From Methanocella sp. (GTDB lineage: Archaea; Thermoproteota; Bathyarchaeia; Bathyarchaeales; Bathycorpusculaceae), in assembly GCA_050261115.1 (NCBI GenBank), contig JBLNCY010000046.1, positions 1 to 64,000 of the forward strand: a DNA stretch of 64,000 nt, read 5' to 3'. Below, one piece after another: positions 1 to 64,000 of the stretch; within the stretch, counting starts at the first letter, position 1; each line of letters opens with the position of its first letter. The notes beneath the pieces are model-generated. The model did no database searches. It worked only from the letters and a program-made list of their open reading frames with translations, and was not told the origin of the DNA. Position numbers and translations under genes: made by a program.

Positions 1-310
1 TTAGCATCTCGCCAGTTATCTTCTGCTCTCCAGCAATCAACACCACAACCCCGATAACTAAGGTCAAGTCAGCAACGTTAGCACCGAAAATCAAACCCAA
101 CCCAAAAGTAGACGTACCACCAAGAGCGGACAAGACACCGATAGACAATTCCGGTAGAACCGCAAGTGTACCAGCAATAACTACACCTACCACGAAAGCT
201 GAGAGGCGGAAAAACTTGGACAATCCCAAAAGCCGCTTAATAGCTTCGTCAGCTCCGTAAACGACTATGGCAATTCCCGCAAGAAGGAGAAGGACGCTTT
301 CCCAAGGCAT
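1..310 (-). CDS. Ca2+/cation (Na+/Ca2+) antiporter, CaCA/YrbG family, N-terminal part (runs off the window edge)
   Basis: Manual translation from ATG at 310: MPWESVLLLLAGIAIVVYGADEAIKRLLGLSKFFRLSAFVVGVVIAGTLAVLPELSIG...GLIFGANVADLTLVIG, containing an alpha-1-repeat-like LPE...GANV motif. Confidence 0.8.
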   Translation of the reverse strand, partial: MPWESVLLLLAGIAIVVYGADEAIKRLLGLSKFFRLSAFVVGVVIAGTLAVLPELSIGVLSALGGTSTFGLGLIFGANVADLTLVIGVVVLIAGEQKITGEML

Positions 311-469
311 TCTTATCAAAAATGGTTACACAGGCGCTTTATTTAAATGAATTTTAGCTTGCGGTTTTGCTCTTTGGGAGTTAACCCTATCCCTTTTTGT
401 GCCTATTGGGGCTAACAAGAGGGCGAAACATCTTTTAGCGGTTGAATTTACCATTCAAGCGGATACAGA

Positions 470-718
470 ATGGCTTTAAGGAAATTATCCCCTCGCGCTC
501 TATTGGTAATAATGCTCTTAACTGGGATAGCGGGCATTTGTTTTCTATTCCTTCCTTACCTATTATTCCCCCAGTTCTATATTCCAAAAGCAAACTCGCT
601 TATAGGATACACCCGTCCAGCTACCATTGAAGGCTGGATATTTATGGTAGCGGGCCTGGGCATGGTAATACTTACGGTGATACTTCGAATAATTAGGCGC
701 CAAGTATCCGAAGGTTAA
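470..718 (+). CDS. small two-TM membrane protein, hypothetical
   Basis: 82-aa ORF with two hydrophobic segments. Confidence 0.55.
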   Translation: MALRKLSPRALLVIMLLTGIAGICFLFLPYLLFPQFYIPKANSLIGYTRPATIEGWIFMVAGLGMVILTVILRIIRRQVSEG

Positions 719-1449
719 ATAACAAAAAGAAGCACGATGCCAATCAGGAACCCTAAAGAAATAGCAAAATCTTCCGCATGCCCTGTTGATTCCCGATAAG
801 CTCTTGAAATTAACTCTCCAGCTACAAACACAACTAGCGTTCCCGCAGCGAAACCCAAAATCGTGGCCACAAAGTCCTGAATAACATTCTTAGCAAGAAA
901 GTAACCTATGGGCGCCGCTAATGCTACAATAACAAAATCAATCAGCCAATCCCGCATTATCATGCTTCGTTTGATGCCTTGTTTTTGCATGATCTTTGCG
1001 CCCTCCAAAGTGGCTGCTAGGTTACCTAAAAAAAGAACTGTTTCCGCCGTGAATAACCCGGGTTCCTGAAGCGCTATTAATACGCCGATAAATAGTGACT
1101 CAGGCACGCTATCTAGGATGGTTCCTATAACCGATAGTTTGCCGGCGGAATACCTTTTCGAAACAGAGCCTGAATTGGAGTTTGAATCATGTTTAAAAAA
1201 GTGTTGGGCAATGCCAAATGCTAAAGCGCCAAGGCTAAAGCCTATGAGCAGATCAAAAACGTTACCGAGATTTAGGGTCTCCTGTATTAGAAGCATTGTA
1301 GCAGATAGAAATATCCCTGCCCCGAACGCCGCAAAAAGCGCCTTCTTCGCATGTGAGTAATTTGCATAAATCGCAATTACGGCGCCTATGGGAAAGGCTG
1401 ATGCCACAATCAATCCAGAAATAACTGTTTCAATTATTAGAAAACTCAT
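715..1449 (-). CDS. ZIP family divalent metal transporter
   Basis: Multi-TM protein; AFGAG, LDSVPESLFIG and LGFAAG motifs typical of ZupT/ZIP. Confidence 0.85.
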   Translation of the reverse strand: MSFLIIETVISGLIVASAFPIGAVIAIYANYSHAKKALFAAFGAGIFLSATMLLIQETLNLGNVFDLLIGFSLGALAFGIAQHFFKHDSNSNSGSVSKRYSAGKLSVIGTILDSVPESLFIGVLIALQEPGLFTAETVLFLGNLAATLEGAKIMQKQGIKRSMIMRDWLIDFVIVALAAPIGYFLAKNVIQDFVATILGFAAGTLVVFVAGELISRAYRESTGHAEDFAISLGFLIGIVLLFVI

Positions 1450-1598
1450 TTCTTTACACAGTTTATCTGTTTAAAATAAACTTGAAAATGGGATTTAGAG
1501 ATGACTTGGCGCAAACCGATGATAACTATACGTGTGTCGATTCCAACCATTAAAACGCCTATAGTAGTTACCGTTAGGGCTAGCCACTTGTACAGCAA
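1446..1598 (-). pseudogene. N-terminal fragment of a DHA2/EmrB-like MFS transporter
   Basis: Frame from TTG at 1598: MLYKWLALTVTTIGVLMVGIDTRIVIIGLRQV, matching TM1 of DHA2-type MFS proteins; it stops after ~50 codons, overlapping the ZIP start. Confidence 0.6.
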
Positions 1599-1854
1599 AA
1601 AAAATCAACCAAAAATTAGACGATACTGTGTTATATATGTGGGGATAATTAAACGTCACGGGTCTTGTGGTTATATCGGTTAGCTTAGTGTCCACGGTGA
1701 GTCCGATGTACCTCTGCGTTTTTTGTTAAAGCATAAGCCAGGCAGCATCAGTTTACAAAACGAGCTGTTTCTGCCCAGAAATACAGCTGTCATTTGGTTA
1801 TGTTACAACATAGCTTTAAACTTAGGTAACGAATTTCAATTCATGTTTTAGGAT

Positions 1855-2115
1855 ATGTCGGTGAAGGTTTTGTCAAAGCAAAATAGTGCCCCAAAACCGA
1901 AAATGCGCGTGATTATAGCAGAACGTTCTGAGCCAAAAAAGTATTTTCCGTGCTCGATGTGCATTACAAAGACAAAGGTGTATAGGCGGTACAGGTTTGT
2001 AATAGAAGATGAAAGAGGGCGGCAAAAGGCATACTGCCTGCCATGTGCTTCCCAGTTACTTGGGCGAAGTCAGGGAGATTTACGTAAAGAAGCGGATACT
2101 GCAGCGACTAGATAA
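1855..2115 (+). CDS. small basic Zn-binding protein (2x CxxC)
   Basis: CSMC...CLPC motifs; TATA-like TTTAAA upstream at ~1815. Confidence 0.6.
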   Translation: MSVKVLSKQNSAPKPKMRVIIAERSEPKKYFPCSMCITKTKVYRRYRFVIEDERGRQKAYCLPCASQLLGRSQGDLRKEADTAATR

Positions 2116-2167
2116 CTAGCTTTGCAAATCGCCGTATCTTAGAAAAGCGCTACCAGCGGAAAAGAAA

Positions 2168-2659
2168 ATGTCTCAGCATATTTTTAACTTAAAAGCGCAG
2201 GAGCCCTTTAGGCTAGATTTAACTGTGTGGGGCCTTAGGCGGCGGGCAAATAACGTTATGGATCGCTGGGTGGACAATACTTGGAGACGCGCCTTAACAG
2301 TCGAAAACCATACAGTTGAAGTTGTGGTAAGCCAGAGCGCAGAAGACCATTCAAACATACAGGTACAAGTAATAGGACCTAATTTGATAGATAGGCAAAT
2401 AAAACTACTGTCTATTGCTTTAGAAAAATGCTTAGGCTTAAGCAAAAACCTATCTGCCTACTACGAATTTGCCCAAAAAGATAAAATATTAAATAAGCTT
2501 ACACAGCGCTTCCTAGGGCTTAAACCCCCAAGGTTCCCAACGGTTTTCGAAGCGGTTGTTAACGGCATAGCATGCCAACAACTGTCACTTGATGTAGGCA
2601 TCACACTGCTTAACAGACTCTCGGAAAATTATGGAAGAAAAGCAATGTTGACCAAGTAG
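2168..2659 (+). pseudogene. alkA: truncated AlkA-like DNA-3-methyladenine glycosylase (N-terminal half only)
   Basis: PF.L.L, GLKPPRFPTVFEAVVNGIACQQLS motifs; ends at 163 aa before the HhH-GPD region that is present in the full copy at 45490-46413. Confidence 0.8.
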
Positions 2660-2995
2660 GGAAAAAATGATTTTTCTTATAAGGGTTTGTTGTCCTCCAT
2701 TAGAACACAGTCTATCCAAACGATTAAGATTGAGGGCTGTAGAACACTCATGAAAGACGAGTGCTCGCAAATACCGCCGACCTTAAACTTATCTTAAACC
2801 AGCAATCACTTCTTGAAGCACCAAGCGGCTTAAGCTTTTTGGCATACCGCCCCTCATCAACCGACTCATAAGGCTCCTTTCACGTCAACATAAACCAAAT
2901 AATCTTTAGCATCTTATTGGCAACAGTAACCACCGCCTTCTGATCACCCGTCTCTTAGCAACTCGCTCATAGAAAGCCTTCAACCCGGATCAAAA
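2660..2995 (-). mobile_element. degenerate IS110/IS1111-family remnant: transposase C-terminus plus downstream non-coding end
   Basis: Stitching across two frameshifts and one TGA (2880-2882) gives DP.LKAFYERVAKRR-GDQKAVVTVANKMLKIIWFMLT*KEPYES, typical of IS110 C-termini; two adjacent hairpins follow at 2706-2741 and 2742-2766. Confidence 0.75.
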
Positions 2996-3127
2996 GTAGA
3001 CAATCAACCGCTAAGTCCGCAAAAATTCCAGGCAAAGAGCCACATCAGCAAGTTTAATTTGAAAAGTTAAAATGCAGCCTTCAACACTTGAATTAACAGA
3101 GACACCAGAAACAGCGAGTTATAGTTT

Positions 3128-4537
3128 GTGAAAATAAGAAACCGGCTAATAATAACAATCGCAACATTCCTTACAATCCTAATTATCATCAGCCTCTCAA
3201 TCACAACAACCCAACAGCAAGCTGCAAACCTGAACAATTACCAATCCATCACAGGCAACATAGAAAACCGAATCAGCCACCTCAACTACATCGCAGACAA
3301 CTACCTCCTCACCCAGCAACCCTCACAATTAGCGGCTTGGCAATCAAACACCACCGCCCTCTATGGCGACATATCACAACTAACCTCCACAAACATCAAC
3401 CAAAACCAAATCGCAGCCACCCTATGGGCGGATGTCAAAATAGCTAACGACACCTTCCTTGCAACCGTAGACTATTTAGAAGCAACGCCAATGAATGCAA
3501 CAGTACGGAACAATCCTCAATTTCAAGCAGCCTGGAGCCAACTATCCAGCGCCCTTCAAGCCCTCTCAAGCCAATCCACCCAACTCTCACAATCCCTACA
3601 CAATCAAACCGACGCCGTCAACCAATCCAACACCTACCTAATCATCATACTGCTCATTGCGTTTGCCCTCTACCTACTCGCAAGCTACCTCATAATGTTT
3701 AGACATACTCTAAGGACAATTTCGGTGCTTCATAGAGGCTTAAAGGCTATTGGTAAAGGGAACTTTGACCAGGAAGTTAAAACCGGAAGAAGCGACGAAT
3801 TGGGAGAGCTTTCGGATTCCTTAAACACGATGCGGCTGCAGCTCAAAGCAAACACGGAGCAACTGGCAAAGCAGGAACGACTAGCAGGCATCGGACAAAC
3901 CGCAGGAATGGTGGGACATGACATCCGCAACCCCTTGCAATCCATCAGCGGCGAACTCTACCTACTTAATGGTAGCATGGAAGATTTACCCGACAGTAAC
4001 ACAAAAAACGAAATGAAGGAGAGCATAGACAGCATAACAGCAAACATTTCCTACATAAACAAGATAGTGGCTGACCTACAGGACTATGCTAGGCCCATAA
4101 TGCCAGAGTACTCTACGGTTGATTTATCCAATGTCTTGGTTAAAGTCTTTGAGAACATAAAGGTGCCAGATGCAATCAAGCTTTCCATGAAAGTTACCGA
4201 CTTAGAACAGCTTCAGACCGACCCCACGCTGTTACAGCGAGCCCTATCAAACCTTACCACTAACGCCATTCAAGCAATGCCCCAAGGAGGCATATTGGAG
4301 ATAGCGGCAAAACGGGAAAACGGCAAAGCAGTCATAACTGTTTCCGACACAGGCGCCGGCATACCTGAGGAAATCAAACCGAAACTATTCACCCCCATGA
4401 TGACCACCAAAGCCAAAGGACAAGGATTCGGCCTAGCCGTAACCAAACGCCTCATAGAGTCAATGAAAGGAACCATAGCCTTCGAGAGCGAAATGGGCAA
4501 AGGAACAAAATTCACAATAGAACTGCCAACCAAATAG
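3128..4537 (+). CDS. membrane sensor histidine kinase (extracellular helical domain, HAMP, HisKA, HATPase)
   Basis: Two TMs, HAMP DELGEL, H-box GHDIRNPL, N-box NLTTNAIQA, G boxes DTGAGI and GQGFGL. Confidence 0.93.
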   Translation: MKIRNRLIITIATFLTILIIISLSITTTQQQAANLNNYQSITGNIENRISHLNYIADNYLLTQQPSQLAAWQSNTTALYGDISQLTSTNINQNQIAATLWADVKIANDTFLATVDYLEATPMNATVRNNPQFQAAWSQLSSALQALSSQSTQLSQSLHNQTDAVNQSNTYLIIILLIAFALYLLASYLIMFRHTLRTISVLHRGLKAIGKGNFDQEVKTGRSDELGELSDSLNTMRLQLKANTEQLAKQERLAGIGQTAGMVGHDIRNPLQSISGELYLLNGSMEDLPDSNTKNEMKESIDSITANISYINKIVADLQDYARPIMPEYSTVDLSNVLVKVFENIKVPDAIKLSMKVTDLEQLQTDPTLLQRALSNLTTNAIQAMPQGGILEIAAKRENGKAVITVSDTGAGIPEEIKPKLFTPMMTTKAKGQGFGLAVTKRLIESMKGTIAFESEMGKGTKFTIELPTK

Positions 4538-4853
4538 ATAGTTACCCGCCTAAGCTTGTTTTCATGTTGCTTTGTGATTGTGGATTGGCTACAGCATTTC
4601 TTTTTGTATTATGTGTGAGTAGGTGTGTTGAGGTTTGTGGACCTGTTAGGCTGGTTGGCTGGTAAGGTTTAAGGCGCGTTTTACCCCCTCTCTCTTCCTT
4701 CTACAACCTACTTCTTACCACACGGCTAAACTAGCCTACCCTACTTTTATAAACAAGCCACATCTTGCATGCGAAATACAGGGTACCGCTATAAACTGTT
4801 TGTTTAAAGAAGATTCAAATAGTCACAAAAGATTAATCTTTGAGAGGATTTTT

Positions 4854-5180
4854 ATGGAGAAAAACCAGCGTGTTATTGCTGATTTTAGTATAGTGCCCAT
4901 CGGTGAAGGCCAGACAAGTGTGGGTCGTTACGTTGCGGCAGCGGTTAAGGCGCTTAAGAACATTGATGGGTTGGACTATGAAGTGACTGCTATGGGAACG
5001 GTTCTTTCGGCCAAAGACTTGGACACCATTTTTGCAGCCGTTAAACAAGCTCATGAAGCGGTTATGGCTAGTGGCGTTAAGCGGGTAGAGTCTACGCTTA
5101 GAATCGACGATCGCCGAGATAAGCCGCGCACTGCAGATGACAAAGTAAAAGCGATCGGGGAATACATTAAGCAAGCTTAA
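4854..5180 (+). CDS. MTH1187/YkoF family thiamine-binding protein
   Basis: ADFSIVPIG...SVGRYVA...AMGT...RIDDRRDK signature; start moved to ATG 4854. Confidence 0.9.
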   Translation: MEKNQRVIADFSIVPIGEGQTSVGRYVAAAVKALKNIDGLDYEVTAMGTVLSAKDLDTIFAAVKQAHEAVMASGVKRVESTLRIDDRRDKPRTADDKVKAIGEYIKQA

Positions 5181-5200
5181 ACTACGAGGTGCTTGCGTCC

Positions 5201-5812
5201 ATGTGGACCAAATTAGCAGACAAAGAAACATTAAACCAGACAATGGAAGCACTTAAAGGACGAGGCGTCAACGCAGAGGTCGTGCCCGACCGAGCCAGCG
5301 CATTAAAAAGGTTAACCGAATTGATTCCACCCGGTGCGGAGTTATCGACTGGCGCCTCCACAACCCTAGAAGAGATAGGGTTCATTGGCCTTCTAAAGTC
5401 GGGCAATCACCCCTGGACCAACCTAAAGGCCAGGATTGTAGCTGAACGGGATCCCATAAAACAACGGGAGCTTCGCATCCAAAGTGTTATAGCAGAATAC
5501 TATCTCGGGAGCGTGCACGCGGTTACGCAATCGGGAGAAATCATCGTGGCCAGCAACACCGGCAGCCAGTTGGGGCCTTATGCGTATTCGTCTAAGAATG
5601 TGATTTGGGTTGTTGGCACTCAGAAAATAGTTGCCGATATGGAGGAGGGTATGAAGCGGGTATGGGAGTACTGTCTGCCCCGTGAGGACCAGAGAATGAA
5701 AAAAGCGGGCGCCAAAGGAAGCTCGATTGGCAAGATACTGATATTTGAGAGAGAAAACGTTGACTATCGGAAGGTTACTTTGCTTTTTGTTAATGAGAAG
5801 CTAGGCTTCTAA
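5201..5812 (+). CDS. LUD-domain (lactate utilisation LutC-like) protein
   Basis: GASTTLEEIG, SVHAVTQSG, SNTGSQL and VVGTQKIV motifs. Confidence 0.85.
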   Translation: MWTKLADKETLNQTMEALKGRGVNAEVVPDRASALKRLTELIPPGAELSTGASTTLEEIGFIGLLKSGNHPWTNLKARIVAERDPIKQRELRIQSVIAEYYLGSVHAVTQSGEIIVASNTGSQLGPYAYSSKNVIWVVGTQKIVADMEEGMKRVWEYCLPREDQRMKKAGAKGSSIGKILIFERENVDYRKVTLLFVNEKLGF

Positions 5813-5833
5813 GCCTTACAAGGGCTGTGTGCA

Positions 5834-6205
5834 TCAGGACTCTTTCATGGTGGCTTTTAAGTGAGCTATGTGTTCGGTGATTTTGGTGATGATTTCTTTT
5901 CTGAGGGCTTCGTCGGAGAAGTATGGTTTGATTGTGGCGAGTTCTTCTGCCAATTTGGGGTCGCAAAAGAGTGTTCTTATCCATCGTTGGAAGTCTCCGC
6001 GCTCGTAATGGAACCGGACTGAGGCGAGAGGGACTTGGCTGAGTTTGTCGGTGAGGTCTTGGAGGCTTGTTGCTGTTATGCCGGTGTAGTCGCCGATGGC
6101 GGTGTAGAAGTGGAAGCCGCAGTCGGGGTTGACTGTGCTTAGGGCACGGCGTGCTTGGGCCTCGTCTGTGGGCTGCTGGTCTGCTTGTTGGGTGTTTTGG
6201 GTCAT
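5834..6205 (-). CDS. DUF5752-family protein
   Basis: FHFYTAIGDYTG..A.SL and SVRFHYERGDFQRWI motifs. Confidence 0.75.
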   Translation of the reverse strand: MTQNTQQADQQPTDEAQARRALSTVNPDCGFHFYTAIGDYTGITATSLQDLTDKLSQVPLASVRFHYERGDFQRWIRTLFCDPKLAEELATIKPYFSDEALRKEIITKITEHIAHLKATMKES

Positions 6206-6351
6206 GTTAGGTCACTGGTGTATGGTTTGTTTGTTGTATATGTTTTTGTGGTTGCAGCTGTTTGCTACATCGAAACTGTGGTGGCTGTTGTGTGGGTGTT
6301 GTAACATAGGCTATTATTGGCTGTTTTTTTCTTTTGTTTGGAGGTGGATTT

Positions 6352-6585
6352 GTGCAGGATGCTGAGCCAAAGCAAGAGGGCAATTTGAGCAACGGCGTTT
6401 ATGATTTGATGTCGCAGCTTTTGGAGGAGAACCAGAGTTTGTGGCGGATAAAGCAGAGCTATAAGCGGGATGCTGCGGGTGATTTGGAGGCGGAGCGGTT
6501 TTGGGAGAAGCTTGAGAAGGACAAGGAGGATCATATTCGGGAGTTGACGGCGCTGGTTGCAAATCGAATAGGTAAGTCAAGTTAG
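6352..6585 (+). CDS. small two-helix ferritin-like protein (paralogue of 38068-38298)
   Basis: YDLMSQLLEENQSLWRIK...DKEDHI; GGAGGTG RBS before GTG 6352. Confidence 0.75.
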   Translation: MQDAEPKQEGNLSNGVYDLMSQLLEENQSLWRIKQSYKRDAAGDLEAERFWEKLEKDKEDHIRELTALVANRIGKSS

Positions 6586-6631
6586 TTGTTGTATTCGGGT
6601 TTTTTGGTTTAGGGGTTGTGGAGGTGATGAT

Positions 6632-7108
6632 TTGTCGACGGGTATATCCGCGCTTGATAGGGCGATTCAGACCGCCATGCAGTGGCTCTCAGATATCCAG
6701 CGGGAGCTTGGATGGGACAGCCCAGACAAAACGTATAGCGCCACTCGAGCGGTGCTGCAGGCAATAAGGGATCGGTTGCCGGTTGAGGAGGTGGTTCATT
6801 TGGCGGCTGGTTTGCCGCTGGTCATGAAGGGCATGCTCCTAGACGGCTATGATTACTCCAAAAAGCCTGCGCCGATATCGACGCAGAACCTGTTTTTTGA
6901 GTTAGTCGAGGAATACTACAACCCCCTCAAACGCAACCTCATCCACCCCGAAACCGTAGCCCCCACAGTTATTCGGGTGCTGAATCGACGGATAGGCGGT
7001 GGCGAGATGAGCAAGGTTGCGGCGGTGATGCCGCTGGAGCTAAAGGAGTTATTTAGGGAAGCCGGCGTAGAAGTTCCGGAAGATGGAAAACAGGCAGCCA
7101 TGGCATAG
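6632..7108 (+). CDS. DUF2267-family protein
   Basis: QWLSDI..ELGW...ATRAVLQAIRDRLP..E..HLAA.LP motif; GGAGGTGA RBS. Confidence 0.88.
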   Translation: MSTGISALDRAIQTAMQWLSDIQRELGWDSPDKTYSATRAVLQAIRDRLPVEEVVHLAAGLPLVMKGMLLDGYDYSKKPAPISTQNLFFELVEEYYNPLKRNLIHPETVAPTVIRVLNRRIGGGEMSKVAAVMPLELKELFREAGVEVPEDGKQAAMA

Positions 7109-7429
7109 GATGTTGATATAAAAAAAGCTGCGATAGTTACTAAATAATTGGGTAGCAGCACGGTTAGGTTTAGGATGAAAAATGGTAAATGCTAACTTGT
7201 CTAATTTAAGAGAATTTTAAGGATTGATTCTGTGAGTGAAGTTGAGAAACCGGCTTAGTGCCAGAATACATCAGACCTTCCATCCGTTATGTGACAGAGC
7301 TTATGGGATGATGACGCTTGTACTAATCGGGTCCGGATGCTGCCGCCGGTTAGGCAGCCAAGAACGCACCGAATACTACACTAACACCCTCAAAGGCACT
7401 CGCCAAGGCCAGCCGGGAAAAGCCGTCCC

Positions 7430-7849
7430 TCATCCTTTACTGCTCATCTCAGCAGTCGACTTCCTAGCATGGTCATTATTCCGCGCAAGAAAAACGTAGA
7501 CACGCCTAAAAACACCCGTCGCCCTACATTGGGGCAACAACCATTTTTCTAAACCCACTAAAACCAAAGAGCCCAAATACCACAGCAGAAAACTACAACC
7601 AGTTTTAGCCGACCAAAAATCTTCCTGCGCTATCCCTGAAGTGTAGTAGGCTATTTTGGTTATAGCGCTGCACTTTTGGCACTTATATACCTCGGCAATA
7701 AAGACAGAATTAGCTAACCTCCTCACTGGCTTATGTAGGATCCTACCGCATTTACAACAAACTAACAAACCCAAACTTCCCGCACTTGTTACCCCATAGT
7801 GAGTTAATGGCTGCATATGAAAACTAGTGATAACAAGGCGTAACCACAA
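7430..7849 (-). CDS. possible small Zn-ribbon protein (boundaries uncertain)
   Basis: CCKCG...YKCQKC motifs; both termini look low-complexity and may be non-coding. Confidence 0.35.
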   Translation of the reverse strand: MWLRLVITSFHMQPLTHYGVTSAGSLGLLVCCKCGRILHKPVRRLANSVFIAEVYKCQKCSAITKIAYYTSGIAQEDFWSAKTGCSFLLWYLGSLVLVGLEKWLLPQCRATGVFRRVYVFLARNNDHARKSTAEMSSKG

Positions 7850-8066
7850 ACTTGCCTAACCCATGGAACCGCAAAACACCCCCAGCCATACAGCACATAT
7901 AAAACAACCAACCCCAAAACGCCCACGCAAACATACGCTCACACCACAGCCCAGATAAAAACACCATGCCACAACGAAGACCACTATAACACGAATACCT
8001 ACAAAGGAGCTTAATTGCCTAAGAAACAAAAAAGGGGAAGGGAAAAATCCCTACCTATCGCGCAGT

Positions 8067-10529
8067 TTATGGCCGTTTTCTCAGAGATAGAACGATCACT
8101 GCACCGACTACAAGGATGACAATGATGATAGCAATGGACATTGGCAGGAAGTATAGGTCAGCTATGGAAGGCGACTGTGTTGGCTGAGGTGTGGGGGTTA
8201 CTGGTGACGGGTCAACTACGAATGCCGCTTCAGCGTGTGATCCATAGAACGCTTTAGAGCCATCAAATGTAGCGATAACAGTGTATTTTCCTTCTATATC
8301 GGGTTGCCATGCATAGCTGAAAAAGCCATCTGCATCGCTTGTAGTATTACCAATAGTTCTGTAGTTGCCGTTAGCATCAATCACGCTTAAGGTGACTGGA
8401 ACCCCGATGATGTCGGTAGGACGTTCGGATTGTAGGTATACATACTCCATCCACTGGCTCATGTTTTGGTCGGATACCGCTGGAACACCGTTTGGAAAAC
8501 GAGCGGTTCTAGCATATTCTGTAGTGCCTGGCGAAATGTCAGTTACTGTGCCACTGATAAGCACGGACGAGCCCAAAGCCACCCCAGTATTGGGTGCTGT
8601 AACAGTTATTGCGCTTGGGCCCTTGCCTAAGGCGTATATTTGCATGTCAAACGTATTTAGCATTGCAATTATACTGTCGCCAATGACAGGAGAATTACCC
8701 CAGTGACTACCTCTAAGGTTAACCTCAAAAATCTCTTCACCAGTCTCAAGGTCAAGACAGTAGAACTGGTTGCCGCGGGGCTTAGGATTATTGCCTGAGT
8801 GTTCTGTGGTGTGCAGATAAAGTTTCCCATCCGTAACAAAACCCATGTAGAGAGGCCAAGCGCTGCTCCATAAGATCTCGTTATATGGGTCTTCAGCTGT
8901 AAAAGTCCAAACTATTTTACCGGTTTTGACATCGTATGCATATACTGTGCCGCTGTAGCCAACAGTTAAGAGTTTTCCTAATACTATTGCATCACGACTG
9001 CTTGCATAAATATTTAGGTATGGCTCAGGTTCAGTTGGGCCCCATATAAGCTGTCCAGTCTCAGTGCTAAATCCCCACCATTGACGTGTTTCTTTCATCC
9101 ATACTACAAAAACACCGTCCTCCAAACTGATCCTTCTGAAAGACAGTGTAGTATTGCTATCGGTCCAACTGGGTGGTGCATTCCAAGTTTTATTGTATAG
9201 TAAGGTTCCTTCTTGCTCTTCCTTTAAGCTTAACGCCCATGTTATTACTTCTTGGTTTGTAACACTTACGCCTACTACTTTGTCATCTAACGCAAACGCC
9301 TGTGCGCTTCCTGGCAAGCCTTTAGGTATCGTAACATTAAAGTCATAGCCTCTTGTACCGTTGATTATTCTTCCAGTTACTTGGCTACCCCAGCTGCCAT
9401 CATTTGAGTTACCAGCTAGTTGTGGATTTCCTGCTCTACTTGAATTCCATCGAGTCATCCAACCATTCGCAGTGTTTAGAGTGTAAATATAGATCTCACC
9501 TTTTGGTCCATCAACGCGTGTACCTGAGGGAACGTCAGTTACTGTATACTCCCAGCGACCTGTAGTAGGATTAAATGCAGTCCATGTACTACCAGACGTA
9601 GTCCATAAGTAATCGAAAACACCCATGTAGTTAAATGACTCCCAATAGAATACTTGTCCAAAAGCTAGCCGTGAATTATTCCAGTTTCTAACCCATAGTT
9701 CTTCGCCAGTATGTAGATCCACCGCAACCACTTCTTGGTCTATTCTATTTCCACCGTTTGCATTGTATCTATTATAATACAGTTTTCCGCCCAAAATTAC
9801 AGAGTTTGCGAAGTATCCTTCGTATGCATCGCCATCTTCATACGCGTGTTCGCCAACTGGTTCTCCAGTTACACCACCGGATTTTAGCTCCTTGCTCCAA
9901 AGGATGTGCCCAGTTTCTGGCCCATCGTTTCCAGGAACATATGTAGCGTCATAACGATTTTCCCAGCCTAACCAGTTACCTGCAATTGCTGACCATTCTC
10001 TATATTGACCATCTATCGGCCGAGTCCAGTATTCAGTCGGGAGTGCAGTGGCTGGATATTGGGGTACAGCGTTCTCTTGTACAACTAAGGTTAATTTTTC
10101 GCTATCGCTTGCTTGCATAACAGTACCGATGGGGATGCCTGGCGAAGTCTTGGTTGCGGTTATTGTTTGCTCAGGAAAATGAGTCTGGATAGTATAATTG
10201 CCAACCATGGTTGGTATAAATACTCTACCTGTTCCGCCAGTTGAGTCAGTTCTTATATTACTAATGGTTTCAGTAGTTCCGTCAGGTTTTTCGATTGTGA
10301 CACTTAAACCATCCCAACCCATTGATACAAGTGACAGCTGCTGTGTTATACCAATGTGAAGCAAAGTTTCTTGGCCAACACCTACCGGATTAGGCATAGC
10401 TCCAATGTAAGCATAAGACTTCATTGTAGATTGCGCTGATGTGTTTGAGGGTAAAAACGCAAAAGCTGAAAGCGTCATCGATAATACGAGAAGAAAGCAA
10501 AGCGTTATTTTAAAAAAATTTCTTTTCAA
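8067..10529 (-). CDS. secreted, membrane-anchored PQQ-like beta-propeller protein (paralogue 1)
   Basis: Signal peptide, Ig-like domain, repeated A(V/Y)D..TG...W blades, C-terminal Ig-like domain, PT linker, TM and basic tail. Confidence 0.88.
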   Translation of the reverse strand: MKRNFFKITLCFLLVLSMTLSAFAFLPSNTSAQSTMKSYAYIGAMPNPVGVGQETLLHIGITQQLSLVSMGWDGLSVTIEKPDGTTETISNIRTDSTGGTGRVFIPTMVGNYTIQTHFPEQTITATKTSPGIPIGTVMQASDSEKLTLVVQENAVPQYPATALPTEYWTRPIDGQYREWSAIAGNWLGWENRYDATYVPGNDGPETGHILWSKELKSGGVTGEPVGEHAYEDGDAYEGYFANSVILGGKLYYNRYNANGGNRIDQEVVAVDLHTGEELWVRNWNNSRLAFGQVFYWESFNYMGVFDYLWTTSGSTWTAFNPTTGRWEYTVTDVPSGTRVDGPKGEIYIYTLNTANGWMTRWNSSRAGNPQLAGNSNDGSWGSQVTGRIINGTRGYDFNVTIPKGLPGSAQAFALDDKVVGVSVTNQEVITWALSLKEEQEGTLLYNKTWNAPPSWTDSNTTLSFRRISLEDGVFVVWMKETRQWWGFSTETGQLIWGPTEPEPYLNIYASSRDAIVLGKLLTVGYSGTVYAYDVKTGKIVWTFTAEDPYNEILWSSAWPLYMGFVTDGKLYLHTTEHSGNNPKPRGNQFYCLDLETGEEIFEVNLRGSHWGNSPVIGDSIIAMLNTFDMQIYALGKGPSAITVTAPNTGVALGSSVLISGTVTDISPGTTEYARTARFPNGVPAVSDQNMSQWMEYVYLQSERPTDIIGVPVTLSVIDANGNYRTIGNTTSDADGFFSYAWQPDIEGKYTVIATFDGSKAFYGSHAEAAFVVDPSPVTPTPQPTQSPSIADLYFLPMSIAIIIVILVVGAVIVLSLRKRP

Positions 10530-10588
10530 TATTTTACCTCCTTTATTATTAAAAAGTAAAATTGTACTGTTTTACTATTTAACGACTA

Positions 10589-10609
10589 TTTACTGAAGCC
10601 ATCAGTAAA
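10589..10609. promoter_or_regulatory. palindromic operator TTTACTGA-N5-TCAGTAAA between propeller gene 1 and the divergent TrmB gene
   Basis: Perfect 8-bp inverted repeat just upstream of the minus-strand TATA-like TTAAATA. Confidence 0.65.
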
Positions 10610-10703
10610 CCCTACAAAAAACTCAACGTGTGACTATTTGTAACACGACTATTAGGAAAGTCATTTATACACTTAGCGAGAGAAGGAGAATAGAGCGATT
10701 GTA

Positions 10704-11600
10704 TTGCAGACAGACACCATCGATTGTCTGAGGGCATACGGATTAACACTTAACCAAGCAAAAATCTATGTTGCCATGATACAAAACAAAGCAGATACCG
10801 TCAAAAAAATTTCTGACGCATCCGGCTTAGCTTTAGAGAGCATTTACCGATCCATACCCTCCCTTGAACAGCTACAACTTGTCGAACGAGAATTCACGAC
10901 ACCTTCGAAATATAAGGCATTGGAGCCAACTCAAGCTTTCAAATTATTGAAAGAGAGAGATAACCAAAGAAGAAGTGAACTGTACAAAAAAACAGATTCT
11001 CTGCTAGAAAAATTTGCCGCTAATAGACCAACTAACCAGTTCAACGGGGATAGTGACACTGTATTGATAACAGGCTACGATGCTTTCACTAGAAAATTAG
11101 GGGTTGCTTTGCAAGAAATGCGCCACACTTTTTACGGTATTACAGATGCAAATAATTTTCGACTCGGAATCACAAATAATGGAGACTTTTATGAGAGAGC
11201 CCTAAAAAGAGGCGTGAAGTGTTATCATGTTATCGAGTTAGCAAATAACCTTGATTCACTGCTTCTTGGAGATAGTCACTTAATTAAAACTCAATCTTGG
11301 CAACGGAAATTTGTCAAAGGAAACTCTGAAGAGTTTGCGATTATAGACGGGAAACACCTTTTCATGTCGCTTACTGTTCCTCAAGGTGGGAAAAAACATA
11401 GGGCAATCCATACAACAAACCCTTGCTTATTGGCCATGGCTATGAATAATTTTGACACATTTTGGATGAATGCAAAAGAAACTCCCGAATTAGCAATGAA
11501 TTCAGAAAACCCCAAGCCACACATATTAGAGGATAACGTTATAGATGCCCAAGTAGCACAAAATTGGTCTAAAACTCGTCAAGCTACATATGCCAAATAA
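10704..11600 (+). CDS. TrmB-family transcriptional regulator
   Basis: N-terminal HTH (GLTLNQAKIY...IYRSIPSL...LVE...PSKYKA), coiled coil, PLD-like effector domain (FAIIDGK; NFDTFW). Confidence 0.9.
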   Translation: MQTDTIDCLRAYGLTLNQAKIYVAMIQNKADTVKKISDASGLALESIYRSIPSLEQLQLVEREFTTPSKYKALEPTQAFKLLKERDNQRRSELYKKTDSLLEKFAANRPTNQFNGDSDTVLITGYDAFTRKLGVALQEMRHTFYGITDANNFRLGITNNGDFYERALKRGVKCYHVIELANNLDSLLLGDSHLIKTQSWQRKFVKGNSEEFAIIDGKHLFMSLTVPQGGKKHRAIHTTNPCLLAMAMNNFDTFWMNAKETPELAMNSENPKPHILEDNVIDAQVAQNWSKTRQATYAK

Positions 11601-11684
11601 TGACTCAAAAACTTACTACATTTCCCTCAAACATCTAAGCCAAATCTTAGTCATATAGAATAACAATGTAGCCATAGGGCCAAG

Positions 11685-11993
11685 TTATCCATTAAACGTC
11701 CCTATTCTGTCTGGTTTGTAGATCACTATAGTGCCGTTCTCTTCTTTCCATACAAGCCCATGTCTTGTAGCAATAGCTTGCAATTCTAGCTTATCAACGC
11801 TACTTAGGTAAGATTTGATATGAAGTTGATAACCATCAACGCCATTGTCTTTAAGGGGCAACGTTAGAGACACGGAAGCTATGTTGAGCCTACAAGCGCT
11901 TATTACTTCTTTGAATAGTTTAACTGCCTCGTCTCTGTTCAACGTATCACTAATATCAGCATGTGAACGCTTATTGTATATATAATTATTCAA
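11685..11993 (-). CDS. small hypothetical protein
   Basis: ~100-aa globular-looking ORF ending IVIYKP; the true start is probably further downstream. Confidence 0.6.
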   Translation of the reverse strand: MNNYIYNKRSHADISDTLNRDEAVKLFKEVISACRLNIASVSLTLPLKDNGVDGYQLHIKSYLSSVDKLELQAIATRHGLVWKEENGTIVIYKPDRIGTFNG

Positions 11994-12082
11994 AAATTGA
12001 ATATAGCGTGCTGCTTTTCAAGTGCTCGATTGATATTTGCCACCGCATAAGGTTAGAATAGCTCCTGCCTAACACGTGCTGC

Positions 12083-12099
12083 TGGTGGGTAACCCACCA
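12083..12099. promoter_or_regulatory. palindromic operator TGGTGGGT-A-ACCCACCA upstream of propeller gene 2
   Basis: Perfect inverted repeat 8 nt upstream of the TATA-like TTTATTTA. Confidence 0.65.
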
Positions 12100-12159
12100 A
12101 CGAGTTCTTTTATTTAGACTTTAAGAACAGGACTTTATATAAAAGGTGAAAGTAAAAAT

Positions 12160-14664
12160 TTGAAAAACAAAAAAATACAGATTTGTATAGCAACCATTTT
12201 GATTTTAGCCATCGCTATACCGCTATCGCTGCCAGTAGCAAACTCGGCACCCATACATCATAAAGCAACCCATGCATACATCGGAGCAACACCAAACCCC
12301 ATCGGCGTCGGCCAAGAGACCCTAATCCACTTCGGCATAACCGACGAATTAGAACTCGTACAATACGGCTGGAAAGGCTTAACCGTAACAGTCACCAAAC
12401 CAGACAACTCCACCACAACGCTTGGCCCCTTTGACACAGACTCAACAGGCGGCTCAGGCACAGTATTCATACCCGACCAAGTAGGCACTTACTACTTCCA
12501 AACCCACTTCCCCGCCCAATGGTTCAACTGGACCAGCAGCGGCGGAGCAGACATCTACTATGAAGCAAGCACAAGCGAAAAACTCGAATTAATCGTAACC
12601 GAAGAAAAACCCACCCAATTCTACCCCTCAGTACCACTACCATCTGAGTACTGGACAAGACCAATCGACAGCCAATTCAGAGACTGGTACACCGTCGCAG
12701 GCAACTGGCTCCAGCCAACCCGCAACCAAGGCCCATTTGTACCCTTCGAAGAAAATGCACCTGACACAGCACACATCCTCTGGTCTAAACCATTAACACT
12801 TGGCGGATTAGTCGGAGGAGTGCATGGCACAGAAGGCTTCGAAAACGGAGATGCATATGAAGGTCTCTGGGGTTACGGTTCACCAGTAATCATGGGCGGA
12901 ATCGTCTACTACAACAACGACAAAGACTCCGGAACACGCAACACCACCCACACCGTATCAGCAGTTGACCAACGCACAGGCAAAGCAATCTGGGTTAAAG
13001 AACTAATCAGCCCCATAGACAACACCAGCAGACCACTCGCATTCGGGCAGGTACTCACATTCAACAGTTACAACTATCAAGGCGCCTTCAGCTACCTCTG
13101 GACAACCAGCGGCAACAGGTGGGACGCATTTGACCCATTCACAGGAGAATGGGAATACGGCATGACTAACGTACCCTCAGGTACCCAAATAGTAGGACCA
13201 AACGGCGAAATACTCATCTACACCCTAAACTCAAACGGCTGGATGACACTGTGGAACTCAACAAGAGTTGTTAGCCTCGGAGGAAGCTTCCTACGCAACG
13301 GACAAGGCACAACTTATAACTGCGTATGGAACGCCCCACGCAACGGCGGATACGAATGGAACGTAACCGTACCTAAAGACTTACCCGGCAGCATAAACGT
13401 AGCATACTTCGATAACATGGTAGTCGGCTCAGATCTCCAAGCAAGAACAGCTACCGCAAACATCCTTGGCTTAACAGGCAGTCCATGGACATTCTGGGCA
13501 ATCAACGTAAAGAAAGACCAAGCAGGACAATTAATGTACAACAAATCATGGCAACCACCAGCAGGCAACTTGTCCTTCACATTCGAAGAAGCAAGCCTAA
13601 CAGACAACATATTTACTGTATGGAGCAAGGAGCTACGCGGACGCTTTGGATTCAACCTCAACACTGGCACACAAATGTGGGGGCCAACAGAGCCTGAACA
13701 CTATCTACAGACATTCGGGCTACAAAGCAGCATCGCTTACGGTAAACTCTTCTCCACAGGCTACGGCGGAACTCTGTATGCATACGACATAACCGACGGC
13801 AAACGCTTATGGGAGCTACCAATCGTTGAACCTTATGGCGGCTCCGAAGTCCTCTGGAGCAACAATTGGCCAATGTCACTGATGTTTATAGCCGACGACA
13901 AAGTCTACATGGCGCAATCCGAACACTCAGCCAACCAACCCTTACCAAGAGACGGCCCGTTCATGGCAGTTAACGCCACCGACGGCTCGGTAGTATTCCG
14001 AATCGACGGCGCATTCAGACAACCCAGATGGGCGGGACAAGCAGGCATAGCAGATGGCATCATAACCCTATTCAACACATATGATAACCAAGTCTACTCA
14101 ATCGGCAAGGGCCCAAGCAAAACCACATTGACGGCATCACCGAAAGTCACAACATTCAGCCAAAGCATCCTACTCGAAGGCACAGTAACCGACATATCAG
14201 CCGGCACCCAAAGCGACAACATAGCGCCACGATTCCCCAACGGCGTTGCAGCAGTCTCAGACGAAAGCATGAACGACTACATGAAATACGTCTACATGCA
14301 GTTCCCCGCACCCACAAACACCACAGGCGTAACCGTTACCCTCAGCGTACTAGATGCCAATGGAAACTATCAGACAATCGGAACAACAACCACCGATGCT
14401 AAAGGAGCATTCAAATTCTTATGGACTCCAGAAATCCCCGGAACAGCAACAGTATATGCATCATTTAGCGGCACTAATTCCTACTGGCCATCAAGTGCAC
14501 AAACAGCAGTCGGCGTAACTGAACAAGAAGCAACGCCAACACCCTCTACGCAGCAGCCATTGATGGTTGAAACATACTTCGTTCCAGCCGTCGCCAGCAT
14601 AATTGTTGCTATCTTTATCGTCGGCGCAGTCCTAGCACTGCTAATGATTAAGAAAAGAGCATAG
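12160..14664 (+). CDS. secreted, membrane-anchored PQQ-like beta-propeller protein (paralogue 2)
   Basis: Same architecture and motifs as 8067-10529 (EYWTRPID, GDAYEG, EHS, GKGPS, RFPNG). Confidence 0.88.
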   Translation: MKNKKIQICIATILILAIAIPLSLPVANSAPIHHKATHAYIGATPNPIGVGQETLIHFGITDELELVQYGWKGLTVTVTKPDNSTTTLGPFDTDSTGGSGTVFIPDQVGTYYFQTHFPAQWFNWTSSGGADIYYEASTSEKLELIVTEEKPTQFYPSVPLPSEYWTRPIDSQFRDWYTVAGNWLQPTRNQGPFVPFEENAPDTAHILWSKPLTLGGLVGGVHGTEGFENGDAYEGLWGYGSPVIMGGIVYYNNDKDSGTRNTTHTVSAVDQRTGKAIWVKELISPIDNTSRPLAFGQVLTFNSYNYQGAFSYLWTTSGNRWDAFDPFTGEWEYGMTNVPSGTQIVGPNGEILIYTLNSNGWMTLWNSTRVVSLGGSFLRNGQGTTYNCVWNAPRNGGYEWNVTVPKDLPGSINVAYFDNMVVGSDLQARTATANILGLTGSPWTFWAINVKKDQAGQLMYNKSWQPPAGNLSFTFEEASLTDNIFTVWSKELRGRFGFNLNTGTQMWGPTEPEHYLQTFGLQSSIAYGKLFSTGYGGTLYAYDITDGKRLWELPIVEPYGGSEVLWSNNWPMSLMFIADDKVYMAQSEHSANQPLPRDGPFMAVNATDGSVVFRIDGAFRQPRWAGQAGIADGIITLFNTYDNQVYSIGKGPSKTTLTASPKVTTFSQSILLEGTVTDISAGTQSDNIAPRFPNGVAAVSDESMNDYMKYVYMQFPAPTNTTGVTVTLSVLDANGNYQTIGTTTTDAKGAFKFLWTPEIPGTATVYASFSGTNSYWPSSAQTAVGVTEQEATPTPSTQQPLMVETYFVPAVASIIVAIFIVGAVLALLMIKKRA

Positions 14665-14881
14665 ACAATAAAACGTCTATCTTTCTTCCTTTTTTTGTAA
14701 AAGAACCAAGTTGGGGCTGAGAGGGCACTGGAACTAAAATACGGTGGTTGCAAGACATCGTATGACATAACTCAAACTTTTCGTTACCCAGACCCCAGCA
14801 AACCCACCATAACCGCCAAACACCCCAAAATACAAGAATACTTTTAAATCCAGCACCAAGCCCAATGCATAAAGAGCACAA

Positions 14882-15871
14882 ATGCCCAGCGCCATCCAAA
14901 CCCACAACCTCACAAAACAGTATGGCAACTTCAAAGCAGTAGACAACCTAAACATCTCAGTGGAAAGCGGCGAAATCTTTGGCCTCCTTGGCCCCAATGG
15001 TGCGGGCAAAACTACGACCGTCTCGATGTTATGCACGATTCTAAAACCCACTTCGGGAACAGCCACAATAAACGGCTATGACCTAATTAAAGAACCACAT
15101 AAAGTCAGGCAATCAATCGGCATTGTCTTTCAAGATCCATCCATCGATGACCGCCTTTCCGCCCGCGAAAACCTCATCATGCACGCCAACCTCTATGGCG
15201 TTCCAGCCTCAGAGCAACGCGAACGCGTAAATCGCATCCTAAAACTCGTCGAACTCGAAGATCGAGCCGACGATTTACTGCGCACTTACTCTGGTGGAAT
15301 GAGGCGCCGCCTAGAACTTGGACGGGGCTTAATTCATTACCCCAAGGTGCTCTTCTTAGATGAACCCACCGTGGGATTAGATCCCCAGACGCGCGACCAT
15401 ATCTGGAAATATATTAGAGAACTCAAAGAAGTCCATGATACGACCGTCGTCTTAACGACGCATTATATGGATGAAGCTGATAGGCTCTCGGATCGCATCG
15501 CAATAATGGACCACGGAAAAATCGTAGTCCTAGACACGCCTCAGAAACTCAAAGAAACCCTCGAAGGCGACCTAGTCACGGTGCGGGCAAATAATCTTGA
15601 AAAGCTATCGCATCTGGTCGCCAAATGGTTGGGCCTCAACAAGACCCGCGTATGTGAAGACGCCTTAGAAATAACCGTGCAAAACGGCAAGGCAGCCATG
15701 CCCCGCATCATGGAGATTGCGACTCAAAACAACATTTATGTGGAGTCACTGCTTTCGCGTGAGCCAAACTTGGAAGATGTTTTTCTGCACTATACGGGTC
15801 GCTCGATCCGTGAAGATTCAACGAGAGAACTGTATGGGTTATCGGCGATTCAAAGGAGAGCGATAAGATGA
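14882..15871 (+). CDS. ABC-2 exporter ATP-binding subunit (DrrA-like)
   Basis: GPNGAGKTT, YSGGMRRR, LFLDEPT, TTHY. Confidence 0.95.
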   Translation: MPSAIQTHNLTKQYGNFKAVDNLNISVESGEIFGLLGPNGAGKTTTVSMLCTILKPTSGTATINGYDLIKEPHKVRQSIGIVFQDPSIDDRLSARENLIMHANLYGVPASEQRERVNRILKLVELEDRADDLLRTYSGGMRRRLELGRGLIHYPKVLFLDEPTVGLDPQTRDHIWKYIRELKEVHDTTVVLTTHYMDEADRLSDRIAIMDHGKIVVLDTPQKLKETLEGDLVTVRANNLEKLSHLVAKWLGLNKTRVCEDALEITVQNGKAAMPRIMEIATQNNIYVESLLSREPNLEDVFLHYTGRSIREDSTRELYGLSAIQRRAIR

Positions 15872-16629
15872 CAGAGATGAGAGCGCTCTATACGCTTTGG
15901 CTGCGGGAACTGAAGCGGTTTATCCGTGACCGGGTGCGGGTTGTGATTAGTTTTGTTCAGCCGCTGCTTTGGCTGGTGGTCTTTGCTGCGGGTTTCGGTG
16001 CACGAATAGCCATCCCAGGTATTGATTATCAGCAGTACTTGTTCCCAGGCATAATCGGGCAAACGCTGCTATTCACATCCATGTTTATGGGCATCAGCGT
16101 TATATGGGACAAAGAATTCGGATTCATGAAAGAAATCCTAGTAGCGCCCGTGTCACGCTTCACAATTTTCCTGGGCAAAATGTTTGGGGACAGCACCGCC
16201 GCCATGATCCAGGGGCTTATCGTATTCGCCTTCGGGTTCCTCTTAGGCATACCTTTTGATCCCCTGACATTGTTTGCCGCGTTACCTATTATGCTGCTTA
16301 TCACCATCGGCTTAGTAAGCATAGGCTTAATCATCGCCAGCTTTATCGGCAGTCTAGAAAACTTTGGCGCCATCCAGACCTTCATCAACCTGCCCTTATT
16401 CTTCCTAAGCGGCGCCCTCTTTCCGGTTACAGGTCCCGGCGCTCCAGAATGGCTAAGTGCAGCCGCAACATTCAACCCATTAACCTACGGCGTCGACGCA
16501 TTAAGGTCGGTTATTTTGGGGTCAGCTTGGACACCGATACATCCACTCGCCACAAACATTGCGGTTGTCGCTGTCTTTGATGTGGTGATGATTGCTGTGG
16601 GTACCTGGGCATTTAGCAGAATGAAATAA
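15868..16629 (+). CDS. ABC-2 exporter permease (DrrB-like)
   Basis: 6 TM; D+EFG, FLSGALFP, NPLTYGVD motifs; ATGA overlap with the ATPase. Confidence 0.93.
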   Translation: MTEMRALYTLWLRELKRFIRDRVRVVISFVQPLLWLVVFAAGFGARIAIPGIDYQQYLFPGIIGQTLLFTSMFMGISVIWDKEFGFMKEILVAPVSRFTIFLGKMFGDSTAAMIQGLIVFAFGFLLGIPFDPLTLFAALPIMLLITIGLVSIGLIIASFIGSLENFGAIQTFINLPLFFLSGALFPVTGPGAPEWLSAAATFNPLTYGVDALRSVILGSAWTPIHPLATNIAVVAVFDVVMIAVGTWAFSRMK

Positions 16630-16639
16630 AAAAAGGCTG

Positions 16640-16924
16640 TTAGCGGTTGGTCATTTCGTTAATTTGATCTTCCATAGCATGGCCCCGGCAGTATATCACC
16701 GCTTTCTTTACCCCCGGGACGCTTTGCGCGGCTTCTCTGAGGTCTGAAGAGAGCTTAAATGCTATGGGACAAAAGGGGCTTGTGGGAACAAACTCCACCG
16801 TTACGACGCCTGGTTCAGTTTCTTTGACGCTTTGAATCATCTGCATCTCATCAAATGATTGGCCGGTTTCGGGGTCTTGTACTTTTCCTACTTCGGCGCG
16901 AACCTTATTTTCTAAGTCACTCAT
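16640..16924 (-). CDS. DUF59/SufT-like Fe-S cluster assembly protein
   Basis: V.DPE and PTSPFCP motifs. Confidence 0.88.
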   Translation of the reverse strand: MSDLENKVRAEVGKVQDPETGQSFDEMQMIQSVKETEPGVVTVEFVPTSPFCPIAFKLSSDLREAAQSVPGVKKAVIYCRGHAMEDQINEMTNR

Positions 16925-17016
16925 AAATTTCGACCCTTGACTTGATATGAAAATTAAAGAGCCAAAGGATATAAAGATTCAATCAACCAAAACATACGCA
17001 ACTAACGGTGAAAGAC

Positions 17017-17436
17017 ATGTTTGACGAAAACTGCATATTCTGCCGGATCGTATCTAAGCAGGCACCTTCAAGCATAGTCTACGAAGACGACACAGTAATG
17101 GCGTTCCTTGATATTCGACCACTACACAGCGGCCATACGCTAGTTATCCCAAAAGCGCACTATGTAGACATATTTGACACGCCAGAGGAGCTTCTGGAGG
17201 CAGTTCATGGGGTAGCTAAGCGGGTGGCTTTTGCGGTTAAGAAGGCAACCAACGCTGACGGCATCAGTATCATTCAGCAGTCAGGTGCAGCGGCTGGGCA
17301 AGACATTTTCCATATCCATGTGCATGTGGTGCCCAGGTTTTTAGGGCAGAAGTTGCCGAGTTTTCATGACTTGGTGGTTGTTGATCGCGCTGAGTTGGAT
17401 GTGATGGCTGCTAAAATTCGGGCGCATTTAGAGTAA
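17017..17436 (+). CDS. HIT family hydrolase
   Basis: CIFCRI, GHTLVIPK, HIHVHVVPR. Confidence 0.95.
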   Translation: MFDENCIFCRIVSKQAPSSIVYEDDTVMAFLDIRPLHSGHTLVIPKAHYVDIFDTPEELLEAVHGVAKRVAFAVKKATNADGISIIQQSGAAAGQDIFHIHVHVVPRFLGQKLPSFHDLVVVDRAELDVMAAKIRAHLE

Positions 17437-17494
17437 ATTACCATTACCCTACCCTTTTAGATGCTAAAGTTACTCTTGGTAGTTACCTTTAGAC

Positions 17495-18577
17495 TTAGTG
17501 CGCCACAAGCTGTTGGCAGACATGGAAGATATGGAACTCGGCGGGTTTAAGGACAGCTATGCCTATCATTATAACTAACCGGTTATTGTCGATGTCAGTC
17601 TGTGTCATGGTTGTTCGGTCGCATTTAACAAAGTATGCTTCCTGCTGTTTAGCGCCCATAAGCATTCCTGCTTGCCAAGATTGCATCAGGAAATTTTCCA
17701 CTTGACCCCTAACTTTATTCCAGGTTGCCTCATTGTTGGGTTCGAAAGCCACCCATGCAGTGCCCTCCTTAATCGATTGCTCAAGGTAAATCAATAGACG
17801 GCGCACGTTAACATATCGGTATTCAGGGTCTGCTGAGAGTGTCCTTGCACCCCACAAAAGTATACCTCTGCCAGCAAAGTAGCGGATGGAGTTGATTCCT
17901 TGTGCATTGAGACGGTCTTGCTGGGAATCGCTTATTTTTAGCTCCAAATCCGTCGCGCCAACTACAACCTGATTAGCCGGCGCCTTATGCACTCCGCGTT
18001 GAGTGTCGTTTCTGGCATATATACCTGCAATGTGACCGCCGGGTGGAATCAGTACCGGTGTTTTTGAGCCGTCGGGGTGAATGTAAATCCATGGGTAATA
18101 CATGGCAGCATAGGCTGACTCGCGGGGCTTGGTTATATTGGTGGGGGTTTGGCTTTTGAGGGAGTCGAAAATAACGAATTGATGTTGGGTGCGTTCGCAG
18201 TGGCTAATCATAGCGTCTGCGAGACCCGGTACCGCCTGTGCGTTAGGGGAATAAAGAATGGATATGTCGCTGATTGGGTCAAGCTTTGGAATCGCCCCTG
18301 AAAAGTCTCCATCGGTAACCCGGCATACATAGCATTTTGAGCCGCCGTTGCAGAAATAGCCCCAGACTGCATGGGGAAGGTATTTGTTGTCAGCAAAAAA
18401 GCCGCCGAAAACTGAAAGAAACTGGCCCCAACTGGTTACTGCGGTTGGTGTGACGGGGCCTTTCTGGGTTTCACCGATAAACGCAGCTACGCTTGTGCTT
18501 ACTCCTTGAATCGGCTTTGGCGACGCAGGTATGGCTTCAAGGTAGATGCCAGGTGTTTTGTAGGTGAAGCGACTCAT
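17495..18577 (-). CDS. contractile phage tail sheath protein (compact eCIS/Afp-like), no other tail genes nearby
   Basis: YKTPGIY.E, AFIGETQKGP, YYPW, PP.GH.AG.YAR.D..RGVHKAPAN, WGARTL, YVNVRRL, AFEPN, AYFVKCD and PAEF motifs. Confidence 0.93.
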   Translation of the reverse strand: MSRFTYKTPGIYLEAIPASPKPIQGVSTSVAAFIGETQKGPVTPTAVTSWGQFLSVFGGFFADNKYLPHAVWGYFCNGGSKCYVCRVTDGDFSGAIPKLDPISDISILYSPNAQAVPGLADAMISHCERTQHQFVIFDSLKSQTPTNITKPRESAYAAMYYPWIYIHPDGSKTPVLIPPGGHIAGIYARNDTQRGVHKAPANQVVVGATDLELKISDSQQDRLNAQGINSIRYFAGRGILLWGARTLSADPEYRYVNVRRLLIYLEQSIKEGTAWVAFEPNNEATWNKVRGQVENFLMQSWQAGMLMGAKQQEAYFVKCDRTTMTQTDIDNNRLVIMIGIAVLKPAEFHIFHVCQQLVAH

Positions 18578-18647
18578 GACCTGTATATGCATGGATTATG
18601 CTATATTGTTTTTTGGCATTGTACGCTGCAGGTTCTCTGCTTGCTAG

Positions 18648-19091
18648 TCAGTATGAACTGGTTTTCTCAAGCTTTTCTCTGTTCTTTTGGAAAAACTCCC
18701 TAAATGAGGAGGTTAAAACGTAGCTTTCAACATCGTTAAACTTTACCCAACGAATTTCTTCTGCGTCGCTTGCCGCGGCTATGTCGCCGCCGACGACCTT
18801 GACCAAGAAATCCACAATCACATAGTGATACTTTACTTTTCCATCGGGGTCAAATTCTACGTTATCCACGATGTCGATTAGGTGGGGGTCAGCGACATCT
18901 AGGCAGGTTTCCTCTTTTGCCTCGCGTATGACGGTTTGCTGTATGCGTTCTCCCAAGTCAACGATACCGCCGGGGATACTCCATTTGCCCCGTCCAGGTT
19001 CGTTTCTCCGTTTGATGAGTACAATCTGCCCATCTTTAACTATGACAACGCCGATGCCGACGATGGGTTGATCTGGGTATAGCCGTTTCAT
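18648..19091 (-). CDS. NUDIX hydrolase (ADP-ribose pyrophosphatase-like)
   Basis: Nudix box GGIVDLGERIQQTVIREAKEET. Confidence 0.93.
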   Translation of the reverse strand: MKRLYPDQPIVGIGVVIVKDGQIVLIKRRNEPGRGKWSIPGGIVDLGERIQQTVIREAKEETCLDVADPHLIDIVDNVEFDPDGKVKYHYVIVDFLVKVVGGDIAAASDAEEIRWVKFNDVESYVLTSSFREFFQKNREKLEKTSSY

Positions 19092-19177
19092 GGGAGAAAC
19101 ACACCTGAGGGGATAAGTATGCTTACAGACTTAAAGCTTCTCTGATACAAATCAATAAAAATAGAAAGAATGGGGCC

Positions 19178-20464
19178 CTATTCGTATCGTAGGGCGTCGA
19201 CAGGTTTTAGTTTGGATGCCTTGTAGGCGGGATAGATTGCAAAGATTACGCTAACGCCTACGCCGAAAGCGAATGCGCCAGCAACGACCGCAGGAGATAA
19301 CAGGGGTGTTATTGCAAAGCTGCCTCCACCTCCGCCGAAGGTGCCTGAGCCCAGCACAGTTGCCACCACATTCGCCAAGGCCCAGCCCGATAGGATACCG
19401 ATTACGGCGCCCATCAAGCCTATGATGACGGATTCGCCGAGGAATATCATAAGGACCGTGCGGCTCTTCATACCTAATGCTTTGAGGGTGCCGATTTCGC
19501 GTGTGCGTTCTATCATTGAAACGATCATAATGTTCATGATGCCTATGCCTGCAACGAGTAACGAGATGGCCGCTATGCCGCCAAGGAACAGTTGTATGGT
19601 GCCAAATACGGTTGTGAGTAAGCTAAGCACGGTTCTTGCAGATGTGACGGTTACTTGACCGCCGAAGTATTCTGTTATGGCGTCTGTGACTTCCTCTACA
19701 GTGGCAGGGTCGCTTGCGGTTAATTTGACGATGATCATGTCGCATCGGGTGCTGTTGAAGACGCTTTCTGCGGTTTGGATGGGGATATATACGCCTGTGT
19801 CGGAGGGGCCGCCGATACCAAAGCCGCCGACCTCTTTGAGTATACCCTGAACACGTGCCGGGAAGGTTTCGTTGACGATTGGTAGGGTGGTTGCGTTTGT
19901 CCAGGTGATGTTTATGGTTTCGCGTATGCCAAAGTAGATGGTTCCGTTTTGGTTTTGGCTCACACGGGCTCCGACTATTACGGTGTTGTTTGAGGGGTTT
20001 CGGGGTACTCTGCCCTCTTCGGTTTTGAACGTGTTTTGATAGATTTGCCCATAGGCGGTATAGTTTACGCCGTAGATAGTGACTGAGCGGTTTAGGTTCT
20101 CGGTTTGAACATAGCCCGGTCGACTTATAATCGCCGCCGAGTTAACAATACTGGGCGATAAACCGTTTATCTGCTCCGTATAGTTAGTGTAGAGGTTAAA
20201 TCCAGAGTTATCCGACCCTCCACCAAAAAAGCCCCCACCACCAGCACCGGCGCCTGAGCCGCTGCCTGCAGTCACAATCAAAGTGTCTGCGGAGAGCCCC
20301 TGATTTAGCTGAGTAGTTAGGGTTGCCTCAAGCCCCGTTGTAATAGAAAGCAACGCTACTATGGCTGCAATACCGATGACTACGCCCAGAGTCGTTAGGG
20401 CTGCCCGTAGTTTTCGTAGTCTGATTGCACTAAAGGAGTATCCGAAAATGTCAAAGAACTTCAT
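19178..20464 (-). CDS. MacB/FtsX-type ABC permease
   Basis: GIGIMNIM..S..ERTREIG.LKALG; PA.KASKL.PV.ALRYE. Confidence 0.93.
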   Translation of the reverse strand: MKFFDIFGYSFSAIRLRKLRAALTTLGVVIGIAAIVALLSITTGLEATLTTQLNQGLSADTLIVTAGSGSGAGAGGGGFFGGGSDNSGFNLYTNYTEQINGLSPSIVNSAAIISRPGYVQTENLNRSVTIYGVNYTAYGQIYQNTFKTEEGRVPRNPSNNTVIVGARVSQNQNGTIYFGIRETINITWTNATTLPIVNETFPARVQGILKEVGGFGIGGPSDTGVYIPIQTAESVFNSTRCDMIIVKLTASDPATVEEVTDAITEYFGGQVTVTSARTVLSLLTTVFGTIQLFLGGIAAISLLVAGIGIMNIMIVSMIERTREIGTLKALGMKSRTVLMIFLGESVIIGLMGAVIGILSGWALANVVATVLGSGTFGGGGGSFAITPLLSPAVVAGAFAFGVGVSVIFAIYPAYKASKLKPVDALRYE

Positions 20465-21159
20465 TGCGTATTCACCACGTCTGAAACTATTTGGCCATCA
20501 ATCATCTTTACTGTGCGCCGAGCCTTTCTTGCCAGCACCTCGTCATGGGTAACCATTATTATGCTAACACCGCGTTCAACGTTGAGCTTGCTGATTAACG
20601 CTAGAACTTCCGCGGCTGTTTTGGAATCCACGTTACCCGTCGGTTCGTCAAGCAGCATAAAGCAGGGATCATTAGCCAATGCGCGGGCGATTGCGACGCG
20701 CTGTTGCTGGCCGCCGCTAAGTTCTGTGGGTTTATGGTGGATGCGGTCTTTTAAGCCGACGGTTTCAAGCAGTTCGATGGCGTGTTTGCGGCGTTGAATC
20801 TTATTCTTGTTAGCTATAGACATTGCAAGCTCAACATTGTCTAGGGCAGTTAATCGGGGAATTAAATTGAAAAATTGGAAAACAAAACCGATTTGTAAGC
20901 GTAGGTCGGCGAGTTGATTGTCGTTTAGTTTGGCAACATCTGCACCGTTCACTAACAGGGTCCCTGAGCTGGGCCGGTCTAGTGCGCCTATGAGGTTTAG
21001 CATTGTGGATTTACCGCTGCCTGAGGGTCCAAGGATCGAGACAAAATCCCCGCTTTCAACCCGAAAGTTTACCCCTCGCAGGGCATCCACAGGGATTTTC
21101 CCCAGCATATACGTCTTCTTTACGTTTGTCGCTTCGACTACTGGCGCTTTTTCTGACAT
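20461..21159 (-). CDS. MacB/LolD-type ABC ATP-binding protein
   Basis: GPSGSGKST, LSGGQQQRVAIARAL, DEPTGN. Confidence 0.95.
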   Translation of the reverse strand: MSEKAPVVEATNVKKTYMLGKIPVDALRGVNFRVESGDFVSILGPSGSGKSTMLNLIGALDRPSSGTLLVNGADVAKLNDNQLADLRLQIGFVFQFFNLIPRLTALDNVELAMSIANKNKIQRRKHAIELLETVGLKDRIHHKPTELSGGQQQRVAIARALANDPCFMLLDEPTGNVDSKTAAEVLALISKLNVERGVSIIMVTHDEVLARKARRTVKMIDGQIVSDVVNTQ

Positions 21160-21244
21160 ATTTTTCCACTCGTCCTTTCATGCAAGGTTGCAGAGATATA
21201 AAGACTAGTTATATTCAAGAAAAAGAAAGATTGAGGTAGTACCC

Positions 21245-22090
21245 TTACTTGTTTAGGTACCTCCAGGATAGGACGACGCATATGGCGGTGACTATTGCTG
21301 CAAACGCGCCGACGAAGGCGAAGTCTAATACTAGTTGGCTGTATCCATCGCTAAATATCATTAATCTTCTGACCGCATCGATGGTATAGCTGATTGGGTT
21401 GACGCTTGCGATTGCCTGGAGCCAGCCGGGCATTTTATCGAGGGGGAAATAGGCGCTGCTGGCAAACATTAAGGGTAGCGTGATTAGTTGGAAGATTGCC
21501 TGAGGCATCTCCATTCTTGTTGCACGTAATGTTAGGGCAGTGAACATCGAGGATAAGCCGACGCTAATCAGGAATACTATTGCGAATACGCCGAAGATGC
21601 TGAGTGCGTTAAAGTTGGTGCCTAACTGGAGCCCCAGTAGGAATGCGACACCAGTGACGATGCCTGCTTGGAATATGGCGCGTATGCTTGCAGAGAACAC
21701 TTTGGAGAGTATGATGGCGCTGCGTGAGACGGGTGTGCTGAGGACTTTGTTCATGAAGCCTAGGCGTTTGTCCCAAACTATGGACATGCCTGTGAAGGCG
21801 GTGGTGAACACGGTAGTGAACGCTACCATGCCCATGGCCATGAAGCTGAAGTAGTCGGTTGTACCAAAGGTGGCAAGCATGATTGCGTCTGAGCTTACGC
21901 CGGGTATATTTGAGGGTATCATGGCGCTGAGGTTCATGGCTTTACCCAGCAACGCCAGCCACAGAACAGGCTGCACAATACCCATGACAAAGACGAAGGG
22001 TTGCTGATACCATTTTTTGAGTTCTCGGTTTGTAAGAGCCCAAAGCCCATGGAATTTGCTTGTTGAAATCTGCGTCTCTGGATTGCTCAT
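21245..22090 (-). CDS. ABC-2 permease
   Basis: 6 TM; D+RLG and NPISY.ID motifs. Confidence 0.92.
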   Translation of the reverse strand: MSNPETQISTSKFHGLWALTNRELKKWYQQPFVFVMGIVQPVLWLALLGKAMNLSAMIPSNIPGVSSDAIMLATFGTTDYFSFMAMGMVAFTTVFTTAFTGMSIVWDKRLGFMNKVLSTPVSRSAIILSKVFSASIRAIFQAGIVTGVAFLLGLQLGTNFNALSIFGVFAIVFLISVGLSSMFTALTLRATRMEMPQAIFQLITLPLMFASSAYFPLDKMPGWLQAIASVNPISYTIDAVRRLMIFSDGYSQLVLDFAFVGAFAAIVTAICVVLSWRYLNK

Positions 22091-23100
22091 CGGTGTGCCC
22101 TCCCCATCATCATTCTCTGAGGTAACATTGACTCTTTAGATTCAGCGTCCCGCATCGAGCGCCCTGTGTATTGCATGTATACTTCGTTTAGGGTGGGTTT
22201 GGTTAGGGATAGTTTGGTAACTACGTGGCCTTGGCGTCGGAGTTCTTCGATGATTTGTGGCGCGGTTAATTCGCCGTTGCTTGATTTTATTGTGTAGCTG
22301 CCGTTTTCTTTCTTGACGGTTTTTACGTGCTGGATGGTTTTGATTAGGTCGGTTATGTCTGCCTGCTCATCCTGTATAGCTAAGGTGATGATGTCGCCGC
22401 CTAGGCTGTCTTTTAGTTCGGTGGGTGTGCCTATGACTACGATTTTTCCGTGGTCAATGATTGCGATGCGGTCGCATAATGCGTCGGCTTCCTCTAGGTA
22501 GTGTGTGGTTAAGAAGAGGGTCATGCCGAATTCTTTCTTTAGCATCTTTACGTAGTTCCATGTTGCTGCCCGCGTCTGCACATCTAGGCCCAACGTTGGC
22601 TCATCTAGGAAGAGCACTTTGGGTCGGTTGATTAAGCCACAAGCCAACTCCAGCCTGCGACGCATACCACCCGAGTATGTTTGGACACGTTTGTCTTTAA
22701 ACGGTGTCAACTCAACAAGGTCGAGCAGGTCTAGGGCGCGTTTCTTGGATACCTGCCTTGGGATACCGTACAGGTCAGCGCATAGGAGGATGTTTTCCAT
22801 GCCGGTCAGGTCTTCGTCGGCAGTGTACTCTTGCGGTACCACACCTATCGCGGCTCGGACAGCCATGCTCTGTTTAGCAATGTCGCTGCCCAAAATCGTG
22901 GCTTTTCCGCTGGTGGGGCGTAGAACTGTGATGAGCATTTTAATTGTGGTTGTTTTGCCTGCGCCGTTGGGGCCAAGGAAGCCAAAGATTTCGCCTCTCT
23001 TTACATTGAAGCTTATGTGGTCTACAGCGGCTGTGTTTTTGTTGTAGACTTTTGTTAAGCCTTCAACTGATATTACGTTCTCGCTTTGGGTTTGATTCAT
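22087..23100 (-). CDS. ABC-2 ATP-binding subunit (DrrA-like)
   Basis: Walker A/B motifs, YSGGMRRR. Confidence 0.95.
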   Translation of the reverse strand: MNQTQSENVISVEGLTKVYNKNTAAVDHISFNVKRGEIFGFLGPNGAGKTTTIKMLITVLRPTSGKATILGSDIAKQSMAVRAAIGVVPQEYTADEDLTGMENILLCADLYGIPRQVSKKRALDLLDLVELTPFKDKRVQTYSGGMRRRLELACGLINRPKVLFLDEPTLGLDVQTRAATWNYVKMLKKEFGMTLFLTTHYLEEADALCDRIAIIDHGKIVVIGTPTELKDSLGGDIITLAIQDEQADITDLIKTIQHVKTVKKENGSYTIKSSNGELTAPQIIEELRRQGHVVTKLSLTKPTLNEVYMQYTGRSMRDAESKESMLPQRMMMGRAHR

Positions 23101-23681
23101 TGTGTGTCACGCTCAAGTTTGCTGTTTAGGTTTTCGAGTTTTTCTGCGGCCTCGTTTAGGATTGTGAGGGCCTCTTCGAGATCCTTCTCGGAATAGTGAT
23201 TTCTAAGAGTCTTACCAACGCTCAGTGCTGCAAGCATAGCGCGTTTCACGGTGAGGCGTATCTGCAGTGATTTTTCCCGCGGAATTTTACCGTGGCCTCG
23301 GTCAAAGAAAGAGAAAGCCATGAATCCGAATTCTTCGCGCATTTTCTCTCTGGCTTTGGTTTCTTCTTCAAGCAGTTCTTTGCCGGCCGGGGTTATTTCA
23401 TAGCGTTTCAACCCGTTTTCTGTCGGTAGCTCTTTTATGTATTGATTGTCTTGGAGCCAGGATAGCATGGGGTAGATGGAGCCGGGGCTGGGTTTCCAGT
23501 TGCCGCCGGTTGTTTTGCTGATTTCATCCATGAGCTCTGAGCCAGACATTGGCTTTTCGTTTAACGCGATTAGGGCTTGGTGGCGTAGGAAGCCTTTGGG
23601 CACCATGGCGTTGTGACGTAGCCAGCCGTGTCTGTGGCAATGGAGGTTGGTTGAGTGGTTTGGTTCTTCTGTGCTATTCAT
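23097..23681 (-). CDS. PadR-family regulator leading the ABC operon
   Basis: PMSGSELM...WKPSPGSIYP.L...YEIT..G. Confidence 0.92.
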   Translation of the reverse strand: MNSTEEPNHSTNLHCHRHGWLRHNAMVPKGFLRHQALIALNEKPMSGSELMDEISKTTGGNWKPSPGSIYPMLSWLQDNQYIKELPTENGLKRYEITPAGKELLEEETKAREKMREEFGFMAFSFFDRGHGKIPREKSLQIRLTVKRAMLAALSVGKTLRNHYSEKDLEEALTILNEAAEKLENLNSKLERDTQ

Positions 23682-23692
23682 GTTATCACCTG

Positions 23693-23715
23693 CGATATCG
23701 ATATTGATATCAATA
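23693..23715. promoter_or_regulatory. putative PadR autoregulatory operator
   Basis: Palindromes CGATATCG (23693-23700) and TATTGATATCAATA (23702-23715) between the TATA-like box (~23745) and the start codon. Confidence 0.55.
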
Positions 23716-23799
23716 GAAATATCAACAGCGATAGTGGCAGCAAATATTTAAGCATTAACCAAAACTCAACAAAAATCCGCCTTCAAAAAAGCAGCCCAG

Positions 23800-24087
23800 C
23801 TAGAATTGCTCACCCAAGCCAATCCGGTTCAAAAAATCACGAATACGCCTATACTCACAAAGAAACGCCTGCCCCTTCTTAGTAAGTTTAAGCGACGACT
23901 CATCCTCCACCAACTCAAGCCGCTTTAACTCCAAAAGATAAAGCTTAAACCGATCATAAGGAACATTGAGGCGATTCTGCAACTTAGTTAATACCAGCTT
24001 CTCCTTATCGCTCTCCTGACTAATGATGGTCAAGAGTTCGCCGTAGAGCTTGAATTTATCGCGTCTATTACCTCTCTTGCCCATCAT
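23800..24087 (-). CDS. archaeal winged-helix DNA-binding protein
   Basis: RRDK..LYGELL...LTKLQ..LNVPYDRF..YL.EL...LT.KG..FL pattern. Confidence 0.8.
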   Translation of the reverse strand: MMGKRGNRRDKFKLYGELLTIISQESDKEKLVLTKLQNRLNVPYDRFKLYLLELKRLELVEDESSLKLTKKGQAFLCEYRRIRDFLNRIGLGEQF

Positions 24088-24391
24088 GTCCCCCCTTTTT
24101 ATCCGAAGAGATGCCTGAAAAGTAGTATATAATGGTGAGAAACGTGAAGGCAAACGAGCGTGCATAGGGCTGAAGATAGACAACCACATTCAGGTAGGCC
24201 AATGAAGCGAAAAAAGTCGAGGCTGAAAACACATGCGATAATCGAAGAAAACCAAAGCCCAAAGGCAACCCCAAATACTTGGTGTCCCCTATTGCGCGAA
24301 ACGGTTTAGCCATGAAATGCATAATAACGGTGCAGAGAGTTACGGCTGCTGCGTGTATCATACCCAGTGTTAGCAGCAGATTAGGATCCAT
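24068..24391 (-). CDS. small multi-TM membrane protein, possibly degenerate
   Basis: Hydrophobic ORF containing KYLGLPLGFGFL; overlaps the start of the wHTH gene. Confidence 0.5.
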   Translation of the reverse strand: MDPNLLLTLGMIHAAAVTLCTVIMHFMAKPFRAIGDTKYLGLPLGFGFLRLSHVFSASTFFASLAYLNVVVYLQPYARSFAFTFLTIIYYFSGISSDKKGGHDGQER

Positions 24392-24553
24392 ACCGTGGAT
24401 GTTGCCTTGGCTGTTTATTTCCGTTTTGCTACACAGGAGACTACGCATACTCTATAAAATAAGCATCAATGACATCCACTCGTAATCACACACCTTTAAG
24501 TTACGTCCCCAAAATCCATCTACTAGGGGGACGCTTTGGAGATCAAGAAAAAT

Positions 24554-24784
24554 ATGACGGATGTAAGCGAAGGCCAAATGGTTTACATGCAGGAACCTAA
24601 AATCAGCAGTGAAGGCAAACTGACCTGCCCCGTCTGCAACCGAACCTTTAGTTCCCGTCAAGAATATGACAATCACTGGTTAGGATGTCACCCCGACCCG
24701 GGACTGTCAATGGCTAGCGGGAGTATGGGCAGTTTTCAGGCAAGCGGCAAGGAAAAATGTGAAGAACCAACAGACAAACACTAA
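24554..24784 (+). CDS. small C2H2 zinc-finger protein
   Basis: CPVCNRTF...Y.NHWLGCH. Confidence 0.7.
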   Translation: MTDVSEGQMVYMQEPKISSEGKLTCPVCNRTFSSRQEYDNHWLGCHPDPGLSMASGSMGSFQASGKEKCEEPTDKH

Positions 24785-24861
24785 ACTGCCCAGACATGCG
24801 GTGCTGAGGTTGGTTGGTGTTTGCAAAATCTACTTCTCATACTTGTGAAATAGAGTTCTCT

Positions 24862-24893
24862 ACTAACCAGCTTGAATTAACTAACCAGCTTGA
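24862..24893. repeat. tandem direct repeat ACTAACCAGCTTGA x2 (18-bp period)
   Basis: Exact 14-bp copies at 24862 and 24880. Confidence 0.7.
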
Positions 24894-24968
24894 GCGCGTT
24901 TCTCAGAAAGGCTCAAATCCATTGCTACGGGTTATCCCTCAACCGTTAAATTACCCTGTGAGCGCCTG

Positions 24969-26039
24969 ATGTCTACTTTCGTATTTGACGAGAATACACA
25001 ATGCTTGATACGCTACCTTTTAGCAATTCAGCACTTCGATGAATACAGAGTTGGACCTCCGGGGTTGACGCAGCGACTCTGTGCCCAAGCATTTCAAAGG
25101 GTGCTTCTGCAGACCGCACTAAGGTACCCCAAGTTCCAGAAAACAAAACCCCAAGAAATAGACCTGCAAGAGATAATTCGGTTTCTCCAGAAAAATAAAC
25201 TCATAACACCCGACATAGCCGATAAGCTGACTGATTTCTTGGCATTCCATAACGCCCTCTACACAGGCAACAGCGCAGCGGAAAACCCAGAAAAGGCGCT
25301 TGAAATCCTCCAGTTCCTATCCACTGAAGCCAATATAGAAAGTGACGCCAAAAACCGAAGCTTCCATGACATCGCCAGCCGTAAAATGAATCCCACTACA
25401 TTAGATTGTAAACTTGAAGACTCTGACTTTGATAACCTTGATGCCCTCTACCCCAAATGCTTCAGCCTTCAACAGGAGATCCAGCGAAAGCTCACTGCAC
25501 CGCTAAAAGCCGTCCAGATATCCTCGTTCTCACCCAACACAGGCGGCATCTGGGTACCCTTTGTTACAAAGGATAAATTGGGCTATCGGGAGCCGATTGA
25601 TGGGGCAAGCCTTGGCGTGGCATTCACCCCTCTTGGCGTGCGGATAGGGCTGAATTTTGGAAGCCAAGCACACAAAGATAGAATCCGCTACTACCGACTG
25701 CTTGCGGAAGGAGATTTAACCGATATACTTGAGGGGCTTCATCGTAAAGCCACCGGCTACTGCCTCTGCGACACATTCTGGCACTATCATAACCGGAATA
25801 TTCAATCTCTTCAATGGTGCCTTACCCTGTATGGATCGACCAAGTCCACCATCGAGCGTGCTATCGAGGAGACTGTGCAGTTGGAAGGGGCACCGTTGAC
25901 GGGACATAGGTTCTTGATCAGCAGGTTTGTTGAACGCAGGCCAGAGGATTTCACCTATATCTTGCCTGGGCTTGTTAATGAGGTGCCGCGGGTGTTAGAT
26001 GAGCTTTACCCGGTTCTGGAGCGCATAAGTAAACACTAA
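24969..26039 (+). CDS. hypothetical protein; N-terminus resembles a degenerate HEPN/DUF4145 domain
   Basis: 356-aa ORF; LQEIIRFL.KNKLI..DIADKL..F..FHNALY resembles HEPN helices but lacks RxxxxH. Confidence 0.7.
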   Translation: MSTFVFDENTQCLIRYLLAIQHFDEYRVGPPGLTQRLCAQAFQRVLLQTALRYPKFQKTKPQEIDLQEIIRFLQKNKLITPDIADKLTDFLAFHNALYTGNSAAENPEKALEILQFLSTEANIESDAKNRSFHDIASRKMNPTTLDCKLEDSDFDNLDALYPKCFSLQQEIQRKLTAPLKAVQISSFSPNTGGIWVPFVTKDKLGYREPIDGASLGVAFTPLGVRIGLNFGSQAHKDRIRYYRLLAEGDLTDILEGLHRKATGYCLCDTFWHYHNRNIQSLQWCLTLYGSTKSTIERAIEETVQLEGAPLTGHRFLISRFVERRPEDFTYILPGLVNEVPRVLDELYPVLERISKH

Positions 26040-26121
26040 GATGTGACACGGGCGTTAGGTTGGCTTTGGTCGAGTATGGGTAATCGTAACGTTACTTCTA
26101 GCTTAAACTTATAACTTTGAA

Positions 26122-26730
26122 ATGCAGTTTCTACATAGGCTCAGAAACGAAATGTTTGGTTTACGAGAAACGCTCAAACATGAAAGCGTCGGCCCTGTAA
26201 TCCGCAGATTCTTCATAAACACCTTATTTGACTCAACCTTCATGTTACTCGGTATAGTGGTAGGTTCAGCGTTTGCCGCTAGCGCCGGTTTGAGGGTAAT
26301 CATCCTAACCATGCTGACAACTAGCGTCGCGTTAGGCATCTCCACGGGAGTCAGCGTTTACGAAGCCGAAAGCTTAGAGCAGGAAAAAAGAATCGCAGAC
26401 CTAGAAAAAGCCCTGTTCACAGACCTCCATGATACCAACATCCAGAAAACCGCAAAAAACACCATCCTACTAGCCACAATAATCAACTTCGCCACGCCAC
26501 TGTTCTCGTTCACGGTAACAGTTGCACCGTTCCTTTTTGCTACCCTAGGATTGCTGCAGATTGAGGTAGCTAGTTGGCTCTCTGTCGGGTTGGCCCTGGG
26601 CACACTGTTTGGGGCAGGCGTCTACATGGGGCGGATTGGAAAAACCAACCCCTATAAAAAGGGGGCGCGGATGGTTTTGTTCGGCGTGCTTGCCTTTATC
26701 GTGGGGTATCTGCTGGACTGGCTGATATAG
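26122..26730 (+). CDS. VIT1/CCC1-like (TIGR00267-type) membrane protein
   Basis: RRFFINTLFDS.F.LLG; YEAE..E; convergent with DUF211. Confidence 0.82.
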   Translation: MQFLHRLRNEMFGLRETLKHESVGPVIRRFFINTLFDSTFMLLGIVVGSAFAASAGLRVIILTMLTTSVALGISTGVSVYEAESLEQEKRIADLEKALFTDLHDTNIQKTAKNTILLATIINFATPLFSFTVTVAPFLFATLGLLQIEVASWLSVGLALGTLFGAGVYMGRIGKTNPYKKGARMVLFGVLAFIVGYLLDWLI

Positions 26731-26737
26731 ACGGACG

Positions 26738-27025
26738 TTAAGGGGCAGGTCGCTGCAGGGAAGGCTTGGCCTTTGAGACGCTGACTTCATCTACGCCCTT
26801 AACTGAAACCCCATTATCCTGCAAAATACTCAAAATCGCGTCATACTCGATGTTGCTACCGCGTACGGTAAGCTTTACGGTTTCAGTCTTGGCATCCACA
26901 TCAGTAACTACTATGTCGCATTCGTCAACTCCATTTGCGGAACATAGAGCCTGCGAAAGATCCACCAGAGAAGTTTCACGGGCCTTTAAGGCTTCAATTA
27001 ATAGGCGGCGAATATTAACTGTCAT
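26738..27025 (-). CDS. DUF211-family protein
   Basis: IRRL...GVD...I.V.DVD..TE..K.TV.G.NI.Y...G.S...VDEV pattern. Confidence 0.85.
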   Translation of the reverse strand: MTVNIRRLLIEALKARETSLVDLSQALCSANGVDECDIVVTDVDAKTETVKLTVRGSNIEYDAILSILQDNGVSVKGVDEVSVSKAKPSLQRPAP

Positions 27026-27208
27026 AGGTATCCATCGACTAATCTAAGAAGATCACTTAAAACATTTTTGCTAGCCATACCAAACAGACAGCCGCAAAGC
27101 AGGCTTATTTGCATACAAGCAACCGTCTGTGTGGGTTTAGGAGTGGGTCGTGGCAAACCTTATTAGGCGCTTGCTTAGATAGAAGCCGATTACATGGAGT
27201 GCCGCTAG

Positions 27209-28063
27209 TTGAATAAAATGAAACTGTTAGTAGCCATTTTGAGCATTGTTTTAATCGCCTCGCTGGGCATAAATGTTTATTTTGGAATTGAAAACGCTTC
27301 GCTTCAAGGCAAAGCTAAGGAGCTTGAAATGATTTCTCTCTTAACGCAGATTCAAAACCAAGTAACTGCAGAGATCAAAAAGATCGGAGAAAGCGTCGCT
27401 TATGCCGCCGACCAACTCTCCACCGCCGGCTTGAGTGGGGACCAAGCGAATGAAATCCTAAGCGCTCTTGCCGCTAACAGTTCTTTTATTATAGATGCCC
27501 TAACCGCGGACTCCAGTAACCACGTTGCAGCTGTGATGCCCCAAACGTATAGTGATCTAATGGGCACTTATTTGGGCGAACCTTATTACATAAGCACCAG
27601 CTACCGGGAAAACATTGAGCCAACGATGACCTCGGTAATGTCTTTAGTTGAGGGCGTTGACGGAGTGGTCATTTTTTCACCTGTATTTAGCAGTGATAGA
27701 CAGTTCCTTGGCACAGTCAACGCGGCATTTTTGCCCTCCAAGCTGTTTGCAGATGCGGCTTCATCGGTACTCTCTGGTACGTCCTATGCGTTGTGGGCAA
27801 TGCAGATAGATGGCTTAATGCTCTATGACAACGAGCATCCAGACGAAGTCGGATTAAACCTATTCACTGACCCAACGTTGACCCAGTACCCAGAAACGCT
27901 TTCAGTCATACAGCGGATGGTTAAGGAGCAATCTGGACACGCAACCTACATGTACCCAGTAACCCATGGCTCCGAACAATTAGTAAACAAAGACGCACAA
28001 TGGAAAACAATAGGCGGCTACGGATCAGAGTGGCGTTTGGCACTAGTCCAAACACTCCCCTGA
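27209..28063 (+). CDS. N-terminally anchored extracellular Cache-domain protein
   Basis: TM/signal, then P..S....LVEG..G.V...PV...FLG and W.MQ.DG.MLYD...E.G.NLF.DP...Y motifs; no cytoplasmic domain. Confidence 0.8.
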   Translation: MNKMKLLVAILSIVLIASLGINVYFGIENASLQGKAKELEMISLLTQIQNQVTAEIKKIGESVAYAADQLSTAGLSGDQANEILSALAANSSFIIDALTADSSNHVAAVMPQTYSDLMGTYLGEPYYISTSYRENIEPTMTSVMSLVEGVDGVVIFSPVFSSDRQFLGTVNAAFLPSKLFADAASSVLSGTSYALWAMQIDGLMLYDNEHPDEVGLNLFTDPTLTQYPETLSVIQRMVKEQSGHATYMYPVTHGSEQLVNKDAQWKTIGGYGSEWRLALVQTLP

Positions 28064-28163
28064 CAGCCTAATGCTTTTTAGGTTGCCCGTGGCGATCAAA
28101 ACTATTTTAGGGGCCCACCTATTAAGCAGATGGAGATTTTCTAGTTTTAAACGGAGGAGATAG

Positions 28164-28418
28164 ATGTTTAGTTTTGCAGAAGCGGTCGGTTTGGCTAAGC
28201 AGCTTCCACCAGGCTGGCTAAAGTACGCCGCCGTCATTTTGTTGCTGCCTGTCGGCTTCATCTTTATAACGCTGCTCCTTTTGATCTTTAACGTAACAGG
28301 CGCAGGCCCTCATTACCCCGAAGAAGTCTTGATTGTTTTTTCGCTTGTAATCTTGATTTTTTTCGTGGCGCGGATATATCTTTGGCGTAGGCACTTGCAG
28401 CAGATCTGGCAAACCTAA
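28164..28418 (+). CDS. small two-TM hypothetical protein
   Basis: Two hydrophobic segments. Confidence 0.5.
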   Translation: MFSFAEAVGLAKQLPPGWLKYAAVILLLPVGFIFITLLLLIFNVTGAGPHYPEEVLIVFSLVILIFFVARIYLWRRHLQQIWQT

Positions 28419-28457
28419 CCGCCGTAACTCGCCTTTTGAGAGGCTCCAAGTAGCGGT

Positions 28458-29044
28458 TTATTGCGGTGTGGGTGCAGCGTTATTTTTTCGCAGCCCAGAA
28501 ACCACCAATGAAACACCCAGCGCAAAAAGAACAACGCCGCCAATAAGGACGCCTGCCCTTAAGTACAAGTTAGGCACCAACCGAGTAGTCACAAGCATAC
28601 GGTGCTGTTGAGGCACCTGCCAACTCCTCGTAGCCATAATGATAACGTCCTTAGCGGCGTCGTCGGAGGTGTTGTTGAAGACAAAGCTGTAATTCCCGCT
28701 CCGAGGAACAGTCCAACTAAGGGTCACTGTGGAGGTGTCTTTGTATGAATGATAAACCTGCACACCGTCAGTTATGATAAAGTCTATGGTGCCGCCAACA
28801 GACCAATTTGAATTGGGCTCTGTGATAGCTCCATTAATAGTCACGGTATCGTTTTGGTTCAAAGTCACCGTATAGGTTGCGGTGTCTAATGCTTGTATTT
28901 CGAGAGCCTTGTTAAGCACAAGCTCCGATTGGGGAACAGAGTCAACGGTAAGATTAACCCACTCAGACACAGAAACACCGAAGCACCAACAAGCCCAACC
29001 CCAGCTAACAATAGAACAATACCAAAGACAAGCGCTCTATTCAT
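28458..29044 (-). pseudogene. membrane protein with a GOLD-like beta domain, frameshifted after the N-terminal TM
   Basis: ATG 29044 with GGTGGT RBS encodes MNRALVFGIVLLLAGVGLVGASVF; the body ORF (GTG 28970; ...SGNYSFVFNN...TM) starts 74 nt later, so one base is missing. Confidence 0.65.
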
Positions 29045-29125
29045 ACCACCGATTTAAGAAGAAGGGTATAAGAGCTTTTTGCAAACAAACGCTTTCAGAA
29101 AAAAGAAAGAGAGGGTTATCCTTTT

Positions 29126-31789
29126 TTATGGACGTTTCTTGATTGTTACTACAATTATGGCTGTGGCGATTGCAACGGCTATTATTATGGCGACTGCTGC
29201 GCCTGCAACGTACATCATAATTGGTTCTTGCTGAGCAACAGGCTGCGGCGTTGGGGTTGCTGGTGGCGGCGCCACGTACATATATGTGGTGTCTGTTGAG
29301 CCCCAGTATGATTTGGTTCCTCTAAAGGTTGCAGTGATATGGTATGTGCCGGGAATATCGGGAGTTGTAAAGATGAATCCATAGTTGCCGTTGGCGTCTG
29401 TTTGTGTGGTTCCTAGCGTGACAAAATTATTATTTGGATCAACAGCTGTGAAGATAACTTCCACCCCCTCAAGCTGTGTGGGTCTTGGCTTTTGCATATA
29501 AACGTAGTTCATCCATTCATCCATGTAATCGTCGGAGATGCACGGAAGGCCATTGGGGAATCTTGCACTTTGCTCAGCTTGAGTTGCACCGATGGATTTG
29601 TCCATGACTGTTCCAGTTATTGTAACGGCCTCTCCTGCAGTTATCTGTGTTTGAGGAGCTGTAACAGATGTTGCTGAAGGCCCACGACCGATATTGTAAA
29701 TTTTTCCATCGTAGAAGTTCAGGTAGATTAGTTGATTAGCATATGCAGCCATTGGTTGAGTTTCTGTTTGTACGCTATCGATTTTCCAAAGCAGACTTCC
29801 GTCAGTAGCGTTAAGTGCCCATATCTTGCCGCCAAGCCAGGTTGGATTATTTGGGCTATGTTCATTTGCGCCCATATAGATGGCATCAGCGGTTATTGTG
29901 TAGTAGCTGTATGAACCGTCGATTGGCCACGTTCCATAGGCTGTGTTTTCACCTGCGTTTCCAACAAAGTATTTCCAAACAAGTTTTCCTGTGAGTGGGT
30001 CAAAGCAATGCATAGTTCCGTCATAGCCACCCGCGTATATTTTGCCGTTGGCAATTTGTATGTTGTTAGATGCTCCTGTGAATGCTGCAAATGCGTTTTC
30101 AAATGGCTCTGTCGAACATATTTTTTGGCCTGTCAGTGCGTTATAGACATCTATAGATAAGTTTTGGTGAGGATAAATTACGAAGATGGGTGTTCCATCA
30201 TTGGCATAGCCAGCGGTTTCAACCCTTTCATAGGATCCTCCATCAATAAATATAGTGACGTTTTTTGGTCCCCAGAGGACTTGTGCGGATTGACTGCCAG
30301 TTGTAGCTTGTATAGCACCTAAACCTTGTGTATTGTATGGGGCTGATGTGTATTGGTTTGGTTTAATGCTAAATGCCGTTAGTTGTATCATTGCATCAGT
30401 AGTGTTAGTTGCACTGATTGCTCGTGAAGTAATTAGAATATCGTTTGGAAGAGTTCCGCCTGTAAAGCTACCAGAATTTTTAGGTATTGTAATGTTCCAT
30501 TGGTACCCTAGTGAAAAGTTGTAAGTTCCTTTGGGAACTACATATACAACGTTTGGATCATAGTCCCAGTTGTTACCCCAACCTGTCATTTTAGCCACGG
30601 CACACTCGAAAAATGTAGAGTTCCAACAAGTTAACCAACCGTTCGCACTGTTTATGTTATAGACCAATAGTTCTCCATTGGGACCGAATGTGATGCGCCC
30701 GCCTGAAGCGGCTCCCGTGATTGTTTGAACCAGATCACCTGTTAATGGGTCATATATGCGCCATTCTGTTCCTGCGGTATTCCATAAGTATAGATAAGTT
30801 GCTTGAGCCATTGTTGATGTACCAAAGTACAAGTTTTGCGCTAATGTTAGGCTATCGTTATAAGCGGTTTGCTTCCAGAGAATTTGATTGGTAGTTAGGT
30901 CAATTGCCGCGAAGCCTTCTTTTTGAGCTCCTCCGCCAGCGGCCGTGGTACCTCCAACCGGATAATATTGTGGCAGGTTTGTGTACATTACGCCATTTGC
31001 TATGTACGGTGAAAAGTATTGGTCGCTACCACCTGGCCATCGTCCGAATTGATATTGTTGCCCTTGATTTTCTCCTCCTACTAAACCTCCGTTGGTCCAT
31101 TCCCTTGACCATAATATGTGTGATGTGTACGGTCCTTCTGTATATGGGTTGTAAGCGTTTTGAACGCCTGGTTCAGCGAATCTTCCTGCGAGCCATCCAC
31201 CCGAGAAGCGGTGCCATTGCTCATTTTGGCCTTCAATTGGGAATGTCCAATATTCCTCTGGTAGTGGGTACCATATTCTAGGAACTATTTTTGAGGAGTC
31301 ATCTGTTACTTCAAAGGTTATAGGTGTGCTAGTTGAGGGTTTATACACTACTCCGGCACTGGGTCCTGAAGGTATAGTTTCTCCCGCATAACTTGCTGAT
31401 ACGGTGTAGTTGCCTACCTTTGAGGGTGTAAATTTGTAGGTGCCTGCTCCTGCATAAGATGTCTGAAGGTCTGTTATGTTCTCTACATTTCCGTCAGGAT
31501 GTGTTATGGTTAACGTAACACCACTCCACCAGAAGAAACGGGGTGTAGAGGTTGGATAAACAGAAGGCGGGACGTTTGCAATGATGTAAGTTATGTAAAC
31601 ACTATTGCCCACGAGTTGAGGATTGGGTGCAGCAGCAACATGGATATAGGTGGAGTGATTATAACGGTCGTCTGCTTGTGTAGCTGGTGATATAGCGGTT
31701 AGCAATAAGGCTCCAAATAGCAAAAAAACCATTGGAATAAATAATTTTCTTGTCGCTGACTTTAACCTAATTATTATATTGTTCTCCAT
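29126..31789 (-). CDS. secreted, membrane-anchored PQQ-like beta-propeller protein (paralogue 3, more divergent)
   Basis: EYWTFPIE, HILWS, EHS, GRGPS and RFPNG motifs; PT linker, TM, KKRP tail. Confidence 0.88.
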   Translation of the reverse strand: MENNIIIRLKSATRKLFIPMVFLLFGALLLTAISPATQADDRYNHSTYIHVAAAPNPQLVGNSVYITYIIANVPPSVYPTSTPRFFWWSGVTLTITHPDGNVENITDLQTSYAGAGTYKFTPSKVGNYTVSASYAGETIPSGPSAGVVYKPSTSTPITFEVTDDSSKIVPRIWYPLPEEYWTFPIEGQNEQWHRFSGGWLAGRFAEPGVQNAYNPYTEGPYTSHILWSREWTNGGLVGGENQGQQYQFGRWPGGSDQYFSPYIANGVMYTNLPQYYPVGGTTAAGGGAQKEGFAAIDLTTNQILWKQTAYNDSLTLAQNLYFGTSTMAQATYLYLWNTAGTEWRIYDPLTGDLVQTITGAASGGRITFGPNGELLVYNINSANGWLTCWNSTFFECAVAKMTGWGNNWDYDPNVVYVVPKGTYNFSLGYQWNITIPKNSGSFTGGTLPNDILITSRAISATNTTDAMIQLTAFSIKPNQYTSAPYNTQGLGAIQATTGSQSAQVLWGPKNVTIFIDGGSYERVETAGYANDGTPIFVIYPHQNLSIDVYNALTGQKICSTEPFENAFAAFTGASNNIQIANGKIYAGGYDGTMHCFDPLTGKLVWKYFVGNAGENTAYGTWPIDGSYSYYTITADAIYMGANEHSPNNPTWLGGKIWALNATDGSLLWKIDSVQTETQPMAAYANQLIYLNFYDGKIYNIGRGPSATSVTAPQTQITAGEAVTITGTVMDKSIGATQAEQSARFPNGLPCISDDYMDEWMNYVYMQKPRPTQLEGVEVIFTAVDPNNNFVTLGTTQTDANGNYGFIFTTPDIPGTYHITATFRGTKSYWGSTDTTYMYVAPPPATPTPQPVAQQEPIMMYVAGAAVAIIIAVAIATAIIVVTIKKRP

Positions 31790-31827
31790 AAGTAAATTCC
31801 ATCCTTAGACTTTGGATTTAAAGCGAT

Positions 31828-31848
31828 GTTGGTGGAGTTTCAACCAAC
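31828..31848. promoter_or_regulatory. palindromic operator GTTGGT-N9-ACCAAC upstream of propeller gene 3
   Basis: TGGT-N9-ACCA core (31830-31846) 7 nt upstream of TTTAAAT on the minus strand; same core as 12083-12099. Confidence 0.6.
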
Positions 31849-32063
31849 TCAGCGAATGTTTTAGCGACCCTAAAGGTTAAGCAACACCCGTTTGCTTATA
31901 CAAATCATTACACAAACTATAGCGCCCCAAGTTATTATGAGGTCATTATTAGAAATCTAGGATGAGTATGCCTAAAACCCTCAAATGAGTTATTGCCCTA
32001 TCTATCGGCCAAAGCTCCGTCTTTTTAGTACCGTCAGTTCATTGTAGTAGTTAATTGGGAATT

Positions 32064-32370
32064 GGGCTGGTGTGTTGGCAGTAACCCGCCTTTTGTTGTT
32101 TGTGGCATTCGGCTAATCGGGCTACCCGCGCCTTCCGGCAGATTCTTCATCGGCGTCTGTTTGCCCTTTCCACTTGCAGGACGGCCGTTTCACCGTTTCC
32201 ATTCCAGCGGACTCTGCATCACTAATGCGTCATGGCCATTTCTGGGTGGACGTTTCGTTTCTGCTCCGTTGCCAGACCTCTCGGTCTGTCCCAGGGGGAC
32301 TGCAATTCTGCGTGTGGGCGGAGTTTCCTCACCCCAGAGGGGCGACAGCCACGCACCAACTCACCAGCCC
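32064..32370 (-). ncRNA. rnpB: archaeal RNase P RNA
   Basis: Terminal P1 helix GGGCUGGUG/CACCAGCCC; CR-I GAGGAAACUCC; ...GCAGAAAC...GGUGAAACGG...; CR-V AACAAAAGGCGGGUUA. Confidence 0.95.
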
Positions 32371-32648
32371 ATACCGTGATTCTGCGGCGTGGGCAATAAA
32401 GCTAGCCGCATCACGCAGCCCAAAAACAGGAAAACCACAGGAGCCGCAGACAAACCGACAATAACCGCATTCCAACCCAAAACAACTGCGCAGTCCACCA
32501 ACCAACCATCCCGGCAACCACACAGCCCCATCAACAAAAAACCAACAAGCACCCAGCCATACACGAGCGCCACCTACAGCCGCTGAGTCTATAAGGAAGG
32601 GGGTCTCTGCGAGAGCAACAGAAGAAGCCAAAGAAAAGAAAGAGAGGG

Positions 32649-34661
32649 TTAAGCTAGGTTTACGGCGCCGATTGCAGAGAGGTCGCTTAGGCTGTTGAGG
32701 CTTATTTGGGAGTTCGATACGGTGTAGAGGACATCACCGATGTAGAGCGCGCGGCTGATCCATTGGTTTTGGGTGGTGTAGTAGAGGGTGGGGTCTTTGA
32801 GGTAGCCATCAGCATCCAACAGTGCCGGGTCTAGGTGTGTTACGGTGCCTTTGAGGGTAAAGTCTGCTTCAGTTACGGTGTAGACGTAGGCGCCCTGCCA
32901 AACAGTCTGGCCATACACAAAGCTTCTAGGCTGGTCTTGCATGTTCTCGCTGACTACAGCGTAGCTTATGGGAACCACCAGCAGATTCTTGGCTCTGTCA
33001 AAGAGGAACGCCTTGGGATTATACAGCGCCTCCGAATCAGAACCTCGATCGCCAATTGTAACCGACGCAACCTCTAGCGGGTGCACCACGTCACCTACAT
33101 CAAAGAGTGATAGCTTCAAACCCAAAAAGTACGCTGTCTCGCCTTCTTCGACGGCGTCTTTGCCCAGCCCGATTAGGTGTGTATCATCATAGGGGTGGAG
33201 GTAGTCGGAGTAGCCGGGGATCTTGAGTTCCCCAAGCAGGCGCGGGTTTGTGGGGTCGCTTAGGTCGATGACGAAAAGCGGATCAGTAGTCTTGAAGGTG
33301 ACTAGATAGCAGCGGTTGCCCATGAAGCGGGTGGCATGCAGGTTCTCGTTTGGCGCCAACCCCTCCAGTTTCCCAGCCACCGACAAGTCGGGGTTGAGGA
33401 CGTAGACGTTGCTGATCTGGTTTTCGCCAAACCAGTTGGTCGCTACCCGGAAGTACCCGTTATACTCGTCCATGGCGTACTGGTTGAGGGTGTAGCCTGG
33501 AACGCTACCCTGAGCAGCCAAACTCAACTCTAAGCCGTTGATTGCCACGCGATAGATGGCGGTGTACTGGCCGCTATTCTGGTCCCAACCCGCATAAGTA
33601 ACATAGATGTTACTGGGAGAGACGTACATTGCGCTTGCGCCGCCCATGAGCACTGTCATGTTGGTTGCGGCTTGGGTGTCGTTTTGGATGTTTAGGCCGT
33701 AGAAGCTTGTGAAGCTGTAGCTGGTGTCATTCATGTCAGCATAGTAAACTGATGAAGGCGACACGCTATAAGCCTCATCGTCTTCGTAGGCGACTGGAAG
33801 TGAGACCCTGCCGCCGTTGACCCAGGCGGTTTGGCTAACGACAGCATAGACGTTATCGCCGATCATGCGCGAGTTGAAGTAGCTTCCGCTCAAAGTCAAG
33901 TTTCGAGCCAACCCTGGCGAGGCCTTGTTGGAGATGTCATAGACGTAGAGGAAGGTGTAGACGTCAGCTTGGTAGCTGGGCATGATCATAAGATCGGGTC
34001 CGCCATGGTCGCTGTAGGGGTGGTATTGGTATTTGCTTGCAATAACCATCAGGCGGTTGCTATCAGAGCTTAGGAATAATCCTGCGGGCACAATGTTACC
34101 ATCCATTGTGATTTTTGAAACCACGTTGGCATTCGTTGGGTTTGCGTCCACTATATAGACAGCGTTATCCGATGCTGTGCTGCCCCCGTTGGTGTCGGTT
34201 AACCAGTAGGTGGACTGCTTGTTAGAGATGGTATAGATGTATTGGCCGTCTGTTTTTATGGTGTCTGCTTCGTCGACGCCTTGAACTTGGATGTTAGTAG
34301 TAGAATACGCTCCTTCTGGCCGCGCCCAGTATTCCTGGGGCGGGGGTAGGCTGTTTGCGGTGCCACGTACAGCATCGCCCATCGCTTGAGGAGCGGGGGT
34401 TGGGGTTCTTGTACCGAAGAATTTGCTATCCAAGGGTCCGCCATAGTAGTTTGAGGCGTAGCCATTGTTGTTAGTGTTGAGGTAGTTTACTAGTTCTTGG
34501 TTGTTTGCAAAAGTTTTCATGCCTGCCACGGAGGGTGACTGTGAAGGGAAAACGATTGGAACGGTTCCTACGATGTATACTGTGCCGACTAGGATGATTG
34601 CTAGGAGCACTGCGGTTGCTCCGTAGATGCTTGTTTTCTTCTTGACCTCTCTTTGTACCAT
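32649..34661 (-). CDS. secreted beta-propeller domain protein (Beta_propel/COG4880-like)
   Basis: YSTTNIQV.GVDEAD.IKTDG, LNQYAMDEY.G.FRVAT, DPLFVIDL, GELKIPGYSDYLHP. Confidence 0.92.
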   Translation of the reverse strand: MVQREVKKKTSIYGATAVLLAIILVGTVYIVGTVPIVFPSQSPSVAGMKTFANNQELVNYLNTNNNGYASNYYGGPLDSKFFGTRTPTPAPQAMGDAVRGTANSLPPPQEYWARPEGAYSTTNIQVQGVDEADTIKTDGQYIYTISNKQSTYWLTDTNGGSTASDNAVYIVDANPTNANVVSKITMDGNIVPAGLFLSSDSNRLMVIASKYQYHPYSDHGGPDLMIMPSYQADVYTFLYVYDISNKASPGLARNLTLSGSYFNSRMIGDNVYAVVSQTAWVNGGRVSLPVAYEDDEAYSVSPSSVYYADMNDTSYSFTSFYGLNIQNDTQAATNMTVLMGGASAMYVSPSNIYVTYAGWDQNSGQYTAIYRVAINGLELSLAAQGSVPGYTLNQYAMDEYNGYFRVATNWFGENQISNVYVLNPDLSVAGKLEGLAPNENLHATRFMGNRCYLVTFKTTDPLFVIDLSDPTNPRLLGELKIPGYSDYLHPYDDTHLIGLGKDAVEEGETAYFLGLKLSLFDVGDVVHPLEVASVTIGDRGSDSEALYNPKAFLFDRAKNLLVVPISYAVVSENMQDQPRSFVYGQTVWQGAYVYTVTEADFTLKGTVTHLDPALLDADGYLKDPTLYYTTQNQWISRALYIGDVLYTVSNSQISLNSLSDLSAIGAVNLA

Positions 34662-34735
34662 TACACCTATTCTCCTACCATTGTTACGGTATGTGTTTAT
34701 TTTATGCTAAGCCCTCGAACGAGGTGTTCTACTTT

Positions 34736-35182
34736 TTAGAATGGCCTCATACCCCAAAAACGATAAGCCTCATACCAAAAAACTGCGCAGACAATGGCGC
34801 CGAAGAGTATTATGAAGACGTTGTCCCGAGTGAAGCTATGCACCATCAACGCCAAATACAACCCGTAAAACAGGGTGGAGAAGAGTGCATAGAAGAAATA
34901 TCTTGGAAACAGCAGCTTGCCCAGCTTAACGTAGTGCTTAAGCACGCCGATTTTTACTTGTCCGACCAGCTGGTAGTGTCCGCCGACTTCTTGCTTCTCA
35001 ACCAAACCCAACTCACGTAGCTGCTCGAGGTGGTGAAAGGCGATGCTTGGGCTACTAAAATGCAGGGCACGTTGAACTTCCCGCACACCCACCGGCTGCC
35101 CATTCTTGAGGAGTAACCAGTAAACCTTCCAGGCTTTGCCGCGCAAGGCGTATTCTAGCTCTGTCTCGTTGTCTAGGTTCAA
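34736..35182 (-). CDS. membrane-bound transcription factor (wHTH plus 2 TM)
   Basis: LRGKAWKVY..LL...GVREVQRAL.FSSPS.A.HHL..L; C-terminal TMs; start taken as TTG 35182 (uncertain). Confidence 0.8.
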   Translation of the reverse strand: MNLDNETELEYALRGKAWKVYWLLLKNGQPVGVREVQRALHFSSPSIAFHHLEQLRELGLVEKQEVGGHYQLVGQVKIGVLKHYVKLGKLLFPRYFFYALFSTLFYGLYLALMVHSFTRDNVFIILFGAIVCAVFWYEAYRFWGMRPF

Positions 35183-35530
35183 TCTGTAGCTGCCCTCGGA
35201 AGAAGTAACAATGCTGGAACATATAAGTCCAGTCATTAGAACAGGCGCCGAAGCGCTTGATAGAAGCAAAAGAGGTGGCAGAGTTTTGAAGTTGGGGTTA
35301 ATGACCTGCGTGGGTGAAGAGTATGCACATGCCACATTTTGGGCATTGATGATAGACTAAGCGGCCAGCCTTGTCATGCTGCGGTTTCATTTCAACGTAG
35401 CATTCGGGGCAAAGCCGGGGTGGATCCATAGAGGTCATAACTACTGTTAGTTTGTGTTTGTGATATTAACGTTTACCCCAAAAACACCTATGCTAATAAT
35501 TGGAAGTCTAAAAAATTTGGGGATTGAGGT

Positions 35531-36187
35531 TTACTCAATCTGGCTTTTGGCTCTTTCTTGACTACCAGGCATTCCTGGGGGAAGGTCGGGGAAGTTGGCG
35601 CTGATTTTCTGCTCTGCAACCACGGCTGCTTCGGATAAGATTTTGGCTGCGTCTTCGTTGACGTTGTCAAAGTTTAGTGACATGCCGCTTGTGCTGCCTG
35701 CCTCAAACATTAAGCCGCTGAGCATGTTGCCGATGTCGCCTAATTCGCCTTCTGCTTCGGGGAGTACTCCGCCTAAGCCGCTGCTGACGCTTCGTAGAAC
35801 GCCGATGCAGGGGCCGAGGGTTGCGACGACGTCGCCTAGTTCGGTTACTGTTCTTATGCGTAGGGCCACTTGGTCAAGTGCTAGGCGTGCGTTCATGATG
35901 AGTCTGCTCATTTTTCTGATTTCGGCTAGTTCGGTGGCGTAGATGTTGGCGTGGGCTTGGTCATGTTTTGTGTATGCGTCGACTAGCTTGGCGAATAGGG
36001 CTTTGTCTTTTTGTGTGAATCGCTCGTTGGCTTGGTCGAGCTTGTTGATTTGGAGTTCAAGTTTTCTGGTTGCGGCATCTAGGGCGGGTTTTAGTGGGGG
36101 TGGAGCCTTGAGGGTGTTTTTGAGGGATGTTGCAAGCGAGTCTCCTTGGGGTTTAGCTTCCCATTTTTTTGCAAAACGTTCAGACAT
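35531..36187 (-). CDS. cdvB: ESCRT-III/Snf7 protein, short CdvB1/2-like
   Basis: Coiled coil with A.IYA.ELAEIRK...LALDQV.LR..T..ELGD...E.A.KIL.EA; C-terminal FPDLP MIM2-like motif; no C-terminal wHTH. Confidence 0.9.
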   Translation of the reverse strand: MSERFAKKWEAKPQGDSLATSLKNTLKAPPPLKPALDAATRKLELQINKLDQANERFTQKDKALFAKLVDAYTKHDQAHANIYATELAEIRKMSRLIMNARLALDQVALRIRTVTELGDVVATLGPCIGVLRSVSSGLGGVLPEAEGELGDIGNMLSGLMFEAGSTSGMSLNFDNVNEDAAKILSEAAVVAEQKISANFPDLPPGMPGSQERAKSQIE

Positions 36188-36504
36188 AGTTAGAATCCTC
36201 TCGATAGGCGATACAGCGCAAGGCGCTTTTATCTGTTGCTAACATGGCGGTATATACGTTGAAAAACTGGCTCAACTCGCAAACGCCACATAGAGGTTTG
36301 GGTAGGTTGAATACGGTCGTGGGGTGTCTGTTGCTCTCACACTAGACCCCCGCCCTTATATATAGAACCAACCGCAGGGGATGGCTGGTGCCTGCCTGGG
36401 CGGTTGCTAGGTCTTGGAACTGACGGCTATGTGATTGTGGGCGAGGTTAATCTTGCCCTGTACAACTGCCTCCAGAGTTAAAACGGCGCCTGTTTGTGTC
36501 CACG

Positions 36505-37443
36505 TTAGTATCTGTGGAATCTGCGGCGCTTCTTGGGTTTAGGCTTACGCAACCGCTCCCCACACTTCAAACAGTACGCAACCCCATTAGAAACCGGGAG
36601 ACTCGAACCCTCAGGCCAGAAATGCCGGTTCCTACACACCAAGTCGAAATCAAAGCTCTGTGTTTCATAGTCCTCGGGGTGGGCAAGTATGTCTTGCTTT
36701 AGGGATACGTTGCTTTGGATGATTTCATGCGGAGGATATTCTGGGGCGGGCGTTATGGGTTTGGCTGGCGCTGCAGGTTGAGGCAGAGTGATAACTGGCT
36801 TGATTTGGGTAGCAACAGGTGGAGGCGAGATGGCTTGTTGGGTGCTTGGGGCGGGGGCTGGCTTTGCTATGGAGATTACTGGGGCAGGCGGGGGTGTATG
36901 GATGGGTTTGGGCTGAACGGCAGGTGGAGCTGAAACGACCGGTTTGGGATGATACAGAGGTTTAGGCGCAGTGGAGAGGACGGTTTGGGCTGCTTCTAGT
37001 CCCGCGATGGGTCGGGCGTTGGCAAGTGTGAAGCGTGCAGCGGGCTTTGTGGGGGCTGCCTTTTTGGGTTTTACGATGTGCTTTGAGGAGAGAGCAGGCT
37101 TGGGTTGCTCTGCTGGTTTGGGCGGGGTTGCCACTTTAAAGGGGGCTGCCGCAGCTTTTAGTACATCAATTCGACTAGATGGAGCCGCGGCTGCTTTTTG
37201 AGTAACCGGCGCCTTGGCGGGCACAAATGCCTTGGCTGGGCTATCTACAATCACCTTGATGGTGACTGGCGACACCTCAGGAATTATAGCTCTTGCTATC
37301 TTTTTGTTTCCGCCTGTAGGGTATAGGCGCCCGCTTACGATACGTTTAGTGTTTATTATTGGTGCAGTAGTTGAGGTTCCACAGTCAGTGCATACTTCAC
37401 TGTACTCGACAAGCCTGCGTCCACATTTTCGGCAGAACGGCAT
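36505..37443 (-). CDS. double Zn-ribbon protein with a long Pro/Ala-rich linker
   Basis: N-terminal FCRKCG...CTDCG; C-terminal CRNRH...YCLKCG; basic tail. Confidence 0.8.
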   Translation of the reverse strand: MPFCRKCGRRLVEYSEVCTDCGTSTTAPIINTKRIVSGRLYPTGGNKKIARAIIPEVSPVTIKVIVDSPAKAFVPAKAPVTQKAAAAPSSRIDVLKAAAAPFKVATPPKPAEQPKPALSSKHIVKPKKAAPTKPAARFTLANARPIAGLEAAQTVLSTAPKPLYHPKPVVSAPPAVQPKPIHTPPPAPVISIAKPAPAPSTQQAISPPPVATQIKPVITLPQPAAPAKPITPAPEYPPHEIIQSNVSLKQDILAHPEDYETQSFDFDLVCRNRHFWPEGSSLPVSNGVAYCLKCGERLRKPKPKKRRRFHRY

Positions 37444-37554
37444 AGGTTCACGCTAACTTTTAGGGAAACTACTACTTTGAAGGCTTTAAAAATAGCGCCT
37501 AAAAACAGTGGTTTTACCTGAATGTTTAAAGGCGCTTGTGGAGGTTTCTGTTCT

Positions 37555-37618
37555 GGGTGGGCGATGACGAGTCTGGCCCCGCAGACGCAAGGATGATGTG
37601 GATCTTGAGTGCGACATA
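37555..37618 (+). ncRNA. candidate box C/D guide sRNA
   Basis: C AUGACGA (37564), 11-nt guide, D' CAGA, C' AUGAUGU, 11-nt guide, weak D GCGA; TTTAAAG ~30 nt upstream; both guides complement one tRNA-Leu(CAA)-like stretch. Confidence 0.5.
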
Positions 37619-38067
37619 GTATAGATGACAAGTTTCAGGCTTGACCTGAGCTATACAGATGAAATACTAACCAAGAGCCCACCTTAAAATCTAGCTTGCG
37701 CTTTCCACTTATTCTTTTGCGTAGCGTAAGGCTATATAACACTTGATAGTGAAAGCAATATTACCATTGTAACAATGCCAGCAATATTTAGAAGGTCTGA
37801 TATCGGCTGGTAGGTTGTAACTTGCTGGTTAATCCACCAGTTTAAAGAGCCACGATAGGCCCATTGGTCAGATTCCGATAAAGTACCCGAGCTTTCGCCC
37901 CTAAGCACCATGTGCGAAAACCATGGTTAAGATTGATTACCACTTTTTAGCTGCAAATAGATCACAAAAACCCGAGTTGTGGTTGTTGCTTTGCAAGCAC
38001 CAATCCTAAAATCAGTAAACACTATTCTCCAATTTAGGCTAAGCCGATGTTTTGGAGGTGAATTTTT

Positions 38068-38298
38068 TTGGAGAACAAAGAACCAGCTCAGGAGGGTATG
38101 TTAAGTAACAACACCTATGATTTGATGGCGCAATTAACCGAGGAGAATCAGAGTCTTTGGCGTATAAAAAACAGTTACAAGAAGGATGCACAGGGCGATC
38201 GGGAAGTCATGGAGTTCTGGGATTTCTTAGAAAAAGACAAGCAAGACCACATCAAGAAGCTAACCGAGTTGCTTGAAAAAAGAATAAAAACCCAATAA
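38068..38298 (+). CDS. small two-helix ferritin-like protein (paralogue of 6352-6585)
   Basis: YDLMAQLTEENQSLWRIK...DKQDHI; GGAGGTGA RBS. Confidence 0.78.
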   Translation: MENKEPAQEGMLSNNTYDLMAQLTEENQSLWRIKNSYKKDAQGDREVMEFWDFLEKDKQDHIKKLTELLEKRIKTQ

Positions 38299-38341
38299 GG
38301 TTATAGAGGCGATCATTTCGCCTTTATTTAAAGCCGAAGGG

Positions 38342-38920
38342 TTAGCGTTCTTCGGGAGGTGTCTCCCAGAGTTTAAGCTTCTCCTTCTTTAACTCGGTGC
38401 GCTTCTTCTGCAAATAAGTATACACCGTATGATGCTCGCAACCGTCAATAATCATCTGTACAGCGTTCCTTGCGGCGTCGGCCTCGGTGTAGCTGCCGAT
38501 AATCCCCACAGTATGACCATAGACCACTACATCAGCTTCGGTTAATTCTTCAATGAGCTTTCGGGTTTTACCCTCAGTGCCAATAATTCGGCCCTTAATA
38601 CGCTTAATGTCAGATTCCGAGCGACCAAAAATCACGCGCAAATCAATCAGATCAAAGATGTCGTCTTCGTTTCGGATTAAGCGGAAAGCCGTTTCAGGCG
38701 GAAAACCTCTGCCGATGGCGGTCACCAAATCCTTAGCCCTAAGCAGTAACGAGGGGTCATTGCAGCTTTCTTCGAGGACAATCTTTACGCTGCCTTCTTT
38801 GTCAATGTCTAGCTTTACCTGTAGCTTTTCTTCGATATACTGTTTTGTTTTACCCTCGGGGCCGACGAGTACGCCGACCCGTTCTTTGGGGATCTTTACA
38901 AACATATCTGGACCGGGCAT
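38342..38920 (-). CDS. KH-domain pre-rRNA processing protein (Dim2/Krr1-like)
   Basis: Two KH GxxG loops (VGPEG, IIGTEG); AIGRGF.PE.A..L. Confidence 0.93.
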   Translation of the reverse strand: MPGPDMFVKIPKERVGVLVGPEGKTKQYIEEKLQVKLDIDKEGSVKIVLEESCNDPSLLLRAKDLVTAIGRGFPPETAFRLIRNEDDIFDLIDLRVIFGRSESDIKRIKGRIIGTEGKTRKLIEELTEADVVVYGHTVGIIGSYTEADAARNAVQMIIDGCEHHTVYTYLQKKRTELKKEKLKLWETPPEER

Positions 38921-39110
38921 TATTTACCAACACACACCTTCACAATGTAGAAAAATAGTTATTTAAACCCACACTCACAGGAGAACAGTATTTGAACAAA
39001 ACAATATACCTCTAGACATGAACATGGGCGAGCATGAGTAAACATATCCCGTCAGTGCTTGTGTAGCTGAATGGTGTTTCAATCCTCGTTTGGTAGATTA
39101 CCTCTTCGAA

Positions 39111-39134
39111 AATAAAAAAAATATTTTTTTTATT
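39111..39134. terminator. AT-rich perfect palindrome with T-tracts, terminator-like
   Basis: AATAAAAAAAATATTTTTTTTATT downstream of the RIO1 gene. Confidence 0.4.
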
Positions 39135-39191
39135 CACCGTTGGTACTAACTACAAGCCTTGGTTTGGTGGATTAGCTTTTTAGACAGAGGG

Positions 39192-39977
39192 TTATTTACC
39201 AACAACTTTTTTGTATAATTCTTCTTCAGGAATAACATCTACGTTTTGGCGCCTAAAGAACCTATTCACATTTGCCAAATCACGCTTCAACATAAAATCT
39301 GCCAACGGATGCTGCACATTAACGGATTGGGAAACATCAAAAATCACGGGTTTACCCTTCCAAATCATCATGTTATACTCGCTCAAGTCGCCATGCACCA
39401 GCTTAGCCTTCTGGTAGAGACGCTTAAGGTAAGTTACGATCGTCTTGTAGACCCGCTCGGGATTCTCGGGAGGCTGCTCCTTAAATGAGGGCGCACTGAC
39501 ACCCTCCGACCCAAGGAACTCCATCACCACAACGTTGCTTTTTACCGCTATGGGCTTTGGCACTCTAACTTTGGCGGCGTCAGCTTCACACAGGTTACGG
39601 AACTCTTTCTGAGCCCAAACCGCAATCAAACTCCGCGTATCACGCTTCACATCCTTAAAGCGGGGGTCACCTTCGATGTATTTATGCATACCCGCCTTGA
39701 ACTCCGCCGAGGAAGTCAAATAAATTTTTACAGCCAAATCCTTGCCTTCCCTATCTTTGCCCCAGTAAACCCGCGCTTCCTTGCCGGAACTCACAACACC
39801 GTTTAATTCATGGATTATTCCGCTGTTCATCAAGTCAAAAATAACCATGCGGGTTGTGTTGTCAAAAACTTCTTCGACAGTGGCCCGATCTTGGGACTTG
39901 TCTTTTCTTAGCATTCGGTCTCTTCGTTCCACTGCTCTCTCGCGATGATCTAGACGCTTTCGGGCTCGATATGACAT
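39192..39977 (-). CDS. rio1: RIO1 serine protein kinase
   Basis: SSGKEARVY, AVKIY, WAQKEFRNL, LVHGDLSEYN, IFDVSQSV. Confidence 0.95.
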   Translation of the reverse strand: MSYRARKRLDHRERAVERRDRMLRKDKSQDRATVEEVFDNTTRMVIFDLMNSGIIHELNGVVSSGKEARVYWGKDREGKDLAVKIYLTSSAEFKAGMHKYIEGDPRFKDVKRDTRSLIAVWAQKEFRNLCEADAAKVRVPKPIAVKSNVVVMEFLGSEGVSAPSFKEQPPENPERVYKTIVTYLKRLYQKAKLVHGDLSEYNMMIWKGKPVIFDVSQSVNVQHPLADFMLKRDLANVNRFFRRQNVDVIPEEELYKKVVGK

Positions 39978-40046
39978 AACTCAACAGTAGAATGGACAAG
40001 GATATTTAAGGAATAACCAAGCACCAAACAGAAACTGGTGTTTCTG

Positions 40047-41681
40047 CTACTTTCGTTTTAGCCTAAACGTGATGTAACCCACCGCGCCCACAATAACAGC
40101 TACAGTCGAAGCCCCAACAACCAGCAGCCACGGAAAAGGCGCAACCTCAAAATAAACTGTCTCCTCTGCCACGTTACCCATAGCATCAACCGCATAAACG
40201 GTTATATAGTGTCCACCATTTGATAGCGCCACCAGCGTCATGTTCCCAATTATCGAGACCGCCGGCTGCCCATCCAGACTGTAAGACAAGGATGCATTTG
40301 CTTCGTCCACAACAAATTGCAGCTGGATGTCGGTAGCGTCATAGGACCTGTTTGCGGGGTTAATTATAGTTAGCAGGGGTGCTAGAGAGTCGATAGAGAA
40401 GTATACAGTGTTTGAGATGCCCATGTTGCCTGCACTGTCGTTTGCGTAGAGTGTGATTCTGTGGCTACCCTGTGAAAGACCAGTTAATCGCGTTGACTCA
40501 CTTATGGTGACGTTAGGCTGAGCGTCTATGGAGTAGCCGACCCAGTTGACCGGCTTGTTGATGGTGTAGGTTAACAAAACCTGCTGGTAGGTCATGTTCT
40601 GGGGTGAAGTTATCAAAATTATCGGCGCAACCGTGCCATAACCTATTGGCTTGTAGCGCTCAACGGTATTGAGCCAGCTAGAGCCATCATAGCCACCGAT
40701 TACATAGAGCATATCATCGACCACCGCTACCCCCAGCCGGGCACGCGCAGTAGGCATATCCTCAACGCGGACCCAACTGTTATTTGAAAACATAAACGCA
40801 TAGGTTTTACCAGTGTATTCGTCGAGGCCAAGACCGCCGACGTAATAAATGGTTTGAGGCGAAAAAACACCTGCCGTCACCCCAGCCGCGCCAGATACGG
40901 TTGCCTGTGGAAGCGCCTGCAATAGGCTCCACCGATCGGTTTCTACATCATACACTTGAGTGCTATCCATGATGTTCAACGTGTTTGGCGCCTCGGAGAG
41001 TCTTGCGCCGCCTAAAACGTAGACTTTGTTATTTACCACTACCACAGCATGGTTAAAGACTGCAGTGGGCAAAGAGGTCTTGGTTGACCAGGCTCCCGTT
41101 GCGGGGTCAAAGCATTCGTTGACAGCTGTTTCAACGTAAAAGGGACTAATGCTTGAGTATTTTTTTCCTCCAATAAGAAATATTTGGTCGTTTACTACTA
41201 TGGCCTCAAGACCCGCTCGAGGGGTAGGCATCGAGGCAGCAGTTGACCAAGCGTTAGTTTGCGGATCAAAAACCTCTGTGGTGCCGATTATGCCAGAGGA
41301 TGTGTTGCCGCCAAACACATAGATTTTACCGTTGTACACAGCGGTTGCGAATTCGCTTCTTTGAGTGGGCATAGACGGCTTGCTGGTCCAGTCATTAGTG
41401 GCGGGGTTGTATACTTCAACGGTACCGAGGTATTCGCCGTTCTGGTTTACGCCACCTATAACATAGATTTTGCCTTCATGGACTGCGATGCCAAAGTCGC
41501 CTCTTGCGGTGGGCATGGATGCCAGGGTCGTCCATGACGCCTCGGAGGCTGCTGCCGCCGACGTAAGGAAGGGCGCAAAGAACGCTGCAAGCAAACCAAC
41601 TGCAATAAGCAGGACAGCCAGTTTATAGTGCTTATTTATCGCTGACACCGAATCAGGTCCGTTAGATAGATTACATGTCAC
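40047..41681 (-). CDS. secreted Kelch-repeat protein with Ig-like domains and a C-terminal TM
   Basis: Six Kelch repeats (MPT.R...IYV.GG...Y.P..W), two YS.DG...G.H.IT.YA.D..GN modules. Confidence 0.92.
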   Translation of the reverse strand: MTCNLSNGPDSVSAINKHYKLAVLLIAVGLLAAFFAPFLTSAAAASEASWTTLASMPTARGDFGIAVHEGKIYVIGGVNQNGEYLGTVEVYNPATNDWTSKPSMPTQRSEFATAVYNGKIYVFGGNTSSGIIGTTEVFDPQTNAWSTAASMPTPRAGLEAIVVNDQIFLIGGKKYSSISPFYVETAVNECFDPATGAWSTKTSLPTAVFNHAVVVVNNKVYVLGGARLSEAPNTLNIMDSTQVYDVETDRWSLLQALPQATVSGAAGVTAGVFSPQTIYYVGGLGLDEYTGKTYAFMFSNNSWVRVEDMPTARARLGVAVVDDMLYVIGGYDGSSWLNTVERYKPIGYGTVAPIILITSPQNMTYQQVLLTYTINKPVNWVGYSIDAQPNVTISESTRLTGLSQGSHRITLYANDSAGNMGISNTVYFSIDSLAPLLTIINPANRSYDATDIQLQFVVDEANASLSYSLDGQPAVSIIGNMTLVALSNGGHYITVYAVDAMGNVAEETVYFEVAPFPWLLVVGASTVAVIVGAVGYITFRLKRK

Positions 41682-41775
41682 TTTAGCCTTATAACCTTAA
41701 ACGTTAAAGCAACTAACAAGAGACTCCTGCTCCGTGTGCAGAAAAGCTTAATGAGGGCAAAGACTGCATTGGTGT

Positions 41776-42216
41776 ATGGTGTATTATTTGGTAAGTAACG
41801 TCTTGGTTGCAGTGGATGGCTCAGAAAACTCTAACAGGGGACTAGATTTCGCATTAGAATTCGCCGAAAAATATGGGGCGAACCTCACAATTATCAACGT
41901 CACCGAGTCCTCCGCCGCAGCCGCCTACGCCGGCGACGGAATGGTCTCAATAGCAAGAGATCTACGGAAATTCCACGAAGAAATCCTAAACAAAGCCCTA
42001 GAGCGAGCCAAAACCACTCACCCAGCCGTCTCAGTTTCAACTAGCCTACGGGAAGGCGACGCCTCAAACGAGATAGTCAATGTTGCAAACGAAGGCAACT
42101 TTGACGTGGTGATTCTGGGCCATCGTGGCTTAGGAAAAGTTAAGGGTATGCTGCTGGGCAGTATCAGCGAGAAAGTTACCCGTTCACTAGCTTGCACGGT
42201 TATTTTAGTGCGCTAA
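41776..42216 (+). CDS. universal stress protein
   Basis: LVAVDGSENS; GHRG...LLGSISEKV. Confidence 0.95.
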   Translation: MVYYLVSNVLVAVDGSENSNRGLDFALEFAEKYGANLTIINVTESSAAAAYAGDGMVSIARDLRKFHEEILNKALERAKTTHPAVSVSTSLREGDASNEIVNVANEGNFDVVILGHRGLGKVKGMLLGSISEKVTRSLACTVILVR

Positions 42217-42249
42217 ATCTTTCTATAATGAAGGAAAAGGGGTTTAAGG

Positions 42250-42456
42250 TTAGGTTGGGGGCCTAATTTTGGCGCAGTAAAAGTTTCCATTGAGCCTCAC
42301 AAACGCAGGACATTTCCCATCGGAGCAATGCTCAAGCCACTGACAGGGCGCACGTACTTCATGTACTCGGGGCATATACGTGGGGGTGTTGCGGCGTTCA
42401 ATGAATTCACGTCTGGTTTCACGTTGAGAAATTTGTTTTAACATCGCTTCCATCAA
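42250..42456 (-). CDS. small Cys-rich hypothetical protein
   Basis: CQWLEHC...CP...FYC. Confidence 0.5.
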   Translation of the reverse strand: MMEAMLKQISQRETRREFIERRNTPTYMPRVHEVRAPCQWLEHCSDGKCPAFVRLNGNFYCAKIRPPT

Positions 42457-42728
42457 AACACCTTTCTTTATAACTGGTGAAGTAGTATTGCTCGGTTTTA
42501 GTTAATTAAAAAATGTGACTACCGTTGTACAACAACAAACACATAAAAGCACTAACCTGCTTTAGCGGTTTTTCGTGTTCGGTAGAGTTTGGCAAGGCTT
42601 AATAGTGCAACCGTACCCAAGAGATAGATAAAGGGCAGATAGGTACAGTTAGATGGTAAACTCGCCGTGGACTTAAATAATAAAATAGAAGGACTGACAA
42701 GGAACCGCTAACCCGAATAGTGGAAAAA

Positions 42729-43283
42729 TTAGGCTTTATAGTTCTTGGGGTCTAGAGTCGCAAAGTTGTTTCCGCCCAAGTGGTAGAGGTGTCGTGCTCG
42801 CTTGAGGTCCCAGCCTGCATTCGTCCACGCAGTCGGATCGGCGTAGGCGTCAACTATTTTCCCGACAAAAATAGTGTGGTCGCCTGTGACCATTTGGCCG
42901 TCAACTTCGCATTCGAGGTGCGCAATGCATTCTCGTATTGCGGGGGCTTTGACTTTTTTGCCGGGCATCGGTGTTAAGCTGCATTTCTTAAATTTGTCAA
43001 AGCTTCGGCCTGTGAGGTTGCCGCAGGTGTATACGGCTTGGAGGGTTTCAAGGGTGGGTATGTTTACTATGAATTCGCCTGATTCCTCGATTAAGGTGTG
43101 GCTGTAGCGGCCGGGTGCGATGCTGATTGCTAGCAGTGGGGGACTGTTTGAGGTAGGCATGGCCCATGCAAGGGTTGTTATGTTTGGTTTCGCCGCGTTT
43201 CCAAGGCATGATATGAGCACGGTGTGCATTGGGTGGAGAAGTCGATAGGATTGGTTGGGTGGTATGGGGGTTTTTGCTGACAC
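42729..43283 (-). CDS. flavin reductase-like (FMN-binding split barrel) protein
   Basis: P...VLISC...PNI.T.AW, SGEF.VN, CIAHLEC, GDHT.FVG; start reset to GTG 43283. Confidence 0.9.
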   Translation of the reverse strand: MSAKTPIPPNQSYRLLHPMHTVLISCLGNAAKPNITTLAWAMPTSNSPPLLAISIAPGRYSHTLIEESGEFIVNIPTLETLQAVYTCGNLTGRSFDKFKKCSLTPMPGKKVKAPAIRECIAHLECEVDGQMVTGDHTIFVGKIVDAYADPTAWTNAGWDLKRARHLYHLGGNNFATLDPKNYKA

Positions 43284-43438
43284 AATTATTCGCCTACAAT
43301 GGTAGACGCGAATTTGCTTATTACCTTTTCTTAGCTGCCAATTCGCCACAGCCAACCAGGCTATATGCATTGGAATTTCATTCAAGTGTATGCAAAACCC
43401 GTTTATCAGCACAGGCATATTAGCGGTAGGTTGTAGCC

Positions 43439-43674
43439 TTGAAAATCGGCGTCTGTTGAATAGCATGCGAAAAATGCCCAAAAATGCAGAAGAACACTTG
43501 CATAGAGGGACCAAACGGCTGTATACCCCGCGAGAACAAATTCTGCAAAATCTGCTCTGCGCATACACCAAAGGCATCAGGCTATGCTTTGAATGCAGCA
43601 TTTTCCCATGCGAAACAGCCAAAGAGCGCTCTATTAGTTATGGCTACTGCCAATACTTAGCAGGCAAGCAATAA
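43439..43674 (+). pseudogene. DUF3795-like Cys-rich protein with an in-frame stop and a frameshift
   Basis: TTG 43439: MKIGVC*IACEKCPK...FCKICS, then shifted frame CAYTKGIRLCFEC..FPCE. Confidence 0.65.
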
Positions 43675-43718
43675 TAGGTAATTTTAAGTGCCCCCACAGA
43701 AATCTAGCATTGAGAATT

Positions 43719-44645
43719 ATGGTTTCTTCTGAGGTACTTATCGAAGCATCAGAATTAACTAAAAAATACCAAGACTTCTTAGCCGTAGACCACATCGACT
43801 TTAGAGTCTACAAGGGTGAATGTGTCGGCTTCTTAGGCCCCAACGGCGCAGGCAAAACAACCATCGTCCGCATGATCTACTGCTTTTTGAAACCCACCGC
43901 TGGAAAACTATCCGTAGCGGGTTTAGATGTCTACTCCAAATGCCGCGAAATAAAAGCCAAAATTGGAGTCGCCCCCCAAGAAGACAACCTTGACCCAGAC
44001 TTTACCGTTCTAAATAACCTAACAACTTATGCGCGATACTTTGATATCCCAAAACAGGAAGCCCTCAAACGCGCCCAGGAGCAACTAAAGTTTTTCCAGC
44101 TAGAAGAAAAAAGCAACGTACCCATCATGGCGCTCTCCACTGGCATGAAGCGGCGACTTATCTTTGCAAGGGCACTGATTAATCAGCCACAGGCGCTACT
44201 ACTCGATGAACCCACAACCGGGCTAGACCCGCAGGCTAGGCATCTAGTGTGGGATGAGGTGCGTCACCTCCGCAAGCAGGGTGTGACAATAATCTTAACA
44301 ACGCATTACATGGATGAAGCCCAGATTCTATGCGACCGCATCCTCATCGTTGACCAAGGAAAAATAATCGAGCAAGGCACGCCGATGGAGCTTATAAAGA
44401 AACATGTTGGCAATGAGGTGCTAGAGCTTGATTATGACGAGAAGCTTGTTCCAATGCTTAAGGAGGCTTTTCCTGATTCACGCATAGAACGCATAGGGGA
44501 GCGGATGCAGGTTTTCACAGATCAAGCACATGGCGTTTTTGAAGATTTCCTGCTTAAACATAAACTGCAAAACGTGATGATTAGAAACGCCAATATCGAG
44601 GACGTATTTCTAAAACTAACTGGGCGGGGGCTGCGTGGGGAATGA
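43719..44645 (+). CDS. ABC-2 ATP-binding subunit (NodI-like)
   Basis: GPNGAGKTT, PQEDNLDP, LSTGMKRR, DEPTTGLDPQARH. Confidence 0.94.
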   Translation: MVSSEVLIEASELTKKYQDFLAVDHIDFRVYKGECVGFLGPNGAGKTTIVRMIYCFLKPTAGKLSVAGLDVYSKCREIKAKIGVAPQEDNLDPDFTVLNNLTTYARYFDIPKQEALKRAQEQLKFFQLEEKSNVPIMALSTGMKRRLIFARALINQPQALLLDEPTTGLDPQARHLVWDEVRHLRKQGVTIILTTHYMDEAQILCDRILIVDQGKIIEQGTPMELIKKHVGNEVLELDYDEKLVPMLKEAFPDSRIERIGERMQVFTDQAHGVFEDFLLKHKLQNVMIRNANIEDVFLKLTGRGLRGE

Positions 44646-45493
44646 CTCAAGTGAACCTTCGAAAGTCACCCGCACCCTTCACATTCCCCCAATTAACCTA
44701 CCGAGTATGGAAGGTTTGGCGCCGCAACCTAGACGTTTTCCTAAAAACCGTCAAAGTTAACTTTTTTCCCTCACTGATTGAGCCAATTCTCTACTTGGGC
44801 GCATTCGGGTTTGGGCTAGGCGGCTTAATCCCAAGCGTAGCAGGCCAACCCTACGTCAACTTTATCGCACCCGCACTTATCGCGGTCGCAATCATGAACG
44901 GCTCCTTTTTCGAATGCACCTACGCCTCGTTTGTGCGTATGTACTTCCAGAAAACCTTCGACGCCATCGTAGCCACCCCCGTAAGCGTGGAAGAAGTTGT
45001 CGCGGGGGAACTGCTCTGGGGCGCCACCCGCGCCACCATAAACTCAACGATCGTGTTGATCGTGATAGCTGCTGCAAGCCTTTTTGCGCCTATTCCATTG
45101 ATTTCTTCGCCGCTGTTTCTGCTGGTGCCACTCATCGCATTTTTCGGGGGATTGCTGTTTTCGGCGATAGCCATGTGCTTTACGGCGGCAGCGCCAAATA
45201 TCGACTTTTTTAATTACCCGGTGTTTCTGTTTGTCACGCCTATGCTGTTCTTATCAGGCACCTTTTTCCCACTTACTTTGCTGCCTGAAGCGGCACAGGG
45301 CTTAGCATTAGCCGTATTGCCTCTGGCGCATTTGGTTAATGTTACCCGTGGAGCAGTCGGCGGCGTAATCGAGCCAATTCTGGGACTCAGCGTCGAGGCG
45401 CTCTTGGCAATCAGCATCATCTGGTTGGTTGCCGCTACGGTGTTATTTTTTGTTTTAAGTATTAATTTGGTGAAGAAGCGCTTAACCAGCTAA
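44642..45493 (+). CDS. ABC-2 permease (NodJ-like)
   Basis: VWRRN...EP.LYL...G.GLG; FECTY..FVRM. Confidence 0.92.
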   Translation: MTQVNLRKSPAPFTFPQLTYRVWKVWRRNLDVFLKTVKVNFFPSLIEPILYLGAFGFGLGGLIPSVAGQPYVNFIAPALIAVAIMNGSFFECTYASFVRMYFQKTFDAIVATPVSVEEVVAGELLWGATRATINSTIVLIVIAAASLFAPIPLISSPLFLLVPLIAFFGGLLFSAIAMCFTAAAPNIDFFNYPVFLFVTPMLFLSGTFFPLTLLPEAAQGLALAVLPLAHLVNVTRGAVGGVIEPILGLSVEALLAISIIWLVAATVLFFVLSINLVKKRLTS

Positions 45494-46413
45494 ACAGAAA
45501 CACCGTTAGCTTCGGCCGAGAGCAAATAAAACGCTGCTAACCCCTGCCATTTGCCCCAGCGCTTGCCGATTTCGCGAGCCTCCAACGCCTTAATCGGTTT
45601 ACCACCGCAATAATAGTTCGACATTACGCGTCGGATACCAAAATCGTCAGCAGGCAAAACATCTAGCCGCTGCATACCCCGAAACATCGTGAGTTCAGCG
45701 GTCCAAACACCGATCCCCTTCACTTGATCCAACTCCGCAATGACGGCGTTGGAGTCTGGGTTATTTTTTAGGCTTTCAAGGTCCAATTCGCCGCTCACTA
45801 TGCGATGCGCCGCGCCGTAGATGTATTCGGCTTTACGCCGGCTAAGTCCACAACCTTGGATGTCGCTTATGCTTGCAGCATCGATGTCTTTGGCGGTGGG
45901 GAATGCGTAGTAGCATTGGCCGTCGACTTCGAGTTTGCCGCCGAATTTCTGTGCGAGGCGTTCCTCGATGGTTCGGGCGATTTTTATCGATATCTGCTGC
46001 TCCACAATCGAATCAACCAGCGACTCGAAAACGGTTGGGGTGGTGGGGTACTTGAATCCACATAGGCTGCTTGTGATTTTGTGCGTTATGCGGTCGGTTT
46101 TTGCGTGGTTATAGAACTCGTTTAGGTCTAGGTTTAGGTTGAATATGTAGGTGATGGCTTGTTGGGCGGCTTTTTTGGTTTCGGGGGTGATGGGTTGGTT
46201 GTGGGTTAATTCGATTTGCAGTTTTGGCTGAGGAACACTCCCAAGCTCTCTGATTCTGGCTAAGACCAGTTTTCCGTCCAACGCTAGTACCTGGCTGAAT
46301 ACGCCCTCGCCATAGCATCTTACTTGCCGGCTAAGTCCACAGAATATCTGCGCAGATAACTCTAAACTAAACGGAGCCAACGGCTCAACAGTAAAAGTTT
46401 CCTTGAAAGCCAT
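45490..46413 (-). CDS. alkA: DNA-3-methyladenine glycosylase II (HhH-GPD)
   Basis: FESLV.SI.EQQIS, FPT, GLSRRKAEYI, KGIGVWTAE, PADD. Confidence 0.92.
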   Translation of the reverse strand: MAFKETFTVEPLAPFSLELSAQIFCGLSRQVRCYGEGVFSQVLALDGKLVLARIRELGSVPQPKLQIELTHNQPITPETKKAAQQAITYIFNLNLDLNEFYNHAKTDRITHKITSSLCGFKYPTTPTVFESLVDSIVEQQISIKIARTIEERLAQKFGGKLEVDGQCYYAFPTAKDIDAASISDIQGCGLSRRKAEYIYGAAHRIVSGELDLESLKNNPDSNAVIAELDQVKGIGVWTAELTMFRGMQRLDVLPADDFGIRRVMSNYYCGGKPIKALEAREIGKRWGKWQGLAAFYLLSAEANGVSV

Positions 46414-46495
46414 CCTTGACCGCTTAAACAGCCGTCTGCTTACGCTTAAACGTTTTTAACCCCAAACACCATTACAACCCAAAGAGGCAGCAATC

Positions 46496-47170
46496 ATGCG
46501 CATCGTAATCCGAATAGGCGGAAGCGTCATCGCAAACCCCATAAACACCAAACTAATGGGTCAATACACAGACATCGTCAGACAAATCAAAGCAGAAGGT
46601 CACGAAGTCGCAGTAATCCTAGGCGGCGGCGCTTTGGCGAGGCAGTTTATTGGGTTGGCTAAGGAGTTGGGGTTGGATGTGGATGCGCAGGACGAGGTTG
46701 CTATTTCCTGTTCGCGGCTTTTTGCGCAGCTTTTCCTTAAGCGACTAGGTGACTTGGGAGTCGGCAAGGTTGCGGTTTCGCTTGAAGAAGCCGAACAGTA
46801 CATTGCCTCAGGTAAGATCATGGTTATGGGCGGCTTACGGCCAGGAATCACCACCGACACTGTCGCCACCCTAGTAGCAGAACGCATCCAGGCAGACTTG
46901 CTGCTCAAAGGCAGCGATCAAAACGGCATATACAACAAAGACCCCCGCAAACACGCCGACGCCGTAAAACTTGACCAGCTAAACTTTGACGAATTAACGC
47001 AAGTTTTTGATCAAAATGAGCACAAAGCGGGCATACACCAAATTATCGATCCTGAAGCCGTAAAAGTGCTCCGACGAAGCCACATAAAAACTATAGTTGT
47101 GAGCGGCTATAAACCCGAAAACATGCTCTCTGCCTTGCGCGGCGAAAACGTTGGCACCGTAATAAGTTAA
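46496..47170 (+). CDS. pyrH: UMP kinase
   Basis: IGGSV, GGG..AR..I, PG.TTD.VA, GIY.KDP motifs of archaeal PyrH. Confidence 0.92.
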   Translation: MRIVIRIGGSVIANPINTKLMGQYTDIVRQIKAEGHEVAVILGGGALARQFIGLAKELGLDVDAQDEVAISCSRLFAQLFLKRLGDLGVGKVAVSLEEAEQYIASGKIMVMGGLRPGITTDTVATLVAERIQADLLLKGSDQNGIYNKDPRKHADAVKLDQLNFDELTQVFDQNEHKAGIHQIIDPEAVKVLRRSHIKTIVVSGYKPENMLSALRGENVGTVIS

Positions 47171-47255
47171 CGCTTTGGGCGCTTTTGCGCTCTACAGGGC
47201 AAGTGAGCAGGGGAAAATTAAATAGTAACAAAGTCAAACGCATTCAAGAACGCGC

Positions 47256-47507
47256 ATGACCCACCAGATTAGCTATGAATTAGGCGAAAAAGCGGGTTGC
47301 TCTGCCCAAATAAATATCGCAGATCGAATCTTTTATGCCAAACACTTCACCGCCGCCCCGTCACGTTACTTCTCGGCCGATCAGAAGGGAAACGTGGAAA
47401 AAGAGATTTCCAAAGAGGAATTTGAGATGTGGATGGGTATCCTATCTGACAGCGAAGCCGAAGCCGCTGAGGCACTCAAAAAGCTGGCTTGCGGAAAAAA
47501 GTATTAG
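47256..47507 (+). CDS. small hypothetical protein
   Basis: 83-aa ORF with TATA-like TTAAATA upstream. Confidence 0.65.
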   Translation: MTHQISYELGEKAGCSAQINIADRIFYAKHFTAAPSRYFSADQKGNVEKEISKEEFEMWMGILSDSEAEAAEALKKLACGKKY

Positions 47508-47513
47508 CGCTGT

Positions 47514-48257
47514 TTAAGGTTCACGCCAGCGGGTTTTCTTAGCTGCCACCAATAGGATTATGGCGCAGACTCCAAGAAGTACCGCCCAATTCAGCGCTAA
47601 ACGCTCCGGCGATAATTCGATGTAGCCGGTTGTGGCATGCATGATTTCTGCCGCGTAAGTGGTAGGCGAAAGATAGGCCAGGTAATTTAGCGGATAGGGT
47701 ACTAGGTTTATTGGGTAATAAACGGGGGGTAATGTTGCAAATAGCAGGGATAGCAACCGTGAGAAGGCATAGCTCTGCACAACGTCGCTTGAGAGGGTGG
47801 ATAGCATAAAGCCGATTGCTACCGACACCGCAAACATTAGCAGCAACACAGAGGTTAAGACGGCGATTTGGATGATGGAGGGTTGAATAAAGATGGCTGC
47901 AAGGGCAACTAGAATGACGATTCCGGGGATGGAGTAGACGATTTCGGCCAAGGCCATGCCGACCATGTACATTCGGGCGCTCGTCGGGGAACTCACAATC
48001 ATGTCCTGAAGCTTAAAGTCATTCTTTAGATGTGCAAGGTCAGACTGTAGCGCTATGCCGCTTGAAAAGAAAATCATAATTAAGCCACCCTGGATAGCTG
48101 TCCCAATCAAGTCGCCACTGCTAACAAACGTAACAACCGCCAGCAGCGAAAGCGGAGAAATAACCGTGCTAACCGTAACTACAGGGTAATTTTTCATCTC
48201 ATAAATGGCGTTTACCAGCACACCCGCCAGGAGCTGGCTTAGCCTGTTGCGCTTCAT
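47514..48257 (-). CDS. ABC-2 permease
   Basis: 6 TM; PPVYYP and PTTYA motifs; coupled to the ATPase. Confidence 0.88.
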   Translation of the reverse strand: MKRNRLSQLLAGVLVNAIYEMKNYPVVTVSTVISPLSLLAVVTFVSSGDLIGTAIQGGLIMIFFSSGIALQSDLAHLKNDFKLQDMIVSSPTSARMYMVGMALAEIVYSIPGIVILVALAAIFIQPSIIQIAVLTSVLLLMFAVSVAIGFMLSTLSSDVVQSYAFSRLLSLLFATLPPVYYPINLVPYPLNYLAYLSPTTYAAEIMHATTGYIELSPERLALNWAVLLGVCAIILLVAAKKTRWREP

Positions 48258-49156
48258 TGCGTGTCCTCCGCTTTCTGCCCAACCAAACGGAAAAAGATGT
48301 CATCAAGAGTAATCGGCGTAATCGAGAATCTGGTGCCCTGCTCCGAGAACTGTTTGGCTAAGCGGAAGGCTTGAGCTTCATTAGTCATCACCTGCATACC
48401 GCTCACGGTTGAGGTTACTGCGCAGTCGTCTATGGGGGGTAAAGCAGTTTTTGGGGGCAGTTTTATGCTGTATTGATAGGGGGAGCTTTGGCGGAGTTCT
48501 TGGAGGGAGCCTAAGGCTACGAGTTTACCTTCTTTTAATATGCCGATTTGGTCTGCTAGCTGCTCGGCTTCCTCCAGGTAATGGGTTGTTAAAAAGATAA
48601 AGCGTGATTTGCCTAACTCATGCAGGATATCCCAGAGTTCACGGCGAGAAATCGGATCCAAACCAGTGGTAGGCTCATCTAGAAAGATGATTTCTGCTTC
48701 GGAGGCGGTGACGGTTGCTATGAGAACCTTACGTTTCATACCTCCCGATAAGCGTGTGTTGAGCATATCTTGGTAGGGTGTAAGCCCCAACCGCGCGAGG
48801 GATTCAGAAGCCATTCTTCTAGCATCTTTGACGGAGTAGCCTCGCCAAAGGAGATATGAGAACACGGTTTGTTTGGGCGTCATCCAGCGGATGGTTCGAG
48901 CTTCCTGAGGTACAATAGCAATTTTTTCACGCAACTGGTCGGTGTCCTTTAGTATATCCAGGTTATTTATCGACGCTGAGCCATGGGTGGGTTCGAGCTC
49001 AGTTGCCAGGATGCGTATGAGTGTGGTTTTGCCTGCGCCGTTTCGACCGATCAAGCCGAAGATGCCTTTGGTGTCCACTGAGAGCGTTATGTCTTCGAGG
49101 GCAACGCTTTTGCCCTCATATATCTTAGTTAAGCCGCGGCACTCCAGTTTACCCAT
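48254..49156 (-). CDS. ABC-2 ATP-binding subunit
   Basis: GRNGAGKTT, LSGGMKRK, DEPTTGLD; start taken as ATG 49156. Confidence 0.93.
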   Translation of the reverse strand: MGKLECRGLTKIYEGKSVALEDITLSVDTKGIFGLIGRNGAGKTTLIRILATELEPTHGSASINNLDILKDTDQLREKIAIVPQEARTIRWMTPKQTVFSYLLWRGYSVKDARRMASESLARLGLTPYQDMLNTRLSGGMKRKVLIATVTASEAEIIFLDEPTTGLDPISRRELWDILHELGKSRFIFLTTHYLEEAEQLADQIGILKEGKLVALGSLQELRQSSPYQYSIKLPPKTALPPIDDCAVTSTVSGMQVMTNEAQAFRLAKQFSEQGTRFSITPITLDDIFFRLVGQKAEDTQ

Positions 49157-49268
49157 TACTGCAGACCCAAAGTCAGAAATATATTGCAGTAGCCTAATCG
49201 GCACTAAAAACGTTCCGACCTACACATTTATACCAACTAGGGGCATCTATGAAAAAGAGGAGAAAAAT

Positions 49269-50294
49269 ATGGCTGTTCACATGTTACCCTGGGATACGAA
49301 TCGCAACTTAGTAGAGGAAGCAAACCGACTCTATGACGAGGCTGGAACATTCCGTGGCATAGAGAAAGGTGACTTGGTAGCTATCAAAATCCACGTCGGC
49401 GAACTCGGCAACCCCTATTATGTTCAACCCTGTTTCGTGCATGACATTGTCCGCAGAGTCAAAGAACTCGGCGCTAAACCCTTCCTCACCGACTCAAACA
49501 CCTACTACCTTGCCCAGCGCCACAACGCCTATGACCACATGCAAACAGCCCTTATCAACGGATTCAACATGGCGCCCTTCATCGTCGCCGACGGATTGAA
49601 AAGCGAAAACTTCCAAACGGTAAAAACCAAAGGCATCCTACCCGAAATCGAAGTCGCAGGAGTTATAGCGCAAGCAGACGCCATGATAGTGATCTCCCAC
49701 TGCAAGGGCCACGAACTAAGCGGCTTTGGCGGCGCTATCAAAAACTTGGGCATGGGTTGCACCTCGCAGGCGGGTAAATTGCGGCAGCATCGAGTGGTGG
49801 GTTTAGAGGTGGATACTTCGAAATGTACTGGATGCGGCAAATGCAAGGAAGTTTGCGCCTTTGACATACCCGAGATTATTGAAGGCAAAGCGCATAATAG
49901 GTCGGCTAAGTGTATGCGTTGCCCCGTATGCATTGCCAGCTGCCCGATGGAAGCTATCCGATTTACAGATAAACAGAATCTCTGTCTCGGATTGGCTTCC
50001 GCGGCTTACGGGGTGCTTTCGACCTTTAAGCCCAAGAAGGTATCCTATGTGAGCTTCGCTAAAGATATCGCTGCAACCTGTGACTGTGTACCCGCCCCAG
50101 GCGACATAGTGCTCAAGGATGTGGGGATTTTTGCCTCGGATTCCGCGGTGTCCATTGACGCGGCGTTTCTGCAATCGGTCGACTATCAAAAACTGAACAG
50201 CATGTATGATGTTGATTGCATGCTGCAGGTTTTGGAGGCTAAAGCGTTAGGGTTAACAGGCGAAGTAAAACCAAAGGTAGAGATCCTACCTTAG
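49269..50294 (+). CDS. DUF362 domain, 2x[4Fe-4S] protein
   Basis: VAIKIHVGE.GN, SHCKGH...FGGAIKNLGMG, two CxxCxxCxxxC motifs, CDC; start reset to ATG 49269. Confidence 0.9.
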   Translation: MAVHMLPWDTNRNLVEEANRLYDEAGTFRGIEKGDLVAIKIHVGELGNPYYVQPCFVHDIVRRVKELGAKPFLTDSNTYYLAQRHNAYDHMQTALINGFNMAPFIVADGLKSENFQTVKTKGILPEIEVAGVIAQADAMIVISHCKGHELSGFGGAIKNLGMGCTSQAGKLRQHRVVGLEVDTSKCTGCGKCKEVCAFDIPEIIEGKAHNRSAKCMRCPVCIASCPMEAIRFTDKQNLCLGLASAAYGVLSTFKPKKVSYVSFAKDIAATCDCVPAPGDIVLKDVGIFASDSAVSIDAAFLQSVDYQKLNSMYDVDCMLQVLEAKALGLTGEVKPKVEILP

Positions 50295-50478
50295 TTGCCA
50301 TCGTCTGCGAATATTCCTCTTTTTGAGTGTGGGTTTTTATCCCCCGCTGGATAGGTGTGCCTTAACATTAAGCAAATGAGCAAATAAAGAGCGTGTACAT
50401 ATGTCTTCGGCTGATGGGAAACAAAACAATATATGCATACATGACTACACTTGAGACAGCACCGGCACCTGAGAAACC

Positions 50479-50844
50479 ATGAATCCCGAAGACTCAACAA
50501 GAGCTCTTTCGACAGTTGAAGTTGAGACGCGCATAGTCAAGGAATTTTTAGACATCATAATACTCTGCGAATTAAAAGAGCATGGCGAGTTATCCGGTTA
50601 TGACATCGCAGTGAAGCAAAAGCAAAAGTTTGGAATAAACCTAAGCCCCGGAACGATCTACGCGACTCTTTACGCTGTGGAGCGGAGAGGTCTCATAAGC
50701 CCATGCATTGATGGCAAAAAAACAACCTACGTCATGACCGCAGCAGGCGAAAAAGCACTAAATAACCTTAAACTGTGCAGTCTAGAATTGGTGGATTTCA
50801 TAAAATGCGTCTTTCCAATATCAATCGAGCCACCAAAAGAATAA
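50479..50844 (+). CDS. PadR-family regulator
   Basis: FLD.IIL..L...SGYDI...FG..LSPGT.Y..L...ER.GLI. Confidence 0.88.
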   Translation: MNPEDSTRALSTVEVETRIVKEFLDIIILCELKEHGELSGYDIAVKQKQKFGINLSPGTIYATLYAVERRGLISPCIDGKKTTYVMTAAGEKALNNLKLCSLELVDFIKCVFPISIEPPKE

Positions 50845-50866
50845 AAAAAGAAGTACCCGCTTAGGG

Positions 50867-51919
50867 TCAGATTGTTTTTTGGATAAAGTCCAAGATGGCA
50901 TTGGAGGGTACGGCGAAGCCAAGCCCGTCTGAGTTGCGGACTATGGCGGTTGTAATGCCGATTACTTTTCCGTCGAGAGTTAGGAGTGGGCCGCCTGAGT
51001 TGCCGCTGTTAATGGGCGCGCTGGTTTGCATAACGCCAGAGATCTCGGAGCTGGTGCCTTCGCTGACTGTAATGGTGCGATCCAGTGCGCTTATGATGCC
51101 GTTTGTCATGGTTCCCGAGAGCCCGTATGGGCTGCCGATGGCTACGGCTGCGTCGCCTACCTCAACACGCGAAGAGTCAGCGAAGGTGAGGGGGCGGTAT
51201 ATGCTTGCGGGGGCGTCTTGGCACTTTAGGATTGCTAGGTCCTTTGAGGCGTCCTCTGCGATTACTGTAGCAGTGTAGCTGCTGCCGTCGGCGAAGATGA
51301 CTTTAATTCCGCTTGCGCTTTCGATGACATGGTTATTTGTTATGATTATGGATTGACCGTTGTATTGGTAGATGAATCCAGACCCTTGGGTGACTTTATT
51401 GATGCTCTGTCTCTGCAGAGTAAAGGGGTTGATATAGGTCTGTGGGATGGTGCACTCTATTGTCACCACTGAGTCTTTTACGGCGTTATAGAGGTCTGAA
51501 AGAGAACCATAGGAAACGTAAGCAGCAGAGGTTATGTCGGTGCTTGCGCGGTTGAGTTGTGAGGCTAAGGTCTGGATTTGTTGTTGCAGCATGTCAACTT
51601 GCGTGTTTAATGTGTAAACGCTGTAGAGGCTGGCTGCGCTTACAACACTTACAGCAATGAGGGCGATTAGCAATACTGTGGAGGCTATGTGCTTTCGAGG
51701 GGGCCTTGGTTGGCCGTCTGATGGGTAGTTTGGGGCGGGGATAGTGAAATTGTTTTGGGGATCTGGAGATTCAGGTGGAGCAGGGGGCGTCTGAGCAGTC
51801 TCAGGGAAGAAGTCTACAGGTGCGGTTCCAGCGTCAGGGGTTTTCGGTGTCTGGGGGGATTGTTGGTTTTCGTTCCCGTCTTGGTTAGAAAGGTGATTTT
51901 CCGTGGGGGGCTGTTCCAT
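50867..51919 (-). CDS. membrane-anchored HtrA/trypsin-like serine protease (no PDZ domain)
   Basis: GSGF, TNNHV, DLA.L, GNSGGPL. Confidence 0.92.
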   Translation of the reverse strand: MEQPPTENHLSNQDGNENQQSPQTPKTPDAGTAPVDFFPETAQTPPAPPESPDPQNNFTIPAPNYPSDGQPRPPRKHIASTVLLIALIAVSVVSAASLYSVYTLNTQVDMLQQQIQTLASQLNRASTDITSAAYVSYGSLSDLYNAVKDSVVTIECTIPQTYINPFTLQRQSINKVTQGSGFIYQYNGQSIIITNNHVIESASGIKVIFADGSSYTATVIAEDASKDLAILKCQDAPASIYRPLTFADSSRVEVGDAAVAIGSPYGLSGTMTNGIISALDRTITVSEGTSSEISGVMQTSAPINSGNSGGPLLTLDGKVIGITTAIVRNSDGLGFAVPSNAILDFIQKTI

Positions 51920-52052
51920 TTATTGCATCTCCTTTGGTTGAGTTCTTGCCTAAAGCCACCTTGGCGGATTATAATTAAGGGGTTTTCCAACATGTTTCCC
52001 TAAAGAATCACAAATTACACCCAAATTAGCCATAAACATCCCACCAAAGTGG

Positions 52053-52230
52053 TGGTGGGGCCGGCCGGATTTGAACCGACGACCTTTACCCAACAGCCGC
52101 GCAAAGTCGGCCGTTTACGGGTTTCTTCATGACCGCTCCGGAAATTCGTCATTCTCCTCGCGGAGTCAGCAAACCCGTTGTGTGTTTGCTTTCTGGAGCC
52201 CGTCGTCATACCTGTCTAGACTACGACCCC
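52053..52230 (-). tRNA. trnW: tRNA-Trp(CCA) with two introns (37/38: 52123-52192, 70 nt; 43/44: 52086-52116, 31 nt) and encoded CCA
   Basis: Acceptor GGGGUCG/CGGCCCC-ACCA, anticodon arm ACGGG-CUCCAG|A-CCCGU, T arm GUCGG-UUCAAAU-CCGGC; BHB-like junctions. Confidence 0.92.
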
Positions 52231-52626
52231 ACCAAGTCTAGGCTGAATGCATATTGTGGATGGGCATGAATAAAAATATTTACGTACCAAAAGCAAAGGC
52301 GGCATATTAAGCCTATCACTAACAAGCAAGCCATAGCTTTTGAGCGCAAAGACAAAGCAGCAGAGCCATCTATTAGCAAAACATCTTAAACCTAAGTTGA
52401 ATATTGCTGAGGCGTTTGTTTTTCCGGAGGCTAATTATGAGACTTCTTGGGCGGATTATTATATGTTGCCTGCTAGGTCAGCGATTTGTCAGTAGTTTTA
52501 ATTGTAGCTTCGTTGCTTTTTAAGATGTTTGTGGCCCTGCGATTGCGTCTTTGAGAATTTTAGTTAAGTTCGATTTTAATAAAAAACAAAAAAATAGCTA
52601 AAAAGTTAAAGATTAAATAAAAAAAA

Positions 52627-53202
52627 TTACGGCACAGGATAGATTGGCAAAACAGTTTTCCGATGAGATTCATTTAGCACCTCGGCAATCGCCAAATATA
52701 TCGCACTAGAACCGCAGATTACGCCTTCGACACCGCAGACCGTGTTAAACCACGCTGGATTTCCAAGCAGTTCACGTGCAGTCAACAGGAAGAACAGGAT
52801 GGCTAAACTCATAAACACAAATTGGATAATCCGATTAGATTTCAGCGTGCCGAAAAACATCGCTAAAGTGAAGAGTCCCCACATGAAGAAGTATGCAGCC
52901 ATTGAAGCGTTTGAGGGCGCAGTTAAGCCAGCCAAGAACGTTGCTTTGGGCAGAAGTAGCAGTGCTACAAGAGACCACCAGAATAGACCATAGGAGCTGA
53001 AGGCTACTGTTCCAAAAGTGTTACCGTTTCGGTATTCTAGTACGCCGACGATGATTTGGGCTAAGCCGCCGTATGCTAGGCCCATTGCAAGGATCATTGT
53101 GTCTAGCGGAAATAGGCCTGCGTTGTGTAAGTTTAAAAGGACTGTTGTTAAACCGAACCCTAAGAGCCCAAGCGGGGCAGGGTTGGCTAATTTGATACTC
53201 AT
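52627..53202 (-). CDS. satP: acetate uptake transporter (SatP/GPR1/FUN34/YaaH)
   Basis: [10 protein letters not shown] signature, YGG.AQ, NTFG..AF.SYG.FW; start reset to ATG 53202. Confidence 0.92.
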
Positions 53203-53392
53203 GCATGTTTCTCCTTCTACTTTAGCATGGCATGTCAGGATAAATAATTTTCCTACAATTAGTCTACGTCCAAACAAAACATCAGCATTTAGAATTTGCA
53301 TGAATTGACGAACAAATGCAGTTTTGTTAATCAAGTGCAGAAAAATCAAAGCGAAAAGGATTTAATTAAGAACTTAAAGAGTTTTGCGCTAA

Positions 53393-54751
53393 GTGAAATA
53401 CATGGTTAGCCCCAATATTTCAACCCCTAGTCAATCGAAAGTTATGAATCGTTGGATTGTTGTTATCGGCGGAATAATGATACAACTTGCTTTGGGAGCG
53501 ATTTATGCCTGGTCAGCATTTACCGGTCCCCTGCAAGGAACGCAATCCTTAGTTAGCGAGTTCGCCTTTTCGAAAACAGAGACACAGCTGATTTTCAGTG
53601 TTGGCTTATTGGTATTCGCAATTTTCACTATCATAGGCGGGAGATTACAGACTAAGCAGGGTCCAATGAGGATAGCCTTAATTGGAGGAATCCTACTCGG
53701 CTTAGGATACATACTCGCCTCGTTTATGGGCGCGAACTTTATCGGTAAACTAGTTTTTCTCGGAATCGTCGGCGGCGCAGGCATAGGGTTAGCATACGTG
53801 GTTCCCATCGCAACTGCAGTAAAGTGGTTCCCTGACAAAAAAGGCCTAGTTAGCGGTCTTGCAGTCGCCGGATTCGGATTTGGCGCATTCATATGGATCC
53901 TTATCGCTAATCCCCCAAGCGTTCTAGGATTCAGCGGTTTAATTAGCCCACAACCGGGCCCATATGCGTACACTATTGCAAATGTTGATTTTGCCTTCTT
54001 AATCTACGGCATCATATTCCTGGCTCTGGTTACCGCGGGATCGCTTACTATGAAGAATCCCCCTGCAGGCTGGAAACCGAAGGGATGGGTTCCCTCTCAA
54101 ACAACAACAGGGAAAACGGCGGGAACCACATGCAAACCTAAAGAGATGCTAAAATCAGTAAATTTCTATCTGCTCTGGACCATGTTCTTAGTCGGGGCAC
54201 TTGCAGGGTTAATGGTAATAGGAAACGTCCAGAACTTCGCTAAGGACCCCACTAGCGGATTTGTCGCCTACGGTTTTAGCCTACAAGAAGCCATTGATTT
54301 TGCAGTAATCGGCGCAGCAGTCAGCCTACCCATATTCAACGGAGTAGGACGAATCGTATGGGGACAAGTCTCAGACAAGATTGGACGAGGAAAAGCGCTC
54401 ATCGCCATGTTTACTTTCCAAGCAGTAATGATGGCAGTGTTCTTCTTCACCACATCCAACCCACTACTATTCTACGTGGTAGCTGCGTTCATCGGCTTTA
54501 ACTTTGGCGGCAACTTTGCCCTGTTCCCAGTATGCTGCGCTGATTCGTTTGGAGCAGAAAATCTGGCAATCAACTATGGCTTTATTTTCACAGCATACGG
54601 AATCGGCGGCGTAGTTGGTCCAATCCTGGCGGGACTTGTGCAGGATGCCGGGTTAAGTTTCCTGTATGCGTTCTTACCCGCAGCGGCGCTTTGTTCAGTT
54701 GCTGTGTTGCTTGGGTTTGTTTATCAAACTCGGGTAAAGAGATGCATGTGA
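53393..54751 (+). CDS. OFA-family (oxalate/formate antiporter-like) MFS transporter
   Basis: G.IYAWS.F, KWFPDKKG..SG.AV.GFG.G, NG.GR..WG..SD.IGR, FG......NYG. Confidence 0.9.
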   Translation: MKYMVSPNISTPSQSKVMNRWIVVIGGIMIQLALGAIYAWSAFTGPLQGTQSLVSEFAFSKTETQLIFSVGLLVFAIFTIIGGRLQTKQGPMRIALIGGILLGLGYILASFMGANFIGKLVFLGIVGGAGIGLAYVVPIATAVKWFPDKKGLVSGLAVAGFGFGAFIWILIANPPSVLGFSGLISPQPGPYAYTIANVDFAFLIYGIIFLALVTAGSLTMKNPPAGWKPKGWVPSQTTTGKTAGTTCKPKEMLKSVNFYLLWTMFLVGALAGLMVIGNVQNFAKDPTSGFVAYGFSLQEAIDFAVIGAAVSLPIFNGVGRIVWGQVSDKIGRGKALIAMFTFQAVMMAVFFFTTSNPLLFYVVAAFIGFNFGGNFALFPVCCADSFGAENLAINYGFIFTAYGIGGVVGPILAGLVQDAGLSFLYAFLPAAALCSVAVLLGFVYQTRVKRCM

Positions 54752-54839
54752 GCTGCAGAGTGTAAATCACTCCAACCCTCTATTTTTGTTTCTAAGCCAA
54801 CAAAAAGTGAGTGGTAGGCTGGTTATTAGCCGACCAACG

Positions 54840-55157
54840 CTATCTTTTAATTGATGCAATAAACGCTAAAGTTTGACTGGGAACCGTAACCGTTCGCGTC
54901 TCAACATATGTGAACGTGACCTTGGCCAAATTCTGGGGTTCCTGCTCAAACTTTTCAAAGGCTTCCATACTTGGCACTTCGTAAACTGCCCAAGACGTAT
55001 GCCCCCACCGATCGGTCCAGATTCCCACGACTTTGATGCCATGCTTGGCAGCTAATGAATCCACGTTTTTAAGCCAATCTTCGGTTATTTGCAAATTTTT
55101 CGGGTTACCTATGGGGCAACTTTCAGGTGAATGAGTGTAGATTTGGAGGATATGCAT
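54840..55157 (-). CDS. small ferredoxin-like-fold hypothetical protein (HSPESCP motif)
   Basis: HSPESCP...G.K..G.W....H...AVYE pattern. Confidence 0.7.
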   Translation of the reverse strand: MHILQIYTHSPESCPIGNPKNLQITEDWLKNVDSLAAKHGIKVVGIWTDRWGHTSWAVYEVPSMEAFEKFEQEPQNLAKVTFTYVETRTVTVPSQTLAFIASIKR

Positions 55158-55311
55158 ACTTTCACCATATGGTTAATTCACAGATTTAACTTCGCTTACT
55201 TAAACATATTTCCAGGAAGTCGGCCTTTAGATAAGCTACAATTCAGTTGTCTACTCGGTGCGTATAAACAAAGGAATGGATATTTGCAGCCATGGCAAGC
55301 TATTTGTCGAA

Positions 55312-55863
55312 TTATTGACTGTTGATAGGGTCGCGTTCGCGTTGGCGCCTATGATAATCTCGGCTATGCACAAAAAGCGACACCGCCCCAATCACCAATC
55401 CCACAAAACTCAAGAAGTACAGTCCCCAAGCGAAAACCGCCCCGTAATCCATAATCTGCTTCTGCCAATCCCAAGCAAAATCCACCACATTCTGAAGCGG
55501 CCACGCACCGAGCACCTGATAGGCAAACCCAAAAACAGTCAAAAGAACAGCAACATGCTCGCTATGCACCGTAACCCCGTTGCGCATCGCCTTGACAGAG
55601 TAGGCGCATAGGAGAACCGTGCCGATTATTAGGGCAGATAGGCTGGTGACAAAAAAAGCCAGAACAACAAGCGGGTTAAGGGTTGGGGGGTAAAGCACAA
55701 GGGATTCCAGTCGGTGAACTACGGTGACGCCGTCGGTTGGCACCCAGCCGGTTCGGATGACCGCAAACAAGTAAAAGGCCCCATATGCGAATAGAAGCGT
55801 ACCGAGGGATGCCATGTGGTTTTTGACGTAGCTGGTTAGTCGGCTAGGGGTGCTTTGGCTCAT
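55312..55863 (-). CDS. 4-TM hypothetical membrane protein
   Basis: Four hydrophobic segments. Confidence 0.7.
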   Translation of the reverse strand: MSQSTPSRLTSYVKNHMASLGTLLFAYGAFYLFAVIRTGWVPTDGVTVVHRLESLVLYPPTLNPLVVLAFFVTSLSALIIGTVLLCAYSVKAMRNGVTVHSEHVAVLLTVFGFAYQVLGAWPLQNVVDFAWDWQKQIMDYGAVFAWGLYFLSFVGLVIGAVSLFVHSRDYHRRQRERDPINSQ

Positions 55864-55988
55864 AGCGTTATGCTCTGGCTAATGTAGGGCATTTTCTCAT
55901 ATAACGCTTTTTAGCAATACAACAACACTCGCAGCCAAGCGACGCAAGATTCTAAAGCTTCAAAAGCCATAAGGATATGCGGTTTTCT

Positions 55989-56690
55989 ATGAAATTCGAA
56001 ACCACTATCCAGGAAGTTATCCCAAGAACACCCGGAGTTCTAAGCGTCAGGTTTCCTCGTCCCACGGGGTTTACGTATAAACCGGGCCAATTCTTCCTGG
56101 TCACACTCAAGTTTCAGGGCAAAGAAATCGTTCGATACTTTAGCTTCAGCAGCAGCCCCACCACAGAAGAATACATAGAGTTCACCAAACGCTTAAGCGA
56201 TAGCGACTACTCCGCCGCATTAAAAGCCGCCAAACCAGGCGACTGGGCAAGAATCGACGGTCCCTACGGAGAATTCACCTTCCAAGGCGAATATCCGCGG
56301 GTTGCGTTACTTGCAGGTGGCATAGGCATAACCCCCTTCATGAGCATAATCAAAAACGCCACAGACAAACACCTCGAGAGTCAAATTACGCTATTCTATG
56401 GCTGCAGAACCCCAGAGGACATCACGTTTAAGGCTGAATTGGAAGAGATAGCCACCAAAAACCCACGGGTGAAGGTGTACTTTGTGGTAAGCCAGGCGCC
56501 GTCTGACTGGGAAGGCTTACGGGGCCGCATAGACGCTGATTTAATCAAAAAGTATCTGCCAGATTATGCGGATTGGGTCTTTTTTGCGTGTGGTCCGCCG
56601 CCGATGGTCAAAGCCATGCAGGCCATGGTTCAAGATTTAGGGTTAGCTAAGGATAGGTTCAAGGTAGAGGCTATTACGGGGTATGCATAG
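55989..56690 (+). CDS. FNR-like FAD/NAD(P)H oxidoreductase
   Basis: YKPGQF, RYFSFSSSP, GPYG.F, AGGIGITP, CGPP.M. Confidence 0.92.
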   Translation: MKFETTIQEVIPRTPGVLSVRFPRPTGFTYKPGQFFLVTLKFQGKEIVRYFSFSSSPTTEEYIEFTKRLSDSDYSAALKAAKPGDWARIDGPYGEFTFQGEYPRVALLAGGIGITPFMSIIKNATDKHLESQITLFYGCRTPEDITFKAELEEIATKNPRVKVYFVVSQAPSDWEGLRGRIDADLIKKYLPDYADWVFFACGPPPMVKAMQAMVQDLGLAKDRFKVEAITGYA

Positions 56691-56750
56691 AAGGGCACAG
56701 GCCCCCCTCTTCTCAAGAAAAAATCGATTTATCAAATCTAAAATAGGGGT

Positions 56751-58034
56751 TTAGGGGTAGAACCTGCGAGTGGTTCTTGGGAACGGAATCGCGTCAATGA
56801 TGTTGTCTAAATCACACATCCACACCAAGAGACGCTCAAGCCCCATACCAAAACCAACGTGTGGCACAGTTCCATATCGTCGCAAGTCAAGGTACCATTC
56901 GTAGTCTTGAGGGTTTAATCCCTGTGCCTTCATGCGTTCTATTAGGAGGTCTTTGTTGTCTTCTCTTGCGCCGCCGGTGCTGATTTCGCCGATGCGGGGA
57001 ACCATCATGTCCACTGACATGGCGACTTCAGGGTGATCCTTGTAGGTTTTGCAGTAGAAGGCTTTGATGGCGGTTGGGTAATCGTAGACAAAGAAGGGTT
57101 TGCCAAAGTCATCTGCAAGTACTTTCTCGTCTTCATAACCCAAATCCGAACCCCAGTCAAGCGCGGGGTTTTTGGGTTTTAGGCGCTCTATGGCTTCTTT
57201 ATAGGTTATACGCGGGAACGGAGCTTTGACCGCCTTTAGTTTGTCGATGTTGGCGCCGAGTTCTTTGAGTTCTTTTTCGCATTTAGTGGCAACTGTTTGG
57301 CAAATGTGCTCCATGAGTCCCTCCTCGAAAGTCATGAGGTCGGTCATGTCTCCAAAGGCCCATTCGCCTTCCATATGCCAGTACTCGGTGAGGTGGCGGA
57401 TTGTTCGGCTTTTCTCTGCACGGAACGATGGCGCAATGCAGTAGACGTTTTCTAAGCTAAACATGAGGATTTCAAGGTAGAGTTGGCTACTCTGGGTTAG
57501 GTAGAGTTGCTGGTCGAAGTATTTCAAGCCGAAGAGTGTTGCGCCGCCTTCTACTGCTGCGGATATGAACATGGGCGGGGAGACTTCGGTGAAGGTTTGT
57601 TTTCTAAAGTATTCCCGTGCAGCCTCAAGCGTTTCGGCTCTAACTTTCATTATGAGGTTCATTCTGCGGCTACGTAGCCAGAGGTGGCGCATGTCACGGA
57701 TGAATTCTTCACTTTTATCTTTGCTAATCGGGAAGTTCTCGGCTAAGCCCACGATTTCGATGGCTTCTGCGCCGATTTCGTATCCGCCGGGTGCGCGTGA
57801 GTCCGGTCGGGCGGTTCCGGTTAGTGTTAGGGAGGATTCGATTGTAAGTTTTTGGGCTGTCTCCCAGCAGGGGCTGTCTTTTTTGATGGTTGATTGGATA
57901 ACTCCGGTTGAGTCTCGGATTACTAGGAAAATGAGGGTTTTTCCTTCACGTTTGCGGTAAACCCAGCCGCGAACCGTGACTTTTTGATCCGTGCAGTTAC
58001 CGTCAAGTATTTGGTTAATCTTCACCAGTGACAT
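56751..58034 (-). CDS. asnS: asparagine--tRNA ligase
   Basis: OB fold (VRGWV), YLTQSSQLYLE, FRAEKSRT.RHLTEYW, GG.RE, WYLDLRRYG.VPH.GFG.G.ER. Confidence 0.9.
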   Translation of the reverse strand: MSLVKINQILDGNCTDQKVTVRGWVYRKREGKTLIFLVIRDSTGVIQSTIKKDSPCWETAQKLTIESSLTLTGTARPDSRAPGGYEIGAEAIEIVGLAENFPISKDKSEEFIRDMRHLWLRSRRMNLIMKVRAETLEAAREYFRKQTFTEVSPPMFISAAVEGGATLFGLKYFDQQLYLTQSSQLYLEILMFSLENVYCIAPSFRAEKSRTIRHLTEYWHMEGEWAFGDMTDLMTFEEGLMEHICQTVATKCEKELKELGANIDKLKAVKAPFPRITYKEAIERLKPKNPALDWGSDLGYEDEKVLADDFGKPFFVYDYPTAIKAFYCKTYKDHPEVAMSVDMMVPRIGEISTGGAREDNKDLLIERMKAQGLNPQDYEWYLDLRRYGTVPHVGFGMGLERLLVWMCDLDNIIDAIPFPRTTRRFYP

Positions 58035-58137
58035 ATGTTACCAACTGTTTGCAGATTATACTTGGCTTCAAACCTAAATGCCTATCGATAACACACAAAA
58101 AAATAGCTATTAATCCAGGATTTGGTGTTCGGCTCAG

Positions 58138-59382
58138 CTATGCTTCGCGGACAGCGGGCTCATGCACCCGTAAAAGGACAAAAAGCGAGAGCGGAACCAT
58201 AGCTATCGCGAACAGCAAAAAGGGCAACTGCGGAGAAACATAGAAGTAAATCGCACCCACCGTGACCTGCAGAAGCCCTTGCATAAGAAACGCAAAGAAC
58301 TGCAGGCAGCCGGTGGCGGTTCCCCTGACATTTCGAGGAATCAGGTCGCCTAGCAGGACTTGGTAGCTGGTTAACTGTAAAAGGTTCCCTAATCCAAAGA
58401 AGAACAAGGATAACAGCATCAGGTTAAAGTCGGCGTTTATGAAAAGCAGCGTCCCAGGGATAAACAGCAGATAGCCCAGTATAAGGAAGCGTTTTCTACC
58501 AAATGCGTCGATGCTAAAGCCCGCTATTATGCCGGGAATTGCGATTGAGAGGTAGCGGAAGGCGGTTGCAATCGCCCACTGGTCTAGCGTCAGGCTGAGG
58601 ACTTTTGTGGCGTAGACTACAAAGTACATTTGACAAGAAACAACTAAGCCATTCACGATTATGATGGCAATGAAGAGGTAGAAAGCGGACCGAGGCAATT
58701 TACTCCAAACGCATAAGCTCTCTTTAACCGCCTTGGGGTAGACTCGTACGCCGTCTAGGAAGGTGAAACGTGCTTTCTCGCCGTTTGGGGGCAGAGTTTC
58801 GGTTAATCGCAGCCTCAAAACCGCCACCGAAAAATACGCAGCCGTAACAATCGTGTAGGCGATACGCATGCCCAAATCGAAATTAAAAGCGCTGACGAGA
58901 TACCCTGCGATTAATGGTGCGGGGAGAAGTACTATTGTGGTTATTACTGACTGGAAGCTAAAGCCTGCCCCGCGGCGCTCAGAGGGCAATGAGTCGATAA
59001 TCATCGCCAAGAGGGCGGGTCCATACATCGAGCACACATTCTGAATAAGTAATCCGATGAGGATGAATTCCCATGAGGGCGCCAAAACAAAAAATAAGCT
59101 CCCGATGGCTAAGCCGAAAGTCATGGTTACGATAATCCATCGCCGGCCATGCTTATCAGCCAAGTATCCGCCGGGGAACTGGACAAAGGCAACTGCAAGT
59201 GAACCTACAAACGCCATAAGGGAAATCGTGAATTCGTTTGCGCCAAGGCTGAGGTAGTAGAGGCTTGCGTAGGTGTCAGGGATAGGCTGGGCGGTGAACA
59301 TTATTATCCAGCTTATGGTGATGAGTAGAAAGTTGCCTCTAAGGATAGCTTGGTCTCCTCGGAAGAGCGCTGACAAATTCAT
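58138..59382 (-). CDS. MFS transporter
   Basis: 12 TM; GGYLADKHGRR motif A. Confidence 0.92.
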   Translation of the reverse strand: MNLSALFRGDQAILRGNFLLITISWIIMFTAQPIPDTYASLYYLSLGANEFTISLMAFVGSLAVAFVQFPGGYLADKHGRRWIIVTMTFGLAIGSLFFVLAPSWEFILIGLLIQNVCSMYGPALLAMIIDSLPSERRGAGFSFQSVITTIVLLPAPLIAGYLVSAFNFDLGMRIAYTIVTAAYFSVAVLRLRLTETLPPNGEKARFTFLDGVRVYPKAVKESLCVWSKLPRSAFYLFIAIIIVNGLVVSCQMYFVVYATKVLSLTLDQWAIATAFRYLSIAIPGIIAGFSIDAFGRKRFLILGYLLFIPGTLLFINADFNLMLLSLFFFGLGNLLQLTSYQVLLGDLIPRNVRGTATGCLQFFAFLMQGLLQVTVGAIYFYVSPQLPFLLFAIAMVPLSLFVLLRVHEPAVREA

Positions 59383-59479
59383 TGCAAATAACTTGGCTGT
59401 GAATTATTTAAATTCGCTTACAAAGCCTCTAGGTTTAATATCTAACTATAATTTGAACCCGCAATTCTTAAATTAAAGT

Positions 59480-59990
59480 GAAAAATGTCCCTTTAGCTTC
59501 TGTCCCTTTCGTTTTTATTGGCGCTTTACTCTTTAGCTTCTGTTTAAAAACGCTAATGCGACGCTTAAACAGCGTTAAAGCGTAAAGCGCCACGTATGGC
59601 TCCCTAAACGTATCTTTAAGCGCTAAAATTGCTTAAAATTACTTAACGTTAGCGGACGCTATCTTCAAAACGTATAAGCGCTTTAACTCGCGCAACAGTT
59701 TGGTCAGTAAGCGTATTAGCTGGCTATCGCTATCACAAGCCGAGTTCCAATCTGCACCGCATATAACAGGCGTTAAAACTTAGCCGCAAAAAGCGCCCAT
59801 AAGTCTTTACACCGTCTAAGTAAAAGCGCTACCATTACCCATCTCGCCTAGCTTTCCGATATTCTAGTAAATTTCGCTCTACGGCTTAGCGGTTAAACCG
59901 TAACAAACTCCGCGTGTTAGCTCTCTCCAATTTTTTATTTTACACAGCTTTGGTCACACCGACCTTAGCGTAAACCGTTTAAAAAGTTGG
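59480..59990 (-). ncRNA. candidate large structured non-coding element (RNA or folded ssDNA), unknown class
   Basis: No ORF of 60 aa or more; successive stems at 59519-59592, ~59616-59683, 59685-59746, 59792-59830 and 59880-59902; most wobble positions favour the minus strand; TATA-like TTTTTAAA at ~59978-59985. Confidence 0.5.
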
Positions 59991-60092
59991 TAAACTTGCA
60001 AACCACAAAAAACCTTGCTATCCAAACCAAAAACCGTTCAGTTTTCTGCATTCCAAGAAACTTAAAATATCCAGCGCAAGAAGGGAGACAAA

Positions 60093-60356
60093 ATGTTTGA
60101 GTACCGCCACAAAAACCGAAAATACATCATCATAGAGGTCGCCGACATATTCTACGCTCAAAACAAAGCCGAAGAAATTCCTGACGAAACACTTCAACCA
60201 GACGAATACAAAGCTTGGGAAAAAGTCGAGGACAGGGCAGCCCGCAAAGTAATACGTCGTATAATACAAAAAGCTAAGAAAGAAAACTTTGTCCTGAAAC
60301 GTTTCCTAAACAATCAACAAGCTGACCAGATAGCCAAAAAACCTCTATCGCTGTGA
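60093..60356 (+). CDS. small charged hypothetical protein upstream of the integrase
   Basis: 87 aa; GGGAG RBS; same strand as the integrase, 47 bp upstream. Confidence 0.7.
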   Translation: MFEYRHKNRKYIIIEVADIFYAQNKAEEIPDETLQPDEYKAWEKVEDRAARKVIRRIIQKAKKENFVLKRFLNNQQADQIAKKPLSL

Positions 60357-60403
60357 TTGAACGGCGTGTACCTTCTAATTTTTGTTGATAGAGGTGCCCG
60401 CTA

Positions 60404-61516
60404 ATGAAGACAAAAGCAGTTCAAGACTTCCTTGACTATCAGACAAACAACGGAACTGAAAAAGCATACAAGAAAAGCGTTTCTATGTTCATCCAGTACC
60501 TCACAGAGAAGCTCGAATACCCCGTAACAGGCGACGAGATTATAGCTCGACGTAGAATCGACGTTAAATCCGAAACCTACGAGATGGAAAACACTATAAT
60601 GCTTTTCAAGCAATGGGCAAAGCTTCAGCCTCTAGAATCAAACCCAGACGAAACCGTATCCGAGCGTACAGCCGTTAATTGGAGAGTCGGCGTTAGAGCC
60701 TTCTTCGCCTACCACCGCCTAGATCTAAAACTCAGACGTATGGAAAACAAAAAACTACAAAGCGCAGTGGCCAGAACGGAGAAGTACAAGTTCTCAACCG
60801 AAGACCTGGAAAAAATGGACAAGTACGGCGACGTTACCGAAAAATACGTTATTCGAGTCGGAAAGAGCTTAGGCTTACGTAACATCGATTTTAGACGCCT
60901 AAAGCGGGGTGATGTCGAGCCATACATTAACCGTCCAGCACCTGTCTGCATCGGCCCCTACATGACAGTCAAAGAACACGTCAACGCCTATCCCTTTCTT
61001 GACAACGACGCCATAGAAATAATAAAACTACGCCTCGAAGAAATGAACCATAAAGGCAAAACCAAACCCAGTGACAGATTATTCACTCAAAACCCCAAGC
61101 AGCTTTCCCGTATTCTAAGAAAACTCTGTGACTTAGCAGGCATAAACACAGGCGACAAACAAGTAAAGTTTCACTGCCTAAGAGCGTTTCTTTGCGACAA
61201 ATTAGCAGGCTACATGTCAGAGTCCAAATGGAAACAAATCGTCGGCAAAAAGATTTCCGAAGGCGCATATGTTGGTCCAGACGAGCTACAGAAAGACTTC
61301 CAAAGAGCAATGCCTGATTTCCAGCTCACTAAAGCACAAAACCAAGAGAACATCGAGCAACTGGTTAAGCTACAAATTCTGAAAAACCAAGCCAAAGACT
61401 TAGGATTAGACATTGAAAAAGTGTTCCGGCTCCGAAACACCGTAAGCGTTCCAGAGCAGATAGAAGTCTTAGAATACATAACTTCAGAAAACCAAACAGT
61501 TGGTGCTGTCTGCTAA
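60404..61516 (+). CDS. tyrosine recombinase/integrase (last codons supplied by the IS)
   Basis: Core-binding T...Y/RAFF, catalytic R (SLGLR), K (TVK), HCLR, VGK in place of the second H/W, Y (GAY). Confidence 0.9.
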   Translation: MKTKAVQDFLDYQTNNGTEKAYKKSVSMFIQYLTEKLEYPVTGDEIIARRRIDVKSETYEMENTIMLFKQWAKLQPLESNPDETVSERTAVNWRVGVRAFFAYHRLDLKLRRMENKKLQSAVARTEKYKFSTEDLEKMDKYGDVTEKYVIRVGKSLGLRNIDFRRLKRGDVEPYINRPAPVCIGPYMTVKEHVNAYPFLDNDAIEIIKLRLEEMNHKGKTKPSDRLFTQNPKQLSRILRKLCDLAGINTGDKQVKFHCLRAFLCDKLAGYMSESKWKQIVGKKISEGAYVGPDELQKDFQRAMPDFQLTKAQNQENIEQLVKLQILKNQAKDLGLDIEKVFRLRNTVSVPEQIEVLEYITSENQTVGAVC

Positions 61517-62872
61517 TCGGTTAACTTTTTGGGCTGAGTTGAGTCCATCCTATGTTATCGACCAAGAAAACAAAGGAATGGAACCCAATGATTTCAGTCC
61601 AAACAAAAGTAGAGATACAAGGCGATTTAAGCCTTGCCAACATATCAAGAGAACTAGAAAAAACAAACATTCCAAAAGAGATCCTTAAATCAGCCATAGG
61701 AAAGCTTCAAGATGAGCTCTTGTTACAGCTATGTGGTCGAAGATACCAAAGAGACCGAGATAGAAAGTTCATCCGAGTAGGAAGTACAAATAGAACACTC
61801 AGCACAAGGCATGGCAGAATAGAATTTAGGCTTACTAAAGTACGCTGCTTAGAGAATGGCTCTATCATGCGACCTTTACTTTTGTACGTTGGAGTTGAGC
61901 CAAAGAAGAGAATCATTGATGATCTAACCTTAGAATGTGCAGAAATAGCCACTTACCTAACCTACCGTGACTCCAAAACAGTGATTGAGAACCTCACAAA
62001 CGCACATGTGTCTAAATGGAGGGTTCATGAATGCGTTCAAAGAGTAGGCGATTTTATGAATAGTGAAAGGAGGAAGTCGCCTATGAAAAGCCAAGATTTG
62101 ATCGAGGGCGATGGGACTAAATGTCATAGCTTGGGTGGAAAGAAGAATGAAATCAACGTTATTTTAGGCAAGGACCAAGCTACGGGAGAGAAGAGCCTTT
62201 TAGGGCTTAGTGTAAACGAGGATTGGAAGACTACACTGAGTCAGTTTAAGGGTAGGGCTAAAGTAGCTGTTTCTGATAATGAGCCTTCTTTGAGGAATGC
62301 TCTTTTAGAAAAAGCGTTTAGTTATCAAGCTTGTATTCGCCACTGCGCTGGTGATGTGAGGTTCTATTTATGGAGTGCAAAGGTGCCAAAGAATCAAAGA
62401 GATAAGTTGGCAGCTAAACTTGAAGGTATTTTGGAAATCTTGCATAATTCTGTTAATAAGCACCTGGTTGATGGTGATTTTGGGAGGTTGGAGTGGAGGA
62501 TTAATTTGACGCTTTCGGAGCTTGGGGTGTTTAGTAGGGAGCTGCTTGAGGCCGGGTTGCCTGTTGTTGCCCGTTTCGTACGGAATGCAGCCAATTACAT
62601 GGTTACTTATGCAAGGTTAGCGATGAAGGGAGCTCAAATTCCTATGACGAATAATTTGATTGAGCGTTTGATGGGTGAAGTTGCTAAGAGGGTTAAGCAT
62701 AAGTGGATGCATTGGAGCACTAGGGCTCTTGAGAACTTGCTTAACATTTTGTTGGCTAGGTACTGTAATAGGCGTGTTTATGGTGAGTTGAAAGAAAGGT
62801 ACTTAAGATCAAAGGTGACAACCATTCGAATAGCGATAACATAGAAAAGCTAGCCGATTAGAAGACACAACC
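61502..62872 (+). mobile_element. ISH6-like insertion sequence, 1371 bp
   Basis: Terminal IRs GGTGCTGTCTGCTAATCGGTTAACTTTT versus reverse complement GGTTGTGTCTTCTAATCGGCTAGCTTTT; imperfect 8-bp TSD AAACAGTT (61494-61501) / AAACAATC (62873-62880). Confidence 0.85.
61552..62844 (+). CDS. DDE transposase (ISH6/UPF0236, Mutator-like)
   Basis: R.L.T..G.I, TYR, DGT, VSD.E, Q.C..H, TNN.IER.M motifs. Confidence 0.9.
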   Translation: MLSTKKTKEWNPMISVQTKVEIQGDLSLANISRELEKTNIPKEILKSAIGKLQDELLLQLCGRRYQRDRDRKFIRVGSTNRTLSTRHGRIEFRLTKVRCLENGSIMRPLLLYVGVEPKKRIIDDLTLECAEIATYLTYRDSKTVIENLTNAHVSKWRVHECVQRVGDFMNSERRKSPMKSQDLIEGDGTKCHSLGGKKNEINVILGKDQATGEKSLLGLSVNEDWKTTLSQFKGRAKVAVSDNEPSLRNALLEKAFSYQACIRHCAGDVRFYLWSAKVPKNQRDKLAAKLEGILEILHNSVNKHLVDGDFGRLEWRINLTLSELGVFSRELLEAGLPVVARFVRNAANYMVTYARLAMKGAQIPMTNNLIERLMGEVAKRVKHKWMHWSTRALENLLNILLARYCNRRVYGELKERYLRSKVTTIRIAIT

Positions 62873-63181
62873 AAACAATCAAAAGCGCTTGCAGCGGTTT
62901 GGGCTGCATATGACGCTTTAACAGCGAAACTTGGAATCCATGCAGATTGGCCTCCCACCAAAGTAATTAACTTCGATAGGCGAACCGTTGAAAGGATTGC
63001 CAAGATAGTTAATGATCCAGAACTGTTTAGACTCTATGACTTAGCCACTGATTTAGACGCAATTGACGCTGGAAAAGCCTGTTGGTACGCAAAACATTTC
63101 ATCGAAAAGGTGAAAGAACTGTTGCCAAAAGTAACTCCGATCGAGCAGGAACTGGCAAAACCTTCTGCATATATCACATAA
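62873..63181 (+). pseudogene. start-less ~100-codon open frame, helical, HEPN/PaREP1-like
   Basis: KQSKALAAVWAAYDALTAKLG...VERIAKIVNDPELFRLYDLA.DL......ACWYAKHFIEKVKELL...; no suitable in-frame start. Confidence 0.5.
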
Positions 63182-63292
63182 CAAAAAACACTTACAAGTC
63201 AGACAAACACACTCAAGGATTACAAGCCAAGAGGCGCTGATAATGTTTTTCTAAAAAAAGATAGGGGAAGTGTATTTTCCTATGTTGGTGTT

Positions 63293-63904
63293 TTATGGCT
63301 CTGGTGCTTTTGTTGGGCTTGGCAGGACAGGAATCGTTTGGGAAGTGTCTAGTGGCGCTTTTGAAGGGCCTGGGCTAACCGAAAGTTCTTGGTTACCTAT
63401 GGGCAATCTTGTTTGAGTTCCATCGCCATTGTATACTATGTGAAATGCGTCGCCTAGCATTAAAATAATGGCTTCTGATCTATTGTCGTTCAGGAAATAA
63501 ATGGATCGTCCAATTCCGCTACCGCCAACAAAGTCTGGTGCACCTACAATCTTGTTGAACTCGCTTTCTAAAGCGCTCACGCCTTTACTGTTATATAACT
63601 CTCCTGCCTGTTCAGCACTTAATCTTGGTGTATCTTTTGGTAGGTCTCCAATAGTAATAAGAACAGGTCGTCTCCATTCGCCTGGTAAACCAATGCTATT
63701 GTCTGCAATGATTTTGTCTAGTTGTCCTTTCTGCTCACTTGTTGCTTTAGCATATGCTAACTCGTAGAAAGATGCACTCGATGCAGGGGTTGCTTCTTGT
63801 CCTAAAATCCAATCGGATGTAGCAGAGACAGCTAATATACCGCCAAATAATGTCCCAACTGCAACGATTGCGAACACCATCATGATTTTTCTATTTTTCA
63901 ACAT
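63293..63904 (-). CDS. secreted hypothetical protein
   Basis: Signal peptide; GAPDF.GGSG..R..Y.L motif; Pro-rich tail; AAGGAG RBS. Confidence 0.75.
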   Translation of the reverse strand: MLKNRKIMMVFAIVAVGTLFGGILAVSATSDWILGQEATPASSASFYELAYAKATSEQKGQLDKIIADNSIGLPGEWRRPVLITIGDLPKDTPRLSAEQAGELYNSKGVSALESEFNKIVGAPDFVGGSGIGRSIYFLNDNRSEAIILMLGDAFHIVYNGDGTQTRLPIGNQELSVSPGPSKAPLDTSQTIPVLPSPTKAPEP

Positions 63905-64000
63905 GTTCCATAAGCTCCTTTATTACTTGTAGACCCAAAGGATATAGTATCCAGTATGCTGATTCATTTCAGTTAGGCCAATATAGTATGTCGAACCTGC

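Follow-up and report, generated by a model that had tools for sequence, protein, structure and literature searches.

The region of interest lies in a window of 64,000 bp (the whole stretch of Bathyarchaeia DNA that was analysed), between a gene for an MFS transporter and a cation-efflux (CDF) gene. It begins with a stretch of ~710 bp without long ORFs (59383-60092), which is followed by an 87-codon ORF, an integrase gene, an insertion sequence (IS) and a reading frame that lacks its 5' end. The original prediction treated 59432-63250 as a compact ~2.4-kb cassette. The features that it listed exist, but the unit to which they belong measures 5,847 bp, with its first base at 59474 and its last at contig position 65320, past the end of the window. 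The features are:

59432-59459: 11-6-11 inverted repeat of the original prediction, in host MFS-CDF intergenic DNA, left of where empty-site homology ends
59464-59473, plus strand: attL core ATTCTTAAAT, left edge of the insertion relative to seven aligned empty sites
59474-60092, plus strand: element-borne non-coding left arm, 619 bp, missing from empty sites and 92% identical in a relative (L068)
59486-59539, plus strand: three 14-nt TGTCCCTTTAGCTT-like direct repeats at a distance of 13-66 bp from the core, which may be arm-type protein-binding sites
59519-59592: imperfect 74-nt palindrome with 17-nt arms that are 94% complementary
59885-59901 and 59964-59978, plus strand: two CTTAGCG(G)T(T)AAACCGT repeats, one on each side of a T-rich tract (~59930-59943), apparently origin-like or operator-like
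60093-60404, plus strand: small accessory gene, 103 aa in its intact form, whose TAA overlaps the integrase start within TAATG
60404-61501, plus strand: first 366 codons of a tyrosine-recombinase-type integrase, whose final ~33 codons are missing beyond the IS junction
61502-62872, plus strand: ISH6-family IS, 1,371 bp long and bounded by terminal inverted repeats, with its transposase gene at 61552-62844
62873-63181, plus strand: 3' stump (last 103 codons and stop) of a gene for a 376-aa zinc-ribbon protein, previously called a HEPN-like frame
63293-63904, minus strand: orf203, transcribed but uncharacterised cargo gene whose product begins with a hydrophobic stretch
63923-64000, running on to contig position 64975, minus strand: orf350 (350 aa, from the L066 ORF list), co-transcribed cargo with its 3' end in the window
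65311-65320 of contig C46, beyond the window: attR, second copy of ATTCTTAAAT, right edge of the insertion

The MFS and CDF genes are back to back in 8/8 same-genus genomes with a close MFS orthologue. These eight empty sites comprise seven fetched genomes, with ~30-350 bp between the blastn alignments of the two genes, and G002, with a spacer of 135 bp (tblastn). In the genome analysed (G000), ~5.85 kb separates MFS from CDF. Comparison of the filled and empty sites, which had been proposed as a way to define att, gave the 10-bp core ATTCTTAAAT at both edges of the insertion. This 10-mer has 10 copies in the whole 2.15-Mb genome and two in the 66.9-kb contig, exactly at the insertion edges. 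The DNA between the cores is mobile, as predicted, being missing from all eight empty sites; the left arm is missing there too, contrary to the possibility, raised with the prediction, that it is host sequence. A DNA run of another study carries the same structure, IS included. Neither an excised circle nor an empty site of the strain itself was seen in contigs, where rare forms are not visible.

In the seven aligned empty sites, ATTCTTAAAT falls within a conserved CAATTCTTAAATCGCCC-like motif that precedes the CDF gene. Judged by its position, we read the core as the TATA box of the CDF gene promoter, and the attR copy leaves a TATA-like sequence ahead of that gene. The whole window has no tRNA gene, in agreement with the claim that the element is not at a tRNA, and none was found at 27 loci of the integrase family. 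The 11-6-11 inverted repeat was rejected as the left edge. Only 7/11 of its positions pair, and it is left of the boundary at 59464-59473; the 710-bp region has 74 inverted repeats of this quality, and 100 mononucleotide shuffles of it have 47 on average (range 23-78). It is chance-level host DNA outside the element.

The assignment of the integrase as a tyrosine recombinase is borne out by its relatives. There are 480 integrase homologues of ~400 aa each, and R159, K190, H257, R260, W276 and Y289, residues of catalytic type, are invariant in 14/14 integrase sequences. A PHROG search matched integrase family 216 (E 2.7e-6), and PF00589 matches 3/14 homologues; the window integrase itself has no Pfam or NCBIfam match. 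Its structural model is poor (pLDDT 66), and among the Foldseek matches listed all are tyrosine recombinases, with low TM-scores of 0.22-0.29. The family is patchy, occurring in 15/119 genomes of the genus. The 370-codon ORF of the window (60404-61516) has its annotated stop, at 61516, in IS sequence, and the homology of L068 and L069 to the window ends exactly at 61501, where both continue with the C-terminus of the family. The integrase is a divergent tyrosine recombinase of a large Bathyarchaeia family, truncated by ~33 aa by the ISH6-family IS.

The IS itself resembles its family in its terminal inverted repeats, its several genomic copies and a transposase that scores above the NCBIfam cut-off (NF041731, 382 bits; cut-off 240) and matches Pfam Transposase_mut (E 5.9e-14). 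Its ends were set from three partial copies at contig ends. It differs in having no clean target duplication here, with 8-bp flanks that match at 6/8 positions only, and in having flanks from non-adjacent DNA. Since the flanks were not originally adjacent, a deletion at the IS removed the integrase C-terminus and ~273 codons from the start of the zinc-ribbon gene, together with the segment between them. What the original prediction took for a minimal mobile element forms the left part of an insertion of 5.85 kb that has lost its middle at the IS.

On the other side of the IS, the open frame at 62840-63181 has no start codon, and DNA homology to zinc-ribbon relatives begins at 62873. The stump is 92% identical to the C-terminus of P0124, and 50 full-length relatives are ~376 aa long; a search of the genome for the missing N-terminal part gave no match. 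The frame had been proposed as the toxin of an RNA-antitoxin/HEPN pair. The C-terminal domain of the zinc-ribbon protein does align to the HEPN domain of sacsin (Z 7.7, rmsd 2.2, 95 residues) and to a second HEPN protein (Z 6.5), but both values lie within the noise for helical bundles in these structure alignments (Z under ~13). Furthermore, none of the 23 invariant columns in an alignment of 20 zinc-ribbon sequences is R or H, the family has no conserved Rx4-6H, and the lone R/K-x-H candidate, K342-x6-H349, varies at 349 (reading of four sequences). PADLOC gave no match, and the stump and the non-coding stretch lie 2.8 kb apart, brought close only by the IS-associated deletion. We rejected the frame as a HEPN gene. 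A working HEPN/RNA-antitoxin pair at this locus is refuted, and we give next to no credence to the element having carried one.

The right-hand part of the insertion contains the stump, orf203 and orf350. RNA contigs from three studies span contig positions 63264-64982 at a depth of 28-150, evidence that transcription of orf350 and orf203 persists. Searches of Pfam, PHROG, PADLOC and NCBIfam gave nothing for orf203, and orf350 has no family match. As the original prediction had noted, there are no recognisable replication, capsid or conjugation genes (no Pfam, PHROGs or PADLOC match among the ORFs scanned).

It is possible that the insertion is composite, with an integrase module and a right part of separate origins that an IS-mediated rearrangement brought together. 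At other loci the zinc-ribbon gene belongs to a conserved cluster of its own, with a convergent partner of 375-480 aa at 11/11 loci and an upstream 185-aa ORF at 7/11, and this integrase family was found at 0/11 of these loci within up to 10 kb. Homologues of orf203 occur in 3/30 related genomes, at other loci and with no integrase within ~7 kb, and L069 has different DNA downstream of its integrase. However, none of the zinc-ribbon, orf203 and orf350 genes is present in any of the 8/8 empty sites, and a single deletion accounts for the junction in fewer steps. The right edge ends in the same 10-bp core, and therefore the DNA adjoining attR, where ~335 bp of non-coding sequence separates orf350 from the core, is the element's own right arm. 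We consider a composite origin doubtful; the stump, orf203 and orf350 probably entered together with the integrase module.

Directly upstream of the integrase, the small ORF is interrupted in the window by an in-frame TGA at 60354-60356, leaving 87 aa (60093-60356). A 99% identical protein of 103 aa, P0121, has GGA at this position. The profile of the small-ORF family matches 60093-60392 with this one TGA inside, and five remote homologues retain an LGLNGVYLLxF motif that the window encodes downstream of the TGA. With a pN/pS of 0.10 relative to L068, these comparisons mark the small ORF as a member of a genuine, though rare, family, nonsense-mutated here. The 103-aa protein would most likely have been an accessory or directionality factor for recombination. 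All three genes in the flagged span (small ORF, integrase and zinc-ribbon gene) are broken.

Whether the upstream element and the small ORF occur together with the integrase had been proposed as a check. They do in L068, the one independent close relative (92% DNA identity), but tblastn and blastn found neither at any of 29 loci of integrase relatives with 26-54% identity (0/29). The integrase start is within ~320 bp of the next upstream ORF at 16/18 mapped loci of relatives. Judging from these loci, the arm and small ORF are not a trait of the whole integrase family.

Divergence between the arm and L068 is 34/453 positions (7.5%), compared to 26/158 (16.5%) at 4-fold sites (Fisher p 0.0018), and shows no 3-base periodicity. 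L069 does not differ from L068 anywhere in the 821 nt that they share, so the two count as one independent comparator and the estimate of constraint is drawn from 34 substitutions. The arm appears to be under moderate constraint, changing about half as fast as 4-fold sites. It is single-copy in the genome. The TGTCCCTTTAGCTT-like repeats give four matches with at most three mismatches in 7,954 bp where 1.13 are expected, a number reached by 7/200 shuffles. Two further motifs are enriched in the arm, AAAGCGC (5 observed, 0.63 expected) and AAACCGT (3 observed, 0.2 expected), and both copies of the CTTAGCG(G)T(T)AAACCGT repeat are retained in L068 with one change.

The description of the arm as a structured non-coding element holds for one feature. 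The 74-nt palindrome, the sole strong fold signal of the stretch, has a DNA fold of -23.1 kcal/mol (z -4.36; 0/200 shuffles as good), and the 150-nt window containing it reaches z -4.0 on the plus strand and -2.8 on the minus strand. Windows of 150 nt without it (starts 59574-59924) range from z -1.7 to +1.0 on either strand, with the exception of 59924-60073 (z -2.7, plus strand). The right arm of the palindrome is poorly conserved; it falls at the very start of L068.

These data bear on the proposal that the tyrosine recombinase of a minimal element travels with, and may use, a large structured RNA made from the 600 bp upstream, like the bridge RNA of IS110. Here, as in IS110, a non-coding stretch lies upstream of the recombinase gene in a mobile element. 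The stretch is element-borne, accompanies the integrase in its close relative and diverges slowly, and a two-sequence RNAalifold consensus retains 100 base pairs, one with a compensatory change. An RNA role for the arm is conceivable, because its full-length fold beats shuffles on the plus strand (z -3.6) but not on the minus strand (z -1.24). However, the stretch does not recur at the relatives' loci, where upstream spacers are short, and its fold signal comes from one palindrome, which folds on the minus strand as well, with no discrete structure beyond it. No Rfam family matches the stretch. Comparison of the arm with the reconstructed target site gave no identity or complementarity above chance: the longest match is 8 nt, a length reached by 103/200 shuffles. 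A search for RNA loops matching the target had been proposed with the prediction. The recombinase of IS110 is of the DEDD type, unlike the tyrosine type here, and no RNA-guided tyrosine recombinase is reported in the titles and abstract openings listed by one literature search, which included two papers on IS110 bridge-RNA recombination (PMC11208160 and PMC11208158). We therefore regard RNA-guided recombination as very improbable.

Another possibility is that the stretch functioned above all as an origin of replication, that of a small integrative plasmid whose replication protein was lost in the IS-associated deletion. The enriched motifs, the CTTAGCG..AAACCGT pair around the T-rich tract, the long palindrome and constraint without coding periodicity would all fit an origin, as would the lack of a replication gene in the present element. 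However, the repeats are few and short, no replication protein is known for the element, nor for L069 with its 2.7 kb beyond the integrase, and IMG/VR yielded no extrachromosomal copy of this single-copy stretch. As the main function of the arm, an origin is unlikely; it is nonetheless compatible with the preferred reading of the arm, and the two are not mutually exclusive. We read the 619 bp as the arm next to att, a region that may be regulatory or hold an origin, together with the promoter of the small-ORF/integrase operon.

Taken together, we put the probability at roughly 80% that the flagged region represents the left end of a decayed cryptic integrated element, 5,847 bp long, in a Bathyarchaeia chromosome, now a dead relic. 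It is an ordinary relic of a known kind and not a new RNA-using recombination system. The integrase, probably made from a two-gene operon with the 103-aa protein (stop/start overlap TAATG), joined the element's att to the 10-bp core, which is duplicated at both ends. The ~620-bp stretch probably worked at the DNA level between att and the operon, with the direct repeats and palindrome by the core as putative arm-type or regulatory protein sites; it would hold the operon promoter and may hold a replication origin in the repeats around the T-rich tract. Its decay is seen in the IS at integrase codon 366, in the deletion of the DNA between the present flanks of the IS, and in the nonsense codon gained by the small ORF.

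Repeats and a palindrome by the core and a small co-transcribed protein are also found in lambda-type attP systems with arm-type sites and directionality factors (PMC8371274). The likeness suggests, by analogy, a protein-DNA architecture controlling direction. The arm here is much longer (~620 bp), and an arm-binding role of the integrase N-terminus is putative; the term 'arm-type' is absent from the searched text of an archaeal review.

The gene arrangement, a tyrosine integrase with an overlapping small upstream gene in one operon and an integrase that stays whole on integration, is like that of the haloarchaeal pleolipovirus SNJ2. Small proteins co-transcribed with the SNJ2 integrase raise integration efficiency; there are two of them (a coiled-coil protein and a MarR-like wHTH protein), and the target is tRNA-Met with a 14-bp core (PMC5861418). 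The element described here has, in contrast, a single 103-aa protein, from an unnamed and apparently unrelated family, and its target is a promoter.

The closest resemblance in overall form is to the cryptic integrated elements of Thaumarchaeota, which are reported to span 2.6-98 kb, have att cores down to 8 bp and are intergenic in 15/68 cases (PMC6563490). The shared traits are an integrase as sole recognisable backbone gene, a size within this range, short flanking direct repeats and an intergenic target (PMC6563490). The present element differs in its Bathyarchaeia host, in an integrase that Pfam and NCBIfam miss, in a core that reads as a TATA box and in being broken in three places. Integrated elements that contain an IS have been described for Thaumarchaeota as well (PMC6563490).

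The flagged region is a decayed cryptic integrated element that lies in a promoter and carries three inactivated genes and an IS-associated deletion. The original prediction was of a minimal element of ~2.4 kb in which a tyrosine recombinase travels with a large RNA, or which carries an RNA-antitoxin/HEPN pair; its observation was partly right and its interpretation mostly wrong. The window covers bases 1–64,000 of contig C46, which is 66,953 bp long and belongs to a host genome of 2.15 Mb that is 95% complete. The named sources of close protein relatives are Bathyarchaeota/Bathyarchaeia genomes. The window contains no tRNA gene, and the features in and next to the flagged region are:

58138–59382, minus strand: start of the MFS transporter gene (Pfam MFS_1, E = 1e-40)
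~710 bp between the MFS gene and the 87-codon ORF: region without long ORFs
60093–60356: 87-codon ORF (the small ORF)
60404–61516: 370-codon ORF (the integrase)
61552–62844: transposase gene (Pfam Transposase_mut, E = 5.9e-14)
62840–63181: open frame without a start codon
63293–63904, minus strand: orf203, no family match
63923–64975 (contig positions), minus strand: orf350, no family match

To delimit the element, the MFS orthologue was sought in 30 related genomes, and a match at E ≤ 1e-30 was found in 10 of the 18 genomes of the same genus. Its neighbourhood was examined first in the seven genomes with a full-length match at 69–76% identity (G001, G005, G007, G008, G010, G015 and G016), with G002 (a stop splits the gene), G013 (50% identity) and G014 (fragments) initially omitted. 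In all seven, a divergent cation-efflux (CDF) gene lies beside the MFS gene, with ~30–350 bp between the two blastn alignments. G002 has the same gene order with a 135-bp spacer, so that eight of eight such sites in the genus are empty; no CDF gene was found within 1.5 kb at the G013 locus or at the more distant loci of G023 and G025. In the host genome the distance between the two genes is ~5.9 kb, and the CDF orthologue (Pfam Cation_efflux and ZT_dimer) occupies contig positions 65352–66725. Host sequence ends on the left with ...CAATTCTTAAAT at 59473 and restarts on the right with ATTCTTAAATCG... at contig position 65311. The 10-mer ATTCTTAAAT occurs in the contig at these two sites only (10 copies genome-wide). 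The edges of host homology and the presence of the 10-mer at both therefore define an element of 5,847 bp (59474–65320) flanked by a 10-bp direct repeat. An insertion relative to all eight empty sites, with a 10-bp core at each edge, identifies it as a site-specific integrative element. Comparing filled and empty sites, as had been proposed for defining att, thus yielded both the boundaries and the core. The weak inverted repeat at 59432–59459, previously taken as the left edge, is host DNA to the left of the insertion; 7 of its 11 positions pair, and the 710-bp region contains 74 such repeats, compared to a shuffle mean of 47.

The empty sites share a conserved CAATTCTTAAATCGCCC-type motif ~30–40 nt upstream of the CDF start, which we read, from its position, as the TATA box of the CDF promoter. 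Integration cut this putative promoter at the TATA box (window 59464–59473, contig 65311–65320). The core thus coincides with the apparent TATA box in what appears to be a clean promoter integration: at attR, the host gene retains a TATA-like sequence with new bases upstream of it. At attL, the old upstream promoter half and the TATA-like core are now directed into the element, an arrangement that could carry transcription into the non-coding arm and the integrase operon.

The element matches the description of cryptic integrated elements from Thaumarchaeota, for which PMC6563490 gives the integrase as the sole common gene, sizes of 2.6–98 kb, cores down to 8 bp and an intergenic location in 15 of 68 cases. 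Intergenic targets are also mentioned in a review of archaeal tyrosine recombinases (PMC8371274). As a dead integrated element of familiar type, it matters little as it stands. Its by-products for work on archaeal mobile elements are the integrase family, the promoter integration and the small protein family. Among the papers listed by searches of the open-access literature (subscription journals being outside the scope), we found no report of integrated non-viral elements in Bathyarchaeia, and nothing on the integrase, small protein or zinc-ribbon families.

The 370-aa integrase product has at least 480 relatives at E ≤ 0.001 among 2,954 candidates. Most are 390–420 aa long among the 120 matches listed, and one source names several of them integrase. 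Tyrosine recombinases carry the consensus R-K-H-x-x-R-(H/W)-Y in their C-terminal domain. Six residues are invariant in all 14 aligned members (R159, K190, H257, R260, W276 and Y289), and their position relative to this consensus gives what we take to be their catalytic roles. Profile matches are weak. The window protein has no Pfam match (E ≤ 0.1) and no NCBIfam match, and matches PHROG 216 "integrase" at E = 2.7e-6. PF00589 matches 3 of 14 homologues (best E = 7.3e-6), and at the thresholds used the window protein and 11 of 13 aligned homologues have no Pfam match. Neither the window integrase nor the one homologue scanned against NCBIfam, P0003, scores above a cut-off there; P0003 reaches 33.6 bits (E = 2.9e-8) with the XerA model NF040815, for which the cut-off is 220 bits. 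Searches of PDB sequences with the integrase gave no match. The structure model is mediocre (pLDDT 66.3, pTM 0.36), and all Foldseek PDB matches listed are tyrosine recombinases (XerA 5hxy, Cre, IntI, lambda Int, XerH and Tn1549 Int). The match to XerA 5hxy has E = 6.7e-4 and probability 1.00, with TM scores across the matches of only 0.22–0.29 and rmsd of 12–17. Because the catalytic-type residues and the weak profile and structure matches agree, we place the window integrase in the tyrosine recombinase superfamily. The family as a whole, with at least 480 clusters, is large, divergent, centred on Bathyarchaeia and barely visible to curated profiles.

The integrase gene is single-copy in the host genome. 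Fifteen of 119 other genomes of the genus have members of its family, sometimes in two copies, a patchy distribution of the kind that a mobile gene would show. Across 27 integrase-family loci no tRNA gene was found: 25 of the loci come from genomes and were covered to ~4 kb around the integrase, and the other two are the short metagenome contigs L068 and L069. Two known types of archaeal recombinase were considered and rejected. In SSV-type integrases, att lies inside the integrase gene, which is split upon integration; here, the att core is 930 bp upstream of the integrase start, and the gene is interrupted by the IS only. XerA, the chromosome dimer resolvase of archaea, is a single conserved chromosomal gene; the family studied here is missing from most genomes of the genus (present in 15 of 119), the window protein has no match to the XerA model, and P0003 falls far below its cut-off. 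It should also be noted that a same-genus locus (L128, G102:C6:64300–84299) has a ~13.7-kb insertion relative to host contig C10 56135–56444, with an integrase of this family in its interior rather than at its edge. This insertion may be a larger or composite element.

The transposase belongs to an ISH6-family IS, as it scores 382.3 bits with the NCBIfam ISH6 model NF041731 (cut-off 240) and the IS has terminal inverted repeats (30 nt, 83% complementary). Three partial copies at contig ends set the ends of the IS at 61502 and 62872. Further partial copies lie at the contig ends C46:66746–66953, C45:7854–8060 and C49:9–184; the ISH6-family IS is multi-copy and breaks the assembly. Metagenome contig L068 has 92% identity to 59567–61501, and L069 matches 60166–61501 except for 190 integrase bases that do not align; L069 has two bases in their place, and one residue is read as X in translation. 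Similarity of both to the window stops exactly at 61501 and is followed by ~33 codons that match the C-terminus of the integrase family. The window integrase thus lacks its C-terminal end, and the IS supplies the last four codons and the stop. L068 and L069 are identical over their 821-nt overlap and so count as one comparator, not two. Both contigs show decay of their own: in L068 the integrase has lost 5 bp and the small ORF contains a nonsense codon.

The 8-bp flanks of the IS, AAACAGTT and AAACAATC, compared at the usual ISH6 target-duplication length, agree at six of eight positions and so are not a clean target duplication; they lie in different genes. To the right of the IS, the sequence begins in the middle of a gene of a zinc-ribbon family. 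The flanks were not originally neighbours, and the interval between them was lost, either by a deletion associated with the IS or through recombination of two IS copies. The sequence that follows the integrase in L069 was not found in the host genome.

The open frame to the right of the IS had been predicted to be HEPN-like. Its 113 aa are 92% identical to the C-terminal end of P0124, a 376-aa member of the zinc-ribbon family, which has at least 50 members of mostly 371–394 aa and an N-terminal zinc ribbon that is weakly seen by Pfam. DNA similarity to these relatives begins at 62873, the first base past the IS, and the N-terminal remainder of the gene was not found in the host genome, including as a translocated piece. 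The frame is therefore a stump of 103 codons. With the structure model of the family (pLDDT 77), Foldseek found nothing at E ≤ 0.001 and the ESM Atlas gave no usable match. VIA-align placed residues 259–360 on the sacsin HEPN domain 3o10_A (Z 7.7, rmsd 2.2, 95 residues) and on HEPN 4nqf_B (Z 6.5), where Z under ~13 for helical bundles may reflect a common arrangement only. HEPN domains are recognised by an Rx4-6H motif in a four-helix fold. None of the 23 invariant columns of a 20-sequence alignment of the zinc-ribbon family is R or H, and the nearest candidate, K342-x6-H349, varies (position 349 is H, N, N and H in four sequences), so the HEPN motif is not conserved in the family. The impression of a HEPN-like fold was thus not absurd, with Z scores inside helical-bundle noise, and a toxin at this locus is excluded by the 103-codon stump and the unconserved motif. 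The family is unnamed, and no known fold matches it clearly.

Elsewhere, zinc-ribbon genes are highly conserved (53–92% identity), occur in 15 of 119 genomes of the genus (as many as eight matches in one of them), and are often on contigs of 2.5–4 kb (loci L072–L100 and L140–L150). A convergent Gly-rich partner of 375–480 aa is present at all 11 loci compared and an upstream 185-aa ORF at seven; integrase, small ORF, orf203, orf350 or ISH6 transposase is found at none of the 11. The intact cluster looks like a multi-copy, possibly mobile module.

The small ORF is also interrupted. A word-based search found near-identical copies only, one intact (103 aa) and two shortened by frameshift or divergence. 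An exhaustive phmmer search returned 10 proteins at E ≤ 0.001, including five remote homologues of 98–158 aa with 37–57% identity over the matched stretches. The aligned homologues have in common the motifs DIF, EEIPD-like and C-terminal LGLNGVYLLxF, the last of which is encoded in the window downstream of the TGA stop. As this codon is GGA in the homologue P0121 and in L068, the window copy carries a nonsense mutation. The intact gene ends with TAA within TAATG, overlapping the integrase start, which has a Shine-Dalgarno-like GAGGTG motif 8 nt upstream. Relative to L068, the small ORF has 15 synonymous and 6 non-synonymous differences (pN/pS 0.10) and the integrase 46 and 20 (pN/pS 0.12), showing that both were real genes under selection.

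A profile of the small-ORF family found no other copy in 400 class-level genomes. The family is unnamed in the libraries scanned (Pfam, PHROG, PADLOC and NCBIfam), with scattered sub-threshold matches in Pfam. The structure model of the small protein matches DUF4177-like clusters in the ESM Atlas at a TM of about 0.5, which is below the tool's bar and a lead only. In SNJ2, two small co-transcribed proteins raise integration efficiency (PMC5861418), and because of this we infer that the small protein might be an accessory or directionality factor for recombination. The likeness to the SNJ2-type operon is one of layout only, the small co-oriented gene here overlapping the integrase at TAATG. As a rare small family that is coupled to an integrase and has no known relatives, it is a candidate archaeal recombination accessory factor.

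What remains as a curiosity is solely the constrained arm of ~620 bp (59474–60092) with its coupled small protein. The non-coding stretch is absent from the empty sites, which shows that it belongs to the element; the alternative raised with the original prediction, that empty sites would contain it as host sequence, did not hold. It is single-copy in the host genome and was found in 0 of 119 genus and 0 of 400 class genomes. Relative to L068, 34 of 453 positions differ (7.5%), compared to 26 of 158 4-fold degenerate sites of both genes (16.5%; Fisher p = 0.0018), and the substitutions have no 3-base periodicity. With one comparator, the slower divergence and lack of periodicity indicate that the stretch is constrained and non-coding.

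Several properties of the stretch can be read at the level of DNA. Folded whole, it has z −3.6 on the plus strand and −1.24 on the minus strand. In 150-nt windows, the main fold signal comes from two windows that hold a 74-nt imperfect palindrome (59519–59592): the window from 59474 has z −4.0 on the plus strand and −2.8 on the minus strand, and the palindrome alone, folded as DNA, has z −4.4. The eight other windows range from −1.7 to +1.0 on both strands, save 59924–60073 on the plus strand (−2.7). Three 14-nt direct repeats lie beside the core, AAAGCGC occurs five times (0.63 expected; 0 of 300 shuffles reach five), AAACCGT occurs three times (0.2 expected), and a T-rich tract is flanked by two longer repeat copies. 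TATA-like TTAAAATAT, ~27 nt before the ATG of the small ORF, is the putative promoter of that gene. We read the stretch as a DNA-level control region that would contain protein sites next to att, the promoter of the operon and perhaps an origin.

A large guide RNA from the stretch is unlikely. Rfam has no match in 58000–64000 at E ≤ 1, and RNAalifold on the window and L068 finds one compensatory pair of 100, two sequences being too few to judge. RNA contigs of sequencing runs X12, X13 and X17 do not cover 59474–60004, a lack of cover that is not informative. The longest exact match, on either strand, between the stretch and the 60-nt reconstructed target is 8 nt, which 103 of 200 shuffles reach or exceed in this crude test of exact matches with no mismatches allowed; the variable RNA loops that were expected to match targets are therefore not apparent. 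Co-occurrence of the stretch and small ORF with the integrase across the family was likewise expected, and both are absent from all 29 loci of integrase relatives (26–54% identity), the stretch being confined to near-identical copies. The likeness to IS110 is limited to non-coding DNA upstream of a recombinase, as neither co-occurrence nor target-matching loops are found here. In the titles and abstract openings listed by a search of the open-access literature, no RNA-guided tyrosine recombinase is reported.

Of 18 mapped loci, 16 have their nearest upstream ORF of 60 aa or more no further than ~320 bp from the start of the integrase, and in the other two the gap is 438 and 597 bp. At two same-genus loci, homology to host DNA of our genome starts 140–220 bp before the integrase gene. 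The idea that the stretch is a remnant of a conserved upstream partner gene was rejected: ORFs that precede the integrase at distant loci are mutually unrelated and none matches 59474–60400. We consider it highly improbable that the constrained stretch and the translationally coupled 103-aa protein form a lineage-specific add-on that gives the integrase a new site choice or control, for example via a functional RNA. In that example, the integrated element would transcribe its arm from the half of the CDF promoter captured at attL, and the resulting RNA would act with the integrase and the small protein.

Run X12 contains a 193-nt RNA contig (depth 2.3) that covers 60005–60128 and 60197–60265 and joins 60265 back to 60005 ("goes back 261"). 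The joint (1006–1266 of L066, the stretch of the contig over the element) has seven shared letters, a circular or tandem signature over the promoter and first two thirds of the small ORF, and is most likely an assembly or template-switch artefact.

In the right part of the element, orf203 and orf350 each have a hydrophobic N-terminal stretch, and ~335 bp of non-coding DNA separate orf350 from attR. RNA contigs from three studies cover contig positions 63264–64982 with summed depths of 28–150, showing that the orf203/orf350 operon is transcribed. In three metatranscriptome runs, contigs of these two genes are far deeper in words than other RNA contigs on the 6.2-kb stretch, although contig depth, by the tool's own caution, cannot rank genes. 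Three of the 30 related genomes carry relatives of orf203; these lie at other loci, and no integrase is found within ~7 kb of them. For the right part, entry together with the integrase module as a single element is favoured by the core shared at attR and by the clean state of the eight empty sites, and a mosaic is favoured by the separate existence elsewhere of the zinc-ribbon cluster and orf203.

The PADLOC defence scan gave nothing meaningful. The viral collection holds no true relative of the integrase family, the zinc-ribbon family or protein P0174, nor one detectable by a 26-nt non-coding piece or a degenerate pattern for the EEIPDETL motif of the small protein. No excision or circle joints were found in contigs, which drop rare forms; with three genes broken, residual mobility would not be expected. 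One DNA run from another study has the same structure, including the IS, on a 30.7-kb contig that also carries the host flank. Of the sampled words, 93–99% are present in eleven DNA runs that come from eight studies (digesters, sludge and soil); five of these runs, from two studies, are a possible source of the genome itself. This suggests that the relic is stable and widespread, its presence in the eight studies being judged by word-sharing alone. Contigs from X17 (RNA) and X7 (DNA) match the right arm with several differences and then diverge near attR (L066 6015–6286; C46 65014–65285), suggesting that strains living alongside carry either the right arm in diverged form or a related element.

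Follow-up and report, generated by a model that had tools for sequence, protein, structure and literature searches.

A motif-dense, gene-free left end of an element integrated into a promoter of an uncultured archaeon

Insertion site and boundaries of the element

The window analysed here is a 64,000-nt stretch of DNA, and the segment under study (59480-59990) begins 7 bases past the left junction of a 5.85-kb low-GC island (59474-65310) located between the genes of an MFS and a CDF transporter. The GC content falls to 0.39-0.47 across 59001-65500, vs 0.45-0.52 outside the island. A direct repeat with exactly two occurrences on the 66,953-nt contig lies at the island ends:

59464-59473: left copy of ATTCTTAAAT, a 10-bp direct repeat forming the att core of attL
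65311-65320: right copy of ATTCTTAAAT, on the same contig (C46) beyond the 64,000-nt window

The spacing between the MFS and CDF genes is 5,969 nt in the source genome, while 22 of the 29 same-genus genomes having the MFS gene place the two genes next to each other, divergently oriented and 71-609 nt apart. In an alignment of eight relatives with both junctions of the source genome, host homology ends right after the left copy of ATTCTTAAAT and restarts at the right copy. A.TCTTAAAT shows no variation in this alignment, and the promoter of the host CDF gene has ATTCTTAAAT as its invariant TATA-like block. The island is identified as an integrated element by this insertion relative to the empty sites of relatives and by the direct repeat that bounds it. 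The 500-nt stretch is the gene-free left end of a small mobile element that has entered a promoter of its uncultured archaeal host. A 3.9-kb MFS-CDF gap in another genome (G064) was considered as a related insertion and rejected owing to its different arrangement and normal GC content. The host is widespread in digester, soil and biofilm metagenomes and is apparently non-methanogenic, as no McrA was found.

Genes of the element

The following genes and segments lie to the right of the non-coding arm, where L046 denotes the homologous lineage described below:

60093-60356, plus strand: ORF87, gene of an 87-aa protein (pN 0.029 vs pS 0.28 against L046)
60404-61516, plus strand: int, gene of a divergent tyrosine recombinase (integrase) of 370 aa, from profile and fold matches
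61501-62872, plus strand: ISH6-family insertion sequence (IS), transposase at 61552-62844
62873-64000, no strand: rest of the low-GC island within the window, from GC profile and ORFs; the island continues to 65310
63293-63904, minus strand: gene of a predicted membrane or secreted protein of 203 aa, from ORF call

The recombinase of the source genome is not recognised by Pfam, whose Phage_integrase model matches only two of the 11 members of the recombinase family (best E 0.0019); a match to the phrog_216 integrase was obtained at 2.7e-6. Because a search of the family profile against PDB sequences gave nothing, a fold search was needed, in which the AF2 model (pLDDT 81.7) matched XerA (1.8e-5), IntI (2.9e-4), lambda Int, XerH and Cre using Foldseek. 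R159, H257-x-x-R260, W276 and Y289 are invariant in the 11 sequences, and we take R159, H257, R260, W276 and Y289 to be the tyrosine-recombinase catalytic set. A tyrosine-recombinase fold with its catalytic residues is accordingly encoded beside an island end, with a pN of 0.023 vs a pS of 0.20 against L046. The last codons of the gene have been replaced by the IS insertion at about 61501. The ISH6 transposase was assigned from a match to NF041731 at 2.3e-114, the ends of the IS were set by homology to other copies on contigs C45 and C49 and at the end of C46, and AACCAAACA is present on both of its flanks. ORF87 matched no Pfam, NCBIfam or PHROG family above noise and gave no usable protein-atlas match, and its AF2 single-sequence model (pLDDT 62, two helices) was uninformative. 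For the 203-aa protein and the other ORFs in the right part of the island, Pfam and PHROG searches gave no family matches.

Motif content of the left arm

The left arm contains the following features:

59474-60092, no strand: non-coding left arm of 619 nt, containing 59480-59990 and no ORF of at least 60 aa
59486-59543, plus strand: junction-proximal direct repeats of the TGTCCCTTTAGCTT family, three copies, from repeat search
within 59486-59543, plus strand: exact 13-mer CTTTAGCTTCTGT, twice, 40 nt apart, from repeat search
59519-59592, no strand: 74-nt imperfect palindrome or hairpin of about 29 pairs, from inverted-repeat search and folding z
59560-59574, plus strand: 15-mer GACGCTTAAACAGCG
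62912-62926, plus strand: second copy of the 15-mer, GACGCTTTAACAGCG, just beyond the IS on the far side of the int gene
59576-59970, no strand: dispersed GCGC-centred motif array in both orientations, a 13-mer family of about TAAGCGCTTTAAC
59585, 59618, 59676, 59791 and 59824: AAGCGC copies
59649, 59886 and 59965: TTAGCG copies
59927-59990, plus strand: second hairpin (inverted repeat), with a T6AT4 run as its 5' arm and the TATA-like GTTTAAAAAG in its 3' arm
59958-60092, plus strand: strongly conserved promoter-proximal block upstream of ORF87, from the L046 comparison
within 59958-60092, plus strand: TATA-like boxes near 59975-59985 and 60059-60068, and GGGAG ahead of the ATG

An earlier note made from the sequence had described the composition as unlike that of other intergenic DNA here, and this was borne out genome-wide. 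Eight 6-7-mers (AAGCGC, TAAAGCG, TTAGCG, TAAGCG and their complements) gave 20 matches in 59501-60000 vs 0-5 in each of the remaining 500-nt bins of the contig, and when 8,495 half-overlapping 500-nt windows covering the whole 2.15-Mb genome were scored for motif words, the stretch scored 17 and 20 vs a next best score of 8. The GCGC-centred cluster makes it the most extreme 500-nt window of the genome. AAGCGC was observed 7 times vs 0.44 expected; GACGCTTWAACAGCG has two exact matches, and three when up to two mismatches are allowed (0.26 expected), a number reached by none of 100 shuffles. The motif array is limited to the arm, plus two copies just past int. Its repeats are 6-13 nt long, irregularly spaced and in both orientations, and do not form regular direct repeats beside an AT-rich unwinding stretch. 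An origin of the arm from a decayed gene was rejected, as substitutions showed no codon phase (15, 14, 10), and so was guide-RNA-like complementarity of the arm to the attB/attP flanks, for which one 8-mer only was found, about the chance expectation.

Palindromes and folding

Folding was assessed against dinucleotide shuffles, yielding z -4.10 on the plus strand and -2.02 on the minus strand for 59480-59990. The 74-nt hairpin that had been noted, with its arms and inner helices, is present at 59519-59592 and lies far beyond shuffles on both strands: folded alone (59517-59594), it gave z -6.95 (plus) and -5.07 (minus) as RNA and -5.03 and -5.45 on the two strands as DNA, with none of 200 shuffles as good in any of the four folds, so that its excess folding as DNA is symmetric between strands. 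With this hairpin removed (59593-59990), z was only -2.14 (plus) and -1.74 (minus), and the description of a stretch densely folded over some 500 nt did not hold. The smaller helices listed in the earlier note exist in the sequence; however, the preference for the minus strand that had been read from them applies only to the helix at 59878-59904 (z -3.70 on the minus vs -0.92 on the plus strand), the plus strand folding better overall. One central minus-strand pair of that helix is broken in L046 by C59898T. The recurrence of a half-palindromic motif (..AAGCGCTT..) in both orientations accounts for much of the apparent pairing.

The second hairpin (59926-59990) folded as RNA with z -5.30 on the plus vs -1.62 on the minus strand, and one of its pairs is broken in L046 by A59930T. 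Its T6AT4 run is a possible archaeal stop signal on the plus strand, and the hairpin may combine promoter and terminator roles.

Integron attC and CTX-phage sites are folded single-strand recombination sites, in which crossover occurs inside or at the edge of a hairpin. A site of this type was rejected here, as 46 nt separate the end of the crossover-marking repeat (59473) from the start of the hairpin (59519). The alternative offered in the earlier note, a folded single-stranded origin or an att arm, came close to the context, given the adjacent left junction and the nearby tyrosine recombinase gene.

Homologue searches and sequence constraint

The arm is present as a single copy in its own genome, with no further DNA match there, and no DNA homologue was found in 40 relatives. 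Across 119 same-genus genomes only 18-36-nt chance or low-complexity matches were obtained, together with one 151-nt match of 66% that was rejected because it covers the host intergenic part left of the junction. Plasmid and phage collections gave no DNA match to the arm, and exact 20-22-mers from the conserved blocks had no match in viral contigs; one 23-nt match to an unrelated MAG among genome contigs was read as chance, its flanks being without similarity. At the protein level, no homologue was found by peptide-pattern scans in genome contigs or viral contigs, or by tblastn in plasmids or phages. The view that the stretch belongs to no recognised class was right only in that its sequence matches nothing described. 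A metagenome scan identified two contigs with 99.9% identity between them, L046 and L047, which were treated as one lineage (L046), 92% identical to the stretch and its sole homologous lineage; a further contig (L048) was irrelevant, at 30% identity.

No homologue extends over the left 93 nt of the arm, the junction-proximal repeats or the palindrome's 5' arm. Divergence from L046 was 0.176 in 59567-59657, 0.08 in 59758-59957 and 0.03 in the promoter-proximal block 59958-60092 (4 mismatches over 134 aligned positions), and synonymous divergence (pS) in the two genes was 0.20-0.28. The 3' arm of the palindrome differs from L046 at 7 of about 24 positions and, with the two motif copies in 59576-59626, evolves at a near-neutral rate. 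Motif copies lie in perfect blocks of 36-45 nt, and none of the 32 substitutions to the right of 59640 falls within the 47 positions of the motif copies there, all of which are unchanged in L046. Comparison of the two sequences points to constraint on the arm at the level of sequence and not of pairing.

Interpretation of the arm

Our preferred reading, held tentatively and with a little less than even confidence, is that the stretch is the non-coding left arm of an integrated mobile element, acting as cis DNA in recombination or regulation and not as an RNA gene. The arm would work as double-stranded DNA, in which the dispersed GCGC-centred motifs of about TAAGCGCTTTAAC, plus TTAGCG, are putative sequence-specific binding sites of a protein; the recombinase, the 87-aa protein and a host factor are candidate binders, at the level of a guess. 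The motif sites and the 74-bp palindrome might build a recombination complex at the att site, control the orf87-int promoter at the right end of the arm, or both. The dense-looking RNA folding would then be a by-product of half-palindromic sites in both orientations and of two real inverted repeats.

Among the alternatives, a replication (or partition) origin of the element is unlikely, though to be taken seriously; the motifs would be initiator sites, and the palindrome and AT-rich stretches would serve unwinding, nicking or a single-strand origin after excision as a small circle. A long palindrome with dispersed repeats in both orientations within a gene-free region is consistent with such an origin, as are the precedents of the SNJ2 hairpin with inverted repeat (PMC13107129) and the pC2A repeats (PMC9569500), and further evidence in its favour comes from the nearest related element (G110), whose recombinase is 43-45% identical. 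In that element, a gene-free region of 1,050 nt is likewise rich in these motif words (9 matches per 500 nt to words derived from the source genome, the top window of seven loci examined). It is flanked by convergent gene blocks and situated about 4.6 kb downstream of int, well inside a low-GC island and not at its end. Since the region is internal, an origin or other internal cis element fits it better than an att arm. About 1.2 kb upstream of it is a gene for a 375-aa AAA-type ATPase with a C-terminal MarR-like winged helix, a predicted build that appears initiator-like. The two strands of the region fold equally well (z -2.90 and -2.93), and the att repeats of the G110 island were not found by a simple exact-word search. 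However, no initiator or Rep gene family was found in any ORF of the source island, the ATPase has no homologue in the source genome (95% complete), the repeats differ from classic iterons in being short and unevenly spaced, and the recombinase is the sole protein common to both elements. The island is disrupted by an IS, and past loss of an initiator gene is possible. The motif likeness between the two elements also appears only moderately above background: shared 9-mers between G110 and the arm score 26, and the maximum over 4,193 source-genome windows is likewise 26, with five windows at 23 or more. No such motif array was found within about 6 kb of int at the other six related loci. Among 19 loci with weaker recombinase matches, the 1.5-kb flanks showed no similarity to the arm, and the 10 closest (34-43% identity, tblastn) differ in their architecture upstream of int; a cluster of AATTTTGC in one contig (L051) was dropped because it lies inside an ORF.

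A structured RNA is less probable again. The earlier note had inferred a large structured non-coding RNA, probably on the minus strand, which the analysis does not support; an alternative is a plus-strand form, namely a non-coding RNA or long leader of about 440 nt that would span the interval between the TATA-like att core and the T6AT4 run (59932-59942) and regulate orf87-int expression or recombination. Such an RNA would agree with the plus-strand folding of the whole stretch and with the strand-specific second hairpin, and the TATA-like box, with its host upstream sequence, would face into the arm at attL. Searching the whole window with Rfam 15, however, identified RNaseP_arch at 32070-32364 as the only match, and a search of 59300-60200 at E up to 10 gave three matches, all with E of at least 2.5 and far below gathering. 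The equivalent 394 nt of L046 fold like shuffles (z +0.44 on the plus and +1.35 on the minus strand). In a test of substitution placement vs predicted pairs, pairs were not spared (z -0.37 and +0.61), 35% of random placements being as good as the plus-strand result, vs z -2.76, -1.28 and -2.91 for the RNase P RNA of the same genome, which was detected in two of three comparisons. These pair-conservation tests are of limited power, because L046 is decayed and is the only homologue. One helix (59729-59736/59914-59921) argues for the plus-strand RNA, since L046 changes seven of its eight left-side bases and seven of the eight pairs can still form, three of them through changes on both sides; yet the minimum-energy fold of L046 differs and does not use this helix, and the minus-strand prediction also has two pair-keeping double changes in the same hypervariable patch. 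In two of four RNA runs, library contigs reach parts of the stretch (59560-59847 in X12, 59385-59535 in X16), and one contig piece begins at 60005; every run leaves the greater part of the 5-kb stretch without coverage. The contig depth over the stretch equals that of neighbouring genes, with no excess and no sign of an abundant transcript, and these contigs show neither strand, ends nor RNA origin, carried-over DNA being possible.

A more speculative pair of readings, which we regard as slightly more doubtful still, is that the arm is either a trans-dependent cis module or the source of a regulatory transcript. In the first case, an origin-like or packaging-like motif array with a palindrome would be common to an archaeal element family, and the source island would be a satellite borrowing the ATPase-winged-helix protein of a G110-type helper; in the second, transcription of the plus strand from the captured host TATA box would yield a regulatory RNA of about 440 nt coupling integration state to recombinase expression.

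Least probable is a largely functionless spacer, the decaying or rearranged filler of a defective element with motif richness left by history such as small duplications: both known copies of the element look damaged (the IS in int here, and in L046/L047 a stop codon and a 5-nt deletion), divergence in the left part of the arm is 0.14-0.18, near the synonymous rate, and the 119 same-genus genomes and the plasmid and phage collections contain nothing similar, but the right 335 nt diverge by only 0.03-0.08, with motif copies in the perfect blocks, the palindrome is far beyond chance and the motif density is unique in the genome.

Comparison with known systems

Under the preferred reading of a cis-acting arm, there is a close likeness to the arms of lambda-type attP/attL sites, which likewise consist of non-coding DNA beside a crossover core and int, with short sites in both orientations and a short flanking direct repeat. 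The whole of lambda attP is about 240 bp, whereas the source arm extends about 620 nt on one side. The present case also differs in that the recombinase is divergent beyond Pfam, the target is the TATA-like box of a promoter and not a tRNA gene, and the arm binding sites are putative. GOLLD, ROOL and HEARO are large structured RNAs of mobile elements in Rfam, and resemble the stretch in comprising several hundred gene-free nucleotides with predicted helices inside a mobile element; unlike them, the stretch has no Rfam 15 match, at gathering or at E up to 10, and its fold is not kept in the homologue.

According to the review PMC8371274, archaeal att identities span 8-13 bp and intergenic targets occur, which places the 10-bp core within the known range. 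The Methanosarcina plasmid pC2A, as described in PMC9569500, carries an ssrA tyrosine recombinase gene and a gene-free flank with long direct repeats and a perfect inverted repeat, which the authors of that paper propose to act together with the recombinase or to serve as a single-strand origin; the plasmid has RepA and replicates as a plasmid, and the repeats are dispensable for replication. On that description it is alike in being a small archaeal element with a tyrosine recombinase gene beside repeat-bearing gene-free DNA, and unlike in that the source element is integrated and lacks a Rep gene. Neither the arm (as DNA) nor the recombinase (as protein) had a match in the plasmid collection, which may not include pC2A. 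The origin of the pleolipovirus SNJ2 is described in PMC13107129 as a hairpin with an adjacent inverted repeat, about 40 nt, downstream of the Rep-Arvir gene. SNJ2 is also a temperate archaeal element with an integrase, and its hairpin and nearby palindrome have a function tied to excision; in contrast, no such Rep was found in the source island, and the source region is more than 10 times longer.

These results remove a candidate new class of large non-coding RNA, and illustrate that repeated half-palindromic protein sites, putative in this case, can imitate dense RNA folding. They document a small integrative element of an uncultured archaeon with a recombinase missed by Pfam, a 10-bp att core that is itself the TATA-like box of a host promoter and an unusually long, motif-dense cis region. 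If the motif array binds the recombinase or the initiator of a helper, it would offer a handle on how minimal archaeal elements recombine or replicate.

Borders of the inserted element

A CDF transporter gene lies 71-609 nt from the MFS transporter gene, in divergent orientation, in 22 of the 29 same-genus genomes having the MFS gene; in the genome of the source archaeon (G000) the pair is separated by 5,969 nt. Intergenic DNA of eight relatives was aligned with the two G000 junctions, and host homology was found to extend to ...GCAATTCTTAAAT on the left and to restart at ATTCTTAAATCG... on the right. The 10-mer ATTCTTAAAT occurs at just two sites on the 66,953-nt contig, 59464-59473 and 65311-65320, which are the two junctions, and the GC content is 0.39-0.47 within the island and 0.45-0.52 outside. 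Gene spacing in relatives, the junction breaks, the 10-mer and the GC content together place the stretch under study (59480-59990) at the start of the left arm of a 5.85-kb insertion, where it takes up the first 517 nt. What is shown is that a tyrosine-recombinase element has integrated, with a 10-bp att core lying in a promoter TATA-like box, and that the stretch is its non-coding left arm. The earlier note, which had favoured a structured non-coding RNA, came close to the mark with its alternative of an att arm or origin. For archaeal tyrosine recombinases, a review (PMC8371274) describes intergenic targets and att identities that can be as little as 8-13 bp.

The sole invariant run in the relatives' intergenic region, A.TCTTAAAT, is located some 35-45 nt upstream of the CDF start codon, and we infer it to be the TATA box of the CDF promoter. 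At attL (59464-59520) the upstream half of the host promoter and the TATA-like core now face into the element; a T5 run at 59511-59515, about 40 nt downstream of the attL core, may stop read-through, archaeal RNA polymerase being known to stop at oligo-T runs. The CDF gene has retained the core at attR, but what lies upstream of it there is element DNA. The window contains no tRNA genes.

Features of the window and of the related element in genome G110
32070-32364, minus strand: archaeal RNase P RNA (190 bits), which served as positive control when conservation of structure was tested
58138-59382, minus strand: MFS transporter gene
60093-60356, plus strand: ORF87, 87 aa
60404-61516: tyrosine recombinase (int), 370 aa, after the arm and ORF87
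about 61501-62872: ISH6-family insertion sequence (IS), truncating the last codons of int
L069:11032-12082 (G110 contig C1, about 79,030-80,080): gene-free region rich in AAACGCT, AAAGCGCT and TTAGCG

The 370-aa protein was not recognised by Pfam, and matched a PHROG integrase family at 2.7e-6. Its AlphaFold model (pLDDT 81.7, from an 11-sequence alignment) gave structural matches to XerA, integron integrase, lambda Int, XerH and Cre, and residues R159, H257-x-x-R260, W276 and Y289 are invariant in that alignment. The sequence AACCAAACA on both flanks of the IS suggests a simple insertion, the target duplication of ISH6 being 8 bp. The contig ends (66746-66953) in part of a related IS, inverted and 85% identical. 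In the remainder of the island are genes for two proteins predicted to be secreted or membrane-bound, for which no family matches were obtained; no Rep or initiator gene was found in the island.

Sequence content and folding of the arm

The MFS gene and ORF87 are separated by a gap of ~710 nt, in which there are no ORFs of at least 60 aa. The left arm holds one strong palindrome, a motif array that is unique in the genome, and a promoter-proximal block of high conservation. Eight GCGC-core 6-7-mers give 20 matches in 59501-60000 and between 0 and 5 in each of the contig's remaining 500-nt bins, which bears out the odd composition that the earlier note had remarked on and makes it very local; in a genome-wide scan (8,495 windows, 2.15 Mb) the stretch scored 17 and 20, and the runner-up window 8. 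The words form a half-palindromic family, about TAAGCGCTTTAAC, present in both orientations, and such repetition automatically generates many predicted helices. Two further GCGC motif copies lie at 62883-62890. A 15-mer direct repeat, GACGCTT(A/T)AACAGCG, encloses the unit that runs from the motif array through orf87 and int to the IS: its first copy (59560-59574) falls within the palindrome's 3' arm, its second (62912-62926) just beyond the IS. In 13 genomes of the genus the A/C-rich run 59992-60040 (CAAACCACAAAAAACC...CCAAACCAAAAACC) has short matches, which closer examination showed to be different low-complexity stretches; a shared element was rejected.

The 74-nt hairpin described in the earlier note (59519-59592) is present and far beyond chance on both strands, with z of -6.95 and -5.07 when folded alone as RNA and -5.03 and -5.45 as DNA, none of 200 shuffles folding as well in any of the four folds. 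Over the whole stretch z was -4.10 on the plus strand and -2.02 on the minus strand, contrary to the minus-strand preference that had been proposed. Without the big hairpin, the remainder (59593-59990) reached only -2.14 and -1.74. The observation of the earlier note is thus confirmed in part: hairpin and odd composition are real, and dense folding over ~500 nt was not confirmed. A second hairpin (59926-59990), which overlaps a T-run and a TATA-like box, scores on the plus strand only (z -5.30 versus -1.62), and a small helix (59878-59904) on the minus strand only (-3.70 versus -0.92). The Rfam search proposed in the earlier note was run against Rfam 15 and returned no family match for the stretch, whether at the gathering score or with E allowed up to 10.

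Homologues and conservation

The arm is single-copy in the G000 genome, and no counterpart was found in 40 relatives, in 119 same-genus genomes or in the plasmid and phage collections searched. Recombinase relatives of 37-45% identity were matched at E 0.001 or better in 25 of 100 genomes of the genus, their flanks showing no similarity to the arm. One close metagenome lineage aligns: contig L046 with 59567-61501 at 92.1%, and L047, 99.9% identical to L046, from 60166. Homologous sequence is lacking for 59474-59566, an interval that takes in the palindrome's 5' arm. The lineage is probably a dead copy of the element, since codon 42 of ORF87 is TGA instead of TGG in both contigs (655-657 in L046) and int of L046 has a 5-nt deletion. 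Its homology ends no more than 3 nt from the IS insertion point, the DNA beyond the IS being unrelated.

Compared with L046, ORF87 (pN 0.029, pS 0.28) and int (pN 0.023, pS 0.20) are under strong purifying selection. Divergence of the arm drops rightward, from 0.176 (59567-59657) through 0.14, 0.083 and 0.08 to 0.03 (59958-60092), with perfect blocks of 36-45 nt. Right of 59640, all motif copies (47 positions) are free of substitutions and the rest of that part carries 32, a post hoc count of about p 0.01; the two motif copies in 59576-59626, like the palindrome's 3' arm, change at about the neutral rate. That the arm as a whole is functionless filler is improbable.

The equivalent 394 nt of L046 fold with z of +0.44 and +1.35. 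When its 39 substitutions were placed on the G000 minimum-energy structure and compared with random nearby placement, z was -0.37 (plus) and +0.61 (minus), so that pairing of the arm appears unprotected in the homologue; as they come from one decayed homologue, these values are not strong evidence of absence. The same test on the sense strand of RNase P RNA, G000 against three relatives of similar divergence, gave -2.76, -1.28 and -2.91. Of the pairs predicted on the plus strand, 83 were unchanged; one-sided changes kept 7 and broke 6, double changes kept 3, and 3 had gaps (minus strand, in the same order: 93, 6, 17, 2 and 4). This offers at most a weak hint for the plus strand. The three double changes all fall in helix 59729-59736/59914-59921, inside a hypervariable patch, and in the best fold of L046 itself these bases are paired otherwise. 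A plus-strand RNA is unlikely.

Sequencing runs

Sampled words of 58200-61500 were present at 94-97% in eleven DNA runs from five studies and at 6-11% in six RNA-library runs. In the four RNA-library runs examined, contigs spanned 59560-59847 (run X12, depth 4.4) and 59385-59535 (X16, depth 2), and in the same runs the neighbouring aspartyl/asparaginyl-tRNA synthetase and MFS genes had similar depths of 2.9-4.6 and 2; these contigs, from which strand, ends and carried-over DNA are not resolvable, gave no sign of the excess depth expected of a stable structured RNA. Lack of an Rfam match, of protected pairing in the homologue and of excess RNA depth leaves the proposed ncRNA unsupported.

The L046 and X12 contigs both start within a few bases of the palindrome loop (59558-59567), for which chance, an assembly effect at the inverted repeat or a real end could account. 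A contig of RNA-library run X14 (depth 2.3) joins 60265 back to 60005 (261 back), with 7 letters common at the joint. As TATA boxes sit at a characteristic place relative to start sites, and 60005 lies about 20-25 nt past the TATA-like GTTTAAAAAG, this position may be where the orf87 transcript starts, together with a template-switch artefact; other possible sources of the join are circular RNA and a tandem duplication. The source sequence is present in anaerobic-digester, soil, bioreactor and biofilm metagenomes. McrA (PF02249) was not found in the G000 genome (95% complete), and the archaeon is probably non-methanogenic.

The related element and the role of the arm

The nearest recombinase relative (43-45% identity) lies in G110, in a low-GC island about 11.6 kb long and close to its left end. 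When 6-mers were scanned without bias for local enrichment, AACGCT stood out, with 8 copies versus 0.83 expected in a gene-free region of 1,050 nt situated some 4.6 kb downstream of int. With the G000-defined motif set this region gave 9 matches per 500 nt, the top window of seven loci examined and more than any G000 window outside the stretch under study. It shares words such as ACGCTTAAAC, AAGCGCTTTA and AAGCGCTAAA with the arm; its shared 9-mer score was top of 364 windows, yet only equals the extreme tail of the G000 background. The link between the two regions is suggestive, short of proof. The two strands of the G110 region fold equally well (z -2.90 and -2.93). The region is situated between convergent gene blocks and follows, at a distance of about 1.2 kb, a 375-aa ATPase carrying a MarR-like winged helix; no homologue of this ATPase was found in G000.

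At the protein level the two elements overlap in the recombinase only, and this shared protein favours recombinase sites; the internal position beside an initiator-like gene in G110 favours an origin. An origin-like module is the less probable of these, though a live candidate. The SNJ2 origin is a hairpin with an adjacent inverted repeat (PMC13107129), and the pC2A repeats next to ssrA are dispensable for replication, with a role proposed with SsrA or as a single-strand origin (PMC9569500).

Our tentative preference is that the arm acts as DNA, in which putative protein sites would assemble or regulate recombination and int expression. A precedent for arm sites is the lambda arm-site model of recombination. 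The stretch would represent an integrative element's non-coding arm acting in cis, and such arms are already known as a kind.
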